Positions 1 through 64,000 of a stretch of DNA of 64,000 bases are shown piece after piece. The DNA is from an uncultured Chloroflexia bacterium (GTDB lineage: Bacteria > Chloroflexota > UBA6077 > JACCZL01). The position numbers were made by a program, and so were the translations under genes. Location of the stretch: positions 352,001 to 416,000 of the forward strand of contig CAVXYC010000023.1 in NCBI GenBank assembly GCA_963765765.1, given 5' to 3'. Positions within the stretch are counted from its first letter, which is position 1; each line of letters begins with the position of its first letter. The notes beneath the pieces are model-generated. The model saw only the letters and a program-made list of their open reading frames with translations. It ran no database searches and was not told the DNA's origin.

Positions 1-17
1 GTTGGGACGTTGGCGGG

Positions 18-764
18 TTAGATGCCTAGCCCGCGGTGCTCCAGAAGCTGCTTGTAGTACTTCCAGATTGGCTCAGCCTGGACTGGTCGCTCGGTCGCAA
101 CCTGGCGCTGCCGAGCCCAGAGGTGCTCCTTATCCTCGTCGCTGATGTCGCGGAGCGGCGCACGAGCAGAAACGTCCCAGCAGATCTCCGCGAGCGCTTC
201 CATCTTGATAGACCGAACGGTTGCCGCGCCGACGCTGGTCCCAACCGCTGTAATGCCGTGTCCGTACATCAAGCAGACTTGTTTATCGCCCATGATCGCC
301 ATCATGTCGTGCGCCAGGGCAGGGCGAGTCACCGTGATCGAACGCGGGTAGACGGGGATACCGTTGGCGGCGATCATTGACGATGCGGGATCGAATGCAC
401 CGAAGATCGGCTTCATCTCGATGCCTGCCAGACCACAGCGAAGGATCGCCGGTGGATGCGCATGGACTACGCACATGACTTCCGGTCGCGCCTTCAATAT
501 CTCGCCGTGGATCGGAAACTCCTGCGGAAGACTCACACCTTCACGGGTCTCGGTGGTCTTGCCGTCGAAGTCAGCGCGAATGACATCTTCGGGGCGAGTA
601 AACATCAGGCCCGTCTCGTCATAGCCACGGGCGCGAATCAGGAGCTCGTCCGTCCCTGGGATTCGAGCGCTCACGTGCCCGGTCGCTTCTTTCACCAGGC
701 CCATCATGGCCAGCACCCGGCAGGCCAGGGCCACCTCTTTCCGTAGCTCGTCAACTGCATCCAT
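18..764 (-). CDS. Class II aldolase/adducin family protein
   Basis: GHVSAR, E-x-x-IH, VVHAHP and LMYGHG metal-binding motifs; RBS GGAGG upstream. Confidence 0.88.
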   Translation of the reverse strand: MDAVDELRKEVALACRVLAMMGLVKEATGHVSARIPGTDELLIRARGYDETGLMFTRPEDVIRADFDGKTTETREGVSLPQEFPIHGEILKARPEVMCVVHAHPPAILRCGLAGIEMKPIFGAFDPASSMIAANGIPVYPRSITVTRPALAHDMMAIMGDKQVCLMYGHGITAVGTSVGAATVRSIKMEALAEICWDVSARAPLRDISDEDKEHLWARQRQVATERPVQAEPIWKYYKQLLEHRGLGI

Positions 765-1112
765 TTGTGCACTCCTCCATATGGTCCGCAGTGTAGCCGG
801 GCTGCTCCTGGGTGACTAGGAGCAGATTTAAATGAGCTCCGGTGGCAATCCTCGCCAAATTCACAACGGCTTTCCTACTTGAAGCCCAAACAATTAGCCG
901 AATTCTTGTGCGCTGCGGTCAAACGCAGTGCTATATAGTCAGGCTCCGTTTCAAACGTGACGGAATTGTGATGGACCAAGCCGATACGCATGGAGCGCGT
1001 GGACGGAGTCGAAGCTATCTCGTTGTTCCAGCAGGCCTGCCGCACAGCCCATCTGTCATTCGGAGAATGGTCTGATCCTGCAAGCACTTGCGCCATGGGC
1101 AGACAGGCGCCC

Positions 1113-2415
1113 ATGATTCCAGCCGATACATCAGCTATGCCGCACTTCTCAGTTCAGCCTGTCGAGCATCCTATTGATGCGACTGTCGAGCTACCGGGCT
1201 CCAAGAGCTTGACCAATCGCGCTTTGCTTATTGCCGCTCTTGCTCAGGGCAACTCGACGATTCGACGGGCGTTGTTCTCCGATGACACCCATGCGATGCA
1301 TGGTGCGCTCAGCGCGCTCGGGATCTCGGTCGATGCCGACCAACACTCTCAGACGTACGTCGTGCGCGGTGAGGGCGGACGTATTCCGGCATCGGAGGGA
1401 ACGCTCTTCGTAGGAAATGCCGGCACGGCGGCCAGGTTTCTGACGGCGGCGGTTGCGCTTGGCCGCGGTCGGTACGTTGTGGATGGCGTTCCGCGAATGC
1501 GCCAGCGTCCTATCCAGCCGCTCATCGATGGCTTGCAGCAGCTTGGAGTCGATGTCCAGAGCGGAATTCGATAATGGCTGCCCCCCAGTGATCGTACAAG
1601 CACAGGGCATCCCGGGCGGAACAGCCCATGTGCGAGGCGACATCTCCAGTCAGTACTTCAGTGCGCTGATGCAGGCCGCGCCCTACGCCGCATCTGATGT
1701 GGACGTGAGGGTGGACGGCAAGCTGGTGTCCGTTCCGTACATGGAGATGACGGCCGGAATCATGGCCGAGTTTGGCGTGCACGTGGACGTTCAGGGCGAG
1801 ACAGGCTTCCACGTACCCGCTGGACAGCGGTACGAGTCACGCGAATACGTCGTGGAGCCAGATGCATCCGGAGCCTCGTACTTCTTTGCCGCCGCGGCGG
1901 TGACTGGCGGTCACGTGCGCGTGCCATACCTGGGCCCACGGTCGCCCCAGGGTGACCTGGGACTTCTGGAAGTCCTGGAGCGGATGGGCTGTCGCGTCCA
2001 CCGCGAGGACGATGCGGTGGAATTGTGGGGCCCCGAGGTGCTCAACGGGGTGGATGCGGATTTTGAGCGAATGGGCGACGTCTTCAGCACCCTAGCGGCG
2101 ATCGCCCCATTCGCATCTGAGCCCGTCCGGATCACTGGAATTGCTCAGACCCACCACGAAGAATCTGATCGCCCTGTGGCGGTGGCCACGGAGCTTCGGC
2201 GAATGGGGATCACCGTTGAGGATCACTGGGACTCGCTGGTCATCTACCCGGGCTCGCCACGTGCTGCCGAGATCCACACGTACGATGACCATCGCATCGC
2301 CATGAGCTTCGCGATCACCGGTCTCAAGGCGACGGGCATCACGATTCTCGACCCCGGGTGCGTTGCGAAGACCTTCCCGGACTACTTCGAGGTTCTCACC
2401 TCAGCCACAGTCTGA
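1113..2415 (+). CDS. aroA: 3-phosphoshikimate 1-carboxyvinyltransferase (EPSP synthase), one frameshift near 1560
   Basis: LPGSKSLTNRAL, GNAGTAARFL, SSQYFSAL, DHRIAMSF and CVAKTFPDYF motifs split over ORFs 990..1574 and 1453..2415. Confidence 0.95.
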
Positions 2416-2476
2416 TCTCCACGACCTGTGTTCCCGGGGAAGACGCCCGCGCCTAGATCCGAGCGCAAGTTTTTAT

Positions 2477-2505
2477 TTGACCGGCTGGCGGCGGCGCGCT
2501 ACGAT
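2477..2505 (+). promoter_or_regulatory. Sigma70-type promoter for ABC transporter operon
   Basis: TTGACC-17 nt-TACGAT about 60 nt upstream of ATG 2568. Confidence 0.6.
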
Positions 2506-2567
2506 CGTTCCCGGCTTCACCAGTGCCGTTTGCCAACGGTGCATACAGCTCTGGGAGCCTCTGATCC

Positions 2568-3514
2568 ATGGCTCAGTACATCTTGCGCCGCCTCGTTCTG
2601 ATCGTGCCGACGTTCCTGGTGGTGTCGGTGCTCGTCTTTGCCATGCTCCGACTTATCCCTGGCGATGTGATCGACATCATGTCGCAGGGTGACCCCAATC
2701 GAGCGACGGCGGACGCGCTCCGCGTGGAGCTTGGGTTGGACAGACCTGCGCCGTATCAGTACTTGGTGTGGCTTTCCAACATTCTGCAGGGTGATCTCGG
2801 ACACTCTCTATACACGAAGAAGCCGGTCACCGATGAGCTCGCCTGGCGCGTTCCAGTGACGCTGGAGATGGCGTTCCTCGCGCTCACCATCGCGCTGCTC
2901 ATCGCGGCGCCCATCGCAGTGGTCAGCGCTGTGCAGGCAGGACAAGGCCGCGGATTACGCGCTGCGGACCGTCGCCATCGGGGCTGTGGCGGTCCCGTCT
3001 TTCTGGATCGCCACGCTGTGCCATCACCATCCCGTCCATCCTGTGGGGATGGGCGCCGCCGCTGAAGTTTATCCCGATTGATGAGGACACGCTGGAGCAC
3101 TTCGGTGGATTGCTACTGCCTGCACTGATCCTGAGCCTCTCGCTCATGGGGCGTATCGTGCGTCTCCTTCGCGCCATGCTGCTGGAAGTCCTGCACGAAG
3201 ACTATGTGCGCACGGCCTGGGCAAAAGGCTTGCGCGATACCGTGGTGCTCCGACGTCACGCGATCCGCAACGCACTCATCCCGGTTATCACGGTAATCGG
3301 ACTGGAAATCCCACTACTACTGGGCGGTACGGTGGTCATTGAGGAGATCTTCAATCTGCCTGGCATGGGGAGATTCATCCTTCAATCGCTACAGAAGCGT
3401 GACTACGTTCCCGCCCAGTCAGTCATCCTTTTGTTTGCCTGCGCGACGATGCTGATCAATCTGTTGACAGATGCGCTGTACAGCGCGCTCGATCCGCGTA
3501 TTCGCTATAGCTGA
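2568..3514 (+). CDS. Peptide/nickel ABC transporter permease (DppB/OppB-like), frameshifted
   Basis: YILRRL..IPGD N-terminus, EDYVRTAWAKGL EAA motif, LDPRIRY end. Confidence 0.9.
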
Positions 3515-3521
3515 CCGTTCC

Positions 3522-4440
3522 ATGTCAATCAGCATTGCCCAACCGCTCGCGATCCCCGGCCGGAAGGTTCGGACCCCGCGCCCCTGGCCCATCCAGCTTG
3601 TGGTCCAGCTTGCCACGAGAAAGCCGCTGGGATTTTTCGGGTTTGTCATTGTCGTCGTCAGCCTGCTCTTGGCTGTCTTCGCCGACGTCATTGCGCCGTA
3701 CGGATTTGACGAGCCGGACTTCGGCGCTACCCTCCAGGCCCCAAGCGCGGCCCACATCATGGGCACCGATTTTCTGGGGCGCGACCTGTTTAGCCGCCTG
3801 GTCCACGGTGCGCGCGTTTCGGTCTTCGTCATCGTTGGCGCCGTTGGGCTGGGCACGATGCTCTCCACGGCGCTAGGCGTAGTCTCCGGCTACTTCGGTG
3901 GCCGGGTCGACGCAGTTGTTCAGCGGTTTGTGGATGCGTGGATGAGCATCCCGCCGGTCCTGTTTTTTCTATTCATCATGGCCATCATTGGTCCCAGCGT
4001 TCAAAACATGATTTTAGTGCTTGGACTTCTGGCCATCAGAGAGAGCCGAGTGGTGCGGGGGTCCGATCTTGAGTGTGCGCGAGCATACGTATGTGGAGGC
4101 CGCGCGCGCCGTGGGCGCAAGCCAGCTGCGCATTCTTTTGCTTTACCTGCTGCCCAACGTGATGGTGCCCATCATCATCCTCACCACACTGCGGGCGGGC
4201 GCGGTGGTGCTGCTGGAAGCCACGCTGAGCTTCCTGGGCTACGGCATTCCGCCACCCTTCCCCGCGTGGGGCCGCATGTTGAGCGCGGAGTCCCGAACGT
4301 ATATGCTCGACGCGCCGTGGCTGGCCATATGGCCAGGCGTGTTCCTGAGCCTGACGGTATTCGGTTGGAACGTGCTGGGCGATGCGCTTCGAGATCTCCT
4401 CGATCCGCGCATGCAGGGCGCGGGCGGTCGAGCCCGCTAA
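3522..4440 (+). CDS. Peptide/nickel ABC transporter permease (DppC/OppC-like), frameshift near 4060
   Basis: GTDFLGRDLFSRLVHGARVS, YVEAARAVGAS, LGDALRDLLDPR. Confidence 0.9.
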
Positions 4441-4496
4441 GTCGGAGACTTGCGAATGCCGGCGTTCGTTGCGCCGGTCAATTGGGAGGAGTAGGT

Positions 4497-6220
4497 ATGG
4501 CTGACAGTTCGCACGTGTCAGGGCTCAGGGCGGGAGTCCGGGCGCCCTTCGACGCGGTCGCCCGCAATCGGCGCATCGTTGGCGCCGCGCTGATGGCGCT
4601 CATGCTGGTGGCGTGCTCGCGTGGTGCCGCGCCAGCGCAGAAACCTTCAGACTCCGCTGCCCGGCAACATCAAGACGGGCGGAACACTCACGTTCGTTCA
4701 GCGCTCCGATCCCACGAGCTGGGACATCTGGGGCGCGCAGCGCACGATTGATCCGACTCGCTCCGCCGCTGACATGGTCTTCTCTCCGCTGATCATCCCC
4801 GTGTCCGACCCCAACGGCGGTTGCGAGATCAAGTTCGAAGGCGAGCTGGCCGAGAGCTGGAAGTACCTGGACAACAAGACCATCGAGGTTAAGCTTCGTC
4901 CAGGGCGTGAAGTGGCACAACAAGGCGCCCATCAACGGTCGCGAGCTGACGTCCGATGATGTTGTCTATAGCTTCGAGGAGCGATTCAAGCAGGGCGGTG
5001 CAGGCGCGACGTTCTATGGGCGGACGGTCTTCGACCATGCCGAAGCAGTTGACCCGCTGACGGTAAAATTGCACCTCAAGATGCCGTACGCGAATTTTTT
5101 AGAAGACCTGTACACCACTGGCTGGGCGTGGATCGTTCCGCGCGGTCATGCCGGTCCGGACGGCAAAGAGTGGCTGGAGCAGCCCGAGAAGTCATGGATC
5201 GGTACGGGCCCGTTCATGTTCAAAGAGCATCAGCCCGGGGTGAAGACCGTCTTCGAGAAGAACCCGAACTACTTTCAAGTCGGGCAAGCCGTACGTCGAC
5301 CGAGTGGAGATGCTGACCATCGCCGACGAGTCCACGAAGTTGGCACAGATGCGCGCCGGATCGCTGGACGTCTATCCCTCGGCAGGGCCGCGCTCCGCAT
5401 CGGACCTGAAGCGCACGAACAGCGAGATGACCGTCAAGTCGTGCCCGAGCCGATTTACGGAGAGCCTGAACTTCCCGATGGACCAGGGCGCCCTGGGGCG
5501 ACGTTCGGGTTCGTCAGGCCGTCTCAATGGCAATCAACCGCGAGGCGCTCGATTAAGACGGTCCTGCATAGCCAGGACGCTTTTGCGGGCATTCTCTGGC
5601 CACTCGATCCCGAGGCGCTGAAGATGGAGGACTTTCCGCCCGAGTACCGCAAGTACCTGGAGTATCGGCCCGACGAGGCAAAGGCTCTGCTGGCTCAGGC
5701 GGGCTTCCCTAATGGCTTCTCGACGAAGATCATCTTCACGCCGATCTACGGCTCGCCCTGGAACGAGCTTTCCGAAGCTATCGTGACGATGCTTCGCGGC
5801 GTGGGGATCCAGGCCGACATGGAGCTGATGGAGTACGGCGCCTACATTCGTCAGATGGTAGTCAACGGCGAATTCGACGCGCCCGTCATGCGCTACGCGA
5901 ATCGCTTCTCGATCAGCGACATGGCGGGCGATAATCTTGTGGAGCAAGCACCCGGGCCGTGGATACCACGCGTCTTAAGAAGGTGCCCGACGCAAAGTTC
6001 GACGCGATGATCGAGGAGTATTGGGGCACGTTTGACGCGGCCAAGCGCAAGGATCAGGCGAAAGCTGATCCAGTACCACCTGGCTGAGAACGTTCCGCAA
6101 TTCTTCAATCCCACCTGGGGCAATGCGCTCATCGCTCAGCCATGGGTCAAGAACATCGCCTGGCGCGGCAACGAGAAGTTCTTCACCAACATCATCGATC
6201 AGGCGTGGATCGACAAATAA
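4497..6220 (+). CDS. ABC transporter substrate-binding lipoprotein, family 5, multiply frameshifted
   Basis: Lipobox LVAC, ELAESW, KWHNKAPINGRELTSDDVVYSF, IGTGPF, AKALLAQAG across successive ORFs. Confidence 0.85.
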
Positions 6221-6254
6221 GCGTCAGCTTCGAGTAATCGCTCGAGCGACATAT

Positions 6255-6288
6255 GCCCCTGGCTGGTGGTTCCGGCCAGGGGCGTTTT
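6255..6288 (+). terminator. Intrinsic terminator
   Basis: GCCCCTGGC/GCCAGGGGC stem followed by GTTTT, after the SBP stop and before the convergent gene. Confidence 0.6.
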
Positions 6289-6436
6289 CGTCCGAGAATC
6301 TACGTACCCTCTTGCAGTGGTGCGGTACGGACCCTTGTGGCCTGTGCCTGGGATTCACGGTCACGATCACGTTCCGTTCCGTCGAAGATGCGCCCCAGGC
6401 ACAGGCCACAAGGGCCGTGCTACGGGTTGATCTTCT

Positions 6437-8794
6437 CTACGCCCGAGCTTGGCGACGCCAGAGCGCGGCCAGAATCAACCAGCCGACGGCTGCCACGGCG
6501 GAGATCATCCCGCCGATCCAGAAGCTCCGCGGTACGTAGCGTAGCTCCAGAGTGTGAGTCCCCGCCGGCATCTCCGCGGCGGAGAACGCCACGTTCGCTC
6601 GATAGAGCGGGATTTCAACGCCGTCGAGCCAACCTTTACGCTCCGGATAGTAGGGTTCGCTCAGGAACAGAATCCCTCCCTGAGGCGACACGACGTTCGC
6701 GACAAGCTCCCCGTCGGCGCGATCTTTGATGGGTATATCCACCGTGGATCCCTGGCGGCAGTTGCTGACGTCCTTAAGCGATTCAGATAGTTCGCGCTGT
6801 CCTTCGGTTTGGACAATTGTCCGCTCGCGCAGATCGAGCGATGTGTCGCGGACACGATCGATGGCGGCGTCTCGGTCACGGACCTCCTCGAATCCGCACG
6901 TCAATATGGCCCGCGGTTCAGCGTTGACATTGCGGTACAGCACGTCGCGATTCCGCCGTTGGACTTCAATGAAACCACTGACCCGAAGTGGGTTACAGGC
7001 CAGCACGTGCGTCACGTTCATCAGATTGAGCAGGTCCATGCGTTCGGGGATGCGACCAGGCTGGCTCGTGTCAACCGCGATACTGCGCACCTGCTTCGTG
7101 CCAATTGGAATGTGGTTTAGCATCGTCAAATACGTGAACGCGGAGTAGGACTGTAAGAAGACCGAGTTGTAGCCGTTCACGGTTGGCGTGGAGAGTTGCG
7201 CCATGTCATTGGGCTGAAGCACTCCGTCACAGTTGGTGACAACCCGATCGATTTGCTCGCGATTGAATAAAGTGTCGATCTGACGTAGGTCGGGGACCCG
7301 TTGACCCTGAATGAATGGACGGGCGTATTGTGAGAGCTCAGTGAGCAGGAACAGGCTGAGCAGGGTACTCGTGAGCATTGGAGCCCGCCACCGGCCGGGG
7401 AGCACGATGAGCGCTGCAATGCCCGCAATCTGAATCGGCAGCAACCATATTCCGGCGCCGAGGACCTCACTTACGGGCGCGTTGGAATCAAGATGGAGCA
7501 TCCAGATGAGAACGCCGAAGACGATGGTCTCCGAGGCGAGGAGGCCCAGGATCAGCGGTCTCGAGAATTGACGCGTCTGCATAAGCGCGTTGAGTCCCAG
7601 CGCGCCAAGGACGACCACTCCGAGCGAGAAAAGCGGCAAGATACGCGAGGCGTGGCGCAATCCGGGCAGTACCAGGTAATGGAGATAGAAAAATGGCGCA
7701 TTGCGGCCGAATGAGAAGGCCAGCGCCGCCAATGCAAGAACGCCGAAAAAGACGGCGTATCGTCGGCGCTCGCCGGCAAGGATGAAACCGATCGGCGCCA
7801 GAAGAACAAGCAGCGCGCCGCTATACGCCGACCGCTCCCAATGGGAACCCCGCACGTCATCGTTGGGCTCCGCCCGAATGGAATTCATCGATTCCGGAGC
7901 AACCAGCGTGACGAGGTGGAAGGCGTCCCAGGAATTGCGCGCCGCGGAATCGTAACTGAGCCCGGCGGTGCGACCCAGCTCCTTAACCAAACCGATCGTC
8001 GGGAGCAGCATGAATGCTGCGAGTCCACTAAGAAGCACCAGGGTCATGACCCATTGGTTCGCGGCTCGCCAGTTCAGTCGGTCGACGCTCCAGCTACGCG
8101 CGGAGGCCCACCAGGCATACACGTAAAACGCCCCTACCGCGGCATAGACGTAGATCGTGGTCTGCAGATGGCCGGTGAGAAATTGGATCGTGAGAACCGC
8201 TGGAAGGGCGGGGTGAGGAATCCAGGTTCGTCGCCGCACAGACACGATGGCCAGCGCGAGCGCCACAGGGAGCCAGGCCCAGCCATAAATGAGCATTATG
8301 TGACCCGCGTGAACTCGCGGCGCATAGGTTCCGCCCAACGCGAAACCGGCCCCTGCGATGAACGCGGGCAGCCAGCCTGTCCCAATCACTCGACACAGCG
8401 CCATGACGCCAGCTCCGGCGATCCAGACGTGAAGGACCATGCCCCACGTGAAGAACGATTGGATGGGCAGGAGCCGCAACGGAAGGTTGAGGGGATAAAA
8501 AAGCTGGGTTTGGATGTCGGCCGCGGCTGGCAATCCGCTCAGGAGATACGGATTCCACCACGGAATGCTTCCCTCGGCCAGCGCGAGTCGGTTGAAGGAT
8601 TCCCAGTTGAACGACTGGGTCATGTCATGCCCGTCCACGGTTCTTCCGGGACGCATGACCAGCTCTGAGAAAGCGAAAAGAACCAGAGCGGCCAGGGCCA
8701 CGTGAGCGAGTACTGGTGGTATGAACGCGAGAAAGCGCGCCGCGGGCATTGCTACCTGGCGAGGCGCGCTCATCGTCGTGGTTGCGCTAGTCAT
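6437..8794 (-). CDS. YfhO-family (GT-C fold) membrane glycosyltransferase
   Basis: PWWNPYLLSGLP..Q.FYPL N-terminus, many TM segments, C-terminal LSEPYYP..RANVAFSA..PAGTH..Y.P. Confidence 0.85.
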   Translation of the reverse strand: MTSATTTMSAPRQVAMPAARFLAFIPPVLAHVALAALVLFAFSELVMRPGRTVDGHDMTQSFNWESFNRLALAEGSIPWWNPYLLSGLPAAADIQTQLFYPLNLPLRLLPIQSFFTWGMVLHVWIAGAGVMALCRVIGTGWLPAFIAGAGFALGGTYAPRVHAGHIMLIYGWAWLPVALALAIVSVRRRTWIPHPALPAVLTIQFLTGHLQTTIYVYAAVGAFYVYAWWASARSWSVDRLNWRAANQWVMTLVLLSGLAAFMLLPTIGLVKELGRTAGLSYDSAARNSWDAFHLVTLVAPESMNSIRAEPNDDVRGSHWERSAYSGALLVLLAPIGFILAGERRRYAVFFGVLALAALAFSFGRNAPFFYLHYLVLPGLRHASRILPLFSLGVVVLGALGLNALMQTRQFSRPLILGLLASETIVFGVLIWMLHLDSNAPVSEVLGAGIWLLPIQIAGIAALIVLPGRWRAPMLTSTLLSLFLLTELSQYARPFIQGQRVPDLRQIDTLFNREQIDRVVTNCDGVLQPNDMAQLSTPTVNGYNSVFLQSYSAFTYLTMLNHIPIGTKQVRSIAVDTSQPGRIPERMDLLNLMNVTHVLACNPLRVSGFIEVQRRNRDVLYRNVNAEPRAILTCGFEEVRDRDAAIDRVRDTSLDLRERTIVQTEGQRELSESLKDVSNCRQGSTVDIPIKDRADGELVANVVSPQGGILFLSEPYYPERKGWLDGVEIPLYRANVAFSAAEMPAGTHTLELRYVPRSFWIGGMISAVAAVGWLILAALWRRQARA

Positions 8795-8833
8795 AGATTC
8801 GTGAACGGAGTCTGGATCAAGGGCCCTCGCCCA

Positions 8834-9270
8834 CTATAGCGAGACGAGCTCCTTCAATTTTGGCTTAATGCTCTCCGACATGGCGAAATAGTCGATCACG
8901 ATCCGAGTCAGCTTGGGACCGTTGAGCGGCTGGAGTCCAGCTTGAGCTGCGTGGCGTCTGCCAGAAACTCAGGATCCTGAATCGTCTTGACGAAGGCCGT
9001 TTGCAGGGCCGCGACGCGATCCTTGGGTACTTCAGGTGCCGCCACGTACGGTCGCGCAATGGTGTGCGTGTCAAGCGAACGGTAGCGAATAATCTGCCGA
9101 CTTTTTCAGTTTTGGCGTAGTCCCAGATGCATGGCACGCGATATGGCAGGTCCTTGCCCTGCTCTTGCGGGAAGATCATGAAGATGACGTGCTCGCCGTT
9201 GGCGATCTGCGCAGGGTGGATGACCTTCACCGAGTCCCAGCTCGTGAGGAAGCCATCGACAAGCGAGCGC
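8834..9270 (-). pseudogene. 5'-truncated remnant of a tripartite tricarboxylate transporter substrate-binding protein (TctC/Bug-like)
   Basis: Manual translation gives IARPYVAAPEVPKDRVAALQTAFVKTIQDPEFLADATQLKLD..PLNG..KLKELVSL*; no N-terminal half, frameshifts. Confidence 0.7.
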
Positions 9271-9512
9271 TGAGCAAACCGCCAGAAGTCTAGAGGATGA
9301 GCCGATCTGGGCGTCAATGGGGTGACATCGCGGCGCACCCATCTAGCGCACTTTACGGCTGGTTGGAATCCTCCCGAGGGTCTACCATTACATCATCCCC
9401 ACTTTTTTCTCCTTCACGGCCAGGACTTCATGCTCGCCTGCTCCCAATCTCGCGTTCGCCTTCTGGCGCGGGCGCGGCTCTCCCTGAACCCCGCACTATT
9501 CGGAGCGTCGTC

Positions 9513-10517
9513 GTGACCGACGTGGTGACCGTCGAGGGTGTGGTCAAGACTTACCGCGCCCGCGGACATACGGTGCGGGCGCTGGACGGTTTAGACCTCG
9601 ACGTTAAGGAGGGTACGGTGCTGGCACTCCTCGGGCCGAATGGCGCGGGCAAGACCACTACGGTCCGAATTCTCGCCACGCTACTCAAGCCGGATGCGGG
9701 CCGAGCAACCGTGGCGGGCTTCGATGTGGTGCGTGAAGCTCAGCGGGTCCGTTCCGTCATCGGTCTTTCGGGTCAATACGCGGCCGTGGACGAGAACCTC
9801 ACCGGTCGCGAGAATCTGGAGATGTTCGCGCGGCTCTATCGATTCTCGGCTGCCGAGTCACGACTGCGCGCGGGTGAGCTGCTGGAGCAGTTCTCACTGG
9901 TAGAAGCCGCGGGACGGACGGTCAAGACATACTCAGGGGGCATGCGGCGGCGGCTGGATCTTGCCGGAGCGTTGATTGCTCGCCCGCGCCTTCTCTTCCT
10001 GGATGAGCCCACAACTGGTCTCGATCCGCGCAGTCGCCTCGGCATGTGGGACGTGATCCGTGATCGTGTGCGCCAGGGCGCTACCTTACTGCTGACAACC
10101 CAATATCTCGAAGAAGCGGATGAGCTGGCGGATAGCATCGCGGTGGTTGATAGTGGCAAGATCGTCGCTCGAGGCACAGCGGATGAGTTGAAGTCAGCCG
10201 TTGGCGGCGAGCGCATCGAAGTGATCGTGCGCAACCGCGCGGACCTGGCGCGTGCCATCGAGGTGCTGTCTCGTGATTGCGAAGGTGACTGCGCGGTGGA
10301 CGAGCACACCCGGAAGGTCACAGTTCCGGCGCATGGCGGTGCTCAGCGACTCGTCCAGGTTGTGCGTGATCTCGACGAGTCGCACGTCGAAATCGATGAC
10401 ATCGGCCTGCGACGGCCGACACTCGATGAGGTGTTCCTGTTCCTTACGGGTCACGCCGCGGAGGATGGTTTTGGTAACGCGGAAAACGAAACCACAGGCA
10501 CGCAGCCAAAGCAATGA
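9513..10517 (+). CDS. DrrA-like ABC exporter ATP-binding protein
   Basis: GPNGAGKTT, YSGGMRRRL, LFLDEPTTGLDP, LTTQYLEEAD. Confidence 0.92.
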   Translation: MTDVVTVEGVVKTYRARGHTVRALDGLDLDVKEGTVLALLGPNGAGKTTTVRILATLLKPDAGRATVAGFDVVREAQRVRSVIGLSGQYAAVDENLTGRENLEMFARLYRFSAAESRLRAGELLEQFSLVEAAGRTVKTYSGGMRRRLDLAGALIARPRLLFLDEPTTGLDPRSRLGMWDVIRDRVRQGATLLLTTQYLEEADELADSIAVVDSGKIVARGTADELKSAVGGERIEVIVRNRADLARAIEVLSRDCEGDCAVDEHTRKVTVPAHGGAQRLVQVVRDLDESHVEIDDIGLRRPTLDEVFLFLTGHAAEDGFGNAENETTGTQPKQ

Positions 10518-11338
10518 AGTCATTCGACGCCGAGCAGGGATCCAGCGGATTGAGCCAGGCAATATCCGACAGTCTGGTGATCACCTGGCGCAACCTCAAG
10601 CGCATCCCGCGCATTCCCGAGCTGGCGATTTTCGCGATCCTGCAGTCGATCATGTTTGTGCTGCTGTTCGCGTTCGTCTTCGGCGGGGCTATTCCGTTGC
10701 CGGGTGGCGGCTCTTACTCGGACTTCCTGATGCCTGGCATCTTTGCGCAGACCATCGCCTTTGCAGCGGCCACCACCGCCGTAGGCATGACGGACGATAT
10801 CAATAAAGGAATCATCGATCGGTTTCGCTCACTGCCGATGGCCAGGTCGGCGGTTCTCAGCGGTCGGACGGTGTCCGACGTTATCTACAACGGTGGGATT
10901 CTGATTGTGCTAATGCTCTCAGGCCTGGCCGTGGGCTGGCGGGTGCACACGGGAGTTCCCGAGTTTCTCGCTGGAGTCGGACTGCTTCTGCTGTTCACAT
11001 TTGCCATGTCATGGATCGGTGTCTGGTTCGGAACAACCGTCCCCAACGTGGAGGTGGCGCAGCAGGTCTCGTTCATCGTGATCATGCCGTTGACGTTTGT
11101 CTCGAACGTCTTTGTGCCAACTGAGACGCTGCCATCCTGGCTGCGCCCGTTTGCCGAGTGGAATCCCGTGACGGCGCTGACGGCAGCCACGCGTCAGCTC
11201 TGGGGGAACCCCAATCCGTTCGCTGGGGGTGGCTTTCCCGCGGAGCACCCGATTTTGCTCACCCTTGTCTGGGTGGTGGTCCTGATTGCGATTTTTGCGC
11301 CACTGGGCGTGCGCAAGTATCAGGGCTTGAACCGCTAG
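10514..11338 (+). CDS. DrrB-like ABC-2 type permease
   Basis: GIIDRFRSLPMARSAVL, FAEWNPVT; ATGA overlap with ATPase. Confidence 0.9.
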   Translation: MKSFDAEQGSSGLSQAISDSLVITWRNLKRIPRIPELAIFAILQSIMFVLLFAFVFGGAIPLPGGGSYSDFLMPGIFAQTIAFAAATTAVGMTDDINKGIIDRFRSLPMARSAVLSGRTVSDVIYNGGILIVLMLSGLAVGWRVHTGVPEFLAGVGLLLLFTFAMSWIGVWFGTTVPNVEVAQQVSFIVIMPLTFVSNVFVPTETLPSWLRPFAEWNPVTALTAATRQLWGNPNPFAGGGFPAEHPILLTLVWVVVLIAIFAPLGVRKYQGLNR

Positions 11339-11393
11339 GACGATTCCCCATGGGACGTATGGGTCCCATTTGTCCCATCAGTCCTGGAGTCCT
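11338..11393. repeat. GGGAC/GTCCC periodic palindromic intergenic repeat
   Basis: ATGGGAC..GTCCCAT..GTCCCAT..GTCC between convergent stops; similar units at 42741-42816. Confidence 0.5.
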
Positions 11394-11396
11394 CAG

Positions 11397-12503
11397 CTAG
11401 TTCGTGAATTCCTGGGAGAACATAGTCCCACGGAAATCACTGCGGATAGCGCCGATGCCTACCTTCCCGAACTCAGGCCTCAGGATGTTTGCCCGGTGGC
11501 CGGGACTGTTCATTAGTCCCTCGTGAGCGACCTGCACGGTAGGAGCGTAAGCCAGGTTTTCACCGGCCGCCAGGAAGCGGATGCCAGCCTTGCGCATGCG
11601 ATCAAACGGGCTGCCCGTGTTCGGAGAAATGTGCGCGAAATAATTCTGTTCAAACATCTCCTGGCTGTGAGCGCGGGCAACGGCCTGTAGCGACTCGTCC
11701 GCTTGCAACGGGCGTAACCCTGCTTGCTCGCGCTCTTGATTCACCAACACCAGCATGCGTGCCTCGGCAACGGGGTCCGGAGCTAGATTGCCCACTGCTC
11801 CGAAGTTAATTTTCTGGCCTTCGTCCGTCTGCGGCGGTGACAGATAGGTCAAGCTATCAGTAATGTCGCGACCCAACAGCTCCTCGACGCGCGGCCCTTG
11901 TTCCACTGCAGTCCGCGCGAGGACGGATGCGATCGTGGATTGTTCGATTGCGGCTGAGACGGGCGGAACCAGGGGGAAGAGCGCAAATGGCAACAAGAAT
12001 ATGGAGGTGAACGCGAGTCCCTTGATCAACCCCGGAACTGCGCCGAGCAGCCGATTCATCCAGCTAATGTCGTCGAATGCGGACCACACCTGCGAGGTCA
12101 ATCGGAAGAGCGTCCCGATCAGCAGCGAGTAAACAGCCTGTGCCAGCAGGATCAGGAGAATCACGGCCGCTCCGTTGACCAGTGATCTGGGAAACGGCAG
12201 ATACCTTATAAGCCAATCGGTAGCTAAGGGGTGGTAGGCAAGCGCAAAGGCGAATGCCGCCACGACGCCGATAAGGTCGATGAGTCCAAGGATGAGGCCG
12301 CGTCGAGTCCCGGAGATCATGAACATCACCAGGACGCCGAGCACGCCCCAGTCGAGCCAATTGAGCTGCTCGATAGTCTGTCGGATATCCACAATGGAAT
12401 TATCGCGGTTCGATGTCCAATCGCTCGGCTTTTTCCGCGCATGTGATGGCCCGGAGTGGGGCCTGCTCGGGACATCACTTTTGAATTGACCGAACGTTCC
12501 CAT
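11397..12503 (-). CDS. CvpA (colicin V production) membrane domain fused to CAP/SCP domain
   Basis: NWLD..G.RRGL and NRLLGAVPG (CvpA); LVNQER, AHSQEM, GENLA, LMNSPGHRANIL (CAP); true start may be downstream of 12503. Confidence 0.88.
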   Translation of the reverse strand: MGTFGQFKSDVPSRPHSGPSHARKKPSDWTSNRDNSIVDIRQTIEQLNWLDWGVLGVLVMFMISGTRRGLILGLIDLIGVVAAFAFALAYHPLATDWLIRYLPFPRSLVNGAAVILLILLAQAVYSLLIGTLFRLTSQVWSAFDDISWMNRLLGAVPGLIKGLAFTSIFLLPFALFPLVPPVSAAIEQSTIASVLARTAVEQGPRVEELLGRDITDSLTYLSPPQTDEGQKINFGAVGNLAPDPVAEARMLVLVNQEREQAGLRPLQADESLQAVARAHSQEMFEQNYFAHISPNTGSPFDRMRKAGIRFLAAGENLAYAPTVQVAHEGLMNSPGHRANILRPEFGKVGIGAIRSDFRGTMFSQEFTN

Positions 12504-12970
12504 TGGTGTGCAACGTGCCCTGAGACAAACGTGGCCTTGGTCATTCGCGCTTCGCTCTTGCCGTTGCTTCTGTTTGCCAGCGCAGGACTGCTAGCGCTCC
12601 TTACCCTCGTTCAGGTATCTCGCTCAGTCATGTTGCTCTTAACTCCGCTGGAGGGGATGTACGGGGAAGCCATTATTCATGACCAAGTTAGAGCGATAGC
12701 GTACAGGCATTCATTCGTTTCTGCCATATGGTCATTGCCTGAATGCCCGGGGGTTGGGCGGGACGCTTTGTCGGGCTTGGAAGAAAAGCTTTAGAGACTC
12801 AATCTTCTTCAAATGATCGGTCCTGCTCATCGGTATGTAGAGGACGGAGGACGGAGTAAGATTCCTAGCGTGCTTAGCGTCTTGCAGCGCCATCCTTGTC
12901 CTTCAAGCGTTCGTCAGCAATTCGTTGTTGTGGAATTTCGGATTGGCGAAACCGTATCCGCGGTCAAGAA

Positions 12971-14248
12971 ATGACGGACGTGTCCAGTCAACCTGAGGGA
13001 CGCGCGGCATCCGAAAATGACAGCCCATTGCCGCTCGTCTCCATCGTGACGCCTTCCTTCAATCAGGCACGATTTCTCGGAAGTACCCTCGAGAGCGTGG
13101 CGATGCAACGCTATCCGCGGTTGGAGCACATCGTGGTGGATGGCGGATCTACTGATGGCTCAGTCGAGATTCTTAAGGCGTTTTCGGCGTCGCATCCGCA
13201 CCTGAAATGGGTATCCGGGCCGGACGGCGGCCAGGCCGACGCCCTAAACCGCGGGTTTGGAATGGCAAAGGGTGAGATCCTCGGATGGCTCAATTCCGAC
13301 GATCTTTACTGCGTTGACGCCATTCCGATCGCTGTGCACTCACTGACGCAAAATCCTGAGCTGGATATGGTGTACGGCGATGCCTGGCTTATCGATGAGC
13401 GTGGGCGCATACGGCGGCCGTGGGATTTCATCGAGGATTTCGACGCTCGCCGTCTGCGAACGGTGAAGGATTACATTTGCCAGCCGGCCGCGTTCATTCG
13501 TCGCCGCGTGCTTGACTCGGTGGGCCAGCTCGATACTTCACTGCATTGGGCGATGGACTGGGATTTCTGGATCCGCATCGCGCAGCGTGGTCAGGTGCGC
13601 CGCATTCCGGGATTCCTCGCGTGCGCGCGCGACTATGCGGACACCAAAACCGCTGGTGGCGGATTCCCACGCCTTCGTGAGGCGATGATGCTGATGCGCC
13701 GCCATAACGGCGGCCGAGTTCCGCCCGCGATGCTGATCTACTTCACGCGCGGCGTGGTGCTGGACGCGATTCGCTGGAAGCTACGCGCGCTGCCCGTGAC
13801 CCGCGACGTGCTACGTTGGAACGACGAGCGGCGTGCTCGACGGTTCCAGGAGTCGTCGATCACGCCCAGTTGGCAATACATACTGAGAAGATTCTCGCAT
13901 CAGGAAGAGCTCGCTTGCCGTTTGTTGGTTAGTCCCATGCAGACAGGATCGGCGAGTCGCGCTCGCCCCGGGTCAGCTCGTAATTTGAATTGGGCTGACT
14001 TATGGACTTTGACTCGAGTGTTCGCCCTCTCGGCCTCCGCGTCTGACACTGTACTACGAGGCGACCAGCTACTTGGCCTGCGAAGGCTTCAGGATTACGA
14101 CCTTTCGCTGATCCGCGCCCGGATGATCGCCACGGAGGTATTGTCAGCGACGCTGGTGGACGATGCTATCCTCGAGTTTCGCCGATATCTGGCAGTCCGC
14201 CTTGTGGTCGGCCGACCTGTAAGCATGCTCGAGCCGGCCAGTCGATAG
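12971..14248 (+). CDS. Glycosyltransferase family 2, ORF runs on into an unrelated C-terminal segment
   Basis: VSIVTPSFNQ, VVDGGSTDGS, GWLNSDD, AMDWDFW; GT2 similarity ends near 13860. Confidence 0.85.
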   Translation: MTDVSSQPEGRAASENDSPLPLVSIVTPSFNQARFLGSTLESVAMQRYPRLEHIVVDGGSTDGSVEILKAFSASHPHLKWVSGPDGGQADALNRGFGMAKGEILGWLNSDDLYCVDAIPIAVHSLTQNPELDMVYGDAWLIDERGRIRRPWDFIEDFDARRLRTVKDYICQPAAFIRRRVLDSVGQLDTSLHWAMDWDFWIRIAQRGQVRRIPGFLACARDYADTKTAGGGFPRLREAMMLMRRHNGGRVPPAMLIYFTRGVVLDAIRWKLRALPVTRDVLRWNDERRARRFQESSITPSWQYILRRFSHQEELACRLLVSPMQTGSASRARPGSARNLNWADLWTLTRVFALSASASDTVLRGDQLLGLRRLQDYDLSLIRARMIATEVLSATLVDDAILEFRRYLAVRLVVGRPVSMLEPASR

Positions 14249-14350
14249 TGTGTGGCATACGTGCTTGCTCTTCACTCGACTCTACGCTGACCTGTGCAAA
14301 TCAGTGTTCGAGGAGTTTATCCATCACGACCCCGGCACGGAAACGCTGGA
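14060..14350 (+). pseudogene. GRDP/DUF1399-like domain fragment
   Basis: AILEFRRYLA..VSM then (other frame) D.VWHTCLLFTRLYADLCKSVFEEFIHHDP. Confidence 0.5.
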
Positions 14351-14766
14351 CCCGTGTTCGGTTCGGTCCATCATCGGGCCAGGACCCAGAATAGCAGGAA
14401 GCTCTCGGGACGGGAGTACCCGCATGCCAACGACCGGCCAGCATCGCAGCCACTCGAGCATCTTGCGGCAAACGAGGTTCGGAGCTTAAGACCCTCGTGA
14501 CAAAGCAGTCGCGGGCGCGCTCGTCCGGAAAATCTGGGAACCTGTCGTCTCGATTTCGCTTCGACGCTGCTTGCGACGAGGTCATCCGGTTTGCTGGAAG
14601 CCCGGGACTGGCCACGTCAGCTATTAACGAGGCCGGATTCATTGTGTTAATTCGGTCGAACCGTCCTAAGGTCGGCTTGTTTCGACCGAATCGCCGCGCG
14701 TCGGTTTGAAGGGCCAGCGGCCACCTCATCGCAGGATCAGCCACCTCTGGGTGAGGGAATGCAGGA

Positions 14767-15841
14767 TCACCTGGTCGAGGAGCTAGCATCTATTTTATCC
14801 GCGGCGAGAGTGACGCCGAATCGATCCGAAACGGCCTTAAGCCTGCTCCAGGTCGTGTCGTCAATCGGGACACCGTCGCGTGAGCGAGTTTGGGAGACGC
14901 GATACTCGATCTCGCCGGGGTAGAGGACTTCCTTGAAGCCTTCCTGCGTTGGGGTGTCCTTTAGGTACTTCGCAAAGGCGTCCACTTCGGACTTGAAATC
15001 GCCACCTTCACGGAAGGCATCGGGATTCATGACAAGCATGAACACGCCATCGTTGTGGCGGCCCTGGAGATCGATGCCGAAGCCGAGTCCCGGCAGAATG
15101 GCGGCCAGCGTCTCCACGGCAAACGATAGGCCGTAGCCTTTATGTCCCTCGGGGCCGCCCAGCGGCAGCATCACGCCGCCCTTTTTCTGCGCCTCCGGGT
15201 CCGTACTGGGCTTGCCATCTTTGTCCAGCAGCCAGCCCAGCGGGACGGGCTTGCCCTGAGCGCGAGCCACATCAAGCTTTCCGTTGGCCACCGCGCTCGT
15301 GGCCATGTCAATGAAGACTGGTCCAGGCAGGTTACTGGGAAACGCGATACAGATGGGGTTGGTGCCGAGCCTCGGTTCCCGACCGCCGAACGGGGCGACC
15401 ATCTTAGGCGATTGACCCGAGTCGGCCATCATCATGCTGATAAAGCCCTCCGCCGTGGCCATAGTCGGGTAGACCGGCTACACGGCCGACGTGGCTTTGT
15501 TCTCGAATACTGCCCACGGCGACCTGCGACGTGCGCGCCTTCTCGATGAGCTTCCGCATGGTCCATTCTGAGATGTGTGGCCCAAAGCCCCACTGGCCGT
15601 TTACGAACAGCGTTGTGGGCGTCTCCTTGACCACCACTGGATCCATCGTCGGCTTGATGTGACCCTTATCGATGCGATCGACATAGGTGGGCAAAAGCTG
15701 CACGCCATGGGAATCGTGCCCCACGAGGTTGGCGGTCACCTGGTGCCGGGCGACAGTTTGAGCTATTGGGGTGGGCGTCCCTGCAGCCTCATAGACCTCG
15801 CGCGCAAAAACGGTCAGTGCATCGACGGTGATGGTGGGCAT
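14767..15841 (-). CDS. Ldh_2-family (malate/lactate/ureidoglycolate) dehydrogenase, frameshift near 15475
   Basis: GHDSHG, SHVGR, GTNPI, DMATS, HKGYGL, YPGEIE motifs. Confidence 0.9.
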
Positions 15842-15970
15842 GAGAGGCCTCCCCGACAGTGAAGAATTAATTAAGAGTGCAGAGTGAAGGATTGCGTTCA
15901 AGGCGATAGCAGTATAGCCAGAGTCTTAGGAGGGCGCTCCCAGAGCTGCTATCTCAAAATGGCGCAGTGA

Positions 15971-17025
15971 TCAGAATCGCGGCATGACCTCTTCGGCGAA
16001 CATCCGCAGGCTACGCTCCGAGATCTCGTAGCTGAGATCTCCCCAGAGTATTGAAAGGCTCGGTTCGATGTCGCCGAAAAGATCGACCATCTGTCGAACC
16101 TGCTGGATGACGCTGGCGGGACTACCAATGAGGGCGCGGCCCTCTCGCATGACTCGCTCGATCGTCATGGTATCAAGCTGGGCGATGACCTGGTCATAGC
16201 CAGGGTAGTCGCTTGACGATCGGCCGGCCCAGGCGGCGGCGCTCTCTCGGAACACCTCGATGTATTGGTGCATCGGCCCCGTCGCCTCGGCCACTGCCTG
16301 TTCGTCGGTTTCGGCCACGTGGAGATGAAGTGACATCTGGACGGATGGAATGGGGACATCTGGGTGGTGAGCGGCGAAGGTCTCGCGATAGTGCTGGATC
16401 TTCGCCTGGAGGTCCTCGAACTTCGAGAGATACGGCACCACCATGAGGCCATAGCCCTGACGACCCGGTCCACTCAAAGCTGGCCGGACTTCCGATGGCG
16501 GCAACCATCATCGGCGGATGCGGTCGTTGCACCGGACGCGGCGAGCTGGTGACTGGACCGAATCGATAGAACGCGTCCTGGAACACCACATCGCTCTCAG
16601 TCCAGAGACGCCGAACAGCTTCCAGACCACCCTCGAAGCGCGCGCGGCTCTCGTCCATGCTTCGCTCGAACGCCTCGAACTCCTCGGGCAAGAACGCCCG
16701 GGCAAAGTCCGACCGTGAGTCGGCCACCGGAGATGGCGTCGAGCATAGCTAGCTCTCCGGCGAGCTTGATCGGGTGGTTAAAGATCGGGATGACGGCGCC
16801 GGTAACGAGTCGGATCCGCTTCGTCCGAGCAGCGGCAGCGGAGAGGAAGACAATCGGGTTGGGCGTCATTCCGCCGTACGGGCGGAAGTAATGCTCCACT
16901 GTCCGAACGTGGCTGTAGCCCCATTCGTCCGCGAGCGTGCACAGCCGTAGCGCCTCGTCGAAATACTGCGCGGCTGATTTCTGTTCTTGCCGCACGGAGG
17001 AGAAGAAGTTAATTCCGAACTGCAT
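15971..17025 (-). CDS. LLM-class flavin-dependent oxidoreductase, two frameshifts
   Basis: VEHYFRPYGG..PNP, AARTKRIRL, LDAISGGRL, PRPVQRPHPP, FAEEVMPRF. Confidence 0.88.
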
Positions 17026-17035
17026 GACAGTTACA

Positions 17036-17097
17036 AGTGATGAGTTAGGAGTGATGAGCGAGACAGATTGCTACTCATCACTCATTACTGATCACTC
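17036..17097. repeat. Heptamer-periodic inverted repeat
   Basis: AGTGATG/AGTTAGG/AGTGATG opposed by ACTCATC/ACTCATT/ACTGATC. Confidence 0.65.
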
Positions 17098-17099
17098 GC

Positions 17100-17897
17100 C
17101 TAGACTCGCGCGCCGCCATGCGCGTCGATGACGGTGCCGGTGATGTATCCACCGTAGTCAGAGACGAGCCAGAGCACCGTGCCGGCGTGCTCCTCGGGCG
17201 TGCCGAGTCGCTTCATGACTGCGCGGTTGGCAACGGTGGCCGTGGCCGCCGATTCCCCCCAGCGTTGACGATGCGGTGTCTCGATTCCGCCTACCGCGAT
17301 CGCATTTACCCGAATCTCGGGTCCCCATTCGTGTGCCATGGTCAGTGTCATGTTGATGACGCCAGCTTTGGCCGCGCCGTAGGCGGCAGAGTTGATACTG
17401 GCGCCGCGCCCAGCGATGGACGCGATGTTCACGATGGCGCCCTTTCCCTGCTTCTTCATGATGGGCTGAACTGCTTTGCTGCACAGGAACATGGTGCCCA
17501 CGTTGAGCTTGTACGCCTCCATGACGTCATTCAGGTCCAGGCTCATGAGCTCGCCGGCTTTGAACGTCTCGCCCCAGCTTCCGCCAACGACATTCACCAG
17601 GATATCGACTCGACCGAACGTGTCCATGGTTTGGCTGACGAGTCTGTCTACTTGCGCCGGGTCGCGCACGTCCGTCGTGACGCCAATGACGCGTGTGCCG
17701 AATTCGGCGATTTCTTCAACGGCGGGATCCACAGGCAGGTGCGGGCGCTCCTTGCCAAATGTGACGGCTTCAGGCTCCCGCGCGGCGATGGCGATGTCCG
17801 CACCGGCTTGTGCTAGCGCAAGCGCCACGGCCTTTCCCAGGCCCTGCGAACCACCAGTGACGATAGCGACGCGATCGGAAAGGTCAAACTTCTGCAT
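17100..17897 (-). CDS. SDR family oxidoreductase
   Basis: TGGSQGLG, NIAS, YGAAK, IRVNAI. Confidence 0.92.
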   Translation of the reverse strand: MQKFDLSDRVAIVTGGSQGLGKAVALALAQAGADIAIAAREPEAVTFGKERPHLPVDPAVEEIAEFGTRVIGVTTDVRDPAQVDRLVSQTMDTFGRVDILVNVVGGSWGETFKAGELMSLDLNDVMEAYKLNVGTMFLCSKAVQPIMKKQGKGAIVNIASIAGRGASINSAAYGAAKAGVINMTLTMAHEWGPEIRVNAIAVGGIETPHRQRWGESAATATVANRAVMKRLGTPEEHAGTVLWLVSDYGGYITGTVIDAHGGARV

Positions 17898-17984
17898 TGA
17901 AGCCTCCTGTTGCTTTTGGCAGGGACATGGGACCAGAGTGCCGTCAGGGTTGTCCCGATATCCCCGGCAGCTGGCGCCACGAGC

Positions 17985-18299
17985 TTAGTCAGGAATTTCG
18001 AGGTTCACCAGAGGGCCGTGCTGCTGCCCGCCGAAGACGTCCGTATCGGCGAGATCACCGGATGGGACGGGCCGCGGGATGGATGCTTTCAATGCCAGTG
18101 CACTATCGTGCTCGATGAACAACACATCATGCTCTGGAACGCCGTACGTCTCGGCGAACAACCGGGGATTAAGCACTCTGCTCCGCTTGACGCGCTCGTA
18201 CGTGGCGGTATCACCGAAGAGGATATCGAAGGTGAGTGTCCAGGGCCCCGCGTTTTTGGATCGTACGAGCTGAGCAAGCTCTCCAAGCGTGGCCATCAA
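17985..18299 (-). CDS. DUF4387 domain protein
   Basis: VRSKNAGPWTLTFDI...DVFGGQQHGPL; usual partner of AtuA-like proteins. Confidence 0.85.
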   Translation of the reverse strand: MMATLGELAQLVRSKNAGPWTLTFDILFGDTATYERVKRSRVLNPRLFAETYGVPEHDVLFIEHDSALALKASIPRPVPSGDLADTDVFGGQQHGPLVNLEIPD

Positions 18300-19695
18300 C
18301 GGGCTCCCGCGAGCGCCGGCGAGCCGATTTCGATCATCTCGACCTGGAATGGCTCCAGAGGATCATCAAGCTCCAGCACGTGATTCATGCTGAAACGGTA
18401 GACCGGGCCGGCATCCATCTCGGGTGGGGAGTATGGAAAAGCGAAGTTGCTGATGAGCCCGTGCCATTCGGGGATGGGGTGATGAAGTCCTGTGTGGCCG
18501 GCGATGGTCAGAACGTCCCGCGCCTTGTCAGCGGTGGCGGCGATCACCTCCACAACCAGGCCAACTTCGTGGCCCGTGATGCTGGGCGTGGGTTCGAGCG
18601 GGCCCATGCTGCCATCCTTGCCGTAAATGCGATACGACATTTGATAATCACGATCGAGATCGAGGCCCAGGCTCGCGGTGACCTTTTCCGCGATTCGACC
18701 CCGCAGGCCAGCCAGCCACGGGTCAAGCTGTCGCAGCACCATGGGATCGCGGATGCCCGGCGATGAGCGAGAACCGATGGCCAAGGTACTCGGTGGCCTC
18801 CAGTCGAACCGTGTAGCGTTCCGCATGCTCGAAGCGGCTTCCGCGTACGCGCACCGCACGCTCACTACTTGGCTCATATGTGGCCGAGCGCGTATCAAGC
18901 GTGCCGGACGGCTCCACCAGGCGATAGGGATCCGCGTTCTCGTAGAGCGTGTGCGCGACGACGCTCGTCGGGCGTGCAGCGCATGCCCGGATGGGGCGGC
19001 TCCACGACGAACTCATCGTCGCGAATCCAGGCCATGAGGCAGTCGGGATGCAGACGCTGCTCCACACTGGCCGCTCCGCACTCCAGGATCTTCGCCGCGT
19101 GCCAGACAGGTCCCGGGGCAAGCCCCTCCAACAGCGGCAGGGCGGCATAGATCGACGTATCACTCGATCGCCCGGCGACGATCACCTCGGCGCCCGCCTG
19201 CAGCGCGGCCATGAACGGCTCCGCCCCCATCTGTCCCACAACTCGGGTCGCCCGCTCAATGGTCGAAGCGTCGATCTCGGGCGCCGGATGGAGCGGCTTG
19301 ATGCGCTGGGCTCGGAGGTTGTTCAGGAGATACGACTTGTCGATCTCGGCGTGGATCAGCGCCATGCGGAAGCTGAGCCCTTCTTCCCGAGCGATCTCCT
19401 CGACGATCTGGCGGGTGAACTGCAGGTGCGGCTCGCCACCGGATGTGCCGGCCGATCCGACAATGACCGGGATGCCAGCCGCGCGGCCGGCCTTGATCAG
19501 CAGACGTAGGTCGCGTTTGGTGGCGCCGTGCGAGGCCTGCGTCCTGCCGCTGCCCAGGTAGAACGGCCCCCAGTCCGAGGAGCCGGCGTCCACGCCGATG
19601 AAGTGCGGCTCCCACTCCATGGCGCGGTCCAATGATTCGGCCGAATAACCCGTGCCCAGCATTCCGGTTGCCGAGAGCGCCCGTATCTCGCGCAT
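18296..19695 (-). CDS. AtuA/DUF1446-family protein, frameshifted
   Basis: DAGSSDWGPFYLGSG, GQMGAEP, HAAKILECG, AHTLYENADP, YRFSMNHV. Confidence 0.85.
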
Positions 19696-19892
19696 GCGTC
19701 CGTTCCTCCGTGGAGTTGAGCAGCATAGCATCCCACGAACGGGAGGGAAAGTCACCAGCGAAGGCAACGACCAGGAGCATCAGCGGACGACCGCGTGTCC
19801 CTTCCGTTCTCTCGATGACCCGGGTTCCTATAGCTCCTCCCTGTTGACGCCCGCGTCCTGGCGTGGCACCCTTGCGCAAGCGGGGGAGGTCC

Positions 19893-21264
19893 ATGAGCGT
19901 CTCCAATCAGCGACAGATGACCATGGTGGCGTTCTTGCAGGCGCAGAACTGCTCCAATTTCCCGGGCTCGTGGCGCCATGCGGAGAGCGGGCCGGACTTC
20001 ATGACCGCCGGACTACTATCAGCGCATCGCCCAGGTGCTCGAGGCCGGCAAGTTCGACATGGCCTTCTTCGACGATCGCCTGGCGATGCCGGACCGCTAT
20101 GGCGACGACTTCGTCGAGTCGGTCCGTAATGGCGTGCGGGTGGTGAAGATGGACCTCATCCCGCTCATGACGGCGATGGGGCTGGCCAGCGAGCGCCTCG
20201 GCATCGGCGGCACGTACTCCACCACCTATTACCAGCCGTTTCACGTGGCACGGACGTTCGCCACCCTCGATCACATGCTCGGCGGTCGAGTGGCCTGGAA
20301 CGTGGTGACGTCGCTCAACGACTCCGAGGCCGCGAATTTCGGCCAGGTCAGCCACCTCGAGCACGACCTCCGCTATGACCTCGCGGACGAGTTTATGGAG
20401 GCGGTCCTGGGTCACTGGGATACCTGGGAGGACGACGCGATCGTGTTCGACAAGGAGCACGACGTGTTCGCGGACCCGAGCAAGGTGCACCGCCTGGACT
20501 ATGAGGGGCGCTGGATTCGCAGTCGCGGCCCGTTCACCGTGCCGCGCACGCCGCAGGGACGGCCAGTGATCATCCAGGCGGGCCAGAGCGGCCGCGGGCG
20601 GCGATTCGCGGCGCGCTGGGCCGAGCTGATGTTCGTGATCTTCCCGAACAAGGAATACGGCCAGCGGGAGTACAGGGAAGTCAAGGCAGCCATCGCCGAG
20701 ACGCGGCCGCGATCCCGCCCAGGTCAAGCTGCTGCCGGCGGTGTACTGCATCACCGGCGAGACGCACACCATCGCCGAGGAGAAGCACGCCTACATCGAG
20801 CAGCTCTTTCGCCCGATCGACGCTCTGGCGCTGCTCTCCGAGGTGCTGAACTTCGATTTTGCCGTCAAGGGGCTGGACGAGGCCTGGTCGGACGAGGAGC
20901 TCGCCTCGATCAGTGGGCTGCAAGGTCTACGCGATCGGATCATGCGCATCTCCGGCAAGAGCAACCCCACGACGCGTGACTTCATCGATGTGAGTGGTCG
21001 CGGGACGCCGCATGACCACCCGGTGTTCGTCGGTACGCCGAAGGAAGTGGCCGATCAGCTCGAAGACTGGTTCGTGTCCGAAGCGTGCGACGGGTTCGTA
21101 CTGTCGGCCACGCACGTCCCCGGGGCATACGAGGATTTCGTGCGATTGATCGTTCCCGAGCTGCAGCGGCGAGGATATTCCGTACTGAATACCCTGGCAG
21201 GACCTTAAGGGATACACTCGGCTTGCCGAAGTCGACGCGTGGCGATTGGAAAGCCGGGGCCTAG
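19893..21264 (+). CDS. NtaA/DmoA/SnaA-family FMN-dependent monooxygenase, frameshifted
   Basis: GSWRH, EAGKFD..FFDD, AWNVVTS, PQGRPVIIQAGQSGRG, VPELQRRG..RTEY.G.TLR..LGL. Confidence 0.9.
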
Positions 21265-21316
21265 CGGCGCTCCTCAGTGGGGTTCCGTTCCTCGGCTTAT
21301 CAACTCGGGGCGCACA

Positions 21317-22351
21317 TCACTCCATCGTTGGATCCAGGAGCACTTTCCCGAGGCTCGCCCGATTCACTCGGCGATGTGCCTCGGCGCCTCGCTTAACGGA
21401 AGGATAGAGCTCGATCCCTGCCGTGAGCCGTGGGGCGAGCTCCATCGCCCGATCGACGTCCTCGGGCCTGGTGCGAGTACCGCCAATTACTCGTAACCCC
21501 ATCCCGTAAAGCCGCCGCACATCCAGGCTCACGATTCCGCCGCCGTGCGCGCCCATTGTGACCAGTCGTCCGTTGCGAGCAAGACTGTTGAACGCGCTAG
21601 GCCAGAGTGTGGGGTCGCCGATGTTCTCGCAGACCACCTCAACGCCGGCTCCGTCAGTGAACCGCATCACCTCATCGGTTAAGTTGGCCGAGCGATAGTT
21701 CACGCCATACTGAGCGCCCCTCCTCATCGCCCAGGCTACGCGTTCGTCGGAGCCGGCGGCGGCGATGACGCGAGCGTCCATCATGCGGGCGATCTGGACG
21801 ACGAAGCTGCCCAGGGCGCCGGCCGCGCCCATAACCAGGACCCATTCTCGGGGCTGGAGCTGTGCATAGTGATTCAGCTGCGCCACGGCGGCCGGGCATC
21901 CCGGTAAATGACAGTGGCTTCGGGGAATGGCAGGTCCGCGGGCAGAGCTCGCAACGCCGCCTTTGGCAGGCTGACGAATTCGGCGTAGCCGCCCTGGCGG
22001 TGTATGCCCAGAACTTGAGTACGACTGCAGTTGGTGGGGCGGCCAGCAAGGCAAGCGGCGCATTGGCCACAGCGGATGGTGCTGGTAGCCGCGACTCGCT
22101 CGCCAACGTGTCGCGTCGTGACACCCTCGCCGATAGCGACGATCTCGCCGCTCGGATCGGCGCCGAGGATGATCGGCGGCGTCGCGCCGCGCGGGTCCTG
22201 GCCCGAGCGCACCATCAGATCGAACGAGCGGTTCACCGAGACCGCTCGCACGCGCAGCAGCACGTCGCCCGGCCCGGGCTCGCGGCGCGGGTACGTCCTC
22301 CAGTCGGAGTACGTCCGGCCCGCCGAATTCGCGCAGGACCACCGCTTTCAT
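21317..22351 (-). CDS. Zinc-binding MDR-family dehydrogenase/quinone oxidoreductase, frameshifted
   Basis: MKAVVLREFGGPDVL, CGQCAACLAG...C, GAAGALG. Confidence 0.85.
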   Translation of the reverse strand: MKAVVLREFGGPDVLRLEDVPAPRARAGRRAAARASGLGEPLVRSDGALGPGPARRDAADHPRRRSERRDRRYRRGCHDATRWRASRGYQHHPLWPMRRLPCWPPHQLQSYSSSGHTPPGRLRRIRQPAKGGVASSARGPAIPRSHCHLPGCPAAVAQLNHYAQLQPREWVLVMGAAGALGSFVVQIARMMDARVIAAAGSDERVAWAMRRGAQYGVNYRSANLTDEVMRFTDGAGVEVVCENIGDPTLWPSAFNSLARNGRLVTMGAHGGGIVSLDVRRLYGMGLRVIGGTRTRPEDVDRAMELAPRLTAGIELYPSVKRGAEAHRRVNRASLGKVLLDPTME

Positions 22352-22387
22352 CGAGCGCTCCGTGGAAGCGCTCCGTTTGGTAATGAG

Positions 22388-22403
22388 CGTTTCATGTGAA
22401 ACT
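22388..22403. promoter_or_regulatory. parS-like site (degenerate)
   Basis: CGTTTCATGTGAAACT versus consensus TGTTTCACGTGAAACA. Confidence 0.65.
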
Positions 22404-22466
22404 ACTATATGCTTGAAACCCGTGACGGGTGCCGCATGCTGTCATCATACGGGTGATGTTGCGGTC

Positions 22467-23395
22467 AGGGCGGACGAACTGCATCTCAGCACGATAGCCC
22501 GGTACTTTGCGGACGAACAAAAGGCGTACAAGCTCCTCGAACGCATCCGCTGGCCCAACGGCCCGGGGTGCCCGCACTGCGGCACGGTGGACGAGACGTA
22601 CTACCTCGAACCCAAGGACGGCCCCGCACCACGCGCACCGGCAAGCAGACGTTCCGCCGCGTTTGGAAGTGCGCGCAGTGCCGCCAGCAGTTCTCCGTCA
22701 CCGTGGGGACGATCTTCGAGGAAAGCAAGATCCCGCTGGCCAAGTGGCTCATGGCGGTGCATCTGATGTGTGCCGGCAAGAACGGCGTGGCCGCGCTGGA
22801 ACTGAAGCGCACCCTCGCTATCAGTTTCAAGTCGGCCTGGTTCATGTGCCATCGCATCCGCAAGGCGATGGAGCGGGAGCCATTGGCCAGCAAGCTCGGC
22901 GGGATCGTGGAGGCCGACGAGACGTACATCGGCGGGGTCCGGAAGGTCACCAAGGCCGGACGCCCCGGCAAGGACTCCCACAAGACCGCCGTGGTGAGCC
23001 TGGTGGAGCGCGGCGGGGAAGTCCGCCCGCATGTGGTCAAAAATGTCAGCAGCTTGACGCTGCGCGATGTCATCACGGCGAATGTGGAGCCGAGCGCCAC
23101 GCTGATGACCGATTCATTCCACGCGTACGACCGGGTCGGGCGCACGATGGCCAAGCATGATAAGGTGGACCACGGCGCGGGCGAGTATGTGCGGAGCGAA
23201 GCCCACGTGCAGACCGCCGAGAGCTACTTCAGCCAGCTCAAGCGACCACTCGATGGCACGCAGCATCACGTGAGCAAGCAGCGTCTCGACCGCTACGTCT
23301 CGGAGTTCGACCACCGCTACAACACGCGGAAAATGAGCGACGGCAAGCGGACGGAACTGGCGATTCAGAAGGCCGCGGGCAAGCGGCTGGTATAG
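22467..23395 (+). mobile_element. IS1595-family (ISXO2-like DDE) transposase, frameshift near 22625, start codon unclear
   Basis: RWPNGPGCPHCG zinc ribbon, WKCAQCRQQFSVTVGTIF, SAWFMCHRIR, VEADETYIGG, LMTD, AESYFSQLKR, EFDHRYN, GKRL. Confidence 0.93.
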
Positions 23396-23448
23396 AAGGA
23401 GCCAGTGACCGACTAGGCCCGGGCTCCTGAAAACGACGTATAATGTAG

Positions 23449-23552
23449 TGGTCCCCCGGACGGGGCTGGAACCCGTAGACCGGTTACCAGTTGACGCTAG
23501 GCCGGTCTCCCGATCCCAAATCGGGTGTGTCTACCAGTTCCACCACGGGGGG
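23449..23552 (-). tRNA. Non-canonical tRNA-like gene: class II (Leu-type) body, anticodon UGG (Pro), 32-nt variable arm, encoded CCA
   Basis: CCCCCCG-TG-GTGGAACTGGTAGACAC-A-CCCGA-TTTGGGA-TCGGG-[AGACCGG..CCGGTCT]-ACGGG-TTCCAGC-CCCGT-CCGGGGG-A-CCA. Confidence 0.8.
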
Positions 23553-23653
23553 CGGTGGGAAAGCCCCGGAGCCGCGCGTCTAGACAGCCTTGGCTCCGGG
23601 GCCGCTGATCTCCTCATATTCGAGCACCTCGTCTGATCAGTTGGGCGAGACCT

Positions 23654-23692
23654 AAGCCTCCGGAGTCGCGATCTTCCGGGGGCTTTTCTCTT
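23654..23692 (+). terminator. GC-rich hairpin with U-tract on + strand
   Basis: AAGCCTCCGGA..TCCGGGGGCTTTTCTCTT; also lies in the leader of the minus-strand tRNA transcript. Confidence 0.5.
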
Positions 23693-23703
23693 GCCGTCAG
23701 TTA

Positions 23704-23732
23704 AGTCTAGCAATTTATCTCCATCGAGGCAA
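23704..23732 (-). promoter_or_regulatory. Sigma70 promoter driving the tRNA-like RNA
   Basis: TTGCCT-17 nt-TAGACT with extended -10 TG. Confidence 0.7.
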
Positions 23733-23774
23733 GGCTTCTGAAGATAAAATCACGGCGATGGTTCTCAGTTCTTA

Positions 23775-23803
23775 TTGCCAAGTCGGAGATACGCTGGTAG
23801 ACT
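23775..23803 (+). promoter_or_regulatory. Sigma70 promoter driving the 23826 gene
   Basis: TTGCCA-17 nt-TAGACT with extended -10 TG; GGAGG RBS then ATG 23826. Confidence 0.7.
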
Positions 23804-23825
23804 TACAGCAGAACGGAGGCCAGAC

Positions 23826-24843
23826 ATGGTCCAAGCGGCAGTAGCGGAGCGGAAAAAGAAGGACCGCAGCCCGAGTTATCCGGCCATTGACCTGGAGACG
23901 GCGCTAGAACGAGCACGGCAGCTTCTCTCTAAAGAGGGTCGCCATTATGCGCCGATCAGCGCGATACTTCAGCACTGGGGATACGCCACTAAGAGCAGCG
24001 GCGGCCTGCTTACAACGGCCGCACTGAAGAAGTTCGGTCTCCTTGAAGATCAAGGGAGTGGCGAGAATCGGAAAGCACGGATCACTGATCTGGCATATCG
24101 CATCCTCATCGATGATCGGCCTAACTCAGAACAGCGTGCGGCGCTTATTCGCGAGGCGGCATTGACGCCGCCGATTCATGCTGAGCTGTGGCAGGAGCGC
24201 GGTCCCGACGGTTCACTCCCGTCCGACGTGACTTTGCGCTTCACTCTCCGCACTGAACGAGGCTTCACAGAGACCGCCGCTTCCGACTTGATCAACGAGT
24301 TTCGCCAGACGATAGCCTTCGCGGGGTTAGACCAGACTGATACAATGTCTGGTAGTGTCGAAGATAAAATCGACCCTGCGGGAGGCGAGCAAGCGACACC
24401 GCCGCCAGGGACTCAACTCGAAAAGCCGGGCTGCGAATCCGGCGAAGCCGCCAACGGCTGGTCCCGGCACGCAGTCTATAAATCTGCCGCTCGATGCTGC
24501 CGCCGGCGAATGGGCGACGCTGGTTGCGCCGTTCCCCCTCACTAAGGAGAAGTGGGATCAGATGCTGGTGGTCCTTGAAGCGATGAAACCGGCATTGATC
24601 GCCCAGCCAAAGCCCAAAGCCGGACCCGATAGGATGGTCGAGGAGATGGCCCAACCCTCGTCTATCACTGCCGAGGCGCAGGAACTGCTACAGAAGGTCG
24701 ATGACGGTGGGGTGCCGACGGCGATGACCGAGAACCTCAGGCGCATTGCCACCGAGAACGGCATTGCCGTCACTCCCGACATGAGCCCGAACAGCATCAT
24801 CGACGAACTTCAAGAAAGTCGCTTGATTGCTAGGGGGGCGTAA
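23826..24843 (+). CDS. Hypothetical winged-helix-like protein (possibly DUF5343-related), frameshift near 24430
   Basis: RSPSYPAIDLETAL..WGY..S.G...AALKKFGLLE..ITDLA..AALTPPIH N-domain, Pro-rich linker, small C-terminal domain(s). Confidence 0.65.
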
Positions 24844-24863
24844 GCCCCGCAGTACAATGAGGC

Positions 24864-25004
24864 ATGGCCGAGACCGCACGCCGCAAACGTGAGAAGCCGG
24901 TAAGCCTCGCGCCGCTCGATTTCGAGGACGCTCTACGCGGCCTGATCGCAACCGGCCTAGACCGAGGCCGCCGAGAAGAAGGCACAGAAGTAAGCGACGG
25001 CTGA
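24864..25004 (+). CDS. 46-aa small protein, not in ORF track
   Basis: MAETARRKREKPVSLAPLDFEDALRGLIATG..; TACAAT -10 five nt before ATG (possibly leaderless). Confidence 0.55.
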   Translation: MAETARRKREKPVSLAPLDFEDALRGLIATGLDRGRREEGTEVSDG

Positions 25005-25037
25005 TTTGGAGGCAAGCTCGGTCGCGACCGTCTGAGG

Positions 25038-25262
25038 ATGCAGGCGGGTGAGCGAGCGCCGTGCACACGCACCACCCTGCCCGTGCTGACCGGGGTGCTC
25101 TGCGGGAGACAGCGAAAGGGTCAACTGCTTAACGGCGACGTGAGCGGCGGTGCTGTCTACACTTATATCCAGTGCCCGACGTGCGGCCGTCTCTGGCGCC
25201 ACATCGAAGATTACGGTTACGGCGGCCACAGTTCGTCGTTCGAATCCGTCACGACGGACTAG
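25038..25262 (+). CDS. Small CxxC protein
   Basis: IQCPTCGRLWRH motif; GGAGG about 25 nt upstream; start uncertain. Confidence 0.35.
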   Translation: MQAGERAPCTRTTLPVLTGVLCGRQRKGQLLNGDVSGGAVYTYIQCPTCGRLWRHIEDYGYGGHSSSFESVTTD

Positions 25263-25332
25263 GTACTCGCTTCCCTCGCACCGTCGCACCACCTCCACCG
25301 TACTACTGTAACGATGGAGCTGACTATACGGG

Positions 25333-25348
25333 TGTTTCACGTGAAACA
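25333..25348. promoter_or_regulatory. parS site (perfect consensus)
   Basis: TGTTTCACGTGAAACA, within a 24-bp palindrome 25329-25352. Confidence 0.85.
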
Positions 25349-25566
25349 CCCGGTTGCTTGGCGCCCGTCGCCAGAACTGCGCTCGGCTTCGTCCGTCGCT
25401 CTCGCACTACGCGCTCACGTTATGCTGATAAAGCGCAGCTCGATCGGATCGTCCACGCAGTTCAGTGCGCTTCGCTCTGCTGAGATAGGCGCTGTCCAGT
25501 TTCGGTAAGCAATGGCTCTCTGAGAAAGAGTCGGTGTTTCCTTAGTCTTCAGCGCTATGCGCCGAG

Positions 25567-25582
25567 CGTTTCACGTGAAACG
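25567..25582. promoter_or_regulatory. parS site
   Basis: CGTTTCACGTGAAACG perfect palindrome. Confidence 0.8.
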
Positions 25583-25594
25583 TTCCACTCTGGC

Positions 25595-26918
25595 TCAAGC
25601 CGGAACGGCCGCTTTCGCAGCAGCGTCACCAACCTGGTAGGAGCGCTCCAGCAAGTCCACGACGTGAACCACCTGGACTTCGTCGCCTCGCTTGCGGAAT
25701 CCACCGGCGATCTGCATGGCGCAACCCGGATTGGGCGCCACCACCAGGCTGGCGCCGGTGCGCTCGATATTGCCGAGCTTCGGCTCCAGGATCTGCATGC
25801 TCAGGTCGTAGTGGGTGATGTTGTAGATTCCGGCGCTGCCACAGCACTGGTCGGGCTCAATCATCTCCACCAGCTCGAGTCCGGGAATCGACTTGAGCAG
25901 CTCGCGTGGCTGGTTGCGAATGCCCTGACCATGCACCAGGTGACAGGGATCTTGATAGGTCACCTTGACGTTGAGCTCGCCCAGGCCTTCCGTGCGAAGC
26001 CCGATGTGCACGAGAAACTCTGAGATATCGCGGACCTTGTCCGCGAACGCCTGCGCGCGATCGCGCCACTCAACGTCGGCGTGAAACAGCTCGCCATATT
26101 CCTTCAACGTGGATCCGCAGCCGGCCGCGTTGATGATGACGTAATCGACATCCGCCTGCTCGAAGACCTCGATGTTCTTTCGAGCCAGATCGCGCGCGCC
26201 ATCGCGCTCGCCGCTATGCACGTGAAGGGCGCCACAACAACCCTGTGCTGGCGGCACCACGACCTCGCAGCCGTTGCGCGCGAGAACTCGAGCGGTCGCA
26301 AGGTTCGTCTCGCCCATGAACTGACTCATCACGCAGCCGGAGATCATGCCCACGCGGTACCTACGCTCACCCTGCGCCGGGATGATGTCGGGAACCTGCA
26401 CTTTGCCGATCCCACCCTGGATGTCGCCAAGCATGCCTTCAGCGTTGCGAAGACCCTTGGGCGCAAGGTTAAGTAACCCTGATTTGCGCACAAGTGACTG
26501 TACGCCCGAACGCTGATAGAGCCGTGTAAACGTCCCAATGCTATCCAGCGCCGCGTTGGACGTGAATACTTTGCTTAAGATCGTCCGTGAGATGCTTCGC
26601 TCGCTCTTCGGCGGCGGCGTCAGTCCACGCGCTGCTTCGATGATGCTGCCGTACTGCACGCCTGCGGGACAGATGGTTTGACAGGCACGACAATCGAGGC
26701 AGCCGTAAATGTGCTCCTGATATTGCGGGATCGTCAGGAGCGACTTTACCCTCATAGACTGACTTGATCTGGAAGATTCGCCCGCGGGGCGAATCCATCT
26801 CGACCTTGAGTACGCGGTACGTCGGACACGCGTCCAGACACAGTCCGCAATGTACGCACTGCTTTAGAAGCCGACGATCTAACTCCATCGGCGCCGGAAC
26901 GGGTGTCTCAGTTGCCAT
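25595..26918 (-). CDS. glcF: Glycolate oxidase Fe-S subunit, copy 2, frameshift near 26725
   Basis: [56 protein letters not shown]. Confidence 0.9.
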
Positions 26919-26970
26919 CGTTGTCTACTGCTCTCAATGTATTGAAGAGTGTGAAATGCCAGAACCTTGA

Positions 26971-28290
26971 TTATAAGTGGCCGACGAATCGCCCCGGATT
27001 AAGGATGCCGTGTGGATCGAATCGCTGTTTGAGCGCTGTCATGATGCGAAAGCTCGAGCCAACCTCGCCCCATACGTCAATTGTCGACTTGAGCTCGGTT
27101 GGACAGCGCTCGACCACAAGGCTGCCGCGTAACGCTACGGCCGCCGCGCGGCCTTCGTTCACGATGCGCTCGACTGCCGCGTTTGCTCCGAGAACGCGGC
27201 TGTGAATGACGCCAGTTCCGGCTTGCGCTACAGACTGAACCTCGGCACCCTCTCTCCGTCCAAGGGCATCCATACTCTCCATCATTGACGCCGAGCTCGC
27301 CGGCGGAACGCTCAGCTTCAAAACAGCGTCATCGCGTGCATCGGTGAGCTCGGAAAAACGGCGGATCTCCGACCAGGCCCGCTCACCTTCCGAGCCGTCC
27401 AGTATTTGAGCTGCCAGCGCATCGTCGAACAGAGCTACGACGTCTCGAGTTTGACGCGCGACAGCGTTCTCAAAGCCGGCCGCCAGAACGAGCAGCGCGG
27501 CTCCTGCCGATGGAATGTTGCGGCTGAGCAGGTCCGCGGAGGCGGCCGCATCGACAATCGTGAGCGCCGCTGGGTCTAGAGGTGACTTCACAAGCTTCTG
27601 GACGGCTGCCTGCGCTCGGGCGGGGGAGTCGAACACCGCCAGAACGGTGCCAAAACATGGTGGGAGCGGGTGGAGCTTGAATGAAAGCTCCACAATGATC
27701 CCAAGCGTGCCAAACGAACCGGTGTAGAGCTTGTTGAGATCGTAACCGCTCACGTTCTTCACCACTCGACCACCAGCCTTGGTGAGCATCCCCTCGGCAT
27801 TCGCCACGCGGACACCGATGACCAGATCGCGCGCGGTGCCATAGCGCTGACGCATCGGGCCGCTGGCGTTGCTCGAGACAACCCCGCCAATCGTGGCGCG
27901 CTCAGACGCGAACGGATCAAGGCCGAGCATCTGACCGTGCTCACGCAGCATGTCTTGAAGTGCGCCGAATCGCATGCCTGCCTGCACGGTGACGGTAAGA
28001 TCCGCGGGCTCGTACTCCACGACGCCATCCAACGCGCTCGTCAGTAGGACAATGTCTGCCTGTCTCGGCGCGAAACCAACTGACATGCGCGTGCCGCCAC
28101 CGCGCGGGATGACGGATGCCTTCTCTCGATGAGCAACACCGAGTATGGCCGCCACCTCTTCGGCAGTATCCGGCTCGCAAACGATGCCCGGGTGGACCCC
28201 GTCCACATCGTAAGCAGTGTCCGAGGACTCCAGGATACGAACGTGGTCCGAAACTTCCTCGAGTTGGAGGGCGAGGTTCGCGCTTGTCAC
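26971..28290 (-). CDS. glcE: Glycolate oxidase FAD-binding subunit, copy 2
   Basis: EYEPADLTVTVQAG, GGRVVKNVSGYDL.KL..GS.GTLG, FDPHGILNPGR. Confidence 0.88.
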   Translation of the reverse strand: MTSANLALQLEEVSDHVRILESSDTAYDVDGVHPGIVCEPDTAEEVAAILGVAHREKASVIPRGGGTRMSVGFAPRQADIVLLTSALDGVVEYEPADLTVTVQAGMRFGALQDMLREHGQMLGLDPFASERATIGGVVSSNASGPMRQRYGTARDLVIGVRVANAEGMLTKAGGRVVKNVSGYDLNKLYTGSFGTLGIIVELSFKLHPLPPCFGTVLAVFDSPARAQAAVQKLVKSPLDPAALTIVDAAASADLLSRNIPSAGAALLVLAAGFENAVARQTRDVVALFDDALAAQILDGSEGERAWSEIRRFSELTDARDDAVLKLSVPPASSASMMESMDALGRREGAEVQSVAQAGTGVIHSRVLGANAAVERIVNEGRAAAVALRGSLVVERCPTELKSTIDVWGEVGSSFRIMTALKQRFDPHGILNPGRFVGHL

Positions 28291-28316
28291 TGAGATCGAA
28301 TCACCAGCCAGCGTCC

Positions 28317-28410
28317 GAGCTGCGCCCGTAAGGGAGCGGTTCCTCCAAGAATTCCCAGACCGCGGGCGATGTGCCTACACGAGAGAACCGCTCTCTTACG
28401 GTCGCGGCTC
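28317..28410. repeat. Inverted pair of REP-like units (GAGCCGCGACCGTAAGGGAGCGGTT type)
   Basis: 28317-28341 and reverse copy 28386-28410. Confidence 0.7.
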
Positions 28411-28456
28411 TGAGTCTGGCCGGAGGTAACAACCGCGCTGCGGGGCCTCGCGAGAG

Positions 28457-28487
28457 GAACCGCACCCTCACGGGATGCGGCTCTGCT
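28457..28487 (-). repeat. REP-like unit AGCAGAGCCGCATCCCGTRAGGGTGCGGT
   Basis: Near-identical to 46117-46148 and 47628-47659; supplies the glcF stop codon. Confidence 0.75.
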
Positions 28488-29847
28488 GGCTGCGGCTAGG
28501 AACGCCTTCGAGCGCTTTTGGAACGGTGCCGCGGATTGATGCATCGAGTAGCTCGATCGGGTGCAACGCGGGTAGTGAGCGGCCGCAACGATCCAGCGAG
28601 CTGCTGATCTGGAGCAGACAGCCTGGATTGCTCGTTGCGACGGCTTGCGCACCGGTGGCGCCGATATTGGATGCCTTGCGATCACCCAGCTCGCGCGCGG
28701 CTTCGGGCTGCACCAGGTTGTAGATGCCGGCGCTTCCGCAGCAGAGCTCGGACTCGGCAATCTCGGCGATTTCGAGCCCGGGGATGCGGCTCAGAACCGA
28801 TCGGGGCTGCGCATAGACTCCCTGAGCGTGCCGCAAGTGACACGCGTCATGGTAGGCGACCAGGTAGGGCAGCGGATGATAGGTGGCGCGCGGCTCTAGC
28901 TCAACGAGTATCTCGGAGATGTCGCGGACTTTCTCACTGAATGCTCGGGCGCGGTCAGCCCAGAGGGAATCGTCTCGCAGCAGGTAGCCGTACTCCTTAA
29001 GGCTCGATCCGCAACCGGCGGCATTGATGACGATAGTCTCAACATTCGCACGCTCGAAGACCTCAATAAGGTCGCGCGCCCGGCCCAGCGTTCGCTCCTC
29101 TTCGCCGGCGTGGAGCTCCAGAGCGCCGCAACAGCCCTGCTCCGGCGGAACTACCACCTCGCAGCCTTCAGCAAGCAACGTACGTGCGGTTGCCGCGTTG
29201 ACCTCACCGAAGAGCACCTGCTGAACGCAACCGGTGATAAGGCCGACACGACGTCGCGCGGTACCGGCTGGCCGCAGCAGCGATGGAATTCGCACGGGCT
29301 CAAGACTCTTGCCGCTGAGCTTTGGTAGCACCGTGTCCATCGCATCCACACGGCCGGAGAGAATGTCCAACAACCCGGTGCCTCGAAGTAGCCTTCGCAG
29401 ACCCAGCTTCTCACTCGCTGCCACTCCCAGGAGTGCCGCGCGCATGCGTTTTGGGTAGGGGAAGAGCTCAAAGATCATTCGGCGGAACAGCTTGTCTTCG
29501 GGCGAGCGGGGATAATTCCGCTCCACCTGTGCACGAGTGGCCTCGATGAGCTTGTCGTACTGCACTCCCGAAGGGCAGGCCGTCACGCAGGCCATGCAGC
29601 CCAGACAGCGGTCGATGTGCGGCACCACGGTGTCGTTGAGCTGCACGTCGCCTTCGCTGGCCATCTTCATCAGGTAGATTCGGCCGCGAGGCGAGTCCAT
29701 CTCCTCACCCCACAGAGCGTAGGTGGGGCAGGTGGGCAAGCAGAATCCGCAGTGCACGCAATCAGCAATGAGCTCAGGATCGGGTGGTCGGTGCGCGTCG
29801 AAGGCCGAGGTCCCGGTTTCGGACTCGCCTGGCTTAGCAAGAGCCAT
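28468..29847 (-). CDS. glcF: Glycolate oxidase Fe-S subunit, copy 1
   Basis: [45 protein letters not shown]. Confidence 0.92.
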   Translation of the reverse strand: MALAKPGESETGTSAFDAHRPPDPELIADCVHCGFCLPTCPTYALWGEEMDSPRGRIYLMKMASEGDVQLNDTVVPHIDRCLGCMACVTACPSGVQYDKLIEATRAQVERNYPRSPEDKLFRRMIFELFPYPKRMRAALLGVAASEKLGLRRLLRGTGLLDILSGRVDAMDTVLPKLSGKSLEPVRIPSLLRPAGTARRRVGLITGCVQQVLFGEVNAATARTLLAEGCEVVVPPEQGCCGALELHAGEEERTLGRARDLIEVFERANVETIVINAAGCGSSLKEYGYLLRDDSLWADRARAFSEKVRDISEILVELEPRATYHPLPYLVAYHDACHLRHAQGVYAQPRSVLSRIPGLEIAEIAESELCCGSAGIYNLVQPEAARELGDRKASNIGATGAQAVATSNPGCLLQISSSLDRCGRSLPALHPIELLDASIRGTVPKALEGVPSRSQQSRIP

Positions 29848-31182
29848 CTAGAGGCCCCCTATCAGACGGCCAGGATTGAGCGTGCCTCGCGGGTCGAGCT
29901 CTTCTTTGACGCGACGCATGACCGGCAACGTATCGGCGACAGGTCCCCAGACATCGACCTGGCGCTTCACTGCCAACGGCGCGTCTATCACCACGGCGGT
30001 ACCTTCCCTGGGCGCCAGAGATTCACGGAACAGCTCAATTGCGTCGGTCAATAGGTCATCCTGACCATGCGTAATCCAGGCTACGCGCCCGAGCCCATGA
30101 GCGTGGATGACCGCATCCGTGATCCAGCTGTTCGCAGTGCCGATCTCAACCGCGCGATCGATCGTCGCGGCGATCTCCGTTGGCAGCACGCTGACCTTGA
30201 GCACCAACCCGGGGAGCGAAGGCATCCCAGAGCTCCCGCTCCCTCTGGGCGAGGGTTGGGGTGAGGGACCTCCGCCGGCGGCGAAGGATGTTGTTCTACC
30301 CTCACCCCAACCCTCGCCCAGAGGGAGCGGGAGTCCACGGGCTGAGACCATACTCTGTGCCGTTTCGAGCTGCGACTCTACGGATTCGAGTATGCCGCTG
30401 AATTGAGCCGTGACGCTCACCGTGCCGTCGACATCTCGACGAAGCGTGAGTCCGGTTGGCATCAGCGTCGAGCTAAGCATATCGAGCATAAGCTGCCCGC
30501 CGGCCGATGCTGATCCGACGTCCACGGTCAGCGAGCGCGTCTCGGCTGGCAGCGGATACAGGCGAAACGTTGCCTGAGTAATGATGCCCAGCGAGCCGAG
30601 CGAGCCGGTGTAAAGCTTGGGCAAGTCGTAGCCGGCCACGTTCTTCACGACTCGTCCGCCACCATGCGCGACGACACCGTCCGAACGGACCACCGTAATA
30701 CCGATGATCTGGTCGCGAACTCCGCCGTAACGGACCCGCAGAGCGCCGCTATCGTTGGTCGCGACGATGCCGCCGATCGTGGCGTGCTCAGGATGCTCGA
30801 CATCCAGGGCGAGCATCTGGCCGTTCTGCGCTAACGCAGTTTGGACGTCCGCGAAGCGCATGCCCGCCTGTATTGTCGCGGTCATGTCGCCGTGGGCGTG
30901 CTCTACGAGGTTGTCCAGTCGCTCGAGGGAGAGCACGATGTCGAGCGCGCGAGGTGGATTCCCCCAGCCGAGCTTGGTCCCGCCACCGCGAGGCGCCACG
31001 GCCAGCCCATGTTCGCTGCAGCGTGCGAGAACCGCCGCGATTTCTTGCTCTGAAGCGGGTTCAACGACCAGCGTTGGCGTAAGGCCATCGATTGCGTCAA
31101 GCGCCGTACCCTCGCGCACGTACTCCACGCCGACGAGATCATTGAGCTGTTGTCGGAGGGAAGTGGTGGATGCGTGAGTCAT
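29848..31182 (-). CDS. glcE: Glycolate oxidase FAD-binding subunit, copy 1, with in-frame palindromic insertion
   Basis: GGRVVKNVAGYDLPKL, LDPRGTLNPGR. Confidence 0.88.
   Translation of the reverse strand: MTHASTTSLRQQLNDLVGVEYVREGTALDAIDGLTPTLVVEPASEQEIAAVLARCSEHGLAVAPRGGGTKLGWGNPPRALDIVLSLERLDNLVEHAHGDMTATIQAGMRFADVQTALAQNGQMLALDVEHPEHATIGGIVATNDSGALRVRYGGVRDQIIGITVVRSDGVVAHGGGRVVKNVAGYDLPKLYTGSLGSLGIITQATFRLYPLPAETRSLTVDVGSASAGGQLMLDMLSSTLMPTGLTLRRDVDGTVSVTAQFSGILESVESQLETAQSMVSARGLPLPLGEGWGEGRTTSFAAGGGPSPQPSPRGSGSSGMPSLPGLVLKVSVLPTEIAATIDRAVEIGTANSWITDAVIHAHGLGRVAWITHGQDDLLTDAIELFRESLAPREGTAVVIDAPLAVKRQVDVWGPVADTLPVMRRVKEELDPRGTLNPGRLIGGL
30233..30333. repeat. Perfect 35-bp inverted repeat inside glcE
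   Basis: CTCCCGCTCCCTCTGGGCGAGGGTTGGGGTGAGGG / exact reverse complement, 31-nt loop. Confidence 0.9.
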
Positions 31183-31198
31183 TGACGTCGGCAGGCGC

Positions 31199-32674
31199 TC
31201 AAAACATCTCCGCCCGGCCGGCTTCCACAAGCGGATGGATGTGTCCTGGGCCCGCGGCTTCGCCGCAAAGACGCGGGGTTGGGAAGATCTTGCCCGGGTT
31301 TGACAAATGCCGCGGGTCAAAGGCGCATCGGACGCGCTGCATCGTATCGAGATCGTCGTCGCTGAAAAGCTTGGGCATGTGCTTCATCTTATCGACGCCG
31401 ATACCGTGCTCGCCGGTCAGGCTTCCGCCGTGCTCCACGCACGTCAGGAGAATCTTGGTAGCGAGCTCCTCCGCTCGGTCGAGCTCGCCCTCGACCCGAC
31501 CGTCGTAGAGCACGAGTGGATGCAGGTTGCCATCTCCAGCGTGAAAAACGTTTGCCACTCGCATATCGTATTCGGCAGACAGCTCGTCGATGCGGCGGAG
31601 CACGGCTGGCAGCGTTGTGCGAGGGATGACGCCGTCTTGCACGTAATAGCTCGGGCTCATCCGGCCCATCGCCGCGAACGCGGCTTTGCGCCCCTTCCAC
31701 ATCAGCGCGCGTTCAGTTGCATCGGCCGCGCGACGCACTTCCCACGCGCCGTTCGATCGGCAGATCGACTCGATTGAGCCGATGAGCGCCCCCACCTCGG
31801 CCGTTGGGCCATCGAGCTCCACCAGGAGCAGCGCGCCAGCGCTCGTCGGGTACCCGGCATGTGTTGCCTGCTCCACCGCCTGAATGCTCAGGTTGTCCAT
31901 CATCTCCATTGCCGCGGGCAGGATACCGGCGGCGATGATGTCGGAAACGGCTCCACCGGCCTGATCGGTCGTCGCGAATGCACCCATCACGAGCTGCACG
32001 GTCTCCGGCCGGCGCGTGAGGCGAAGCGTCACCTCGGTGACCACTCCCAGAGTGCCCTCGGCGCCAACCATCACGCCCAAAAGATCGAGCCCAGGTGTAT
32101 CCAGCGTAGCGGCGCCCAGATGACTGATCTCGCCGTCGGGCAGCACAACGGTCGCGCCGAGCACGTGATTGGTTGTGAAGCCGTATTTCAGGCAGTGCGC
32201 TCCGCCGCTGTTTTCGGCCACGTTGCCACCCACGCTGCACACTTGCTGACTGGATGGATCCGGCGCGTAGTAATACCCGCGCGGCGCCACGTGCTGGGTG
32301 ACGTGCAGATTGATCACTCCGGGCTCGACCACGATGCGCGCGTTGTCGTAATCCACGGAGATGATTCGATTCATGCGCGCCAGGCTAATGACGATCCCAT
32401 CCTCAACTGGAAGGGCCCCGCCAGAAAGGCCCGTACCGTGCCCTCGGGCGACGAACGGAATGCCATGCTCGTGGCACAGCTTTACAACCCCCTGGACTTG
32501 CGCTGTGGAGCGTGGAAGCACGACGGCCGCGGGCATCACCTGGTAGTTGGTGAGACCATCTGACTCATAGGTGCGTAAGCGCTCGGGCTCGCTCAGCAGG
32601 CCATCAGCGCCCACGATCAGGCGGATGCTCTGCAGGACCTCGGCATTGACGCGCGGGTGTGTGATCGTCATCAT
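31199..32674 (-). CDS. glcD: Glycolate oxidase subunit GlcD
   Basis: ARGHGTGLSGGA, YAPDPSSQ, ENSGGAHCLKYG, FHAGDGNLHP, GEHGIG, NPGKIFP. Confidence 0.93.
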   Translation of the reverse strand: MMTITHPRVNAEVLQSIRLIVGADGLLSEPERLRTYESDGLTNYQVMPAAVVLPRSTAQVQGVVKLCHEHGIPFVARGHGTGLSGGALPVEDGIVISLARMNRIISVDYDNARIVVEPGVINLHVTQHVAPRGYYYAPDPSSQQVCSVGGNVAENSGGAHCLKYGFTTNHVLGATVVLPDGEISHLGAATLDTPGLDLLGVMVGAEGTLGVVTEVTLRLTRRPETVQLVMGAFATTDQAGGAVSDIIAAGILPAAMEMMDNLSIQAVEQATHAGYPTSAGALLLVELDGPTAEVGALIGSIESICRSNGAWEVRRAADATERALMWKGRKAAFAAMGRMSPSYYVQDGVIPRTTLPAVLRRIDELSAEYDMRVANVFHAGDGNLHPLVLYDGRVEGELDRAEELATKILLTCVEHGGSLTGEHGIGVDKMKHMPKLFSDDDLDTMQRVRCAFDPRHLSNPGKIFPTPRLCGEAAGPGHIHPLVEAGRAEMF

Positions 32675-32747
32675 GCGACTCGCTACGATCATACCGTGCA
32701 GTGGTCTGCATCTGTCGCGTATGTGATTTAACGCTCGGAGGTCGATT

Positions 32748-33122
32748 GTGCCAAGCTCGCCATCCGCGGATGACACGCTCGCTGTGGTCAACGCTTTCAA
32801 TACCGCGTTCAACCGGCATGACGTGGATGCCGTCATGGCGCTTATGACGGAGGACTGCGTCTTCGAAACGACGGGTCCTGCTCCGGACGGAAAACGCGCA
32901 GAAGGTCAGGCGGCCGTTCGGGAAGCCTGGGCGGAGTTTTTCGCGGCTTCGCCAACGGACGCGTTCACTGCCGAGGAGATGTTTGCGGTCGACGATCGCT
33001 GTGTGGTGCGCTGGCGGTTCGAATGGAACGCCGCCGACCCGGCCGGTCATGTGCGTGGCGTGGACGTGATTCGTGTCCGCGATGGAAAAGTCTCAGAGAA
33101 GCTGGCGTACGTGAAAGGTTAG
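32748..33122 (+). CDS. SnoaL-like/NTF2 family protein
   Basis: FNRHDVDAVMALMTEDCVF..RGVDVIRVRDGKVSEKLAYVKG. Confidence 0.85.
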   Translation: MPSSPSADDTLAVVNAFNTAFNRHDVDAVMALMTEDCVFETTGPAPDGKRAEGQAAVREAWAEFFAASPTDAFTAEEMFAVDDRCVVRWRFEWNAADPAGHVRGVDVIRVRDGKVSEKLAYVKG

Positions 33123-33176
33123 CGGACCGGAGAGTTAAGCCTACAGACGGCTCCCATCCACCGGTCGTGTCTAGCC

Positions 33177-33713
33177 TTAGTTTCCCCGCACCGCGTACAT
33201 CTCGCGCCGCGCACTATCACGGGCGGCGTCGATGGCACTCAGGACAGACGCGGGGTCGGGGATATCGGTCAACGTAAAAATGTTGGTAGATCCGGCAGTT
33301 TCACAGCGAACGTCCCCATAGTTGAACAACGTATGGAGAATCCCATTCTTGTAGATGGAGAAGTCCTGGAGGTTCACTAGATCGGCGCTTGAAAGATCGT
33401 GATTGAACCAATTCTGTCGCTTTGAGTCGATCAAACGTTGATTGGTCAAAATCCATAGATCGTGCTGGTATTGGTACCAGGCGAAATAGGCAGACACGCC
33501 CCAGCACAGTATCCACGCAATGCCGGCGAGCGTGGCGACCTGCTGCAGAATCGGATCGACCGGAGCAAACGCGCTGATGCTGCCCGCCGCCGCTCCAACA
33601 GGAACGAGCGCCAGAAAAATGATCCCCAGCAAGCGCGGGTAGAGGAACATCCAGTGACGCCGAACCAGCAGCACCGGGTGCTCCCCATCCTGCATGACGA
33701 CTGGCAGATTCAT
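33177..33713 (-). CDS. Bacterial PH-domain membrane protein
   Basis: E...VRRHW, two TMs, LTNQRLI, LFNYGDV..ETAG, IPDP. Confidence 0.8.
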   Translation of the reverse strand: MNLPVVMQDGEHPVLLVRRHWMFLYPRLLGIIFLALVPVGAAAGSISAFAPVDPILQQVATLAGIAWILCWGVSAYFAWYQYQHDLWILTNQRLIDSKRQNWFNHDLSSADLVNLQDFSIYKNGILHTLFNYGDVRCETAGSTNIFTLTDIPDPASVLSAIDAARDSARREMYAVRGN

Positions 33714-33903
33714 GTGCCGCTACCTCCGCTCCCTTGAAGTATCGACCCGTCTGATACGCGAGAAGAGTGTAGTGCGAAGTGACTTGCGGAAGTCGTAATT
33801 CAATGCAAGCTGCATAAATGAAATTAGAATTGATGGGCCGGCTGCCATAATGTGACGGCTCTCTAATTCCGACGCTCTTCGTCGACCCCCATCCGCGGAG
33901 TCA

Positions 33904-35718
33904 ATGACCTTCCCTCAGAAATCGGTAGATTCTTTCCAGGACGAGCGAGAACAGCAGGCGCTTCGTTACCGCTTGCTGATGGATCGCACGCAGGACCTCA
34001 TCCTGTTCATGCGAATGGACGGTCAGATCGTTGAGGCCAATGCCGCGGCTGTGGCGACGTACGGTTACGACCACGAAACGCTGCGGCGGCTGAATATTCG
34101 TGACCTGCGTGACGCAACAACAACTCCGGCCGTACCGGGCCAGATGGCCACAGCGAATAGCGACGGAATTCTGTTTGAGACGCGCCATCGCCGAGCGGAT
34201 GGGACGTCCTTTCCCGTTGAAGTGAGCTCCATTGGCGCCGACCTCGATGGCGAGCGTCTGCTGATCAGTGTGATTCGCGATTGCACTGTCCGATATGAGG
34301 CAAAGCAGAAGCTCGAGGAAAGTGAACAGCTCCTCGATCGGGCGATGGTCGCGGGCGGTATGTTCGCCTTCACCTGGGTGATCGAGTCAGGTCAGATCGA
34401 CCGGACCGAAAGCGGGGCGCTGGTATTGGGTGGCGATGTACCGCAAGCAGACACCTGGAATCGATACATCAGCTCCGTTCATGCCGCTGATCGCGAACAT
34501 TATCAGGAGCTGTTCCTTGGTCTATCGCCAACAATGGCGTCGTATAGCACGCTATACCGATACGTCCGACGCGATGGAACGATTGCTGTCATCGAGGAAA
34601 GCGGTGCAGGCGAGTTCGACGATCAGGATGAGCTTGTGCGAGTGCGCGGTCTGGCCGCCGATGTAACGGAACGGCGCCGCAGCGAGTCAGAGCGCCGCCA
34701 GCTCACCGAGCTGCTCGCCCAGACGAGTGAGCCCATCTTCGTATGGGAGCTTGACGGTGTCATCACGTCCTGGAACGCTGGCGCGGAGGCGTTATACGGG
34801 TACACCCCCGATGAGGCATTGGGTCAGTCGGCACACAGTCTGCTGCGCACCATTCATCCAATTCCGTGGCAGGAGATCCGCACCACGCTGGAAGCCGAAG
34901 GGCAATGGCTCGGCGCGCTGATTCACCACACCCGAGATGGGCGTCAGGTCACCGTAGAGAGCCGGAAAAAACTCGCGGTGATCGACGGTCAGCGACTTGT
35001 GATGGAGTCCAACCGCGACATTACCGAACAAAAGCGCCTGGAGCGCATGCAGCGCGAGTTTATCGCGCTAGCGGCCCACGAGCTGAAAACGCCGCTCACA
35101 TCGCTGAAGGGCTTTGCGCAGCTTCTCCAACGGGGCGTGCATACTGAATCGTCACTGGAGACGATCGTCAAGCAGGTCAATCGACTCGACCGGCTCGTAA
35201 GCGACCTGCTCGATATCTCACGATTGGACACCGGTCGGCTGGAGCTTCGACGAGGCGAGCTGGATCTTGTTCCGCTCCTGGACCAGCTTGTCAACGAAGC
35301 CCAGGCATCCACCGATATTCACCGCTTAGCCTTGATGCACCGATCAGAGCCCGTGCTGGGTGAGTGGGACGAGGACAGATTGACGCAGGCCTTCCAGAAC
35401 CTGCTGTCCAATGCGATCAAGTACTCCCCCGATGGAGGGCCGATCGAAGTTACCATTCGTCCGGGGGATCACGAGGTGGTCGTGAGCATCCGCGATCATG
35501 GCCTCGGAGTGAGCGCCGACGACCTGCCCCGAATCTTCCAGCGATTTCAACGGCTCGACGCGGCCAAGGACGCCGCTGGCGGTCTGGGTCTGGGGCTTTC
35601 CATCACCCACGCGCTGGTCGCGGCTCACGGTGGCCGAGTTTGGGCGGAGAGCTCGGGCGAGGGTCACGGAACGACGTTCCTGGTCGCACTCCCGACGCTG
35701 AATGAAGGAGCCGCCTAA
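33904..35718 (+). CDS. PAS-domain sensor histidine kinase
   Basis: Three PAS-like repeats, AHELKTPLT, NLLSNAIKYS, DHGLG, GLGLGL. Confidence 0.93.
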   Translation: MTFPQKSVDSFQDEREQQALRYRLLMDRTQDLILFMRMDGQIVEANAAAVATYGYDHETLRRLNIRDLRDATTTPAVPGQMATANSDGILFETRHRRADGTSFPVEVSSIGADLDGERLLISVIRDCTVRYEAKQKLEESEQLLDRAMVAGGMFAFTWVIESGQIDRTESGALVLGGDVPQADTWNRYISSVHAADREHYQELFLGLSPTMASYSTLYRYVRRDGTIAVIEESGAGEFDDQDELVRVRGLAADVTERRRSESERRQLTELLAQTSEPIFVWELDGVITSWNAGAEALYGYTPDEALGQSAHSLLRTIHPIPWQEIRTTLEAEGQWLGALIHHTRDGRQVTVESRKKLAVIDGQRLVMESNRDITEQKRLERMQREFIALAAHELKTPLTSLKGFAQLLQRGVHTESSLETIVKQVNRLDRLVSDLLDISRLDTGRLELRRGELDLVPLLDQLVNEAQASTDIHRLALMHRSEPVLGEWDEDRLTQAFQNLLSNAIKYSPDGGPIEVTIRPGDHEVVVSIRDHGLGVSADDLPRIFQRFQRLDAAKDAAGGLGLGLSITHALVAAHGGRVWAESSGEGHGTTFLVALPTLNEGAA

Positions 35719-35799
35719 GAGCGTCCTCCCGATCGTTGGTTCGGTTTCCCGCTGTGATGAGATTGTGCTATCCTAGCGCGCACTGTAGGCGGGTGGAAA

Positions 35800-36905
35800 A
35801 TGCGGCGAGGCGGGACACCCCGAATCCGGGTCGAGGTATTGTCCCGAGCTGCCGTGGTACTGACGCTCCTCCTGCTGCTTCTTCCAACGCCCCGTGGCAC
35901 CGCCGACGAGCTCCAAGTAGCGGTCGACCCGGCGACGGATTCAGTCACTCCCGCCGCGTCGGTCGGAATTACCTGTCTTTCGGCCGCTCAAATTTCGTTT
36001 TATCCGCCAGCTCCGCAGCCGGAGCGCGTCGTTCGGATCGATGTCCTCGCGCCATTTTGGTCCGCGCAGGTTATGCTCTTGAGCTCACTTCCTCTGTACT
36101 TTGAGAGTGAGCTCCAGGAATGGAACGGGTATCGGTGGAGCTGGTTCACCTGGTCTGCCGAGCCAGGGCGAGCTCGAATTTACGTTCCTCGATTCGGTGC
36201 GCTCCGAATGCGCCACGGCCAGGCTCTTCATTGGGCAGACTCCTGACATGGTCGTCGATGACACGGTCCCGGCCGATGGCATCGGAGCGGTCAGCCCGGC
36301 CGATAGCATCGGACCGGTCAGCACAGAGCCTTACAAGCCGACAGCGACGCGGACCCCGCGCGCGGCCTCTTCGAACGGCTCTAATGATTCTGATGATAAT
36401 GACAATACGTCTACCACCTCGGGGCGTGATCCGACGGCAACACGCACACCGTCACCGACCCGCACGGCATCACCTACTCGAACACCATCGCCTACGCGAA
36501 CATCGTCGCCCCCTCGAATCAACGGGCTCGAGGACCTCGTTTGCCAGCCAACCGCCCGAGCCCACCGAAACACGCACGCCGTCCCCCACACGGACATCAT
36601 CCCCCACGCGCACGCCCTCGCCGAGGGCTACGGACACCCCGCAACCGAACGTTATAAGCACGGACCCAGTCTCGGCCATCTGTGGCAACACGCTGACCAT
36701 CAAAGGCCGGGGATTCGGAGCCAGCCGAGTCGCCGTTGATGGCAAGGTCACCTTGGCTGCCCGCGAGGTATCTGCCTATGAGAGCTGGAGTGACACAGAG
36801 ATCCGTGTGGTTGTTTCGCCCAACACGCCGCCTGCTGCAGAACAGCGGTTGGAGGTAACCACGCGCGGCGGAGGGGACGGGCTGGGCATCAGGGTTTCCT
36901 GCTAG
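35800..36905 (+). CDS. Exported protein with TPSPTR repeats and C-terminal IPT/TIG-like domain, frameshifted
   Basis: Signal peptide, (TPSPTR)n linker, LTIKGRGFG..SWSDTEIRVVV. Confidence 0.6.
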
Positions 36906-37035
36906 GGCTTCAAAAACTGGAACGCAGACATAGAGGAAGCTTTCTCTGTCCTTTGCGTCCCTCAGATCCCTTCTCCAACCGCCGATGGTAGAATCCGGCC
37001 CGCGCCGGGCCACCCGGCGGAGGAGCTTTCATCCC

Positions 37036-37974
37036 ATGGAATATCGCCAGCTCGGATCGTCCGGCCTCAAAGTTTCCATGATCGGCCTGGGGTCCAACAC
37101 CTTTGGTGCGACCGCCGAGGAAGCCGGATCAATCGAAGTCATCAACACGGCCATTGAGCACGGCGTCAACTTTATCGATACCGCCGACGTGTACTCCTTC
37201 GGAACGTCCGAGGAGTACGTCGGCAAAGCGATCAAGGGCAAACGGCATGGCCTGGTGATCGGCACCAAGGTCGGCATCACCATGAGTGACAAGCCGAACG
37301 ACGCCGGCCTCTCACGTGGGCACATCATGAGCAGCGTGGAAGCATCGCTTAAGCGACTGGGCACGGACTACATCGATCTCTACCAGGCGCACACGTTCGA
37401 TGCGGCCACGCCGCTTGAAGAGACGCTGCGGACGTTCGACGATCTCGTGCGACAGGGGAAAGTGCGCTACATCGGCTGCTCCAACTGGACGGCCTGGCAG
37501 CTTGCCTGGGGTCTGGGTGTTCAGAAGAGCAACGACCTGGCGCCGTGGGTCAGCGTGCAGCCTGAGTGGAACTTCGTAAACGGGCTCCAGGATCCGCATC
37601 TGCAGCCGGCCTGCCGAGAATTTGGCGTGGGGATCATTCCTTACATGCCGCTCGCCGCTGGAGCGCTCACCGGGAAGTACACACGTGGCGAAGCTCCGCC
37701 GCCCGGCACGCGCCTGGCCGATAGACCTCGCACGCGCCGAATTCTTGGCGATCGCCTTTTTGACCTGATCGAGGTTGTGACGCCATGGGCGGAAGCGCGC
37801 GGCCACACGCTTCCCGAGCTAGCCATAGCCTGGCTGATCGCCCAACCTGAGGTGAGTACCGTCATCGTGGGCGCCCGGCGGGCACCGCAGGTGGTCGAAA
37901 ATCTCAAGGCCGCCGACTGGATTCTTACCTCTGAAGAGCGTGACGAGGTGACGGCGCTAGTGGATAGCGTCTGA
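37036..37974 (+). CDS. Aldo/keto reductase
   Basis: MEYRQLGSSGLKVS, DTADVY, SLKRLGTDYIDLYQ, GKVRYIGCSN. Confidence 0.93.
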   Translation: MEYRQLGSSGLKVSMIGLGSNTFGATAEEAGSIEVINTAIEHGVNFIDTADVYSFGTSEEYVGKAIKGKRHGLVIGTKVGITMSDKPNDAGLSRGHIMSSVEASLKRLGTDYIDLYQAHTFDAATPLEETLRTFDDLVRQGKVRYIGCSNWTAWQLAWGLGVQKSNDLAPWVSVQPEWNFVNGLQDPHLQPACREFGVGIIPYMPLAAGALTGKYTRGEAPPPGTRLADRPRTRRILGDRLFDLIEVVTPWAEARGHTLPELAIAWLIAQPEVSTVIVGARRAPQVVENLKAADWILTSEERDEVTALVDSV

Positions 37975-38209
37975 GCCACCAGCCTGGCGTAGCTGTAAGT
38001 GTCCGGAGCCTTTAGAAGAATCCGTAGCCGCGAGCATCCTGCCCGCACGCGGGGCGCTGCCCCTGGCTCAATGCCGCGCTACGCGACCGGGCTAGAAGCT
38101 CGTCGCTACGGGAGACTTCGAAGTTCGCCAATAGCTAGAGATCCCGATCGGGACAGACGGACCGGCCGCGGTCCCGCGGCCTCGGCACCTGCAGTGGTCG
38201 AAGGAAGAA

Positions 38210-39565
38210 TTAGCGCGAGCGGAAATCGCTCGCGAGGTTGGCGATGTCCGATTCGTCTTCGAGTCGCTGAACGCGCTTGATCACGTCTTCTATCCGCCCA
38301 GTGGTCAGTAGCCCGTTGGCATAGCGGCGGAATTTCTCCGCCATCTCGTCAAAGGTGTACGGGTTGGTAGGGCGCGCCCTTCCAATCCTTCACCTGCATG
38401 GAGTAGGTCGAGCCATCCAGCATTAGGGTAATCTCCGCGACCGGCTGGCCAGGCTTGCCAAATTGGTCAGTGTGCTCGTCGAGCTCGATCATCTGCGCGA
38501 GCCGGGTCACGTCAGGATCCTGGAGATCGAGATTTACCCAGACACGCGGATCGGAAGCATCGTGGCACAGAGCCAGTCCGGCTGACCAGGGCAGGCTATA
38601 TTGTGCGCCCATGTGAGTGGTCGGCTGGCGGTCTGAGTGACGACCTTCCATCATGCGACTCGCACTGGCGACCTTCAGCTCTTTGATGTCCTCCGTGCGA
38701 ATGCGACGGGCACGTCGGAACGCGGTAAGTCCATCGATCACGGCGTGGAATGAGATGTGGCACGGGTAGGCCTTGAGGACCATCTGGGAAAGCTCCCAGC
38801 GCTCGCCCAGGGCATCGAGCAATCGCTCAGGCTTCGGAGACGGTGAATAAGCGTGGAGGAATCCATGACTCCCCTCGAGCACCGTGGACGGCCCGGTAAA
38901 GCCGCGTTGCGCCAGAAGCGCGCACTCCACGCCCATCTGGGCCCCTCGGCCGAGGTGCAAGCGCTTGGTCATGGCGCCCTCGCGGAAGAACTCCACCAGT
39001 CCACCGCCGTGCGAGCCGGCAATGCCGAGCGCGTGCAGTATGGTGTCCGCATCCATCTTCAGCAGCATGCCGGTGGCTGCCGCCGCGCCGAACGCCGCGT
39101 TGGTGCCTGGACCGTGAAACCCCCGCTCGTCCTCAACCGCACGCGTCGCGGCCAGACCGATTCGGCACAGGATCTCGTAGCCTGTGGCCACCGCGGTCAG
39201 GAATGACCGGCCGTCCGCGTGCTCACGCTCTGCAATAGCCAGCGCTGCAGGAAAGACGGCTCCGCTGGGATGGCATGAGCCGGGGTAAACGGGTGGTCAA
39301 CCTCGAAACCTCCAACGGCGACGCCATTGACCAGCGCGGCGTAGGCCGGCGAGGTCGTCCAGCTTCGACCGAAGACCGTGCAAGGCCCGATGGATGTCTC
39401 CTGCGCCAGGTCGGCCACCATGTCTGACCATGGTGTGCGCGCACCCGCGCAGCCGGCAGCAAGGTCATCGAGGATGTAGATGCGCACGGACTCAATAACA
39501 TCGGCGGGGAGATCGGCGTATGTCGTCTCAGCGGCAAATTTGGCCAGGCGGCGTGACTCGTCCAT
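38210..39565 (-). CDS. MmgE/PrpD family protein, frameshifted
   Basis: AALVNG, GYEI..R, RGFH, KRLHLG, GFTGP, KAYPC, AQYSLP. Confidence 0.88.
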
Positions 39566-39674
39566 GCGGCGCATTATACGCGCGGCATACGAGGTCTGAA
39601 GCGGTTCACGTATTGCTGGGCGCCTATGATCTTCTCTGCTACGATCCTCGCAATCTGCGCGAGGAGCCTGACCC

Positions 39675-40775
39675 GTGGCACAGCGCGTAACGATATCTCG
39701 GGCTTTCTTTCAACGTGTCGCCGCCGGAGCCGCCGCGCTCTTGCTGACCGCCTGTAGCTCGCCCGCCGGGCCGGTCGCTAAGTCTGCCGCGCCTGCGTCT
39801 GACCCCGGCTCGAGCAAAATGCAGGAGTACTACGAGAAAGCCAGGGCCTCAGGCGACCTGAGGGTGACCCTCTATAGCGCCGGGCCCGAGTATCGGCCTA
39901 TCTTTGATCTCTTCCAGGAACGATATCCGGGAACGCAGGTCGAGGGTGTGCTCGTGCGCGGCCCTGAGATGATCCAGCGGTTCCAGGCCGAGGCCACCAG
40001 CGGTCGACGCATTGCCAACGTGGCCGCGACGGGCGCCACCACAATGTCCACCCTGGAGCAGCAGGGGCTCTTTGCCGAGTGGGAGGGCCCGCCAAACGCG
40101 GCGGACCTTCCAGAGATTCCTCTTACCTCGGGGAAAGCGCGATGGCCCTATGCGCAGAATGCTCACGGCTTCGTCGTAAACACGGAACAGATACCCGAAA
40201 ACCGCATCCCGACAACTCGCCAGGACGTACTGGACCCATTCTTCAAGCCCAAGGGCAAGCTGTTGGTGGACGATCCCCGCGGCGGCGGTCCCAGCATCGA
40301 GTTTTTTACCTACACCTACGATCAGCTCGGCCAGGCGTGGATGGATTCCTTGAAAGGCCAGGACATCACCTGGACCCGCGAGCGTGACGGTGCGCCGAGT
40401 CAGGTCGCGCGCGGAGAGTACGCGATGTTCTTTCCGGCCGCCATTACCGTCGCGGAGCTGGATCTCCAGCGCGGCGCGCCACTCAAGGCCGGCTGGTTCC
40501 GAGATGGCGGCGCCATGATCGTCTCGCTCAATCTGGGAGTGGTGAAAGACGCACCGGGGCAGGATGTGGCCAAGCTCTTCGTGAGCTGGATCACCGGACC
40601 AGAGGGTCAGAAAGCGATTGCTGAGAAGTTACAGACCTACCCCGCATTGCCCAGCGCTCCCTCACCTGCGGGCTACCCTTCGCTTCAGGACATCAACCCG
40701 AGTCACCGTTCTGCGGATCAGATCCGCAGGAACAACGAGTACATTCAGCTTTTCGACGGAATGTTTTTCAAATAA
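39675..40775 (+). CDS. ABC transporter extracellular solute-binding lipoprotein (Fe3+/family 1-like)
   Basis: Lipobox LTAC, FQERYPG, AKLFVSWITGPEGQ. Confidence 0.8.
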   Translation: MAQRVTISRAFFQRVAAGAAALLLTACSSPAGPVAKSAAPASDPGSSKMQEYYEKARASGDLRVTLYSAGPEYRPIFDLFQERYPGTQVEGVLVRGPEMIQRFQAEATSGRRIANVAATGATTMSTLEQQGLFAEWEGPPNAADLPEIPLTSGKARWPYAQNAHGFVVNTEQIPENRIPTTRQDVLDPFFKPKGKLLVDDPRGGGPSIEFFTYTYDQLGQAWMDSLKGQDITWTRERDGAPSQVARGEYAMFFPAAITVAELDLQRGAPLKAGWFRDGGAMIVSLNLGVVKDAPGQDVAKLFVSWITGPEGQKAIAEKLQTYPALPSAPSPAGYPSLQDINPSHRSADQIRRNNEYIQLFDGMFFK

Positions 40776-40866
40776 TCGAATAGGACGCCGGTGCCAGATT
40801 GCAGGACCTGAGACCGGTGCGATCGCCAGCCATATCCTGATACCCTCCGCTGCTGGAGGACCCTTC

Positions 40867-41889
40867 ATGACAGCATTTCAAGCGATTGACGCGGATGGCC
40901 ATGTCCTGGACAATCGCGACCTGATCATCGCTCGCCTACCTAAGGCGATGCGTGAGCGCGAATGGGCATTTGTGCCGCGCAATACCTGGGACTCGACGCT
41001 GGGCGGCAAGCTTGGTCAGCATGAGGTCAATGCGCCGGAATGGTTGGCCGCCATGGACGAGGGCCCCATGGAGCAGGCCGTGCTCTTTCCAACGCGGCTG
41101 CTCAATATCGGCTGCGTCCAGGAGCGCGAGCTGGCGGGGGCTCTGTGCCAGGCTTATAACAGCTACCTCTTCGATGAATATCTGAAGTTCAGCCCACGCT
41201 TCAAGGGCGTGGCCGTGCTACCCATGCAGGACATTGAGGCCGCGGTCGTGGAGCTGCGACGTGCCGTCACCGAGCTCGGGATGGTCACCGCTATGCTTCC
41301 CACAAGCGGAACACCCGGACGTCCACTCTTTGGCCACCCGATGTACGATCCGCTTTTCGAGGAAGCGCAGCGCCTCGGCGTGCCGCTGGCCTTGCACGCA
41401 AACGTAACCAACCCGCACGGGCCGGAGATTGATCCCTTCGAGCGGATGATCGAATCGCACACGGTCGTGCATCCGTTCGGGCAGATGCGCCAGCTCACCA
41501 GCATGATCTGGGGTGGCGTCTTCGAGCGCTTCCCGCGCTTGACATTCGCGAGCCTTGAGGCGGGCGCCACGTGGGTACCGTTCTTCATGGATCGGATCGA
41601 CGAGGAGGGCGAGAAGCGCGCATCCGTGGAGGCTCCGAACGTTCCCGATGATCCGAGTCGCTACTTCAAGGAAGGACGCATCTACGTCCACTTTGAAGCG
41701 GGCGAAGGGTTGATCCCCGAAACGCTGCAATACGCGGGTGAGGACTGGTTCGTCTACGCCTCGGATTTTCCCCACTGGGACCACGAGTATCCGCGCTCTC
41801 TCCAGAAGATGCGCGACCATCCTCGGCTGAGCGAAGAAACGAAGGTCAAGATCCTGCGAGAGAACGCTAAGCGGCTGTTCAAGCTATAG
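40867..41889 (+). CDS. Amidohydrolase family 2 protein
   Basis: IDADGH, LEAGATWVP, YASDFPHWD, ENAKRLF. Confidence 0.9.
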   Translation: MTAFQAIDADGHVLDNRDLIIARLPKAMREREWAFVPRNTWDSTLGGKLGQHEVNAPEWLAAMDEGPMEQAVLFPTRLLNIGCVQERELAGALCQAYNSYLFDEYLKFSPRFKGVAVLPMQDIEAAVVELRRAVTELGMVTAMLPTSGTPGRPLFGHPMYDPLFEEAQRLGVPLALHANVTNPHGPEIDPFERMIESHTVVHPFGQMRQLTSMIWGGVFERFPRLTFASLEAGATWVPFFMDRIDEEGEKRASVEAPNVPDDPSRYFKEGRIYVHFEAGEGLIPETLQYAGEDWFVYASDFPHWDHEYPRSLQKMRDHPRLSEETKVKILRENAKRLFKL

Positions 41890-41950
41890 CCTAGTTCTCA
41901 TCGTGGTAGCATCCCTCCCGCCGTGATGCTCTTCCACGGCGGGAGAACCT

Positions 41951-42736
41951 ATGGCAACCGAAACGTCTGAGCTGCTTTACACGACCGAAGGGCCGTTGGC
42001 CTTCGTCACGTTCAATCGCCCCGAGGCTCGCAACGCGATGACCTGGGGCATGTACGACCGCCTCTACGAATTGTGCGATGAGATCGACGCCGACCCGGAC
42101 GTCCGGGTGGTGATATTTCAGGGAGCGGGCGATCGCGCGTTCGTCGCCGGTACTGATATCTCACAGTTCCAGTCCTTCTCGGAAGAGCGCCACGCACTGG
42201 AGTACGAGGAGCGTATCGAGCGCATCCTTAGTCGACTCGAAAGTCTTGCCCGTCCAACCATCGCGCTCATTCGCGGCTATGCCGTCGGCGGCGGCCTGGC
42301 CATCGCGGCCAGCTGCGACCTGCGCTACTCCACACCCTCGGGGAAGTTCGGCGCCCCCGTGGCCCGAACGCTGGGCAACTGCATGGCTATCGGCAATTTC
42401 GCGCGGCTCACCGACTTGATCGGTCCGATGCGTACCAAGGAGCTGCTCTTCACCGCGACATTCGCCGACGCGCAGCAAGGCCTGAACCTCGGCCTCATTA
42501 CCGAAGTGGTGGAGCCCGACCAGATCGAGGCGCGCGTACGCGAAGTGGCCACGCTCATCGCCGAAAACGCCCCGCTCACCGTCCGCGCTACCAAGGAAGC
42601 CGTCCGCCGCCTCGCCGAGCACCGCCGCCCCGGTGGCGGCGAGGACATCATCCTCTCTTGCTATATGAGCGAAGACTTCAAAGAAGGCATGACGGCGTTC
42701 TTGGAGAAGAGGCCGCCGGCCTGGAAGGGCCGCTAG
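41951..42736 (+). CDS. Enoyl-CoA hydratase/isomerase
   Basis: NRPEARNA, FVAGTDI, AVGGG, EGMTAFLEKR. Confidence 0.92.
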   Translation: MATETSELLYTTEGPLAFVTFNRPEARNAMTWGMYDRLYELCDEIDADPDVRVVIFQGAGDRAFVAGTDISQFQSFSEERHALEYEERIERILSRLESLARPTIALIRGYAVGGGLAIAASCDLRYSTPSGKFGAPVARTLGNCMAIGNFARLTDLIGPMRTKELLFTATFADAQQGLNLGLITEVVEPDQIEARVREVATLIAENAPLTVRATKEAVRRLAEHRRPGGGEDIILSCYMSEDFKEGMTAFLEKRPPAWKGR

Positions 42737-42740
42737 GCAA

Positions 42741-42816
42741 AAAGACCTAAGAGACGGCAAGGACATAAGGGACATATGGCGATCGTCGCAGATGTCCCAT
42801 CCGTCCCATAGGTCCC
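42741..42816. repeat. GGAC/GTCC ~9-nt periodic palindromic repeat
   Basis: AAAGAC..AGAGAC..AGGAC..GGGACAT / ATGTCCC..GTCCC..GTCCC. Confidence 0.55.
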
Positions 42817-42835
42817 GGAGATTGGAGAATCCCTT

Positions 42836-43826
42836 ATGACCTTGACCCTCACTCTCGGGTGTGGAGACTACGACCGCACCTCCGCTCTCCGCACGGGGGA
42901 GGTGCGCCCGGAAGGCATTGAGCTCAACTATCTATCTTTTGAACCTGAAGAGGTCTTCTGGCGGATGGTTCGCTACCGCGAGTTCGATGTCTCGGAGCTT
43001 TCGCTGGGAAGCTACATCGTTCGCCGCTCCAAGGGCATTGACGATCTCGTGGCGATCCCCGTCTTCCCGTCCGCGGATGTTCCGACACTGCAGCATCTAC
43101 GTTCACGCGGGCGCCGGAATTCAGGAGGCGAAGGATCTTGTCGGGAAGCGCATGGGTGTGCCGGAGTATCAGATCACCGCGGCGACCTGGGCGCGCGGCA
43201 TTCTGGAGCACGAGTTTGGCATTCATCCGCGTGACGTAAGCTGGCACACGGGCGGGCAGCGCGAGCCGGGCCGCGTGGAAAAGCAGCATATCAATGTGGG
43301 TGAAGGTATCCACATCGAGTCATTGCCCGAGGGCCACACGCTGGATCAAGCGATCGCCGCGGGCGAGATCGATGCGCTCATTGCACCTCGGCACCCGTCC
43401 ACGTTCATGGACGGTAGCGGCCGCGTGAAGCGACTGTTCCCCAACTTTAAGGAGCTGGAGCAGGACTGGTATCGACGCACCGGCATCTTCCCGATCATGC
43501 ACACCATCGCCATTCGCAAGGACATCCTTCAAGCGAACCCCTGGGTAGCGCGCTCTCTGATGAAGGCGTTCGAGGAGGCCAAGAAGCGCACCTTCGTGAC
43601 CACTCCGGCGCTCTCCGCGCTAAAGGTAAGTCTACCGTGGCTCATGGATGAGTGGGAGCAGACGGAAGCGCTCATGGGCAAAGACTTCTGGCCCTACGGG
43701 GTGGACGCGAACCGAGAGAACATCGCCACCCTGATCCAGTACTCGTATGAGCAGGGGCTCATCGATCGGGTGCTCGGAGTAGATGAGTTGTTTCCGGAGT
43801 CGACGGGGGAGAACTACAAGATCTGA
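42836..43826 (+). CDS. 4,5-dihydroxyphthalate decarboxylase-like protein, frameshift near 43072
   Basis: GDYDRT, FDVSELS, PVFP.RMFRH, GVPEYQITA, GIFPIMH, DFWPYG. Confidence 0.85.
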
Positions 43827-43899
43827 CCTCAGACTGACTTCGATCGCGTATGGATATCCAGATATAGCTGGCTCAAGATCGCATGTGGGGCGGAGTTTG

Positions 43900-44173
43900 A
43901 TGCCCAAGGTACTGGTCAGTCTGGACGCGCAGCTCCTCGAGCGCCTGGATCGAGAGGCGCGTGAGCGAAGGGTATCCCGAAGCGCGATGCTCGCTGAGCT
44001 CGCTGCCAAAGGGCTGGGAGAGCCGCACTGGCCCGGGAGCCCGGCCCGAATCGCGCCAGCCGCTGGAGCGAATTAGAGCGATGTTTACCGAGGCGGGGAT
44101 CGCCGAAGACTCCACTGCCGTGATCCGCGCCATGCGGGATGAGCGGTCGGAACACTATGCACGCCGAGGGTGA
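43900..44173 (+). CDS. RHH (CopG-like) antitoxin, frameshifted
   Basis: KVLVSLDAQLLERLDREARERRVSRS..DSTAVIRAMRDER; overlaps PIN gene start. Confidence 0.75.
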
Positions 44174-44576
44174 ATGAGCTCGTTTTGGACGCCTCGGTCC
44201 TGGTTAAGTGGTTCAAGTCCGCTGGTGAGCAACATTTCGCGCCGGCGCGCGACCTCTACGATCGTTTCAGTCGCGGCAAGCTGGTTGTTCTCGTGCCCCC
44301 ACTGGTGTTTCTCGAGCTGCTGAACGCCGCTGCCCGTGGGTGGCGATGGGGAAACCTATCAGCTCGAGACGTTTTGCCGGCGATCTTGAGCTTCTCGGCC
44401 TGGAGGTCCGCCAACCGGCTCTGGTCCGCGTCGCTCATTGGTGCGCTCGAGGTCTCACGGCTTACGACGCCGCCTATGTCGCACTTGCGGAGGAGCGGCG
44501 CACCGTGGTCGTAACCGAGGATGAGCAAATCATCACGGTGGCCGGGGACCTCGCTCGGACGCTTCGTAAGGTGTGA
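44170..44576 (+). CDS. vapC: PIN-domain (VapC) toxin, frameshifted
   Basis: LVLDASVLVKWF, E..N, LTAYDAAYVALAE, VVTED. Confidence 0.85.
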
Positions 44577-44652
44577 CGTCGGAGTACCACTTCGCCCTTC
44601 GGCGTAGGTGAATTCCTGTTCGTTCCGCCGAGTCCTCGTACAATCGTCTGCC

Positions 44653-46119
44653 ATGTCCGGGACACCAACGCTTCTTCTCCGACCTTACACGACCGCCGAT
44701 CACGATGCCGTCATGGAGGTTCACCGACTAGGGCTCCAGAACGCCGGCCGAGATCCTGAGCCGGGGCCCTGGGATGCTGATCTCGGGCATATAGAGGATT
44801 ACTACCAGCGAGCTGGCGAATTTCTGGTGGGTGAGTGTGACGATCGTATCGTCGCGATCGGGGGGCTGCGCGTCCTGCCCTCGGGTGTTGGAGAGCTGAA
44901 GCGCATGCGCATCCACCCTGAGTATTTCGGACGAAGCTACGATCAAATGCTCCTCGATACGCTAACCGACCGCGCGCTGGCGCTGGGGGCGAATCGACTA
45001 TTGTTGGACATCGATGAGCGACGCGTCCCCGCGCAAGAGCTTTACGTCCGCAATGGCTTCGTTCGTCAGGGCACGCTGGTGGTGGGTCGCACTCCGAGCA
45101 TCATCTTCGAGAAGCCGCTCGATGCTGAAAACACCGACGATCTCGATGCGCTCCTGGGCAAAACCCTCATAGAGGCAAATCTCAGCGGGATCGCGGTGGC
45201 CTGGCGGCGAGCCCACGTGGATCCCGTCATCAAGATAGTGAGCAACGATATTCACGGTGCTCCACTCACCACTGACGCTCTGTACCCAACAGCGTCGCTC
45301 ACAAAACTCACCGTCGCGTTAGCGATACTGAGACTCGTTGACCAGGGTGCACTTGATCTCGATGCGCCTCTGAAGCACGTTCTTCCCGAGGCAGCCGCCG
45401 AACGAGCTACGCTGCGCAGCTTGCTCTGCCATACGGCCGGGCTGCCAGAAATGCCGATGGTCACGGTTGGAACCTGGCGGGAGATTGGCCCATCATGCTT
45501 GACCACCCCACCCGAGCATGAGCCCGGCACTCGGGTGCTCTACAGCAACCAGGGATACGGGCTGCTGGGTATTGCGCTGGAGCGCGTGACCGGGCGACCC
45601 TTCGGCGAGGCGCTCCGATTGCTGGTGATCGAGCCGCTTGGTCTGGATGCGCACGTGGCAGATGCGCTTCTACGCCGGCCAGTGCAGGGCTGGAAGTTCA
45701 GGGTGCTTCCCGCCGGCGGCGTGTTCATGACGATAGAGGCGGCCTTGATGCTCGTTGAAGCCTTCAAGAATCCACCGATCGGGTTTCTCAGCGAAGCGCT
45801 TGTCTCCGCCGCGACCACCGACCAGACGGGCGGTGTGCCTGGCGGGGTGAGCCCGCGGATGCAATGGACGAAGTGTCCTTGGGGCCTAGGTCCCGAGATC
45901 CACGACGATCGCTATTCACTCTGGATCCCGCGCTCAGCCGGCGCTTCGTCCTTCGGGCACGCCGGTGCCAGCGGCTGCGTTGCCTGGTGCGACCCAGAGG
46001 TCGACGTCTCCTGGGCCATCCTGACGGTACCGCCAAGCGATCGCTCCGCAGACATCCGTTGGCACCTTCAAAGCCGCCCGAATCTAGCGGATATCGGCGA
46101 AGCAATCCTCACTCAATAG
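44653..46119 (+). CDS. GNAT acetyltransferase fused to serine hydrolase (beta-lactamase fold)
   Basis: GELKRMRIHP..LYVRNGF (GNAT); SLTK, LLCHTAG, YSN, FGHAG (serine hydrolase). Confidence 0.85.
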   Translation: MSGTPTLLLRPYTTADHDAVMEVHRLGLQNAGRDPEPGPWDADLGHIEDYYQRAGEFLVGECDDRIVAIGGLRVLPSGVGELKRMRIHPEYFGRSYDQMLLDTLTDRALALGANRLLLDIDERRVPAQELYVRNGFVRQGTLVVGRTPSIIFEKPLDAENTDDLDALLGKTLIEANLSGIAVAWRRAHVDPVIKIVSNDIHGAPLTTDALYPTASLTKLTVALAILRLVDQGALDLDAPLKHVLPEAAAERATLRSLLCHTAGLPEMPMVTVGTWREIGPSCLTTPPEHEPGTRVLYSNQGYGLLGIALERVTGRPFGEALRLLVIEPLGLDAHVADALLRRPVQGWKFRVLPAGGVFMTIEAALMLVEAFKNPPIGFLSEALVSAATTDQTGGVPGGVSPRMQWTKCPWGLGPEIHDDRYSLWIPRSAGASSFGHAGASGCVAWCDPEVDVSWAILTVPPSDRSADIRWHLQSRPNLADIGEAILTQ

Positions 46120-46148
46120 CAGAGCCGCATCCCGTAAGGGTGCGGTCC
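46117..46148 (+). repeat. REP-like unit
   Basis: TAGCAGAGCCGCATCCCGTAAGGGTGCGGTCC. Confidence 0.75.
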
Positions 46149-46213
46149 CTCAGTGAACGCTCCGACTCCGGCAACATTCATCAACCAGCCTCCTCGGAAG
46201 TCCCTCAGCTTAG

Positions 46214-46828
46214 CTACCGATAGCTCGCCTGGGTCTTCACCGCACCGTCCCATTCGCTCACTGGTGAGGCGTGCCACGCCCAGTCGGCGCCCACACGCGG
46301 ATGGCCTGGAAGATCGGCGCGGCCGGTTGCCCACTGCAACGTTTGCCACGGGTCTGTGTCTGCCGGAGCCCAGGGAAATAGACGAGCCAGCACCTGGCTT
46401 ACCAGATCCGCGGGTGGATTGAACTCGAGACCCATGCCCCGCGCCACGTCATGCGTGTGTACGAGCATTTCAATGCAGCCCATGGCAACGTAGCCATCGC
46501 GATCAGAGCGGCCGAATGTATGGTATCCGCGTGTCTCAGGCGACGCCGCGCGCGCTACCTGGCAGAGCACGGCCGCGCGAAGCTCCACGATGTGGAGGAG
46601 ATCCGCGGGCGTGCATTCCGGGTGGCTCACCAGCTGGAAAGGCAGTCGCTTGGAATCAGGGCCGGCGAGATAGAGCGAGTACCGGTCCAATGCATGTCCG
46701 ACGTGCTCCATGGTAGTTCGGCAATCCCAGTCCAGCCCACCGGCGCGTGTGGACCAATCCGCCGAGACAACCGGTCCAAGTGCCCCCAGCATGGCCTCGG
46801 CAGCATGCCGTGCGATTTCAGGCTGCAT
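46214..46828 (-). CDS. MDMPI-N/DinB-superfamily protein
   Basis: AGGLDWDCRTTMEH, EMLVHTHD, RLFP, LQWATGR. Confidence 0.8.
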   Translation of the reverse strand: MQPEIARHAAEAMLGALGPVVSADWSTRAGGLDWDCRTTMEHVGHALDRYSLYLAGPDSKRLPFQLVSHPECTPADLLHIVELRAAVLCQVARAASPETRGYHTFGRSDRDGYVAMGCIEMLVHTHDVARGMGLEFNPPADLVSQVLARLFPWAPADTDPWQTLQWATGRADLPGHPRVGADWAWHASPVSEWDGAVKTQASYR

Positions 46829-47013
46829 CGTTTCTCCCTTGATTGCGGACGTTGTGATGCCTCTGTGACGTTTTTCCCGCTTGAGTCAGGAACGTAATGT
46901 GCCCGCGATGCGCTTGTTATGGAATGTGGGACTCCCGAAGTGGTTGGGCCCTCGAATTCTATTCCAGGCAGCGTACGCCGAAAGGCGGATCAGACTTACC
47001 ACAGGGGGTGGAC

Positions 47014-47250
47014 ATGAGTCTGCACCGAAGATCGAATACCGCGACGCAGGGAAGCTGGCTTGCGATAGCCGCCATGGCTATTGCCGCTCTCGCGGTGGTC
47101 CAGCTTGTTATTGGCTCCAAGCCGATTGTCTGGCTACTGGTCGCCTGCGTGGCAGTCTGGGGCTTACTGGCGCAAGCTAGTCGTTCGGAAGACTCCAGGC
47201 CGATTCGCATGCGGCCCAGCTATCACCGCTCTCGCCCGGCAGGCCGTTAA
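47014..47250 (+). CDS. Small two-TM membrane protein
   Basis: GGGGTGG RBS, two hydrophobic helices. Confidence 0.5.
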   Translation: MSLHRRSNTATQGSWLAIAAMAIAALAVVQLVIGSKPIVWLLVACVAVWGLLAQASRSEDSRPIRMRPSYHRSRPAGR

Positions 47251-47348
47251 CTCGAGACCTGGAGCCCACGCGACCGTTCTCAACCGTCGCGTGTTACGCG
47301 TACAATGGCAGCGATGTCGGCTCCGTCACGCCGCTTCAGGAGCTATGC

Positions 47349-47570
47349 ATGATCTCCGTCTACTTGCGCAATGGTGATCTGGCCGAAGTGAATGCCGAGT
47401 CGATCGAGACGCGAAGCTGGGCGCTAGCCGACGGCAGCCAGCTCAACAGCGTTGTCTGTCTCGACGCTGCCGGTAGCATTGTGGGCCAATTCGTGATGGA
47501 TCAGATCACCGGCTGGGCGTTGAGCGAGGAAGATGACATCTTCAACTTCGATCCCGACGACGATGATTAG
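47349..47570 (+). CDS. Small acidic hypothetical protein
   Basis: AGGAG RBS; beta-rich pattern with acidic tail. Confidence 0.6.
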   Translation: MISVYLRNGDLAEVNAESIETRSWALADGSQLNSVVCLDAAGSIVGQFVMDQITGWALSEEDDIFNFDPDDDD

Positions 47571-47627
47571 AGTCGGTCCGAGCCTCCTCGCGTGAGTTGA
47601 CGGCGGGCTAGTTCGGGAATCAAGTAA

Positions 47628-47659
47628 GGGACCGTACTCTCACGGGATGCGGCGCTGCT
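47628..47659 (-). repeat. REP-like unit (diverged)
   Basis: Reverse complement AGCAGCGCCGCATCCCGTGAGAGTACGGTCCC. Confidence 0.65.
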
Positions 47660-47692
47660 CCCCAGTTAAGTCGTGCTGAAAGACTCCAGATC

Positions 47693-48391
47693 GTGCGATC
47701 ATCCCTAGACCCTTCCGTATTGACATTTGATTGCTTCGGTACGCTTATCGACTGGGAGCGGGGCATTCTGACTGCGCTCCAGCCGATTCTGCGGGCGCGT
47801 TCGATCAGCCTGGACGATGACGATGTGCTGGAGCGGTTCGCTCCGCTTGAGGCGGCAGCCGAGGCCGGTCCGTACCTTACCTATCGCGCGGTGCTCGGGC
47901 AGGTAGTTGACGGGTTTGGCGAACAGCTCGGATTCGCAGCCACGCAAGCTGAGCGTTACGCGCTCAGCGAGTCGGTACCCTCGTGGCCGCCGTTCGCCGA
48001 CACTGGCCCAGGACTGCGCGCGCTCAAGACTCGATTCAAGCTGGCGGTCATTACCAACTGCGATACCGATCTGTTCGCCGCCACGGCCAAGCAGTTCCCC
48101 GTCTCATTCGATGAAGTCATTACTGCTGAGCAGGTGGGCAGTTACAAGCCGTCCAGGAAGAACTTTGAAGTAGCTTTCGAGCGCCTGGGCGTCCCCCGCG
48201 AGAATATTCTCCACGTCGCGCAGAGCCTGTATCACGATATAGCCCCAGCACGTGAGCTTGGCCTCACCACCGTTTGGGTCAATCGCCGAGGGAACGCCTC
48301 TGGCAGCGGCGCTACGCCGCAAGCAGCGGCGACGCCGGACTACGAGGTGCCCGACCTTCGATCGCTTGTGGAGCTCCTGGGCCTGCTTTAG
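47693..48391 (+). CDS. HAD-superfamily hydrolase (haloacid dehalogenase type II-like)
   Basis: FDCFGTLIDWE, SYKP, HVAQSLYHDI. Confidence 0.9.
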   Translation: MRSSLDPSVLTFDCFGTLIDWERGILTALQPILRARSISLDDDDVLERFAPLEAAAEAGPYLTYRAVLGQVVDGFGEQLGFAATQAERYALSESVPSWPPFADTGPGLRALKTRFKLAVITNCDTDLFAATAKQFPVSFDEVITAEQVGSYKPSRKNFEVAFERLGVPRENILHVAQSLYHDIAPARELGLTTVWVNRRGNASGSGATPQAAATPDYEVPDLRSLVELLGLL

Positions 48392-48414
48392 GCGCGAACT
48401 GTCGTAGCGCCCCG

Positions 48415-49706
48415 TTACACCGGCGCTAGCATGCCCTCGCGGTGCTGCTCCAGGAAGCGTTCGAAGTTTCCGTGCTCGGAGACCGCGTCGTACGATCGGA
48501 TGCTGTAGACGTCCCCGTTGTAGGGCGCCATGGGGGCCTTGCCTTCCTTCAGATCCTTCGCCATGCTAAGCAGCCGCCGTCGGACCGAGATGATGGCCAG
48601 ATCCGATGTCCCTAGACGCTCACGCGTACGGTCCATGACTCGGCCCATTCCTTCCGTCATCGCTCGATCCTGTGTCGGCACTCGGAAGATACCTGTGTAA
48701 TTGCGCGTGCGCTGCATCTCGCGGTCCATCAAGTAATCATTCGACTTCTTGGTCTGCGGATTCCAGATGGTGGTTACGCCGCCTTCAGGAAAGTGGACGG
48801 GGCCGTAATCGTTTTCCCGCTCCCATGCCTTTCCGTAGCCAAACGCCTCGTTTTCATCGTCCGTGATCGGTCGGTCGGCCCGGTAGCGGAAGCTGAATAC
48901 CGCGGTGTGGTAGTCATCGATCGGTACCCAGGCGCGACCCGTCACCGGCCAGCTTTTGTTCGCAATGATCGTGTGAAACGGCATGAGCCATTGCGTCACA
49001 CGCCAGTTGTAATTGCCATCATGCGTGTCGTACCGACCACCGTACGCCATGCCATAGTCCGTGTGATGCGTGGAGAGTCGCGGAGACTTGGTTGCCATGA
49101 CCTCAAACCGGCGGGAGGTCTGCATGAGCGTCCGGGTCGGTCGCCGAGTGGAGAAACATGCTGTGCGACGTATCGATGTCGCCTTCGAGTGCCTGCAGCC
49201 AATTGCAATCGGCCAGCCATACGATCACCGAAAGATGGCCATCTGGAACCAATGTCCACTCGAGCCGTGGAAGCTCGGGCTCGAGGTCCGGGGGGCCCAT
49301 GTAAATCCAGACCACTCCAGCTTGCTCTCTACCGGGGTACGCGGCTCACGCGGACCTTGTGCTTGAAGTTGCTCTCGAGTGGCTCATTGGGCATGTCCAC
49401 GCACGCGCCGGAAGTATCAAACTTCCAGCCGTGATAGACGCATCGGAGTCCTTCTTCCTCGTTACGGCCGAAGAAGAGCGAGGCGCCGCGATGCGGGCAG
49501 TTCTCAGCGACGAATCCTATCCTTCCGTTCGTATCGCGGAATGCGACGAGCTGCTCACCCAGAATTCTCACCCGGACTGGCGGCGCGTCCGGCTCTGGAA
49601 TCTGCCGCGAAAGAAGCGCCGGCACCCAGAAACGGCGCATCAGCGCACCCATAGGCGTTCCCGGACCAACCTGAGTCACAAGCGCGTTGTCTTCACGTGT
49701 CAGCAT
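48415..49706 (-). CDS. Rieske oxygenase alpha subunit (phthalate 4,5-dioxygenase/LigXa-like), frameshifted
   Basis: VGPGTPMG, CPHRGASL..CVYHGWKF, NWLQALEGDIDTSH..LH, QDRAMTEGMG, ERLGTSD. Confidence 0.9.
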
Positions 49707-49818
49707 GGCGTCCCCTTCGAGCCGCGGCTCGGAACAGTCAGTACTGGGAGCGTAGGGACTTCACCTATGCGAGTCAAGGCGAGAGGTCGACACTGCCACT
49801 GGCGCCCGATGTGATCCG

Positions 49819-50383
49819 CTAAGGCACGTCGGAGTAAATCGTATAGCCCTGATCTCGCAGCTCGTCATAAAGCGCCTCGAAGTCTGCTTGTCCCGTCGGG
49901 ATGACGCGTTCATCCGCGACGACGAGCGCTGCCTGCGCCCGCATCCCAGACGTAGCGTGTGTCGACGATGACGGCAGGACAGCAACGCGCATCCGTCGGC
50001 CCGTAGCGCGGCGCGATGATGCGCACATCCGGATGACTTTCACGATTGAGCCCTCGAACTGCCACTGTCGCGCTCCGCACGCCAGTGACACTGACCAATA
50101 CGCGACCGTCGTCAGGATCTCGTACCCAGTAGGACACACTGCAATTGGCTCCGCACCCACTTTCATACTGCACGGTATAGGCGTGGTTGATCTCCCAGCT
50201 CTCGCACGCCATCAACGCGGCGCAGCGACGCTCTGGCGGATCATCCTGGGCAGAGACGAGGCTAGCGGGAACGAGGGTGCCTGCCGCGAAAGCGAGAGCT
50301 GCCAGCAGCGTCAGAATGGCGACACGCAATGTGGGGGCGAACCTCCGGCGAGCGCTGGTCTGTGCGCACAGACCGACGCGCAT
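49819..50383 (-). CDS. Exported protein with D-x-x-CCP..YxW motif (LppP/LprE-like), frameshifted
   Basis: Signal peptide ending VSAQ; DARCCPAVIVDTRYVWD. Confidence 0.5.
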
Positions 50384-50481
50384 TTTCCAGAACTGGACGT
50401 CGTGGGAACAATCGATGGCGAGACGGCTGTTAGCGAATGCGCCGTCGATCTCGTTGCCTCTACATGGCGAACATAGAGGAG

Positions 50482-50890
50482 TTACCCCTTGAAGCGGCCT
50501 GGTCAGCCTCGGCGATGCCGGGCGGCTCATTACCTGATCCACGGCGTCGAGCAACACGTCAATATCAAACGGTTTGTGGATGAGCGTGGACGCACCCATG
50601 GAAACAGCCTTGCGTTGAGCATCCCGATCGGCGCTCACGACGATGAACTCGGGAGCTGGGCCATTCCCGGCGCGCAGAGCGTCCGCCACGTGGACGCCAT
50701 CATAGATTGGCAGCCCAAGGTCGAGAATAACCAGCGACGGCTGATACTGGGTGGCGCAATTCAGGGCTTCACGGCCGTCGGAGGCGCTGACAACGTTGTA
50801 CCCACGATCGTCAAGCATCCAGAGAATGAGTTGACAAATCACAGGATCATCCTCCACCACGAGAATGACATCCGGATCGCGCGGAGCCAT
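50482..50890 (-). CDS. Single-domain response regulator (receiver); 3' end approximate
   Basis: ILVVEDD, ILDLGLP..DG, VSA, KPF. Confidence 0.85.
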
Positions 50891-51337
50891 GGACACCTCT
50901 TCCCTCGTCCGATACAGCCTCGAATGCGCAGGATACGTACCACGCTAAGTAGCGGTACAGGATGCGGCCACAAACGAGTGCTGCCCGCCGATGGGGAAAG
51001 TCGGCGGGTTGCCTGGCGGTGGCTGGCGTGCGCTTCGAGTCACACTTCGTCGAGCAGTGATGCTCTGGCGAAGTGGATGCGGCTGACAGGTCGCGCGACC
51101 AACTTCGTGTGGAGGCCGCGGTCGCAGCCTTCACACGATTAGAACGCCGCGCCACACTCGAGGGGATGGCCCGTTTCAACGCACTTGCAATTGCTCTGAT
51201 AGTTGGAGGCGGGCACTGGCTTGGAGCTCCCTTTGTCGCTCACCGCGAGCACGCAGCAAACAGTGGCGACCAAGAGGCCCTGCGGCGGGTGCCACATCAG
51301 ACAGCCAACCCGCGGCGGGTCATAACGGGATCCGCAG

Positions 51338-51547
51338 CTATTGCTTCACCGCCTCTGGATCCCACTTCAGAGCGATGGTTCCGCCACAGTGCTCGTGACC
51401 TGGCTGAGTCCGATCGCACCCATAGGTGCGTGCGCACATCTGACACGTGACCTCGCCGGTCGACCCATCGTGAATTAACATCGACGCGTTGCAGTTCGAG
51501 CAGCTACCTGCAATGAGCGAAGATCCAGGGGTGGTGTGCCTCGCCAT
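51338..51547 (-). CDS. Small Cys-rich zinc-ribbon-like protein
   Basis: CSNC, CQMC, C..H.HCGG; AGGAAGG RBS. Confidence 0.55.
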   Translation of the reverse strand: MARHTTPGSSLIAGSCSNCNASMLIHDGSTGEVTCQMCARTYGCDRTQPGHEHCGGTIALKWDPEAVKQ

Positions 51548-52004
51548 GGTGGATTTCCTTCCTATCAGGGTGGATCAATAAACTCAGTCACGCCACCCGC
51601 TATGTTTGACTCAGGCTATTCGCTACTTCAGATATGGGCCGGCAACCGCGGGATTAGGACGTCCAGTTGTACTGGGTGTTTACCGTTGTACTTCGGAAAG
51701 CGGCGTTACGCGGAATATCATGCCGACTCGAACTGCCACCGAGGGGTTTCCGAAACGTGCGGGCCTTCACCCGGGCGACATAAGCCGCTTGATTGCTTTG
51801 GGCGGAACGATGCTAACAGAAAGTGCCTATCGAATTCGCCGGAAAGTAGCGTTGTAGCAACGTTCACTGAACATTCTTTACGTAACATAGGAGATGATGC
51901 GCCTGGGAGGCGCGCAATGCCATAGACTTCATAGGGAGACTGCCTATCGCGATGATCGTGAGGCTGCTCTCCTGTCCCCTAAAGTTTCCGAAGAGGTGCG
52001 CCAA

Positions 52005-52295
52005 TTGACCTACGTCATCGCCGAGCCCTGTGTCGATGTGAAGAACAAGTCGTGCGTCGATGTCTGTCCCGTGAGCTGCATTTATATCGAAGACGACACG
52101 GTCGACCGTACGCTGTACATCAATCCTGATGAGTGCATTGACTGTGGAGCCTGCGAGCCTGAGTGCCCCGTGAACGCGATCTTCGAGGGCAGCTCGTTGC
52201 CGGACAACTGGAGCGAATACGCTGCGCTCAATGCCCAGTGGTTTGAGGATAAGGACGCGGTTCGCGCGAGAATCGACGAGATAAAGCCAGCGTAG
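52005..52295 (+). CDS. fdxA: 7Fe-type ferredoxin
   Basis: TYVIAEPCVDVK..SCVDVCPV.CI..INPDECIDCGACEPECPV.AI; TTG start after GAGG. Confidence 0.92.
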   Translation: MTYVIAEPCVDVKNKSCVDVCPVSCIYIEDDTVDRTLYINPDECIDCGACEPECPVNAIFEGSSLPDNWSEYAALNAQWFEDKDAVRARIDEIKPA

Positions 52296-52325
52296 GCACC
52301 CATCGGCCGAGCCGATTCGTACCGA

Positions 52326-52366
52326 GCCACACCTGAATTTGCAGCGGATTTCAATTCAGGTGTGGC
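52326..52366. terminator. Hairpin between convergent genes
   Basis: GCCACACCTGAATT / AATTCAGGTGTGGC 14-bp stem. Confidence 0.6.
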
Positions 52367-52403
52367 CACGGCGGGATGCAATTCCGCTTACCGCAACGTC
52401 CGC

Positions 52404-52841
52404 CTAGGTCAAGTGCATAATCTCCAGCCCGCCCCACGCGTCGCGCAAGTACTCGGCGACCAGGCGTCGGTGGCAATGATGAGGCTGATCCTCGCTGCAC
52501 AACAGCACGCTGCCGTCTATCTGCTCCGGCAAGACCGCCCGATCGATCTCGCGCTCGCGCAAAAGGTCTAAGAACTTTCGCTCGTAAGCTGGCCAGCCTT
52601 CGCCTTGCTTCCGGTATGTGTCCAGTAATGTCTGAGTAGGCGCGAGAATCGGCAGGTGCAAGTAGTCCATTTCGCAGATCTCGCGCAGGAAGTACTCGAG
52701 ATCTTGCCGCTTCGCAAAGCCGGCAAGCTGCGACACGTTGTTGAGACGCACGTCAAGCAATCGTTGCGCACCCGATTCGCGCAACAGCGTGAAGAAGGTT
52801 TCGGCGGACTTCTTCGTAAAGCCGATCGTGTGAACTTTCAT
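52404..52841 (-). CDS. DUF488 family protein
   Basis: TIGFTKKSA..DVRLNNVSQLAGFAK..LLCSE..HCHRRLVAE. Confidence 0.9.
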   Translation of the reverse strand: MKVHTIGFTKKSAETFFTLLRESGAQRLLDVRLNNVSQLAGFAKRQDLEYFLREICEMDYLHLPILAPTQTLLDTYRKQGEGWPAYERKFLDLLREREIDRAVLPEQIDGSVLLCSEDQPHHCHRRLVAEYLRDAWGGLEIMHLT

Positions 52842-53022
52842 GGCACCACTGTCTCAATTTTCCGATTGACGTGAGCGATGCGTCTCGGGATTGAGCGTGC
52901 AACCCTCGGCAAGCACGTGACGCACACCGTACTCCCCGCTGAGAAAATCCTGTCATACCGCGATTTGGATAGACGGTGAAGCTGGTGGCCACGCATCACT
53001 AACTTCCAGGTCGGCCGCTGTG

Positions 53023-54849
53023 TCAGGCGCCAAGCACTCGCACGCCTGACTTCAATGACCACTCGCCGAGCTCAATGATCCCGACGCTCTCGGAGTTTCG
53101 GTAGCGATCCAGCCAGGCGCGATCGTGGGTCGTGAGGATGAGACGACTGAACCGCGGAGCTTCCCGCACGAGCATGTCCATGAAGCGGTCAACGTGCGGC
53201 TCGTCCACGGACGTCACCACGTCGTCCAGAATGACAATGCTGCGATCTGTGGCGAAACGTTTGGCCATTGCCAGAAAGACGCAGATCCCAAGCGTGTCGA
53301 GATGAGATTCACTGTAGTACGCCTGCGGCGGAAGATCGTCACGATCCTGAAATCCGGCATCCAGCTCTATGGAGCTCGATGCTTGCCGCTTCAGCGCAAA
53401 GCGTACGCGGCCCAACGGCTCGTCCGGGTGAATGCTGGAGTACAGGCGGCCTACGTCATCAGCCACGGCATCCAGGATGTCCTCGGCGTACTGCTTGCGC
53501 TCAGTGGAAACTCGATGAAAGATCGCCTCCATGCGGCGCAGCAGTGTGCGCTGACGGGACACGCTCCCGGCCAGCGAATCCACTCGCTCGGCGGAGAGGC
53601 GAATGGCCGAATGCTGGTTCAGGGCTCGCTGCGTCGACTCGCGTCGCGCGCCTAACGCCTGGATCAGGGGCGCCGTCGCGTCCAATGCGGCGCGCGCCTC
53701 CGCTTCGGCTGTCTCTGTCGCTTCGCCCTCACGCGACAGGATGCTATAGGAGCTCCAGCTCACTGGCATGGCTAGCACCTCGTCCAGGTGGCCTCGGTTG
53801 ATAAGCCGCATGGTGGCCCTGGCACGCTCACAAAACGCCGCGCGAGCGTCCTCCAGTACGGCTGAGCTGCGCGTGAGCTGGGTCTCCGCCACACTCGTGG
53901 CCTCAATGGCGCTCATGAGCTGCCCGGCCCGAGCGATTCGTTGCTGCAATCGGTCGTGAACGGTATCCGCTTCGATAGACTGCTCACACACCGGGCAGTT
54001 CCGAATCGTTCGCCATGCACCGATGAACGCCTCGGCGTCGCGCAAGAGCTCCAGGAGCTCTGCTGCTTGCGGCGACTGAGCGCTCGCCTGCTGGCGTTGC
54101 TCGCGAGCTGTGCCATGCGCCTGACTGGATTGGCGGTAGCCTTGCGAAGCGCGATCGAGCTGGCCGCGCGCTTCTATTGCGGAGCGATACGCTGATTCAA
54201 CGTTGACCATCTCATCGATGGCAGCTCGCATCTCGATGAGATCTTGTCCCGCCTGACTCATGGCCCAGTCGTGGGCGTTGGCGCCTGGACGCCCCTCAGC
54301 CTGCCAGAGCTGCTGCAGCGAGTCCTGCGCCTGAGCAAGCAATTGGGCATCGGACTGGTACTGGCGGTCTATGGCGCGAACGGCCGACCGAAGCGTAGCT
54401 TCCGATCTCTCGATGCCGGGGAGCGCCAGATAGTCCTTTAGCGCCTCGTAGCGCTTGCTTGGCGGCGCCTCGATGACGTTCGTAACATCGCGCCTTCGCA
54501 GAATGTGCGCGTCCGGGCAACCCTCTTCAGGATCTACCATAGGCCCGCGGCGACCCAGCGAAGCGGTCCAGGAAGATCCATCGTCGGCACGTAAGTGCAC
54601 GGAGAGTCTCTCGGGTGATGATCCCAGCGAAGTTACGTGCTTGCGAGCGGATTCACCGAGTCCGAGACTGTAGTTCTCGAGCGATCCGAAATTGCGGTTA
54701 CAGAGGAAGTCGAAGGCATCCACGATGGTGGACTTGCCGGCTCCGTTCTCTCCATAGAGCAGCACCACTGGACGCTCGGAATCCAATCGCACCGACACCG
54801 GCACGGTGGCCCCGCGAAACCCGCTGAGCCCGAGCTCAGTAATTCGCAT
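53023..54849 (-). CDS. Rad50/SMC-like ABC ATPase with zinc hook
   Basis: FRGA, GENGAGKS, coiled coils, CPVC, YSESH signature variant, VILDDVVTSVD, LTTHD. Confidence 0.85.
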   Translation of the reverse strand: MRITELGLSGFRGATVPVSVRLDSERPVVLLYGENGAGKSTIVDAFDFLCNRNFGSLENYSLGLGESARKHVTSLGSSPERLSVHLRADDGSSWTASLGRRGPMVDPEEGCPDAHILRRRDVTNVIEAPPSKRYEALKDYLALPGIERSEATLRSAVRAIDRQYQSDAQLLAQAQDSLQQLWQAEGRPGANAHDWAMSQAGQDLIEMRAAIDEMVNVESAYRSAIEARGQLDRASQGYRQSSQAHGTAREQRQQASAQSPQAAELLELLRDAEAFIGAWRTIRNCPVCEQSIEADTVHDRLQQRIARAGQLMSAIEATSVAETQLTRSSAVLEDARAAFCERARATMRLINRGHLDEVLAMPVSWSSYSILSREGEATETAEAEARAALDATAPLIQALGARRESTQRALNQHSAIRLSAERVDSLAGSVSRQRTLLRRMEAIFHRVSTERKQYAEDILDAVADDVGRLYSSIHPDEPLGRVRFALKRQASSSIELDAGFQDRDDLPPQAYYSESHLDTLGICVFLAMAKRFATDRSIVILDDVVTSVDEPHVDRFMDMLVREAPRFSRLILTTHDRAWLDRYRNSESVGIIELGEWSLKSGVRVLGA

Positions 54850-55021
54850 CGGCCGGCAATGTGCTGAGGTCCTGTTGCACCTCGTGCACCCAATCGTCCG
54901 CCGTCATCGTTCCATCGGCCAGCCGCTGGCTGATTCGTGCAAGCGTCTCATCGCCCAGCAGGTCTTCGGCACGCAGCGCAGCGATGATGCGATCGGCCAC
55001 CTGGCGATCTGAGGCGCTCAT
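54836..55021 (-). CDS. 61-aa small protein coupled to the ATPase
   Basis: Helical, LADGTMTADDW motif; overlaps both neighbours. Confidence 0.65.
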   Translation of the reverse strand: MSASDRQVADRIIAALRAEDLLGDETLARISQRLADGTMTADDWVHEVQQDLSTLPADANY

Positions 55022-55380
55022 TGTGTCCCTGCAACAGCGAATAGGCTTCCAAGCGCTGTTCTCACGGCAGACTGGTCGTTCAGCCCGAGTTGGCCCAGGT
55101 TCTCAAGAATCAGCCGATCGTCCAGTGTGAAAAGTTTGAGCCGTACGACTGACGCGTGATGAAGACCAGCAGCTTCCAGATCTTGGACTCGATGATCGAG
55201 AGGCCATGCGCTGTGGTCGGCGGAGGTGATCATGGCCAGCACAGCTTGACTGACCGAGCTCAATACAACCGCCGACGAGATGATCAGTGCTGGCCAGCGT
55301 GTCGTCGCTTCACGGTCGGCAAACGGGAGCGGAAGACGGACAAGGTCGAACCGCTCACAAGTCACGGTAGGCTTCGTCAT
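55018..55380 (-). CDS. PemK/MazF family toxin (catalytic RP reads WP)
   Basis: FDLVRLPLPFAD..RWPALIIS, AMITSA, KLFTLD. Confidence 0.85.
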   Translation of the reverse strand: MTKPTVTCERFDLVRLPLPFADREATTRWPALIISSAVVLSSVSQAVLAMITSADHSAWPLDHRVQDLEAAGLHHASVVRLKLFTLDDRLILENLGQLGLNDQSAVRTALGSLFAVAGTQ

Positions 55381-55585
55381 CCTCCGGGGAGCTCCACTCG
55401 CTCAGCGTGGACTCCAGGCCCCGTAGGGGCTCTATGTCGAGCGGATGCGCACGCCGAACCGCGACTCGACCATCTTCATGCACGTCCCAGACGATCGAAT
55501 CGCCCGGCCTCACAGATAGTGCAGTCCGCACCTCACGGGAAACAGTGGTCTGCCCCTTAGATGTGATCTTCGCGACGGCAATCAT
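55355..55585 (-). CDS. AbrB/MazE-type antitoxin
   Basis: AKITSKGQTTV..VR..L...PGD; LSEWSSPEDDEAYRDL. Confidence 0.88.
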   Translation of the reverse strand: MIAVAKITSKGQTTVSREVRTALSVRPGDSIVWDVHEDGRVAVRRAHPLDIEPLRGLESTLSEWSSPEDDEAYRDL

Positions 55586-55595
55586 GTCCGAACTT

Positions 55596-55622
55596 CTTAC
55601 GTCCTTACCGCCGTACCTTACC
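55596..55622 (-). promoter_or_regulatory. Putative antitoxin operator
   Basis: Three GTAAG direct repeats just upstream of the antitoxin start. Confidence 0.45.
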
Positions 55623-55793
55623 ATCCATTGTCTGCCTGCTCAGAATTGAGGACCTTCGAAGTGAGCGATGATGGATGCCATCGGGCGGGTAAAAGCCGCC
55701 AATCGAAGGGGCTTGACCTTCACGCGGAGGTCGTCCGAAAACGCAGACCCGCCACGGTCGACCGCGCGGGGGTAGACCCCAGAGACGTAGACG

Positions 55794-56916
55794 TTACCGA
55801 TAAACCCCGTTATGACCAAGGCTGATCTTGCCCGGTTGTGGGAAATACGTGAGGCCATGGGGGCCCGCGCCGGTGCGGATGCGATGCAGCAGGCCTCCGT
55901 TGTTTGAGTCCACCACGTCTACCCAGCCGTGATAGCGTGACGAGACCCAAATTTGCTGCCCGTCCGGGGATACCTGCACCATGTCCGGACTACCGCCGAT
56001 CCGCCACGTCTGAGCGATGCCGACCGCTTCCACGTCGATGACGGAAATCGAACCTGCCAGACGATTCGTCACGTAGATAGCCCGCGCATCGCGACTTATA
56101 GCCATGCCGTGCGCACCCGCGCCAGTGGGTAGGAAGGCGATCTCGCGCATCGCTTCCGGGTCCACCACGGAGACTCCGTTTCGGCCCTGGTTGCAAACGT
56201 AGAACACGTCGCCAAGCGGGGAAAGCTTTACGTCGACCGGCAGCCCGCCCACGCGGACCACACCGGCCACCTGCATGTTGTGGACGTCCACCTTCACGAA
56301 TTCTCCGCCGAACTCGCAGCTCACCATGAGAAACGAGCCATCGGCTGAGAAATCCGCATGGTCCACACCCCGCCCGGGGATCTGCAAGCGTCGTAACGGC
56401 TCCCAGGTGAGGATGTCGTAGAAGTCCAGCCGATTGAAGTATTCCGCGGCCACAATTGCCTTGGTGCCGTCAGGCGAGAAGTAGAGGTTGTACGGAACAG
56501 CCGCCGGAATGCTATGCGGCCACGCGACCGGAGTGGATATCGATCACGGCAAGCCGGTTGGAATCCATCACGTTGACCATCAAGCTGGACATGTCCGGCG
56601 ACGGACCAACGTGATGTGGCGTGCGCCCGACGAAATAGCGATCGACCACCTGCATGGAGGCCGGGTCAATGACCGCAACGTCTCCGCCGAGCTCGTGGGG
56701 CACGTACACCCGCGGCGGCAGGTCGCGCAGCGCAGGATTGATGAATTTCTCACTGATCGTGTTGGCGTAGACATTGAAAGGGGCAGGCGATGGTTCGGCA
56801 ATTTGCGGCGCGGGCGCCTCCCGCTGGGCGCCCAGCGCGGGTCTTGGGAGCGCGGCCAGGGCCAGGCTTGCGCCAAGGCCACGAGCGAACTGGCGGCGGC
56901 TAATGGGGTCGGGCAT
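55794..56916 (-). CDS. Tat-exported YncE/YVTN beta-propeller protein, frameshifted
   Basis: SRRQF Tat motif; repeated VID/SPDG blades; TGAGPHGL. Confidence 0.85.
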
Positions 56917-57042
56917 AACGTCGCGAATTCTAGTGCGCGCTTGTCGCGGCGGCCAAGAATTCGGGTTGCATTCAGGTTGGATGTGAGCCTGCAAACCAAC
57001 GGAAACTAGCCGCTCCCACCGGCCACGTGACACAATTTACCC

Positions 57043-57945
57043 ATGCTTCGTATTCACCAGGAGATGTCGCTGCGCTCGCCATTACTGCTGGCCGCGTTCG
57101 GGGGCTGGCCGGATGCGTCGTTAGCCGCCACAGGTGCGCTTAAGTATCTGCGGGCGAAGTACGAGGTAACCCGCCTGGCCGAGCTGGATCCTGAGGCGGT
57201 GTTTTGCTACTCGATCACGCGGCCAATCACCAGCATGCTCGATCGAGGTCGACGCGCGTTCCGTTATCCGGAGCTGGTGATCTACGGACTGCCGCTACCA
57301 TTTGCCGAGCGCGACCTGGTGCTTATCACTGGTCCGGAGCCGGACCTCATGTGGCGAGAATGCTGCCGAACCATCGCTGAGTACGCCGGGCAGATAGGCG
57401 TACGAAACGTGGTGACGTTTGGCGCATTTTACGCGCAGGTTCCACACAATCTTCGCCCACCAATCTTCGGGCGGGCAGTGGATCCGGGCGATCGGGAGCG
57501 GCTCTCAGCGCTTGGTATCCAGGACACATCATACGAAGGTCCCACCGGTTTTCCGACTGCGCTGGCTGACGCCACGCAGCAGCTCGGTATCCCGTCAACA
57601 GGCCTCTGGGCTGCCGGCCCGATCTATCTCCAGGGGGGCACCAATCCAAAGGTTGCTCTCCGTTTGCTTCGAGTAGCGGAGCGCATGCACCGTGTGGAGC
57701 TTGGCCTGGGAGAGCTTCGGGGAGCGTCACAGGACCTGGACCGTCGAATTGACGAAGCGCTCCGCGCGCGCCCGGAATTGGAGAGGTTTGTTCAGCGCAT
57801 GGCCGGGCTTGGTGAGCCGGACAGCGAGCCAGGAGAGACGCTTGACGCAGCGGACGAGGCCGAGCTGCCTACGCCGGAAGAGTTCCTCCAGTCATTGGAG
57901 GAGTATCTGCGTGAGTCACGACCCCGGGAATCGGACGAAGATTAG
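57043..57945 (+). CDS. PAC2 family (proteasome assembly chaperone-like) protein
   Basis: AAFGGWPDA, GPEPD..W, VPH..P, YEGPTG, NPKVAL. Confidence 0.85.
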   Translation: MLRIHQEMSLRSPLLLAAFGGWPDASLAATGALKYLRAKYEVTRLAELDPEAVFCYSITRPITSMLDRGRRAFRYPELVIYGLPLPFAERDLVLITGPEPDLMWRECCRTIAEYAGQIGVRNVVTFGAFYAQVPHNLRPPIFGRAVDPGDRERLSALGIQDTSYEGPTGFPTALADATQQLGIPSTGLWAAGPIYLQGGTNPKVALRLLRVAERMHRVELGLGELRGASQDLDRRIDEALRARPELERFVQRMAGLGEPDSEPGETLDAADEAELPTPEEFLQSLEEYLRESRPRESDED

Positions 57946-57978
57946 CGGCTGGCTTCGTTCAGCCAGTGTGTAAGGCTA

Positions 57979-58007
57979 TTGACATGCGCTCGGTGAGCGG
58001 ATAGCGT
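57979..58007 (+). promoter_or_regulatory. Sigma70-type promoter
   Basis: TTGACA-17 nt-TAGCGT with CGCTC/GAGCG inverted repeat in the spacer. Confidence 0.55.
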
Positions 58008-58040
58008 ATCGACCGAATCTCAATTTGGATCGGTGCGCTT

Positions 58041-58487
58041 GTGCCAGTAGTCAGTGTCAGTTTGTGGCTTCATATCGCGGCGGTCGTGCTTGCCATTGGA
58101 GGCACGTCGTTCGTTCTCTTTGTGCTCGGCCCCACGTTGCGCCGGGTCCCCGGAGAAGCGCAGCAGCAGATATTTGCTGGTATTCGGACGCGTTTCTTCC
58201 CCATTGTCTGGGGCTGCATTGCCGTCATTCTCCTGAGTGGCCTGGCGGCGGCCGGGTCGCTGCAAGTGCTTCGGCCGCAAGTGTTGTTCGGTACGACTTA
58301 CGGCTGGCTACTGACGACGAAGATACTTCTGGCGCTCATCCTATTTACCTGCGCGCTGCTTATCACGCTGCCGAATGAGGGCCTTGCCCGATTTCGCGCC
58401 CGCGCCACGCAGTATCAGCGCATGATCGTGAGCATTGCCGTGATCATTATCTTGATCGCGACTTCATTGAGGTATGCGCCGCGGTAG
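58041..58487 (+). CDS. CopD/DUF4149-like four-TM membrane protein
   Basis: WLH..A....GG, LSG, YG.LL..K. Confidence 0.7.
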   Translation: MPVVSVSLWLHIAAVVLAIGGTSFVLFVLGPTLRRVPGEAQQQIFAGIRTRFFPIVWGCIAVILLSGLAAAGSLQVLRPQVLFGTTYGWLLTTKILLALILFTCALLITLPNEGLARFRARATQYQRMIVSIAVIIILIATSLRYAPR

Positions 58488-58781
58488 GAAATTCGGGCGG
58501 CAGACCGCGTCTCTTGCAAGCACCTATGCTATACTGGCGCAAGCCGCCGGATGCGTTCGTACGATTGTGCGAGATGGCGTCTAGCAGGCAGACCAGCGCA
58601 TGTTGCCCCGGCTGACAGTTGTACTGGTCCGGTATGAGCGCATTGTCCCTGATGCGCGACCGCGTTCTTGAAGCTGACGGTCCGAAGCATTGGTCGTCCG
58701 CGCTCGGAGCGCCGATAATGGTGAAGTCACAGCACTCGGCCGACCCGTCGGCTGCGTAGTGTAGACCTCTAAGGAGAAGCG

Positions 58782-58970
58782 ATGCAGGTTGTGTTGCGAG
58801 AGGGCGAATCGTTTGAAGCGCTGGTCAAGCGTTTCAAAGCGGGTGTAGAGCGGGAAGGCATTCTCCGCGATTACAAGCGAAAGCGGCGTTTCAAGCCGGC
58901 GCACGAAGTGCGACGCGAGAAGATTCAAGCGGCAATGCGGCGGCGGCGGCGAGCGAACCGATCGCGATAA
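58782..58970 (+). CDS. rpsU: 30S ribosomal protein S21
   Basis: GESFEALVKRFK..V..EGIL..YKRKRRFKP; AAGGAG RBS. Confidence 0.88.
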   Translation: MQVVLREGESFEALVKRFKAGVEREGILRDYKRKRRFKPAHEVRREKIQAAMRRRRRANRSR

Positions 58971-59580
58971 CATGGCAGCCCCAATGAATAGCGGTCGGGT
59001 CTGGAAGTGTCCCACCTGTGGGCGCACTCGACCCGGTGCCATGGCCACTAACAGTGGCCCGATTTGTCGATACGACCTTTCAGAAATGCGCCTTGTGACC
59101 GTGGTCGGCTTCTCCCCCGGCGGGCGGCGGTGGATTCGGTGGCCGCCCGCGTCGACCCGGAGGCCAGGCTTTTCCGGATGGTCCACCCCGCCGTCCTCGA
59201 GATCCAAATCGAGATCCCAACGGCGATCCCAATGCTAAGCCATCCCAACGTCGACGTCGGCGAAATGAGCGGCCCGCGGCACCTCCAGGTGCACCACCTG
59301 ATCCCATTGATGAGAATGAACAGACCGTAGCCGAAGGCGAAGATACCAGCGAGGCCCAACGTCCGGCACGCCGAAATCGCCGAGGCCGCCGTCGCGGTCG
59401 ACGCCCAGATGGCACAGAAAACGGCGTTGTGTCCTCATCCGATCAGAGTCCCCCGAGCGCAAGCGAGTCCTCCGCTACAGACTAAACCGGTCCCCATCAA
59501 GCTCCTGAATCGACATCGAAGCACGTGTCGGTCGATGCCTTGTGTGCGGCGCTGCATCGGTGCGTTACCATGGCCGCACT

Positions 59581-60154
59581 ATGGCTGACGCATTTCACAT
59601 TCTCGGCCTCCCCAGTACGTTGCGGGCCAGGTCCTTCAATACGGGGCTGCTACGAGCCGCCGCATGACGTCGCGCCGGACGGAGTGTCTGTCGAGATCTT
59701 TCCTATCCAGACGCTGCCGTTTTATGACCAGGATCTCGACGGAAGTGATGACGAGCCAGGCCCAGTGCGCGAATTCCGAGAGAGGGTCCGCGCCGCGGAC
59801 GCATTGCTCATAAGCTGCGCGGAATACAGCCATTCCATAACGGGCGTGCTTAAGAATGCACTGGATTGGGCGTCAAGGCCGCTTCCCAACCATCCTTTGA
59901 AGTTCAAGTCCGTGGCTTTGGTCAGCGCCACAGGCGGCGCTTCCGGCGGAATCCGATCAAAGCTCGCCATTTTGCCTGTGCTGGAATCGACCGAGACGTA
60001 TCTGATGATGCGCCCGGAGCTGATGATTGGCGGAGCTCGCGAGAAGTTTGACAAGGAAGGCAACCTTCTGGACGAAGCCCTACGGGCGCGTCTCGGCCAG
60101 GTCGTTGCCGCGCTGGTGGACTTCAGCCAGCAGATGAAGAGCATCACTCCCTGA
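59581..60154 (+). CDS. NADPH-dependent FMN reductase, 5' frameshift
   Basis: STLRARSFN..LLRAA, LPFYDQD, EYSHSITGVLKNALDWASR. Confidence 0.88.
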
Positions 60155-60365
60155 GCTGAAGGTGCCTTCATGGCGCGGGGAGTACAAGAGAAGCGACTCG
60201 GACAGTCTCCTTCGCTAGCCCGGCACCCTTAACAGATCGCGCATCAATCCTCCCCGTTTGACCAGGCACCGACCTGGCCAAACGGCTGATCCGATTCAGC
60301 CATTCCGCTCCGTAGGATTTGAGCAGAGAGCACGGTCCCTGGGCCGCGACTCCAGGGAGTAGGAC

Positions 60366-61280
60366 ATGACCAACGACTCATCAGAATCCAGCAACTTGCT
60401 AAGCCAGCTTTCCGAGCACCTCGCCGATACAGTGGCGCGTGCTGCCGCGTCCATTGTGCATGTTGATGCGCGGCCACGATATGGCGCTTCAGGCGTTGTC
60501 TGGACGGACGGCATTGTAGTGACGGCGGATCACGTAGTGGAGAGAGAAGACGGCATCTCGGTGACGCTTGCGGACGGGGAGGCACAGGCAGCAACCCTGG
60601 TCGGCAGGGATCCTGAGAACGATCTCGCAGTGCTCCGAGTGCCCCAGCTCGCGGCGCCAGCTATTCAAAAGGGCGCGCTGCCGCGTGTAGGCAGCTTGTC
60701 ATTGTTGGTAGCGCGCCCAGGACGCTTGGAGCAGGCTAGCCTGGCAGCGGTCCGGTCGGTGGGCGATGCGCCGCGACGGGGTCGCGGAGCTTCGCCTCTT
60801 CCCTTGATAGCAGTCGACCTCACATTTCACCCAGGCTATTCTGGCGGTGGCCTTGTAGACGGCGAGGGTCGACTTCTCGGGATCGCGAGCTCGGGTTTTG
60901 GACGGGGGCAAGGTGGCGGTGTAATCATCGGTCTGTCCCGTGTGGAACAAGTTGTCGACACACTCGTTCAACACGGTCGAATCCGGCGCGGGTACCTTGG
61001 CGTCACCAGCCAGCCAGTGGAAATTCCTGCTGCAATGCGGAGTCAAGTGGACCAGGCACGCGGCCTTCTCATCCTGAACGTGGCAGAGGCGAGCCCCGCG
61101 GAGCGGGCTGGGATCCTGATGGGAGACGTCCTGGTTGCGATCGCTGGCGAGCCTACCCAGGGGCCACGGGAGCTCCGCGCCCAGCTTACCGCTGAACGAG
61201 TTGGTCAGGCCGTGCCGGTGACTGTGTTACGTGGCGGCCAAGTACAGGGGCTTACCGTCACGATTGGCGAGCAGGAATGA
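60366..61280 (+). CDS. Trypsin-like serine protease with PDZ domain (HtrA-like)
   Basis: TADHV, DLAVL, PGYSGG triad; RGYLGV..SPAERAGI..GDV PDZ. Confidence 0.88.
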   Translation: MTNDSSESSNLLSQLSEHLADTVARAAASIVHVDARPRYGASGVVWTDGIVVTADHVVEREDGISVTLADGEAQAATLVGRDPENDLAVLRVPQLAAPAIQKGALPRVGSLSLLVARPGRLEQASLAAVRSVGDAPRRGRGASPLPLIAVDLTFHPGYSGGGLVDGEGRLLGIASSGFGRGQGGGVIIGLSRVEQVVDTLVQHGRIRRGYLGVTSQPVEIPAAMRSQVDQARGLLILNVAEASPAERAGILMGDVLVAIAGEPTQGPRELRAQLTAERVGQAVPVTVLRGGQVQGLTVTIGEQE

Positions 61281-61327
61281 CCGGTAGCAATCCCCGGTAG
61301 CCGCCGGTTGACCTCAGGAGCCAGCCA

Positions 61328-61945
61328 ATGGCGGTGATTCGGGTGGCGCTGGTGGCCCGGACTCTTCCAGTCCGGGCTGGCCTGCGAGCACTTCTCGACG
61401 GCGATGTGCGATTCCGCGTGATCGGTGACTTTCCTTCCGTGGACGCTATTGATCTCGGTACGCGCGAAGAGACGCAGGTGCTCTTGCTCGACGGGGAGGC
61501 CCTGAGCATGCTTACCACCGTATCGACCGAGACGCTGCCTGGACTTGTGTTACTTGGCGGGGGCGCGCTGCTGCGCTCCCAGCTTCTCAAGCTTGGCGGC
61601 CCGGTAGGTCTTCTGGACGCTGATGTTTCGAGTGAACAGATCAACGCGGCGATTGTCGCGGTAGCAGCCGGGCTAACGGTAACTGAGCCTGGGGCGGTCG
61701 GCTCGATGGGGACAGCGTTGCGCATGGATGACGACGAATTCGATCAACCGGAGTTGACCTCACGAGAGCGGGAGGTGCTCGAGCTCGTTGCGGCAGGCTT
61801 GCCAAACAAGGGCATCGCGTTGCGTCTGAATATCAGCGACCATACGGTGAAGTACCACCTGACCTCGGTGCTCAGTAAACTAGGCGCAGCCAGTCGAGCC
61901 GAGGCCGTGGCCCTCGCCGCGCGCCGAGGACTGATCGCGCTCTAA
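61328..61945 (+). CDS. NarL/LuxR-type regulator with degenerate receiver
   Basis: LTSREREVL..GLPNKGIA..ISDHTVKYH..KLG..SRAEAV. Confidence 0.88.
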   Translation: MAVIRVALVARTLPVRAGLRALLDGDVRFRVIGDFPSVDAIDLGTREETQVLLLDGEALSMLTTVSTETLPGLVLLGGGALLRSQLLKLGGPVGLLDADVSSEQINAAIVAVAAGLTVTEPGAVGSMGTALRMDDDEFDQPELTSREREVLELVAAGLPNKGIALRLNISDHTVKYHLTSVLSKLGAASRAEAVALAARRGLIAL

Positions 61946-62067
61946 TCTCGGGGCGCCACGTCCCTCGGCTGCCCTAGCTGACGCCGGCTCAGTCCGCCTG
62001 AGTCAGTGAGAACGGGTTACACGCGGGTGCGAGACACGCGCCACCGCGGAGTGCTCTTCTGAACCAG

Positions 62068-63216
62068 TTACGTTGGACAGGCTACGGTGTAAGTCCAGGC
62101 GGTGCCTGTGGGTCCGGTGACCCGAACCGTGATGCTGGTTGATGTGCCTGGTCCGTACGTGATCGAATGTGTCGCCGCGCCAGAGACATTGCCCGTATCC
62201 AACAATACGTGGCCCTCGTAGATCACTTCGAATCGATCGGGAATTCCGAAGGCGTCGCGGATGAACTGGAACGTGCCGCTCGTTCGACCCAGCGCGTGCA
62301 CCGTCGTAGTGACGCCTTCGCCGCCGCTATTTGTCGCGTTGTTACAGGGCACGGGAGTGCCCGTTCCTGCGCCTGGCGTGGGTGACGCCGCCGTCGAGGA
62401 GGTGGGTGTCCCCGTGGCGGAGGGCGTAGGGGTGCCCGGTGTTGTTGTGGACGTTGGAAGACTATCGTCGTCCTTCTTCTGCTTGTCGATATCCGAGCGC
62501 GTCTCGTTGACCCGCCCGGCCTGGACCTGGCCAGCAGGCCGACCTCGCGTGTCGCCCTGACGGGCCTGCTCAGCGGTGGTGAATCCTTCGAGGAGCGCGT
62601 TCCATGGCCCGGCGTCGAGCGCCGCCCGGAAGTAGTTGCAGCCGCGATCTCGAACGGGGACCTCGAACCAGACACCCATGCCCGACATCAGCGTGCAATT
62701 TTCGACGGTGATTGGCTGTGTCGACTCCACATTGATGAAGATCGAGAGGCCCTCCTGGGGGCCATATACCGCCAACTGGCTGCCGCGCACCAGGGCCACG
62801 GCCCCGCCAGATTCCACGCGGTAGGCCGAGCCGGAGTCCGCGAACGTCTGCATGTGGCTCACCGAGATCCCGAATACCTGACGGAGAGACACATCGATGC
62901 GCTCGCCCTGGCGACTGACCCGCTCGACCACCAGAATGGTCTGGTCCCCGAGCTCGATCTCCGTGCCGGTGAAGAACGTGATCACTGCGCCCGATGCAGA
63001 CAGGGTGCGAATCTCATCACCAGGAGACACGGTCGTTCCTGATGGGGCCGGCTGGATGGCCGAACCATCCGTCCGAATGACCGCCACGCTTCCACGCAAG
63101 ACGGTCATGGTAGCCCCCTCCCCGACTTGCGCCAAAGAAGGCGGCCCCACCGGGATCAGCAGGGTCAACAGCCCCAGCACAGCGAGGCTTCGGACCACAA
63201 GCACACTCAAACGCAT
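62068..63216 (-). CDS. Exported FecR-domain protein with Pro/Thr linker and C-terminal beta domain
   Basis: Signal peptide, GDEIRT..A.ITF..GT, AVALVRGS; IPDRFEVIYEG..DTG. Confidence 0.7.
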   Translation of the reverse strand: MRLSVLVVRSLAVLGLLTLLIPVGPPSLAQVGEGATMTVLRGSVAVIRTDGSAIQPAPSGTTVSPGDEIRTLSASGAVITFFTGTEIELGDQTILVVERVSRQGERIDVSLRQVFGISVSHMQTFADSGSAYRVESGGAVALVRGSQLAVYGPQEGLSIFINVESTQPITVENCTLMSGMGVWFEVPVRDRGCNYFRAALDAGPWNALLEGFTTAEQARQGDTRGRPAGQVQAGRVNETRSDIDKQKKDDDSLPTSTTTPGTPTPSATGTPTSSTAASPTPGAGTGTPVPCNNATNSGGEGVTTTVHALGRTSGTFQFIRDAFGIPDRFEVIYEGHVLLDTGNVSGAATHSITYGPGTSTSITVRVTGPTGTAWTYTVACPT

Positions 63217-63457
63217 CGTTCAGGACCTCTCTGGGATTGCGCCAGTATACGCATCGACATTTTCAGGATCAATATGATCGTGAGATTCCCAAGGGCAACG
63301 CCCTCTAGTGCACAAAAAGACACGGTTGGCGGGCAGTGCCCGGCGCCGACCTGAGACGCCAAGGACACCTTTCAATAGCTCCAACGGTGACGTCCGAATG
63401 CTCCTTCCGTTGACGCTGCCGGGCTGGGATTTCTAGACTTCGGTCGGGAGACCTGCC

Positions 63458-64000
63458 ATGCCGTTGCGCGCTATAACGTTCGATCTCTGGGGAACGATCA
63501 TCCATGATGAGGACCCTCCAGAGAAGGTCGCGAAACGTCGGGCAATTATCCTGGGCGCTCTGGCCGATGCAGGTCACCCATTTGAGCTCGAGGAATATCG
63601 GGCGGGCATTCGCGCCGCCAACCGCATCGCCAAGGAGCGGATCGAGCGCGAGCGAGTGGACATCGGGCCTGAGCAGCGCTGGAACCTCGTGACCCGCGAG
63701 CTGGGCATCCCGGACGGGAAAGTTCCCTTCGAGCGGATCGCTCCGGCGTACGTGGACGTGACCGTGGAGTTCCTCCCACCGTTGCTGCCGGCAATTAGAG
63801 ACACGCTTGCGGAGCTTCAGGGCAAGGTGAAGATCGGCTTGATCTGCAACACCGGGTTCACCGGTGGAGAGCCCCTACGCCAGGTCCTCAACATCCACGG
63901 CATCTCACGTTATTTCGACGTGCTGACCTTCTCTAATGAGTTCGGCTACTTGAAGCCGGATCCACGGATTTTCGAGCACACACTAGAGCGACTCGGCGTT
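63458..64000 (+). CDS. HAD-superfamily hydrolase, truncated by window end
   Basis: ITFDLWGTI, ICNTG, FSNEFGYLKPDPRIF; open to end of window. Confidence 0.88.
   Translation, partial: MPLRAITFDLWGTIIHDEDPPEKVAKRRAIILGALADAGHPFELEEYRAGIRAANRIAKERIERERVDIGPEQRWNLVTRELGIPDGKVPFERIAPAYVDVTVEFLPPLLPAIRDTLAELQGKVKIGLICNTGFTGGEPLRQVLNIHGISRYFDVLTFSNEFGYLKPDPRIFEHTLERLGV

What the first reader, a model, noticed from the sequence alone, without database searches (positions are those of the whole stretch)
23449..23552. Chimeric tRNA: Leu-type body, Pro anticodon and 32-nt variable arm, next to an IS1595 transposase
Seen: a full 104-nt cloverleaf on the minus strand with encoded CCA, 6/7 acceptor pairs (C6:C67 mismatch), a 5-bp anticodon stem with loop TTTGGGA (anticodon UGG at 23516-23518), a 7-bp-plus variable stem and T-loop TTCCAGC. 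Known: tRNA-Pro is normally class I with a short variable loop. The D-loop (A15, G18G19, A20a, G21, G13.A22), A15:U48, A73 and long arm are LeuRS-type features, and bacterial LeuRS largely ignores the anticodon. C1:G72, A73 and G35/G36 are ProRS determinants. Precedents are nematode nev-tRNAs and bacterial allo-tRNAs. Inference: this could be a Pro-to-Leu missense tRNA, a dual-identity tRNA, or a decoy/antitoxin RNA carried as mobile cargo.
Basis: partly seen in the sequence, partly recalled or inferred. Interest (0 to 1): 0.9.

Follow-up and report, generated by a model that had tools for sequence, protein, structure and literature searches.

The report
Proline-anticodon, leucine-type tRNA on a transposon
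A real, conserved transfer-RNA gene with the body of a leucine tRNA and a proline anticodon sits on a small transposon beside an uncharacterised DNA-binding protein; related elements in many bacteria carry similarly 'mismatched' tRNAs that might miscode proteins.

Summary
Window 23552-23449 (-) is a 104-nt class II tRNA gene with anticodon UGG, a 32-nt variable arm and an encoded CCA. ARAGORN misses it, but the Rfam tRNA model scores 41 bits (cut-off 29).

It is not an assembly quirk or a lone pseudogene. Relatives keep UGG in two other Chloroflexota genomes (G001, G110) and two viral-contig lineages. Compensatory changes occur in 12 of 21 stem pairs.

The D-loop/core set used by LeuRS is complete. 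C1:G72, A73 and G35/G36 also fit ProRS, so the charged amino acid is open.

The gene lies in a 3.2-kb insertion (22385-25581) bracketed by an 18-nt repeat found nowhere else in the genome. The insertion also holds an IS1595 transposase and a winged-helix gene. IS1595 transposase or a remnant adjoins 4 of 5 lineages.

The winged-helix family is widespread and unnamed. In 43 of 80 loci a tRNA T-loop motif lies within 500 nt upstream, mostly anticodon/identity-mismatched tRNAs: Ala-type bodies with stop, Asp or Arg anticodons, and Ser-type bodies with UUA.

Best reading (0.4): a regulated miscoding tRNA carried as selfish or conflict cargo. The window's copy looks partly decayed: both neighbouring genes are frameshifted, and it has C6:C67 and C57. 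No expression or charging evidence was obtained.

The parts
22385..22402 (.). Left copy of an 18-nt repeat with a palindromic core; left boundary of the 3.2-kb inserted segment
   Evidence: the repeat finder family D1. The core motif occurs only 3 times in the 6.49-Mb genome, all in this locus.
22362..23395 (+). IS1595-family transposase gene, split over two frames: Zn-ribbon part in the frame of 22362-22766, DDE part in 22568-23395. It is convergent with the tRNA.
   Evidence: PF12762 E 2.8e-37. The frames were read. The N-terminal and DDE parts match the G110 transposase at 60% and 59% identity. It is the only close copy in the genome.
23449..23552 (-). Class II (tRNA-Leu-like) tRNA gene with anticodon UGG (23516-23518), a 32-nt variable arm, A73 and an encoded CCA
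   Evidence: Homologues and covariation.
23563..23603 (-). GC-rich hairpin 10 nt 5' of the tRNA. It is conserved with compensatory changes in G001, and analogous hairpins precede the partner tRNAs in other loci.
   Evidence: Alignment A1; the upstream sequences listed.
23654..23695 (+). Terminator-like hairpin plus T-run on the strand antisense to the tRNA, lying between the tRNA and the winged-helix gene
   Evidence: Consensus scan; not a functional test.
23775..23803 (+). Sigma-70-like promoter match in front of the winged-helix gene
   Evidence: 9 of 12 hexamer positions; consensus match only.
23775..24843 (+). Winged-helix gene of the 'RSPSYP' family, divergent from the tRNA and interrupted by a +1 frame change near 24404. 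The N-terminal part is in frame 23775-24545 and the C-terminal part in frame 24355-24843.
   Evidence: AF2 model of the closest full-length relative, pLDDT 84.8.
25330..25347 (.). Internal third copy of the palindromic repeat
25564..25581 (.). Right copy of the 18-nt repeat; right boundary of the insertion, 14 nt from the stop of the glcF-like gene
   Evidence: G001 has a single copy about 50 nt after its glcF-like orthologue.

Best explanation
SHOWN. This is a bona fide member of a conserved family of class II, tRNA-Leu-derived tRNA genes that keep a proline anticodon (UGG). The family travels with IS1595-type transposases and a winged-helix (wHTH) gene. In this genome the three lie together in a 3.2-kb insertion.

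INFERRED. Bacterial LeuRS reads the discriminator and the D/T-loop core and ignores the anticodon. The tRNA is therefore most likely leucylated and, when expressed, inserts Leu at CCN (Pro) codons. The adjacent wHTH protein is the likely transcriptional controller of the tRNA gene. The cassette would then act as a regulated translation-poisoning module, serving as an addiction or conflict device for the mobile element.

The same logic would explain sister cassettes that pair the wHTH gene with Ala- or Ser-bodied tRNAs bearing stop, Asp or Arg anticodons. Ala, Ser and Leu are the three identities whose synthetases do not read the anticodon.

The window's own copy is probably weakened or silent. 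It has C6:C67 and C57 in the T-loop, and both the wHTH and transposase genes are frameshifted.
For: Real tRNA:
- Rfam scores it 41 bits against a cut-off of 29.

Conservation:
- G001 is 82% identical.
- G110, in another Chloroflexota family, matches at 79.5% over 88 nt.
- Viral contigs L127/L138 and L135/L136 also carry relatives.
- All have a 7-nt loop with U33, UGG and a purine at position 37.
- Twelve of 21 pairs have compensatory changes, 94% of cells pair, and 0 of 500 shuffles reach this.
- With the variable stem included, 11 of 27 pairs are compensatory and the variable stem is 100% paired.

Leu-type body:
- The nearest tRNAs in the own genome are Leu isoacceptors (54 and 51 bits with model R1; best global alignment is Leu(GAG)).
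- The E. coli LeuRS set (A73, A15-U48, G18G19, A20a, U54:A58, G19:C56) is present. The anticodon and variable arm are dispensable for LeuRS according to PMC9976931.

Not needed for normal decoding:
- Normal tRNA-Pro(UGG) and tRNA-Pro(CGG) genes exist elsewhere in the genome.

Mobile:
- The gene is single copy.
- It was found in only G000 and G001 among 39 genomes of the order, and in 2 of 401 genomes of the phylum by pattern.
- The flanks differ between G000, G001 and G110.
- An 18-nt repeat unique to the locus brackets the segment.
- IS1595 transposase or a remnant lies beside 4 of 5 lineages.

Family pattern:
- The wHTH homologue is syntenic in G000, G001 and L127.
- Of 80 upstream regions, 38 have a tRNA T-loop motif on the divergent strand and 8 on the same strand. 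The background is 0.014 per 500 nt.
- In 27 of 38 rows the partner has G1-C72, G2-C71, G3.U70 and A73, with covarying stems and non-Ala loops.
- Two Ser-type class II partners carry the same UUUACA loop.

Precedent:
- Allo-tRNAs with mismatched anticodons miscode and kill E. coli when induced, and they lie near toxin-antitoxin and transposon genes (PMC5389517, passages read).
Against: There are no expression or charging data. The public runs held only fragments, and none covered the tRNA.

ProRS determinants are also present: C1:G72, A73, G35 and G36. The genome's ProRS is the Thermus/archaeal type (PF09180 hit, no INS domain found). From recalled knowledge, that type leans on the anticodon, so prolylation, which would be harmless, is a live alternative.

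The window's copy has the only broken Watson-Crick cell in the four-sequence alignment (C6:C67) and a pyrimidine at T-loop position 57. Both neighbouring genes are frameshifted.

The repressor role of the wHTH protein rests only on fold and gene arrangement. Foldseek found no PDB hit below E 0.001. In L127 and G110 the wHTH gene is co-directional with the tRNA, not divergent.

In sister cassettes with UUA-type tRNAs the element's own genes do not avoid TAA stops (anchor gene: 7 TAA, 4 TAG, 6 TGA). A subgroup has a 10-nt rather than a 7-nt loop, and most have C37. These features are odd for decoders.

The extreme conservation of the variable-arm loop (18 of 18 between G000 and G001, 13 of 18 with G110) hints at a binding function unrelated to decoding.
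Confidence: 0.4

Rival explanations
1. It is a proline-accepting tRNA in an unusual body. ProRS charges it through G35/G36 (plus C1:G72 and A73 in the Chloroflexota copies), so it decodes CCN correctly. The mobile element or phage carries it as a spare tRNA-Pro whose foreign shape escapes a tRNA-targeting nuclease, or supplies CCA decoding.
For: C1:G72, A73, G35 and G36 are present, and the host's own tRNA-Pro genes also start with C1. The genome's ProRS is the Thermus/archaeal type with the PF09180 C-terminal domain, and no INS editing domain was found. One lineage sits in a podophage between the portal and terminase genes, where ordinary helper tRNAs are common. In G001 the next gene is a NYN-domain RNase-like protein matching PADLOC HEC-09.
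Against: The viral versions lack G72: L127 has G1-C72 and L135 has G1.U72. All five keep the full LeuRS core set, including A15 and U48, where bacterial tRNA-Pro identity involves the 15:48 pair (PMC9976931 passage). The sister cassettes use exactly the Ala, Ser and Leu bodies with non-cognate anticodons, which this reading does not explain.
Confidence: 0.2
2. It is a tRNA-shaped RNA with a non-translational job in the mobile element. Candidates are a ligand of the wHTH protein or the transposase, an RNase P/Z processing signal, the target of an antisense RNA, or an RNA antitoxin or decoy.
For: The variable-arm loop is invariant between G000 and G001 while the stems change, and 13 of 18 positions are kept in G110. 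A conserved hairpin precedes the tRNA in nearly all loci. Terminator-like and promoter-like sites lie on the antisense strand. In 28 of 88 loci an IS1-like transposase gene starts about 30 nt after the partner tRNA-like on the same strand. Some sister RNAs have 10-nt loops and C37. No TAA avoidance is seen.
Against: All five Leu-type members keep a textbook anticodon arm: a 5-bp stem, a 7-nt loop, U33 and a purine at 37, with UGG invariant. Note that L135 was found with a pattern that required UGG. The choice of Ala, Ser and Leu bodies and the switch from UUA to CUA within one loop frame (L103) look like decoding logic. The variable-loop motif is not kept in the viral versions.
Confidence: 0.2
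3. In this particular genome the gene is a dead relic of such a cassette and does nothing now.
For: It has the C6:C67 mismatch where G001 has U:A and G110 has A:U. The T-loop has C at position 57, whereas G001, G110, L127 and L135 have A or G. The wHTH gene is frameshifted near 24404. The transposase is split over two frames. About 750 nt of non-coding filler follow the wHTH gene.
Against: Twenty of 21 stem pairs are intact, the CCA is kept, and the variable loop is identical to G001's. One acceptor mismatch is tolerated in many tRNAs. Frameshifts in a metagenome-assembled genome can be assembly errors.
Confidence: 0.15
4. It is an ordinary host tRNA gene that merely serves as the integration site of an island, and looks chimeric because of recombination at the attachment site.
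For: Some wHTH-family loci sit beside canonical-looking tRNAs (Thr CGU, GGU, UGU; Asn; Phe within 1.4-2.7 kb).
Against: The tRNA is absent from 37 of 39 genomes of the order. It moves with the wHTH gene between unrelated flanks. The wHTH gene lies on the 5' side, not the 3' side used by integrases, and no integrase is present. The 5' and 3' acceptor strands co-vary. The repeat that brackets the insertion is outside the tRNA.
Confidence: 0.03

Closest known systems
Bacterial allo-tRNAs (Mukai et al., Nucleic Acids Res 2017, PMC5389517; abstract and passages read)
   Same: [quoted passage not shown] Both are patchy in soil bacteria and lie near transposon-related and toxin-antitoxin genes. Some allo-tRNAs are active miscoders that are toxic on induction, and some copies are degraded.
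   Different: Allo-tRNAs have 8/4 or 9/3 acceptor/T stems and serine identity. This tRNA has the canonical 7/5 geometry, A73 and a tRNA-Leu D-loop/core. Its linkage to the RSPSYP winged-helix family and to IS1595/IS1 transposases does not appear in the passages I read.
Nematode nev-tRNAs (Hamashima et al., Nucleic Acids Res 2012, PMC3333845; title and start of abstract seen in the listing)
   Same: Both are class II tRNAs with an anticodon that corresponds to neither Leu nor Ser.
   Different: The nev-tRNAs are eukaryotic, nematode-specific nuclear genes, not mobile cargo. The statement that their anticodons are Gly/Ile and that they are charged with Leu is recalled, not read here.
tRNA-ProX family / deliberate mistranslation in bacteria (J Biol Chem 2023, PMC10404621; title and start of abstract seen in the listing)
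   Same: Both are natural bacterial tRNAs whose identity and anticodon disagree.
   Different: As recalled, the mismatch there runs the other way round: proline identity with non-Pro anticodons, together with a dedicated ProRS paralogue. No extra synthetase gene lies in this cassette.
IS1595 family insertion sequences with passenger genes
   Same: There is a DDE_Tnp_IS1595 domain plus an N-terminal zinc ribbon. The family is related to IS1, and some members carry cargo genes.
   Different: No terminal inverted repeats of the IS were identified. The bracketing repeat looks like a duplicated host palindrome. I know of no described tRNA cargo. The searches found none.
Phage-encoded tRNAs
   Same: One lineage (L135/L136) lies in a podophage between the portal and terminase genes.
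   Different: Ordinary phage tRNAs match identity to anticodon. Here a remnant of an IS1595 transposase follows the tRNA even in the phage, so the tRNA probably arrived as IS cargo.

Membership tests
tRNA (Rfam RF00005) | Covariance-model score at or above the curated gathering score | tested here: met
   41 bits against 29, full model 1-71. It is lost by the speed filters when the whole window is searched, and ARAGORN misses it.
tRNA (Rfam RF00005) | Four cloverleaf stems maintained by compensatory change among relatives | tested here: met
   Twelve of 21 pairs are compensatory and 94% of cells pair, against 37-48% in slid controls.
Bacterial tRNA-Leu (LeuRS identity set as quoted for E. coli in PMC9976931) | A73; A15-U48; G18G19 and A20a in the D-loop; the G18:U55, G19:C56 and U54:A58 partners present | tested here: met
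   Read from the sequence against the passage. This is a sequence check only, with no charging assay.
Bacterial tRNA-Leu (LeuRS identity set as quoted for E. coli in PMC9976931) | A leucine anticodon (NAG or NAA) | tested here: not met
   The anticodon is UGG in all five lineages.
Bacterial tRNA-Pro | Class I body with a short variable loop | tested here: not met
   The variable region is 31-33 nt with a covarying 6-bp stem.
Bacterial tRNA-Pro | G35, G36, A73 and G72 (acceptor and anticodon determinants; recalled set) | tested here: met
   Present in G000 and G001. G72 is absent in L127, L135 and G110.
allo-tRNA | 12-bp acceptor branch split 8/4 or 9/3 (PMC5389517 abstract) | tested here: not met
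   The geometry is a canonical 7-bp acceptor plus 5-bp T stem.
allo-tRNA | Serine identity (G73 and SerRS recognition) | tested here: not met
   It has A73 and C2:G71, which are listed as determinants against SerRS in PMC9976931.
IS1595 family element | DDE_Tnp_IS1595 catalytic domain and N-terminal zinc ribbon | tested here: met
   PF12762 E 2.8e-37. The zinc-ribbon part is homologous to the G110 protein, which hits PF12760. The gene is split over two frames.
IS1595 family element | Terminal inverted repeats and a short target duplication | tested here: inconclusive
   The only bracket found is an 18-nt repeat with a palindromic core. No IS-type inverted repeats were recognised.
DUF5343 (PF17278) | Pfam score over the cut-off for the winged-helix partner | tested here: not met
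   There is no Pfam hit for the G000, G001 or P0002 proteins, even at E <= 1. The G110 partner does hit (6.9e-18). The link between the two families is weak (hhalign E 0.003, probability 10%; Atlas score 0.86).

The most novel reading that the evidence does not exclude
There may be a cross-phylum class of small IS1/IS1595-type mobile cassettes whose cargo is a 'miscoding tRNA' kept in check by a dedicated winged-helix regulator. The tRNA bodies would be those read by the three anticodon-blind synthetases (Leu, Ala, Ser), fitted with Pro, stop, Asp or Arg anticodons. Release of the tRNA would poison translation proteome-wide, working as an RNA toxin for addiction to the element or for abortive infection. 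The window's Leu-bodied UGG tRNA would be the Chloroflexota/IS1595 version.
Probability: 0.25. Interest if true: 0.9.

Novelty: new variant of a known kind. Interest (0 to 1): 0.75.

Why it matters
Natural tRNAs whose identity and anticodon disagree are rare, and each case has changed how fixed the genetic code is thought to be. This one adds three things.

1. It is a bacterial and phage Leu-type tRNA aimed at proline codons, conserved with covariation.

2. It has a reproducible genetic address. An unnamed winged-helix family lies beside it, with at least 368 detectable relatives, together with IS1/IS1595 transposases. That address can be used to find many more such tRNAs that standard tRNA finders and Rfam thresholds miss.

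3. The bodies used are Ala, Ser and Leu types. This pattern argues that the mismatch is selected rather than accidental.

If the tRNAs are active, mobile elements would be using deliberate miscoding as a weapon or an addiction device. The cassettes would also be a source of orthogonal suppressor and missense tRNAs. If the tRNAs are inactive in translation, they are a new class of tRNA-shaped RNAs tied to transposition.

Tried and rejected
Exact-word searches for the variable-arm loop:
- The 18-mer in genome contigs gave 6 loci. Only 1 (the G001 contig) is a tRNA; the other 5 are chance matches in coding or unrelated DNA.
- The 20-mer in metagenome contigs gave 0 loci.
- A 20-nt match in G004 lies in non-tRNA sequence and was dropped as chance.

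Expression. The look-up of sequencing runs gave only small shares (at most 0.15) in soil and rhizosphere runs. Laying X1, X3, X4 and X15 gave short contig pieces. None spans the tRNA. The RNA-run pieces on 23507-23547 continue into unlike sequence on both sides, so they are probably other tRNAs. This is no evidence either way on expression.

Function of the winged-helix protein.
- There were no hits in Pfam, PHROGs, NCBIfam or PADLOC.
- The AF2 model (pLDDT 84.8) found no PDB fold match below E 0.001, only generic winged-helix regulators.
- The ESM Atlas returned only 'hypothetical protein' clusters.
- No paper mentions DUF5343.
- DUF5343 genes proper are not tRNA-linked: 1 of 10 loci, and that tRNA is a normal tRNA-Gln.

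Is the tRNA needed to read the element's own genes? This was rejected. All element ORFs are open under the standard code, and conserved Leu positions of the winged-helix protein are Leu codons. There is no TAA avoidance beside UUA-type tRNAs. The +1 frame change in the window's winged-helix gene does not sit at a CCC-N site, and intact homologues lack it.

Other negatives:
- An antisense promoter inside the variable-arm loop is unlikely. A -35-like word is present but there is no acceptable -10 (reading).
- Terminal inverted repeats were sought for the IS1-type 2.2-kb block in L043, L046 and L051; none was found.
- The odd Leu-like UCA tRNA on contig C15 is not part of a similar cassette.
- L137 and L139, from the viral pattern scan, are tRNA-Leu genes with an intron-like insertion and are not relatives.

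Literature. The searches turned up no description of a Leu-bodied Pro-anticodon bacterial tRNA or of this cassette. That is absence in those searches only.

Supplementary files were not consulted.

Unpublished genomes. G006 is one of the 10 family genomes counted. G048 is one of the 6 of 401 genomes and one of the 10 of 66 (loci L133, L150). No conclusion rests on either alone.
Full report
THE OBJECT

- The acceptor stem is 7 bp with one C6:C67 mismatch.
- The D arm is GTGG / AACTGGTAG / ACAC.
- The anticodon stem is a perfect 5 bp, with loop TTTGGGA (U33, UGG, G37).
- The variable region is 32 nt.
- The T arm has loop TTCCAGC.
- A73 and an encoded CCA follow.

ARAGORN reports no tRNA in the window. 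Rfam at gathering threshold over the full window reports nothing. The Rfam tRNA model does match when only 23200-23800 is searched: 41 bits against a gathering score of 29, E 2.8e-07, covering the whole model with about 30 inserted bases in the variable region. The earlier miss is therefore a filter effect.

Free-energy folding alone is unconvincing. The MFE is not a cloverleaf, with z = -1.72.

THE GENOME

The window lies in a 6.49-Mb, 33-contig metagenome-assembled genome that is 91.8% complete with 6.85% contamination. The contig of the same-genus relative is titled Chloroflexota bacterium.

ARAGORN finds 51 tRNAs in the genome. They include ordinary tRNA-Pro(UGG), tRNA-Pro(CGG) and five tRNA-Leu genes. 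The odd tRNA is therefore supernumerary. It is single copy.

CONSERVATION

BLAST over 61 related genomes finds one true homologue, in the same-genus genome G001, at 82% identity over all 104 nt. The alignment shows several things.
- UGG is kept.
- Double compensatory changes occur at anticodon-stem pairs 28:42 and 31:39 and in the variable stem.
- G001 has a U6:A67 pair where the window has C:C.
- G001 has a canonical T-loop, TTCAAAT.

A covariance model built from the two sequences (R1) scores 124 and 130 bits on them. The next best hits in 10 family genomes and 39 order genomes are ordinary tRNA-Leu genes at 60.3 bits or less.

Further members came from two routes.
- The conserved neighbour gene led to viral contig L127/L138 (56 bits).
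- A D-arm-plus-UGG pattern led to the podophage contigs L135/L136 and to G110, a member of another Chloroflexota family (2 of 401 genomes matched).

Because that pattern demanded UGG, L135 and G110 cannot count as independent evidence that the anticodon is conserved. G001 and L127 can.

On G000, G001, L127 and L135:
- 94% of stem cells pair, against 37-48% with slid partners;
- 12 of 21 pairs show changes on both sides;
- 0 of 500 shuffles reach the observed values.

On the three Chloroflexota sequences the 6-bp variable stem is 100% paired, with 3 compensatory pairs. The only broken Watson-Crick cell in the four-sequence set is the window's C6:C67. G13.A22 is unpaired in all of them.

It also makes a mis-assembled anticodon very unlikely.

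IDENTITY

With R1, the closest tRNAs in the own genome are Leu(GAG) at 54 bits and Leu(UAA) at 51 bits. Global alignment also ranks Leu(GAG) first.

The review PMC9976931 (passages read) states that for E. coli LeuRS, A73 is crucial while the anticodon and the long arm are not. It adds that A15-U48, G18G19, A20a and the G18:U55, G19:C56 and U54:A58 interactions are essential, and that C2-G71 acts against SerRS. Every one of these is present in the window's tRNA.

The acceptor also begins C1:G72, like the host's tRNA-Pro genes and unlike its tRNA-Leu genes. G35, G36 and A73 are proline determinants; that set is recalled. The genome encodes the Thermus/archaeal type of ProRS: PF09180 scores 80.8 bits and no INS/YbaK-type domain was found. 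As I recall, that type depends mainly on the anticodon.

G72 is not kept in L127, L135 or G110. Leucylation is therefore expected from the body, and prolylation cannot be excluded. The sequence cannot decide between them.

THE NEIGHBOURHOOD IN THE WINDOW

Downstream of the tRNA's 3' end, and convergent with it, lies an IS1595-type transposase gene (PF12762, E 2.8e-37). Its zinc-ribbon part and DDE part are in different frames.

Upstream, and divergent, lies a gene (23775-24545) with no hit in Pfam, PHROGs, NCBIfam or PADLOC. Its C-terminal third continues in the +1 frame (24355-24843), as shown by 46% identity to the tail of the 320-aa homologue P0002.

An 18-nt repeat with a palindromic core occurs at 22385, 25330 and 25564 and nowhere else in the 6.49-Mb genome. 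The outer copies bracket transposase, tRNA and winged-helix gene, between an alcohol-dehydrogenase-like gene and a glcF-like gene. G001 has one copy of the palindrome about 50 nt after its glcF-like orthologue, on a contig that lacks the cassette.

I read this as a 3.2-kb insertion into, or next to, a native palindrome.

THE CONSERVED PARTNER

G001 has a homologue of the divergent gene in the same position (31% identity, E 2e-22), although all other flanking genes differ. The gene after its tRNA is a NYN-domain protein matching the PADLOC candidate HEC-09.

The family is large: 368 proteins at E <= 0.001 among the candidates scored, all 'hypothetical'. It has an invariant N-terminal RSPxYP motif.

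An AlphaFold model of P0002 (pLDDT 84.8) shows an N-terminal winged helix, a disordered linker and a small beta-hairpin/helix domain. Foldseek finds nothing below E 0.001 in the PDB.

The family is patchy, occurring in 6 of 401 Chloroflexota genomes.

A WIDER PATTERN

I fetched 80 metagenome loci, the best 80 of 226 confirmed, and 6 viral loci. I then examined the 500 nt upstream of the gene in the 78 loci with enough sequence, plus G000 and G001.

A tRNA T-loop motif lies on the divergent strand in 38 of these 80 regions and on the same strand in 8 of 80. Elsewhere in the same loci there are 18 hits in 624,148 strand-bases, or 0.014 per 500 nt. Allowing for three loci that have both, 43 of 80 regions carry a motif, and 73 of the 80 upstream sequences are distinct.

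The partners are mostly not normal tRNAs.
- Ala-type minis. Twenty-seven of the 38 divergent ones (26 distinct) are RNAs of about 70 nt with perfect, covarying 7-bp acceptor stems. They have invariant G1-C72, G2-C71, G3.U70 and A73, the alanine identity set (recalled), and a minimal D arm.
  - Fifteen of the 26 have the loop UUUACA or UUUAGA, which reads as UUA, an ochre anticodon.
  - One has CUCUACA (CUA).
  - The others read GUC, GCG, UCG or similar (by eye).
- Ser-type. Two same-strand partners (L080, L101) are Ser-type class II tRNAs with G73 and the same CUUUACA loop.
- Leu-type. G000, G001, L127 and G110 are Leu-type with UGG.
- Other mismatches. A few have UGC anticodons on non-Ala bodies (L053, L071, L089, and L134 in G029).
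- Canonical-looking. Some look normal, such as the Thr tRNAs in L075, L078 and L117.

Rfam at gathering threshold reports none of the minis.

Ala, Ser and Leu are the identities whose synthetases do not read the anticodon. Finding just these bodies under foreign anticodons is what one expects of working suppressor or missense tRNAs.

There are caveats. Most UUA-type loops have C at position 37. A subgroup folds with a 10-nt loop. The genes of those cassettes do not avoid TAA stops.

TRANSPOSASES

In 28 of 88 loci by clustering, or 29 of 86 by tblastn, an IS1-like DDE transposase (PF03400) starts about 30 nt after the partner tRNA-like, on the same strand. In 24 of 88 loci a protein of about 100 aa follows the winged-helix gene. 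L043, L046 and L051 share just this 2.2-kb block between unrelated flanks.

For the Leu-UGG lineages the transposase is IS1595-type.
- G000 and G110 have it convergent, 35-55 nt beyond the tRNA 3' end, and the two proteins are 59% identical.
- L138 has one divergent, about 400 nt upstream, 49% identical.
- The podophage L135 has a 37-aa zinc-ribbon remnant 41 nt after the tRNA (62% identity, E 4.7e-10).
- G001 has none.

In G110 the partner protein hits DUF5343 (6.9e-18). That family is at best distantly related to the RSPSYP family. A second odd tRNA (class I body, loop CCGCUAA) precedes the Leu-UGG tRNA there.

HOW IT MOST LIKELY WORKS

Shown: it is a conserved, structured, supernumerary class II tRNA with a Pro anticodon. 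It is carried on IS1595-linked mobile DNA together with a winged-helix gene.

Inferred: LeuRS charges it, so it would insert Leu at CCN codons. The winged-helix protein controls its transcription from the shared intergenic region. The cassette uses conditional miscoding as a toxin, for addiction to the element or for conflict with phages.

The allo-tRNA work gives precedent for toxicity of induced mismatched tRNAs and for their genomic company (PMC5389517, passages read).

The window's copy carries lesions in the tRNA (C6:C67 and C57), in the presumed regulator and in the transposase. One would expect this if a toxic cassette is being disarmed, but it is equally what a decaying relic looks like. 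I put 0.4 on the miscoding-cassette reading. The remainder is split between a Pro-accepting variant, a non-translational tRNA-like role and a dead relic.

UNEXPLAINED (note 6)
- The variable-arm loop is nearly invariant in the Chloroflexota copies.
- A GC hairpin sits immediately 5' of almost every partner tRNA. Its U-run is often on the antisense strand, and a terminator-like site lies at 23654-23695 on the + strand.
- A TAYAATG word abuts the tRNA 3' end on the opposite strand in G000, G001 and G110.
- A promoter-like site lies on the antisense strand in G001.

Together these hint at antisense transcription across the tRNA. I could not test this.

LIMITS
- No expression or aminoacylation evidence was obtained.
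- tRNAscan-SE isotype models were not available.
- The anticodon assignments for the mini-tRNAs rest on my reading of folds and a crude script.
- The metagenome loci are the best 80 of 226, not a random sample.
- Two unpublished genomes (G006, G048) are included in some tallies, as stated under Tried and rejected.

Noticed in passing
G000 contig C15:168062-168147 (-), outside the window: ARAGORN calls this 'tRNA-SeC(tca)'. By sequence it is a tRNA-Leu(UAA)-like class II gene with a UCA (opal-reading) anticodon and a degenerate 5' acceptor strand. There is no winged-helix or transposase homologue within 6 kb on either side.
   Followed up: partly
L141 (G110:C250) about 1545-1620 (-): A second odd tRNA lies directly 5' of the Leu-type UGG tRNA. 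It has a class I body and the loop CCGCUAA (C33, anticodon GCU, a serine anticodon on a class I body).
   Followed up: no
L004 (G001:C564) 4277-4813 (+): The gene following the G001 copy of the tRNA is a NYN-domain protein (PF01936, E 7e-10) that matches the PADLOC candidate defence family HEC-09 (E 8e-38) and phrog_7929.
   Followed up: no
L043, L046, L051, L054, L063, L064, L069 and others (metagenome loci), about 130-300 nt upstream of the winged-helix gene: These are tRNA-like genes of about 70 nt with G3.U70/A73 acceptor stems, a 4-nt D-loop and the loop motif UUUACA. They are not reported by Rfam at gathering threshold, and ARAGORN labels some of them 'tRNA-Stop(tta)'.
   Followed up: partly
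window 24843-25563: About 720 nt between the winged-helix gene and the right repeat hold no convincing ORF and contain an inverted pair of the palindromic repeat (25334-25353 and 25562-25581). The small protein of about 100 aa that follows the winged-helix gene in 24 of 88 other loci is missing here.
   Followed up: partly
L137 / L139 (viral contigs): A tRNA-Leu-like gene has a long insertion starting inside the anticodon loop, which looks like an intron. It matched my pattern by accident.
   Followed up: no
G000 contig C1:366691-366775 and C30:173727-173811: ARAGORN makes 85-nt calls here ('Pro(ggg)' and 'Met(cat)') that do not look like tRNAs by eye and are probably false positives. If so, no tRNA-Pro(GGG) was found in this incomplete assembly.
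   Followed up: no
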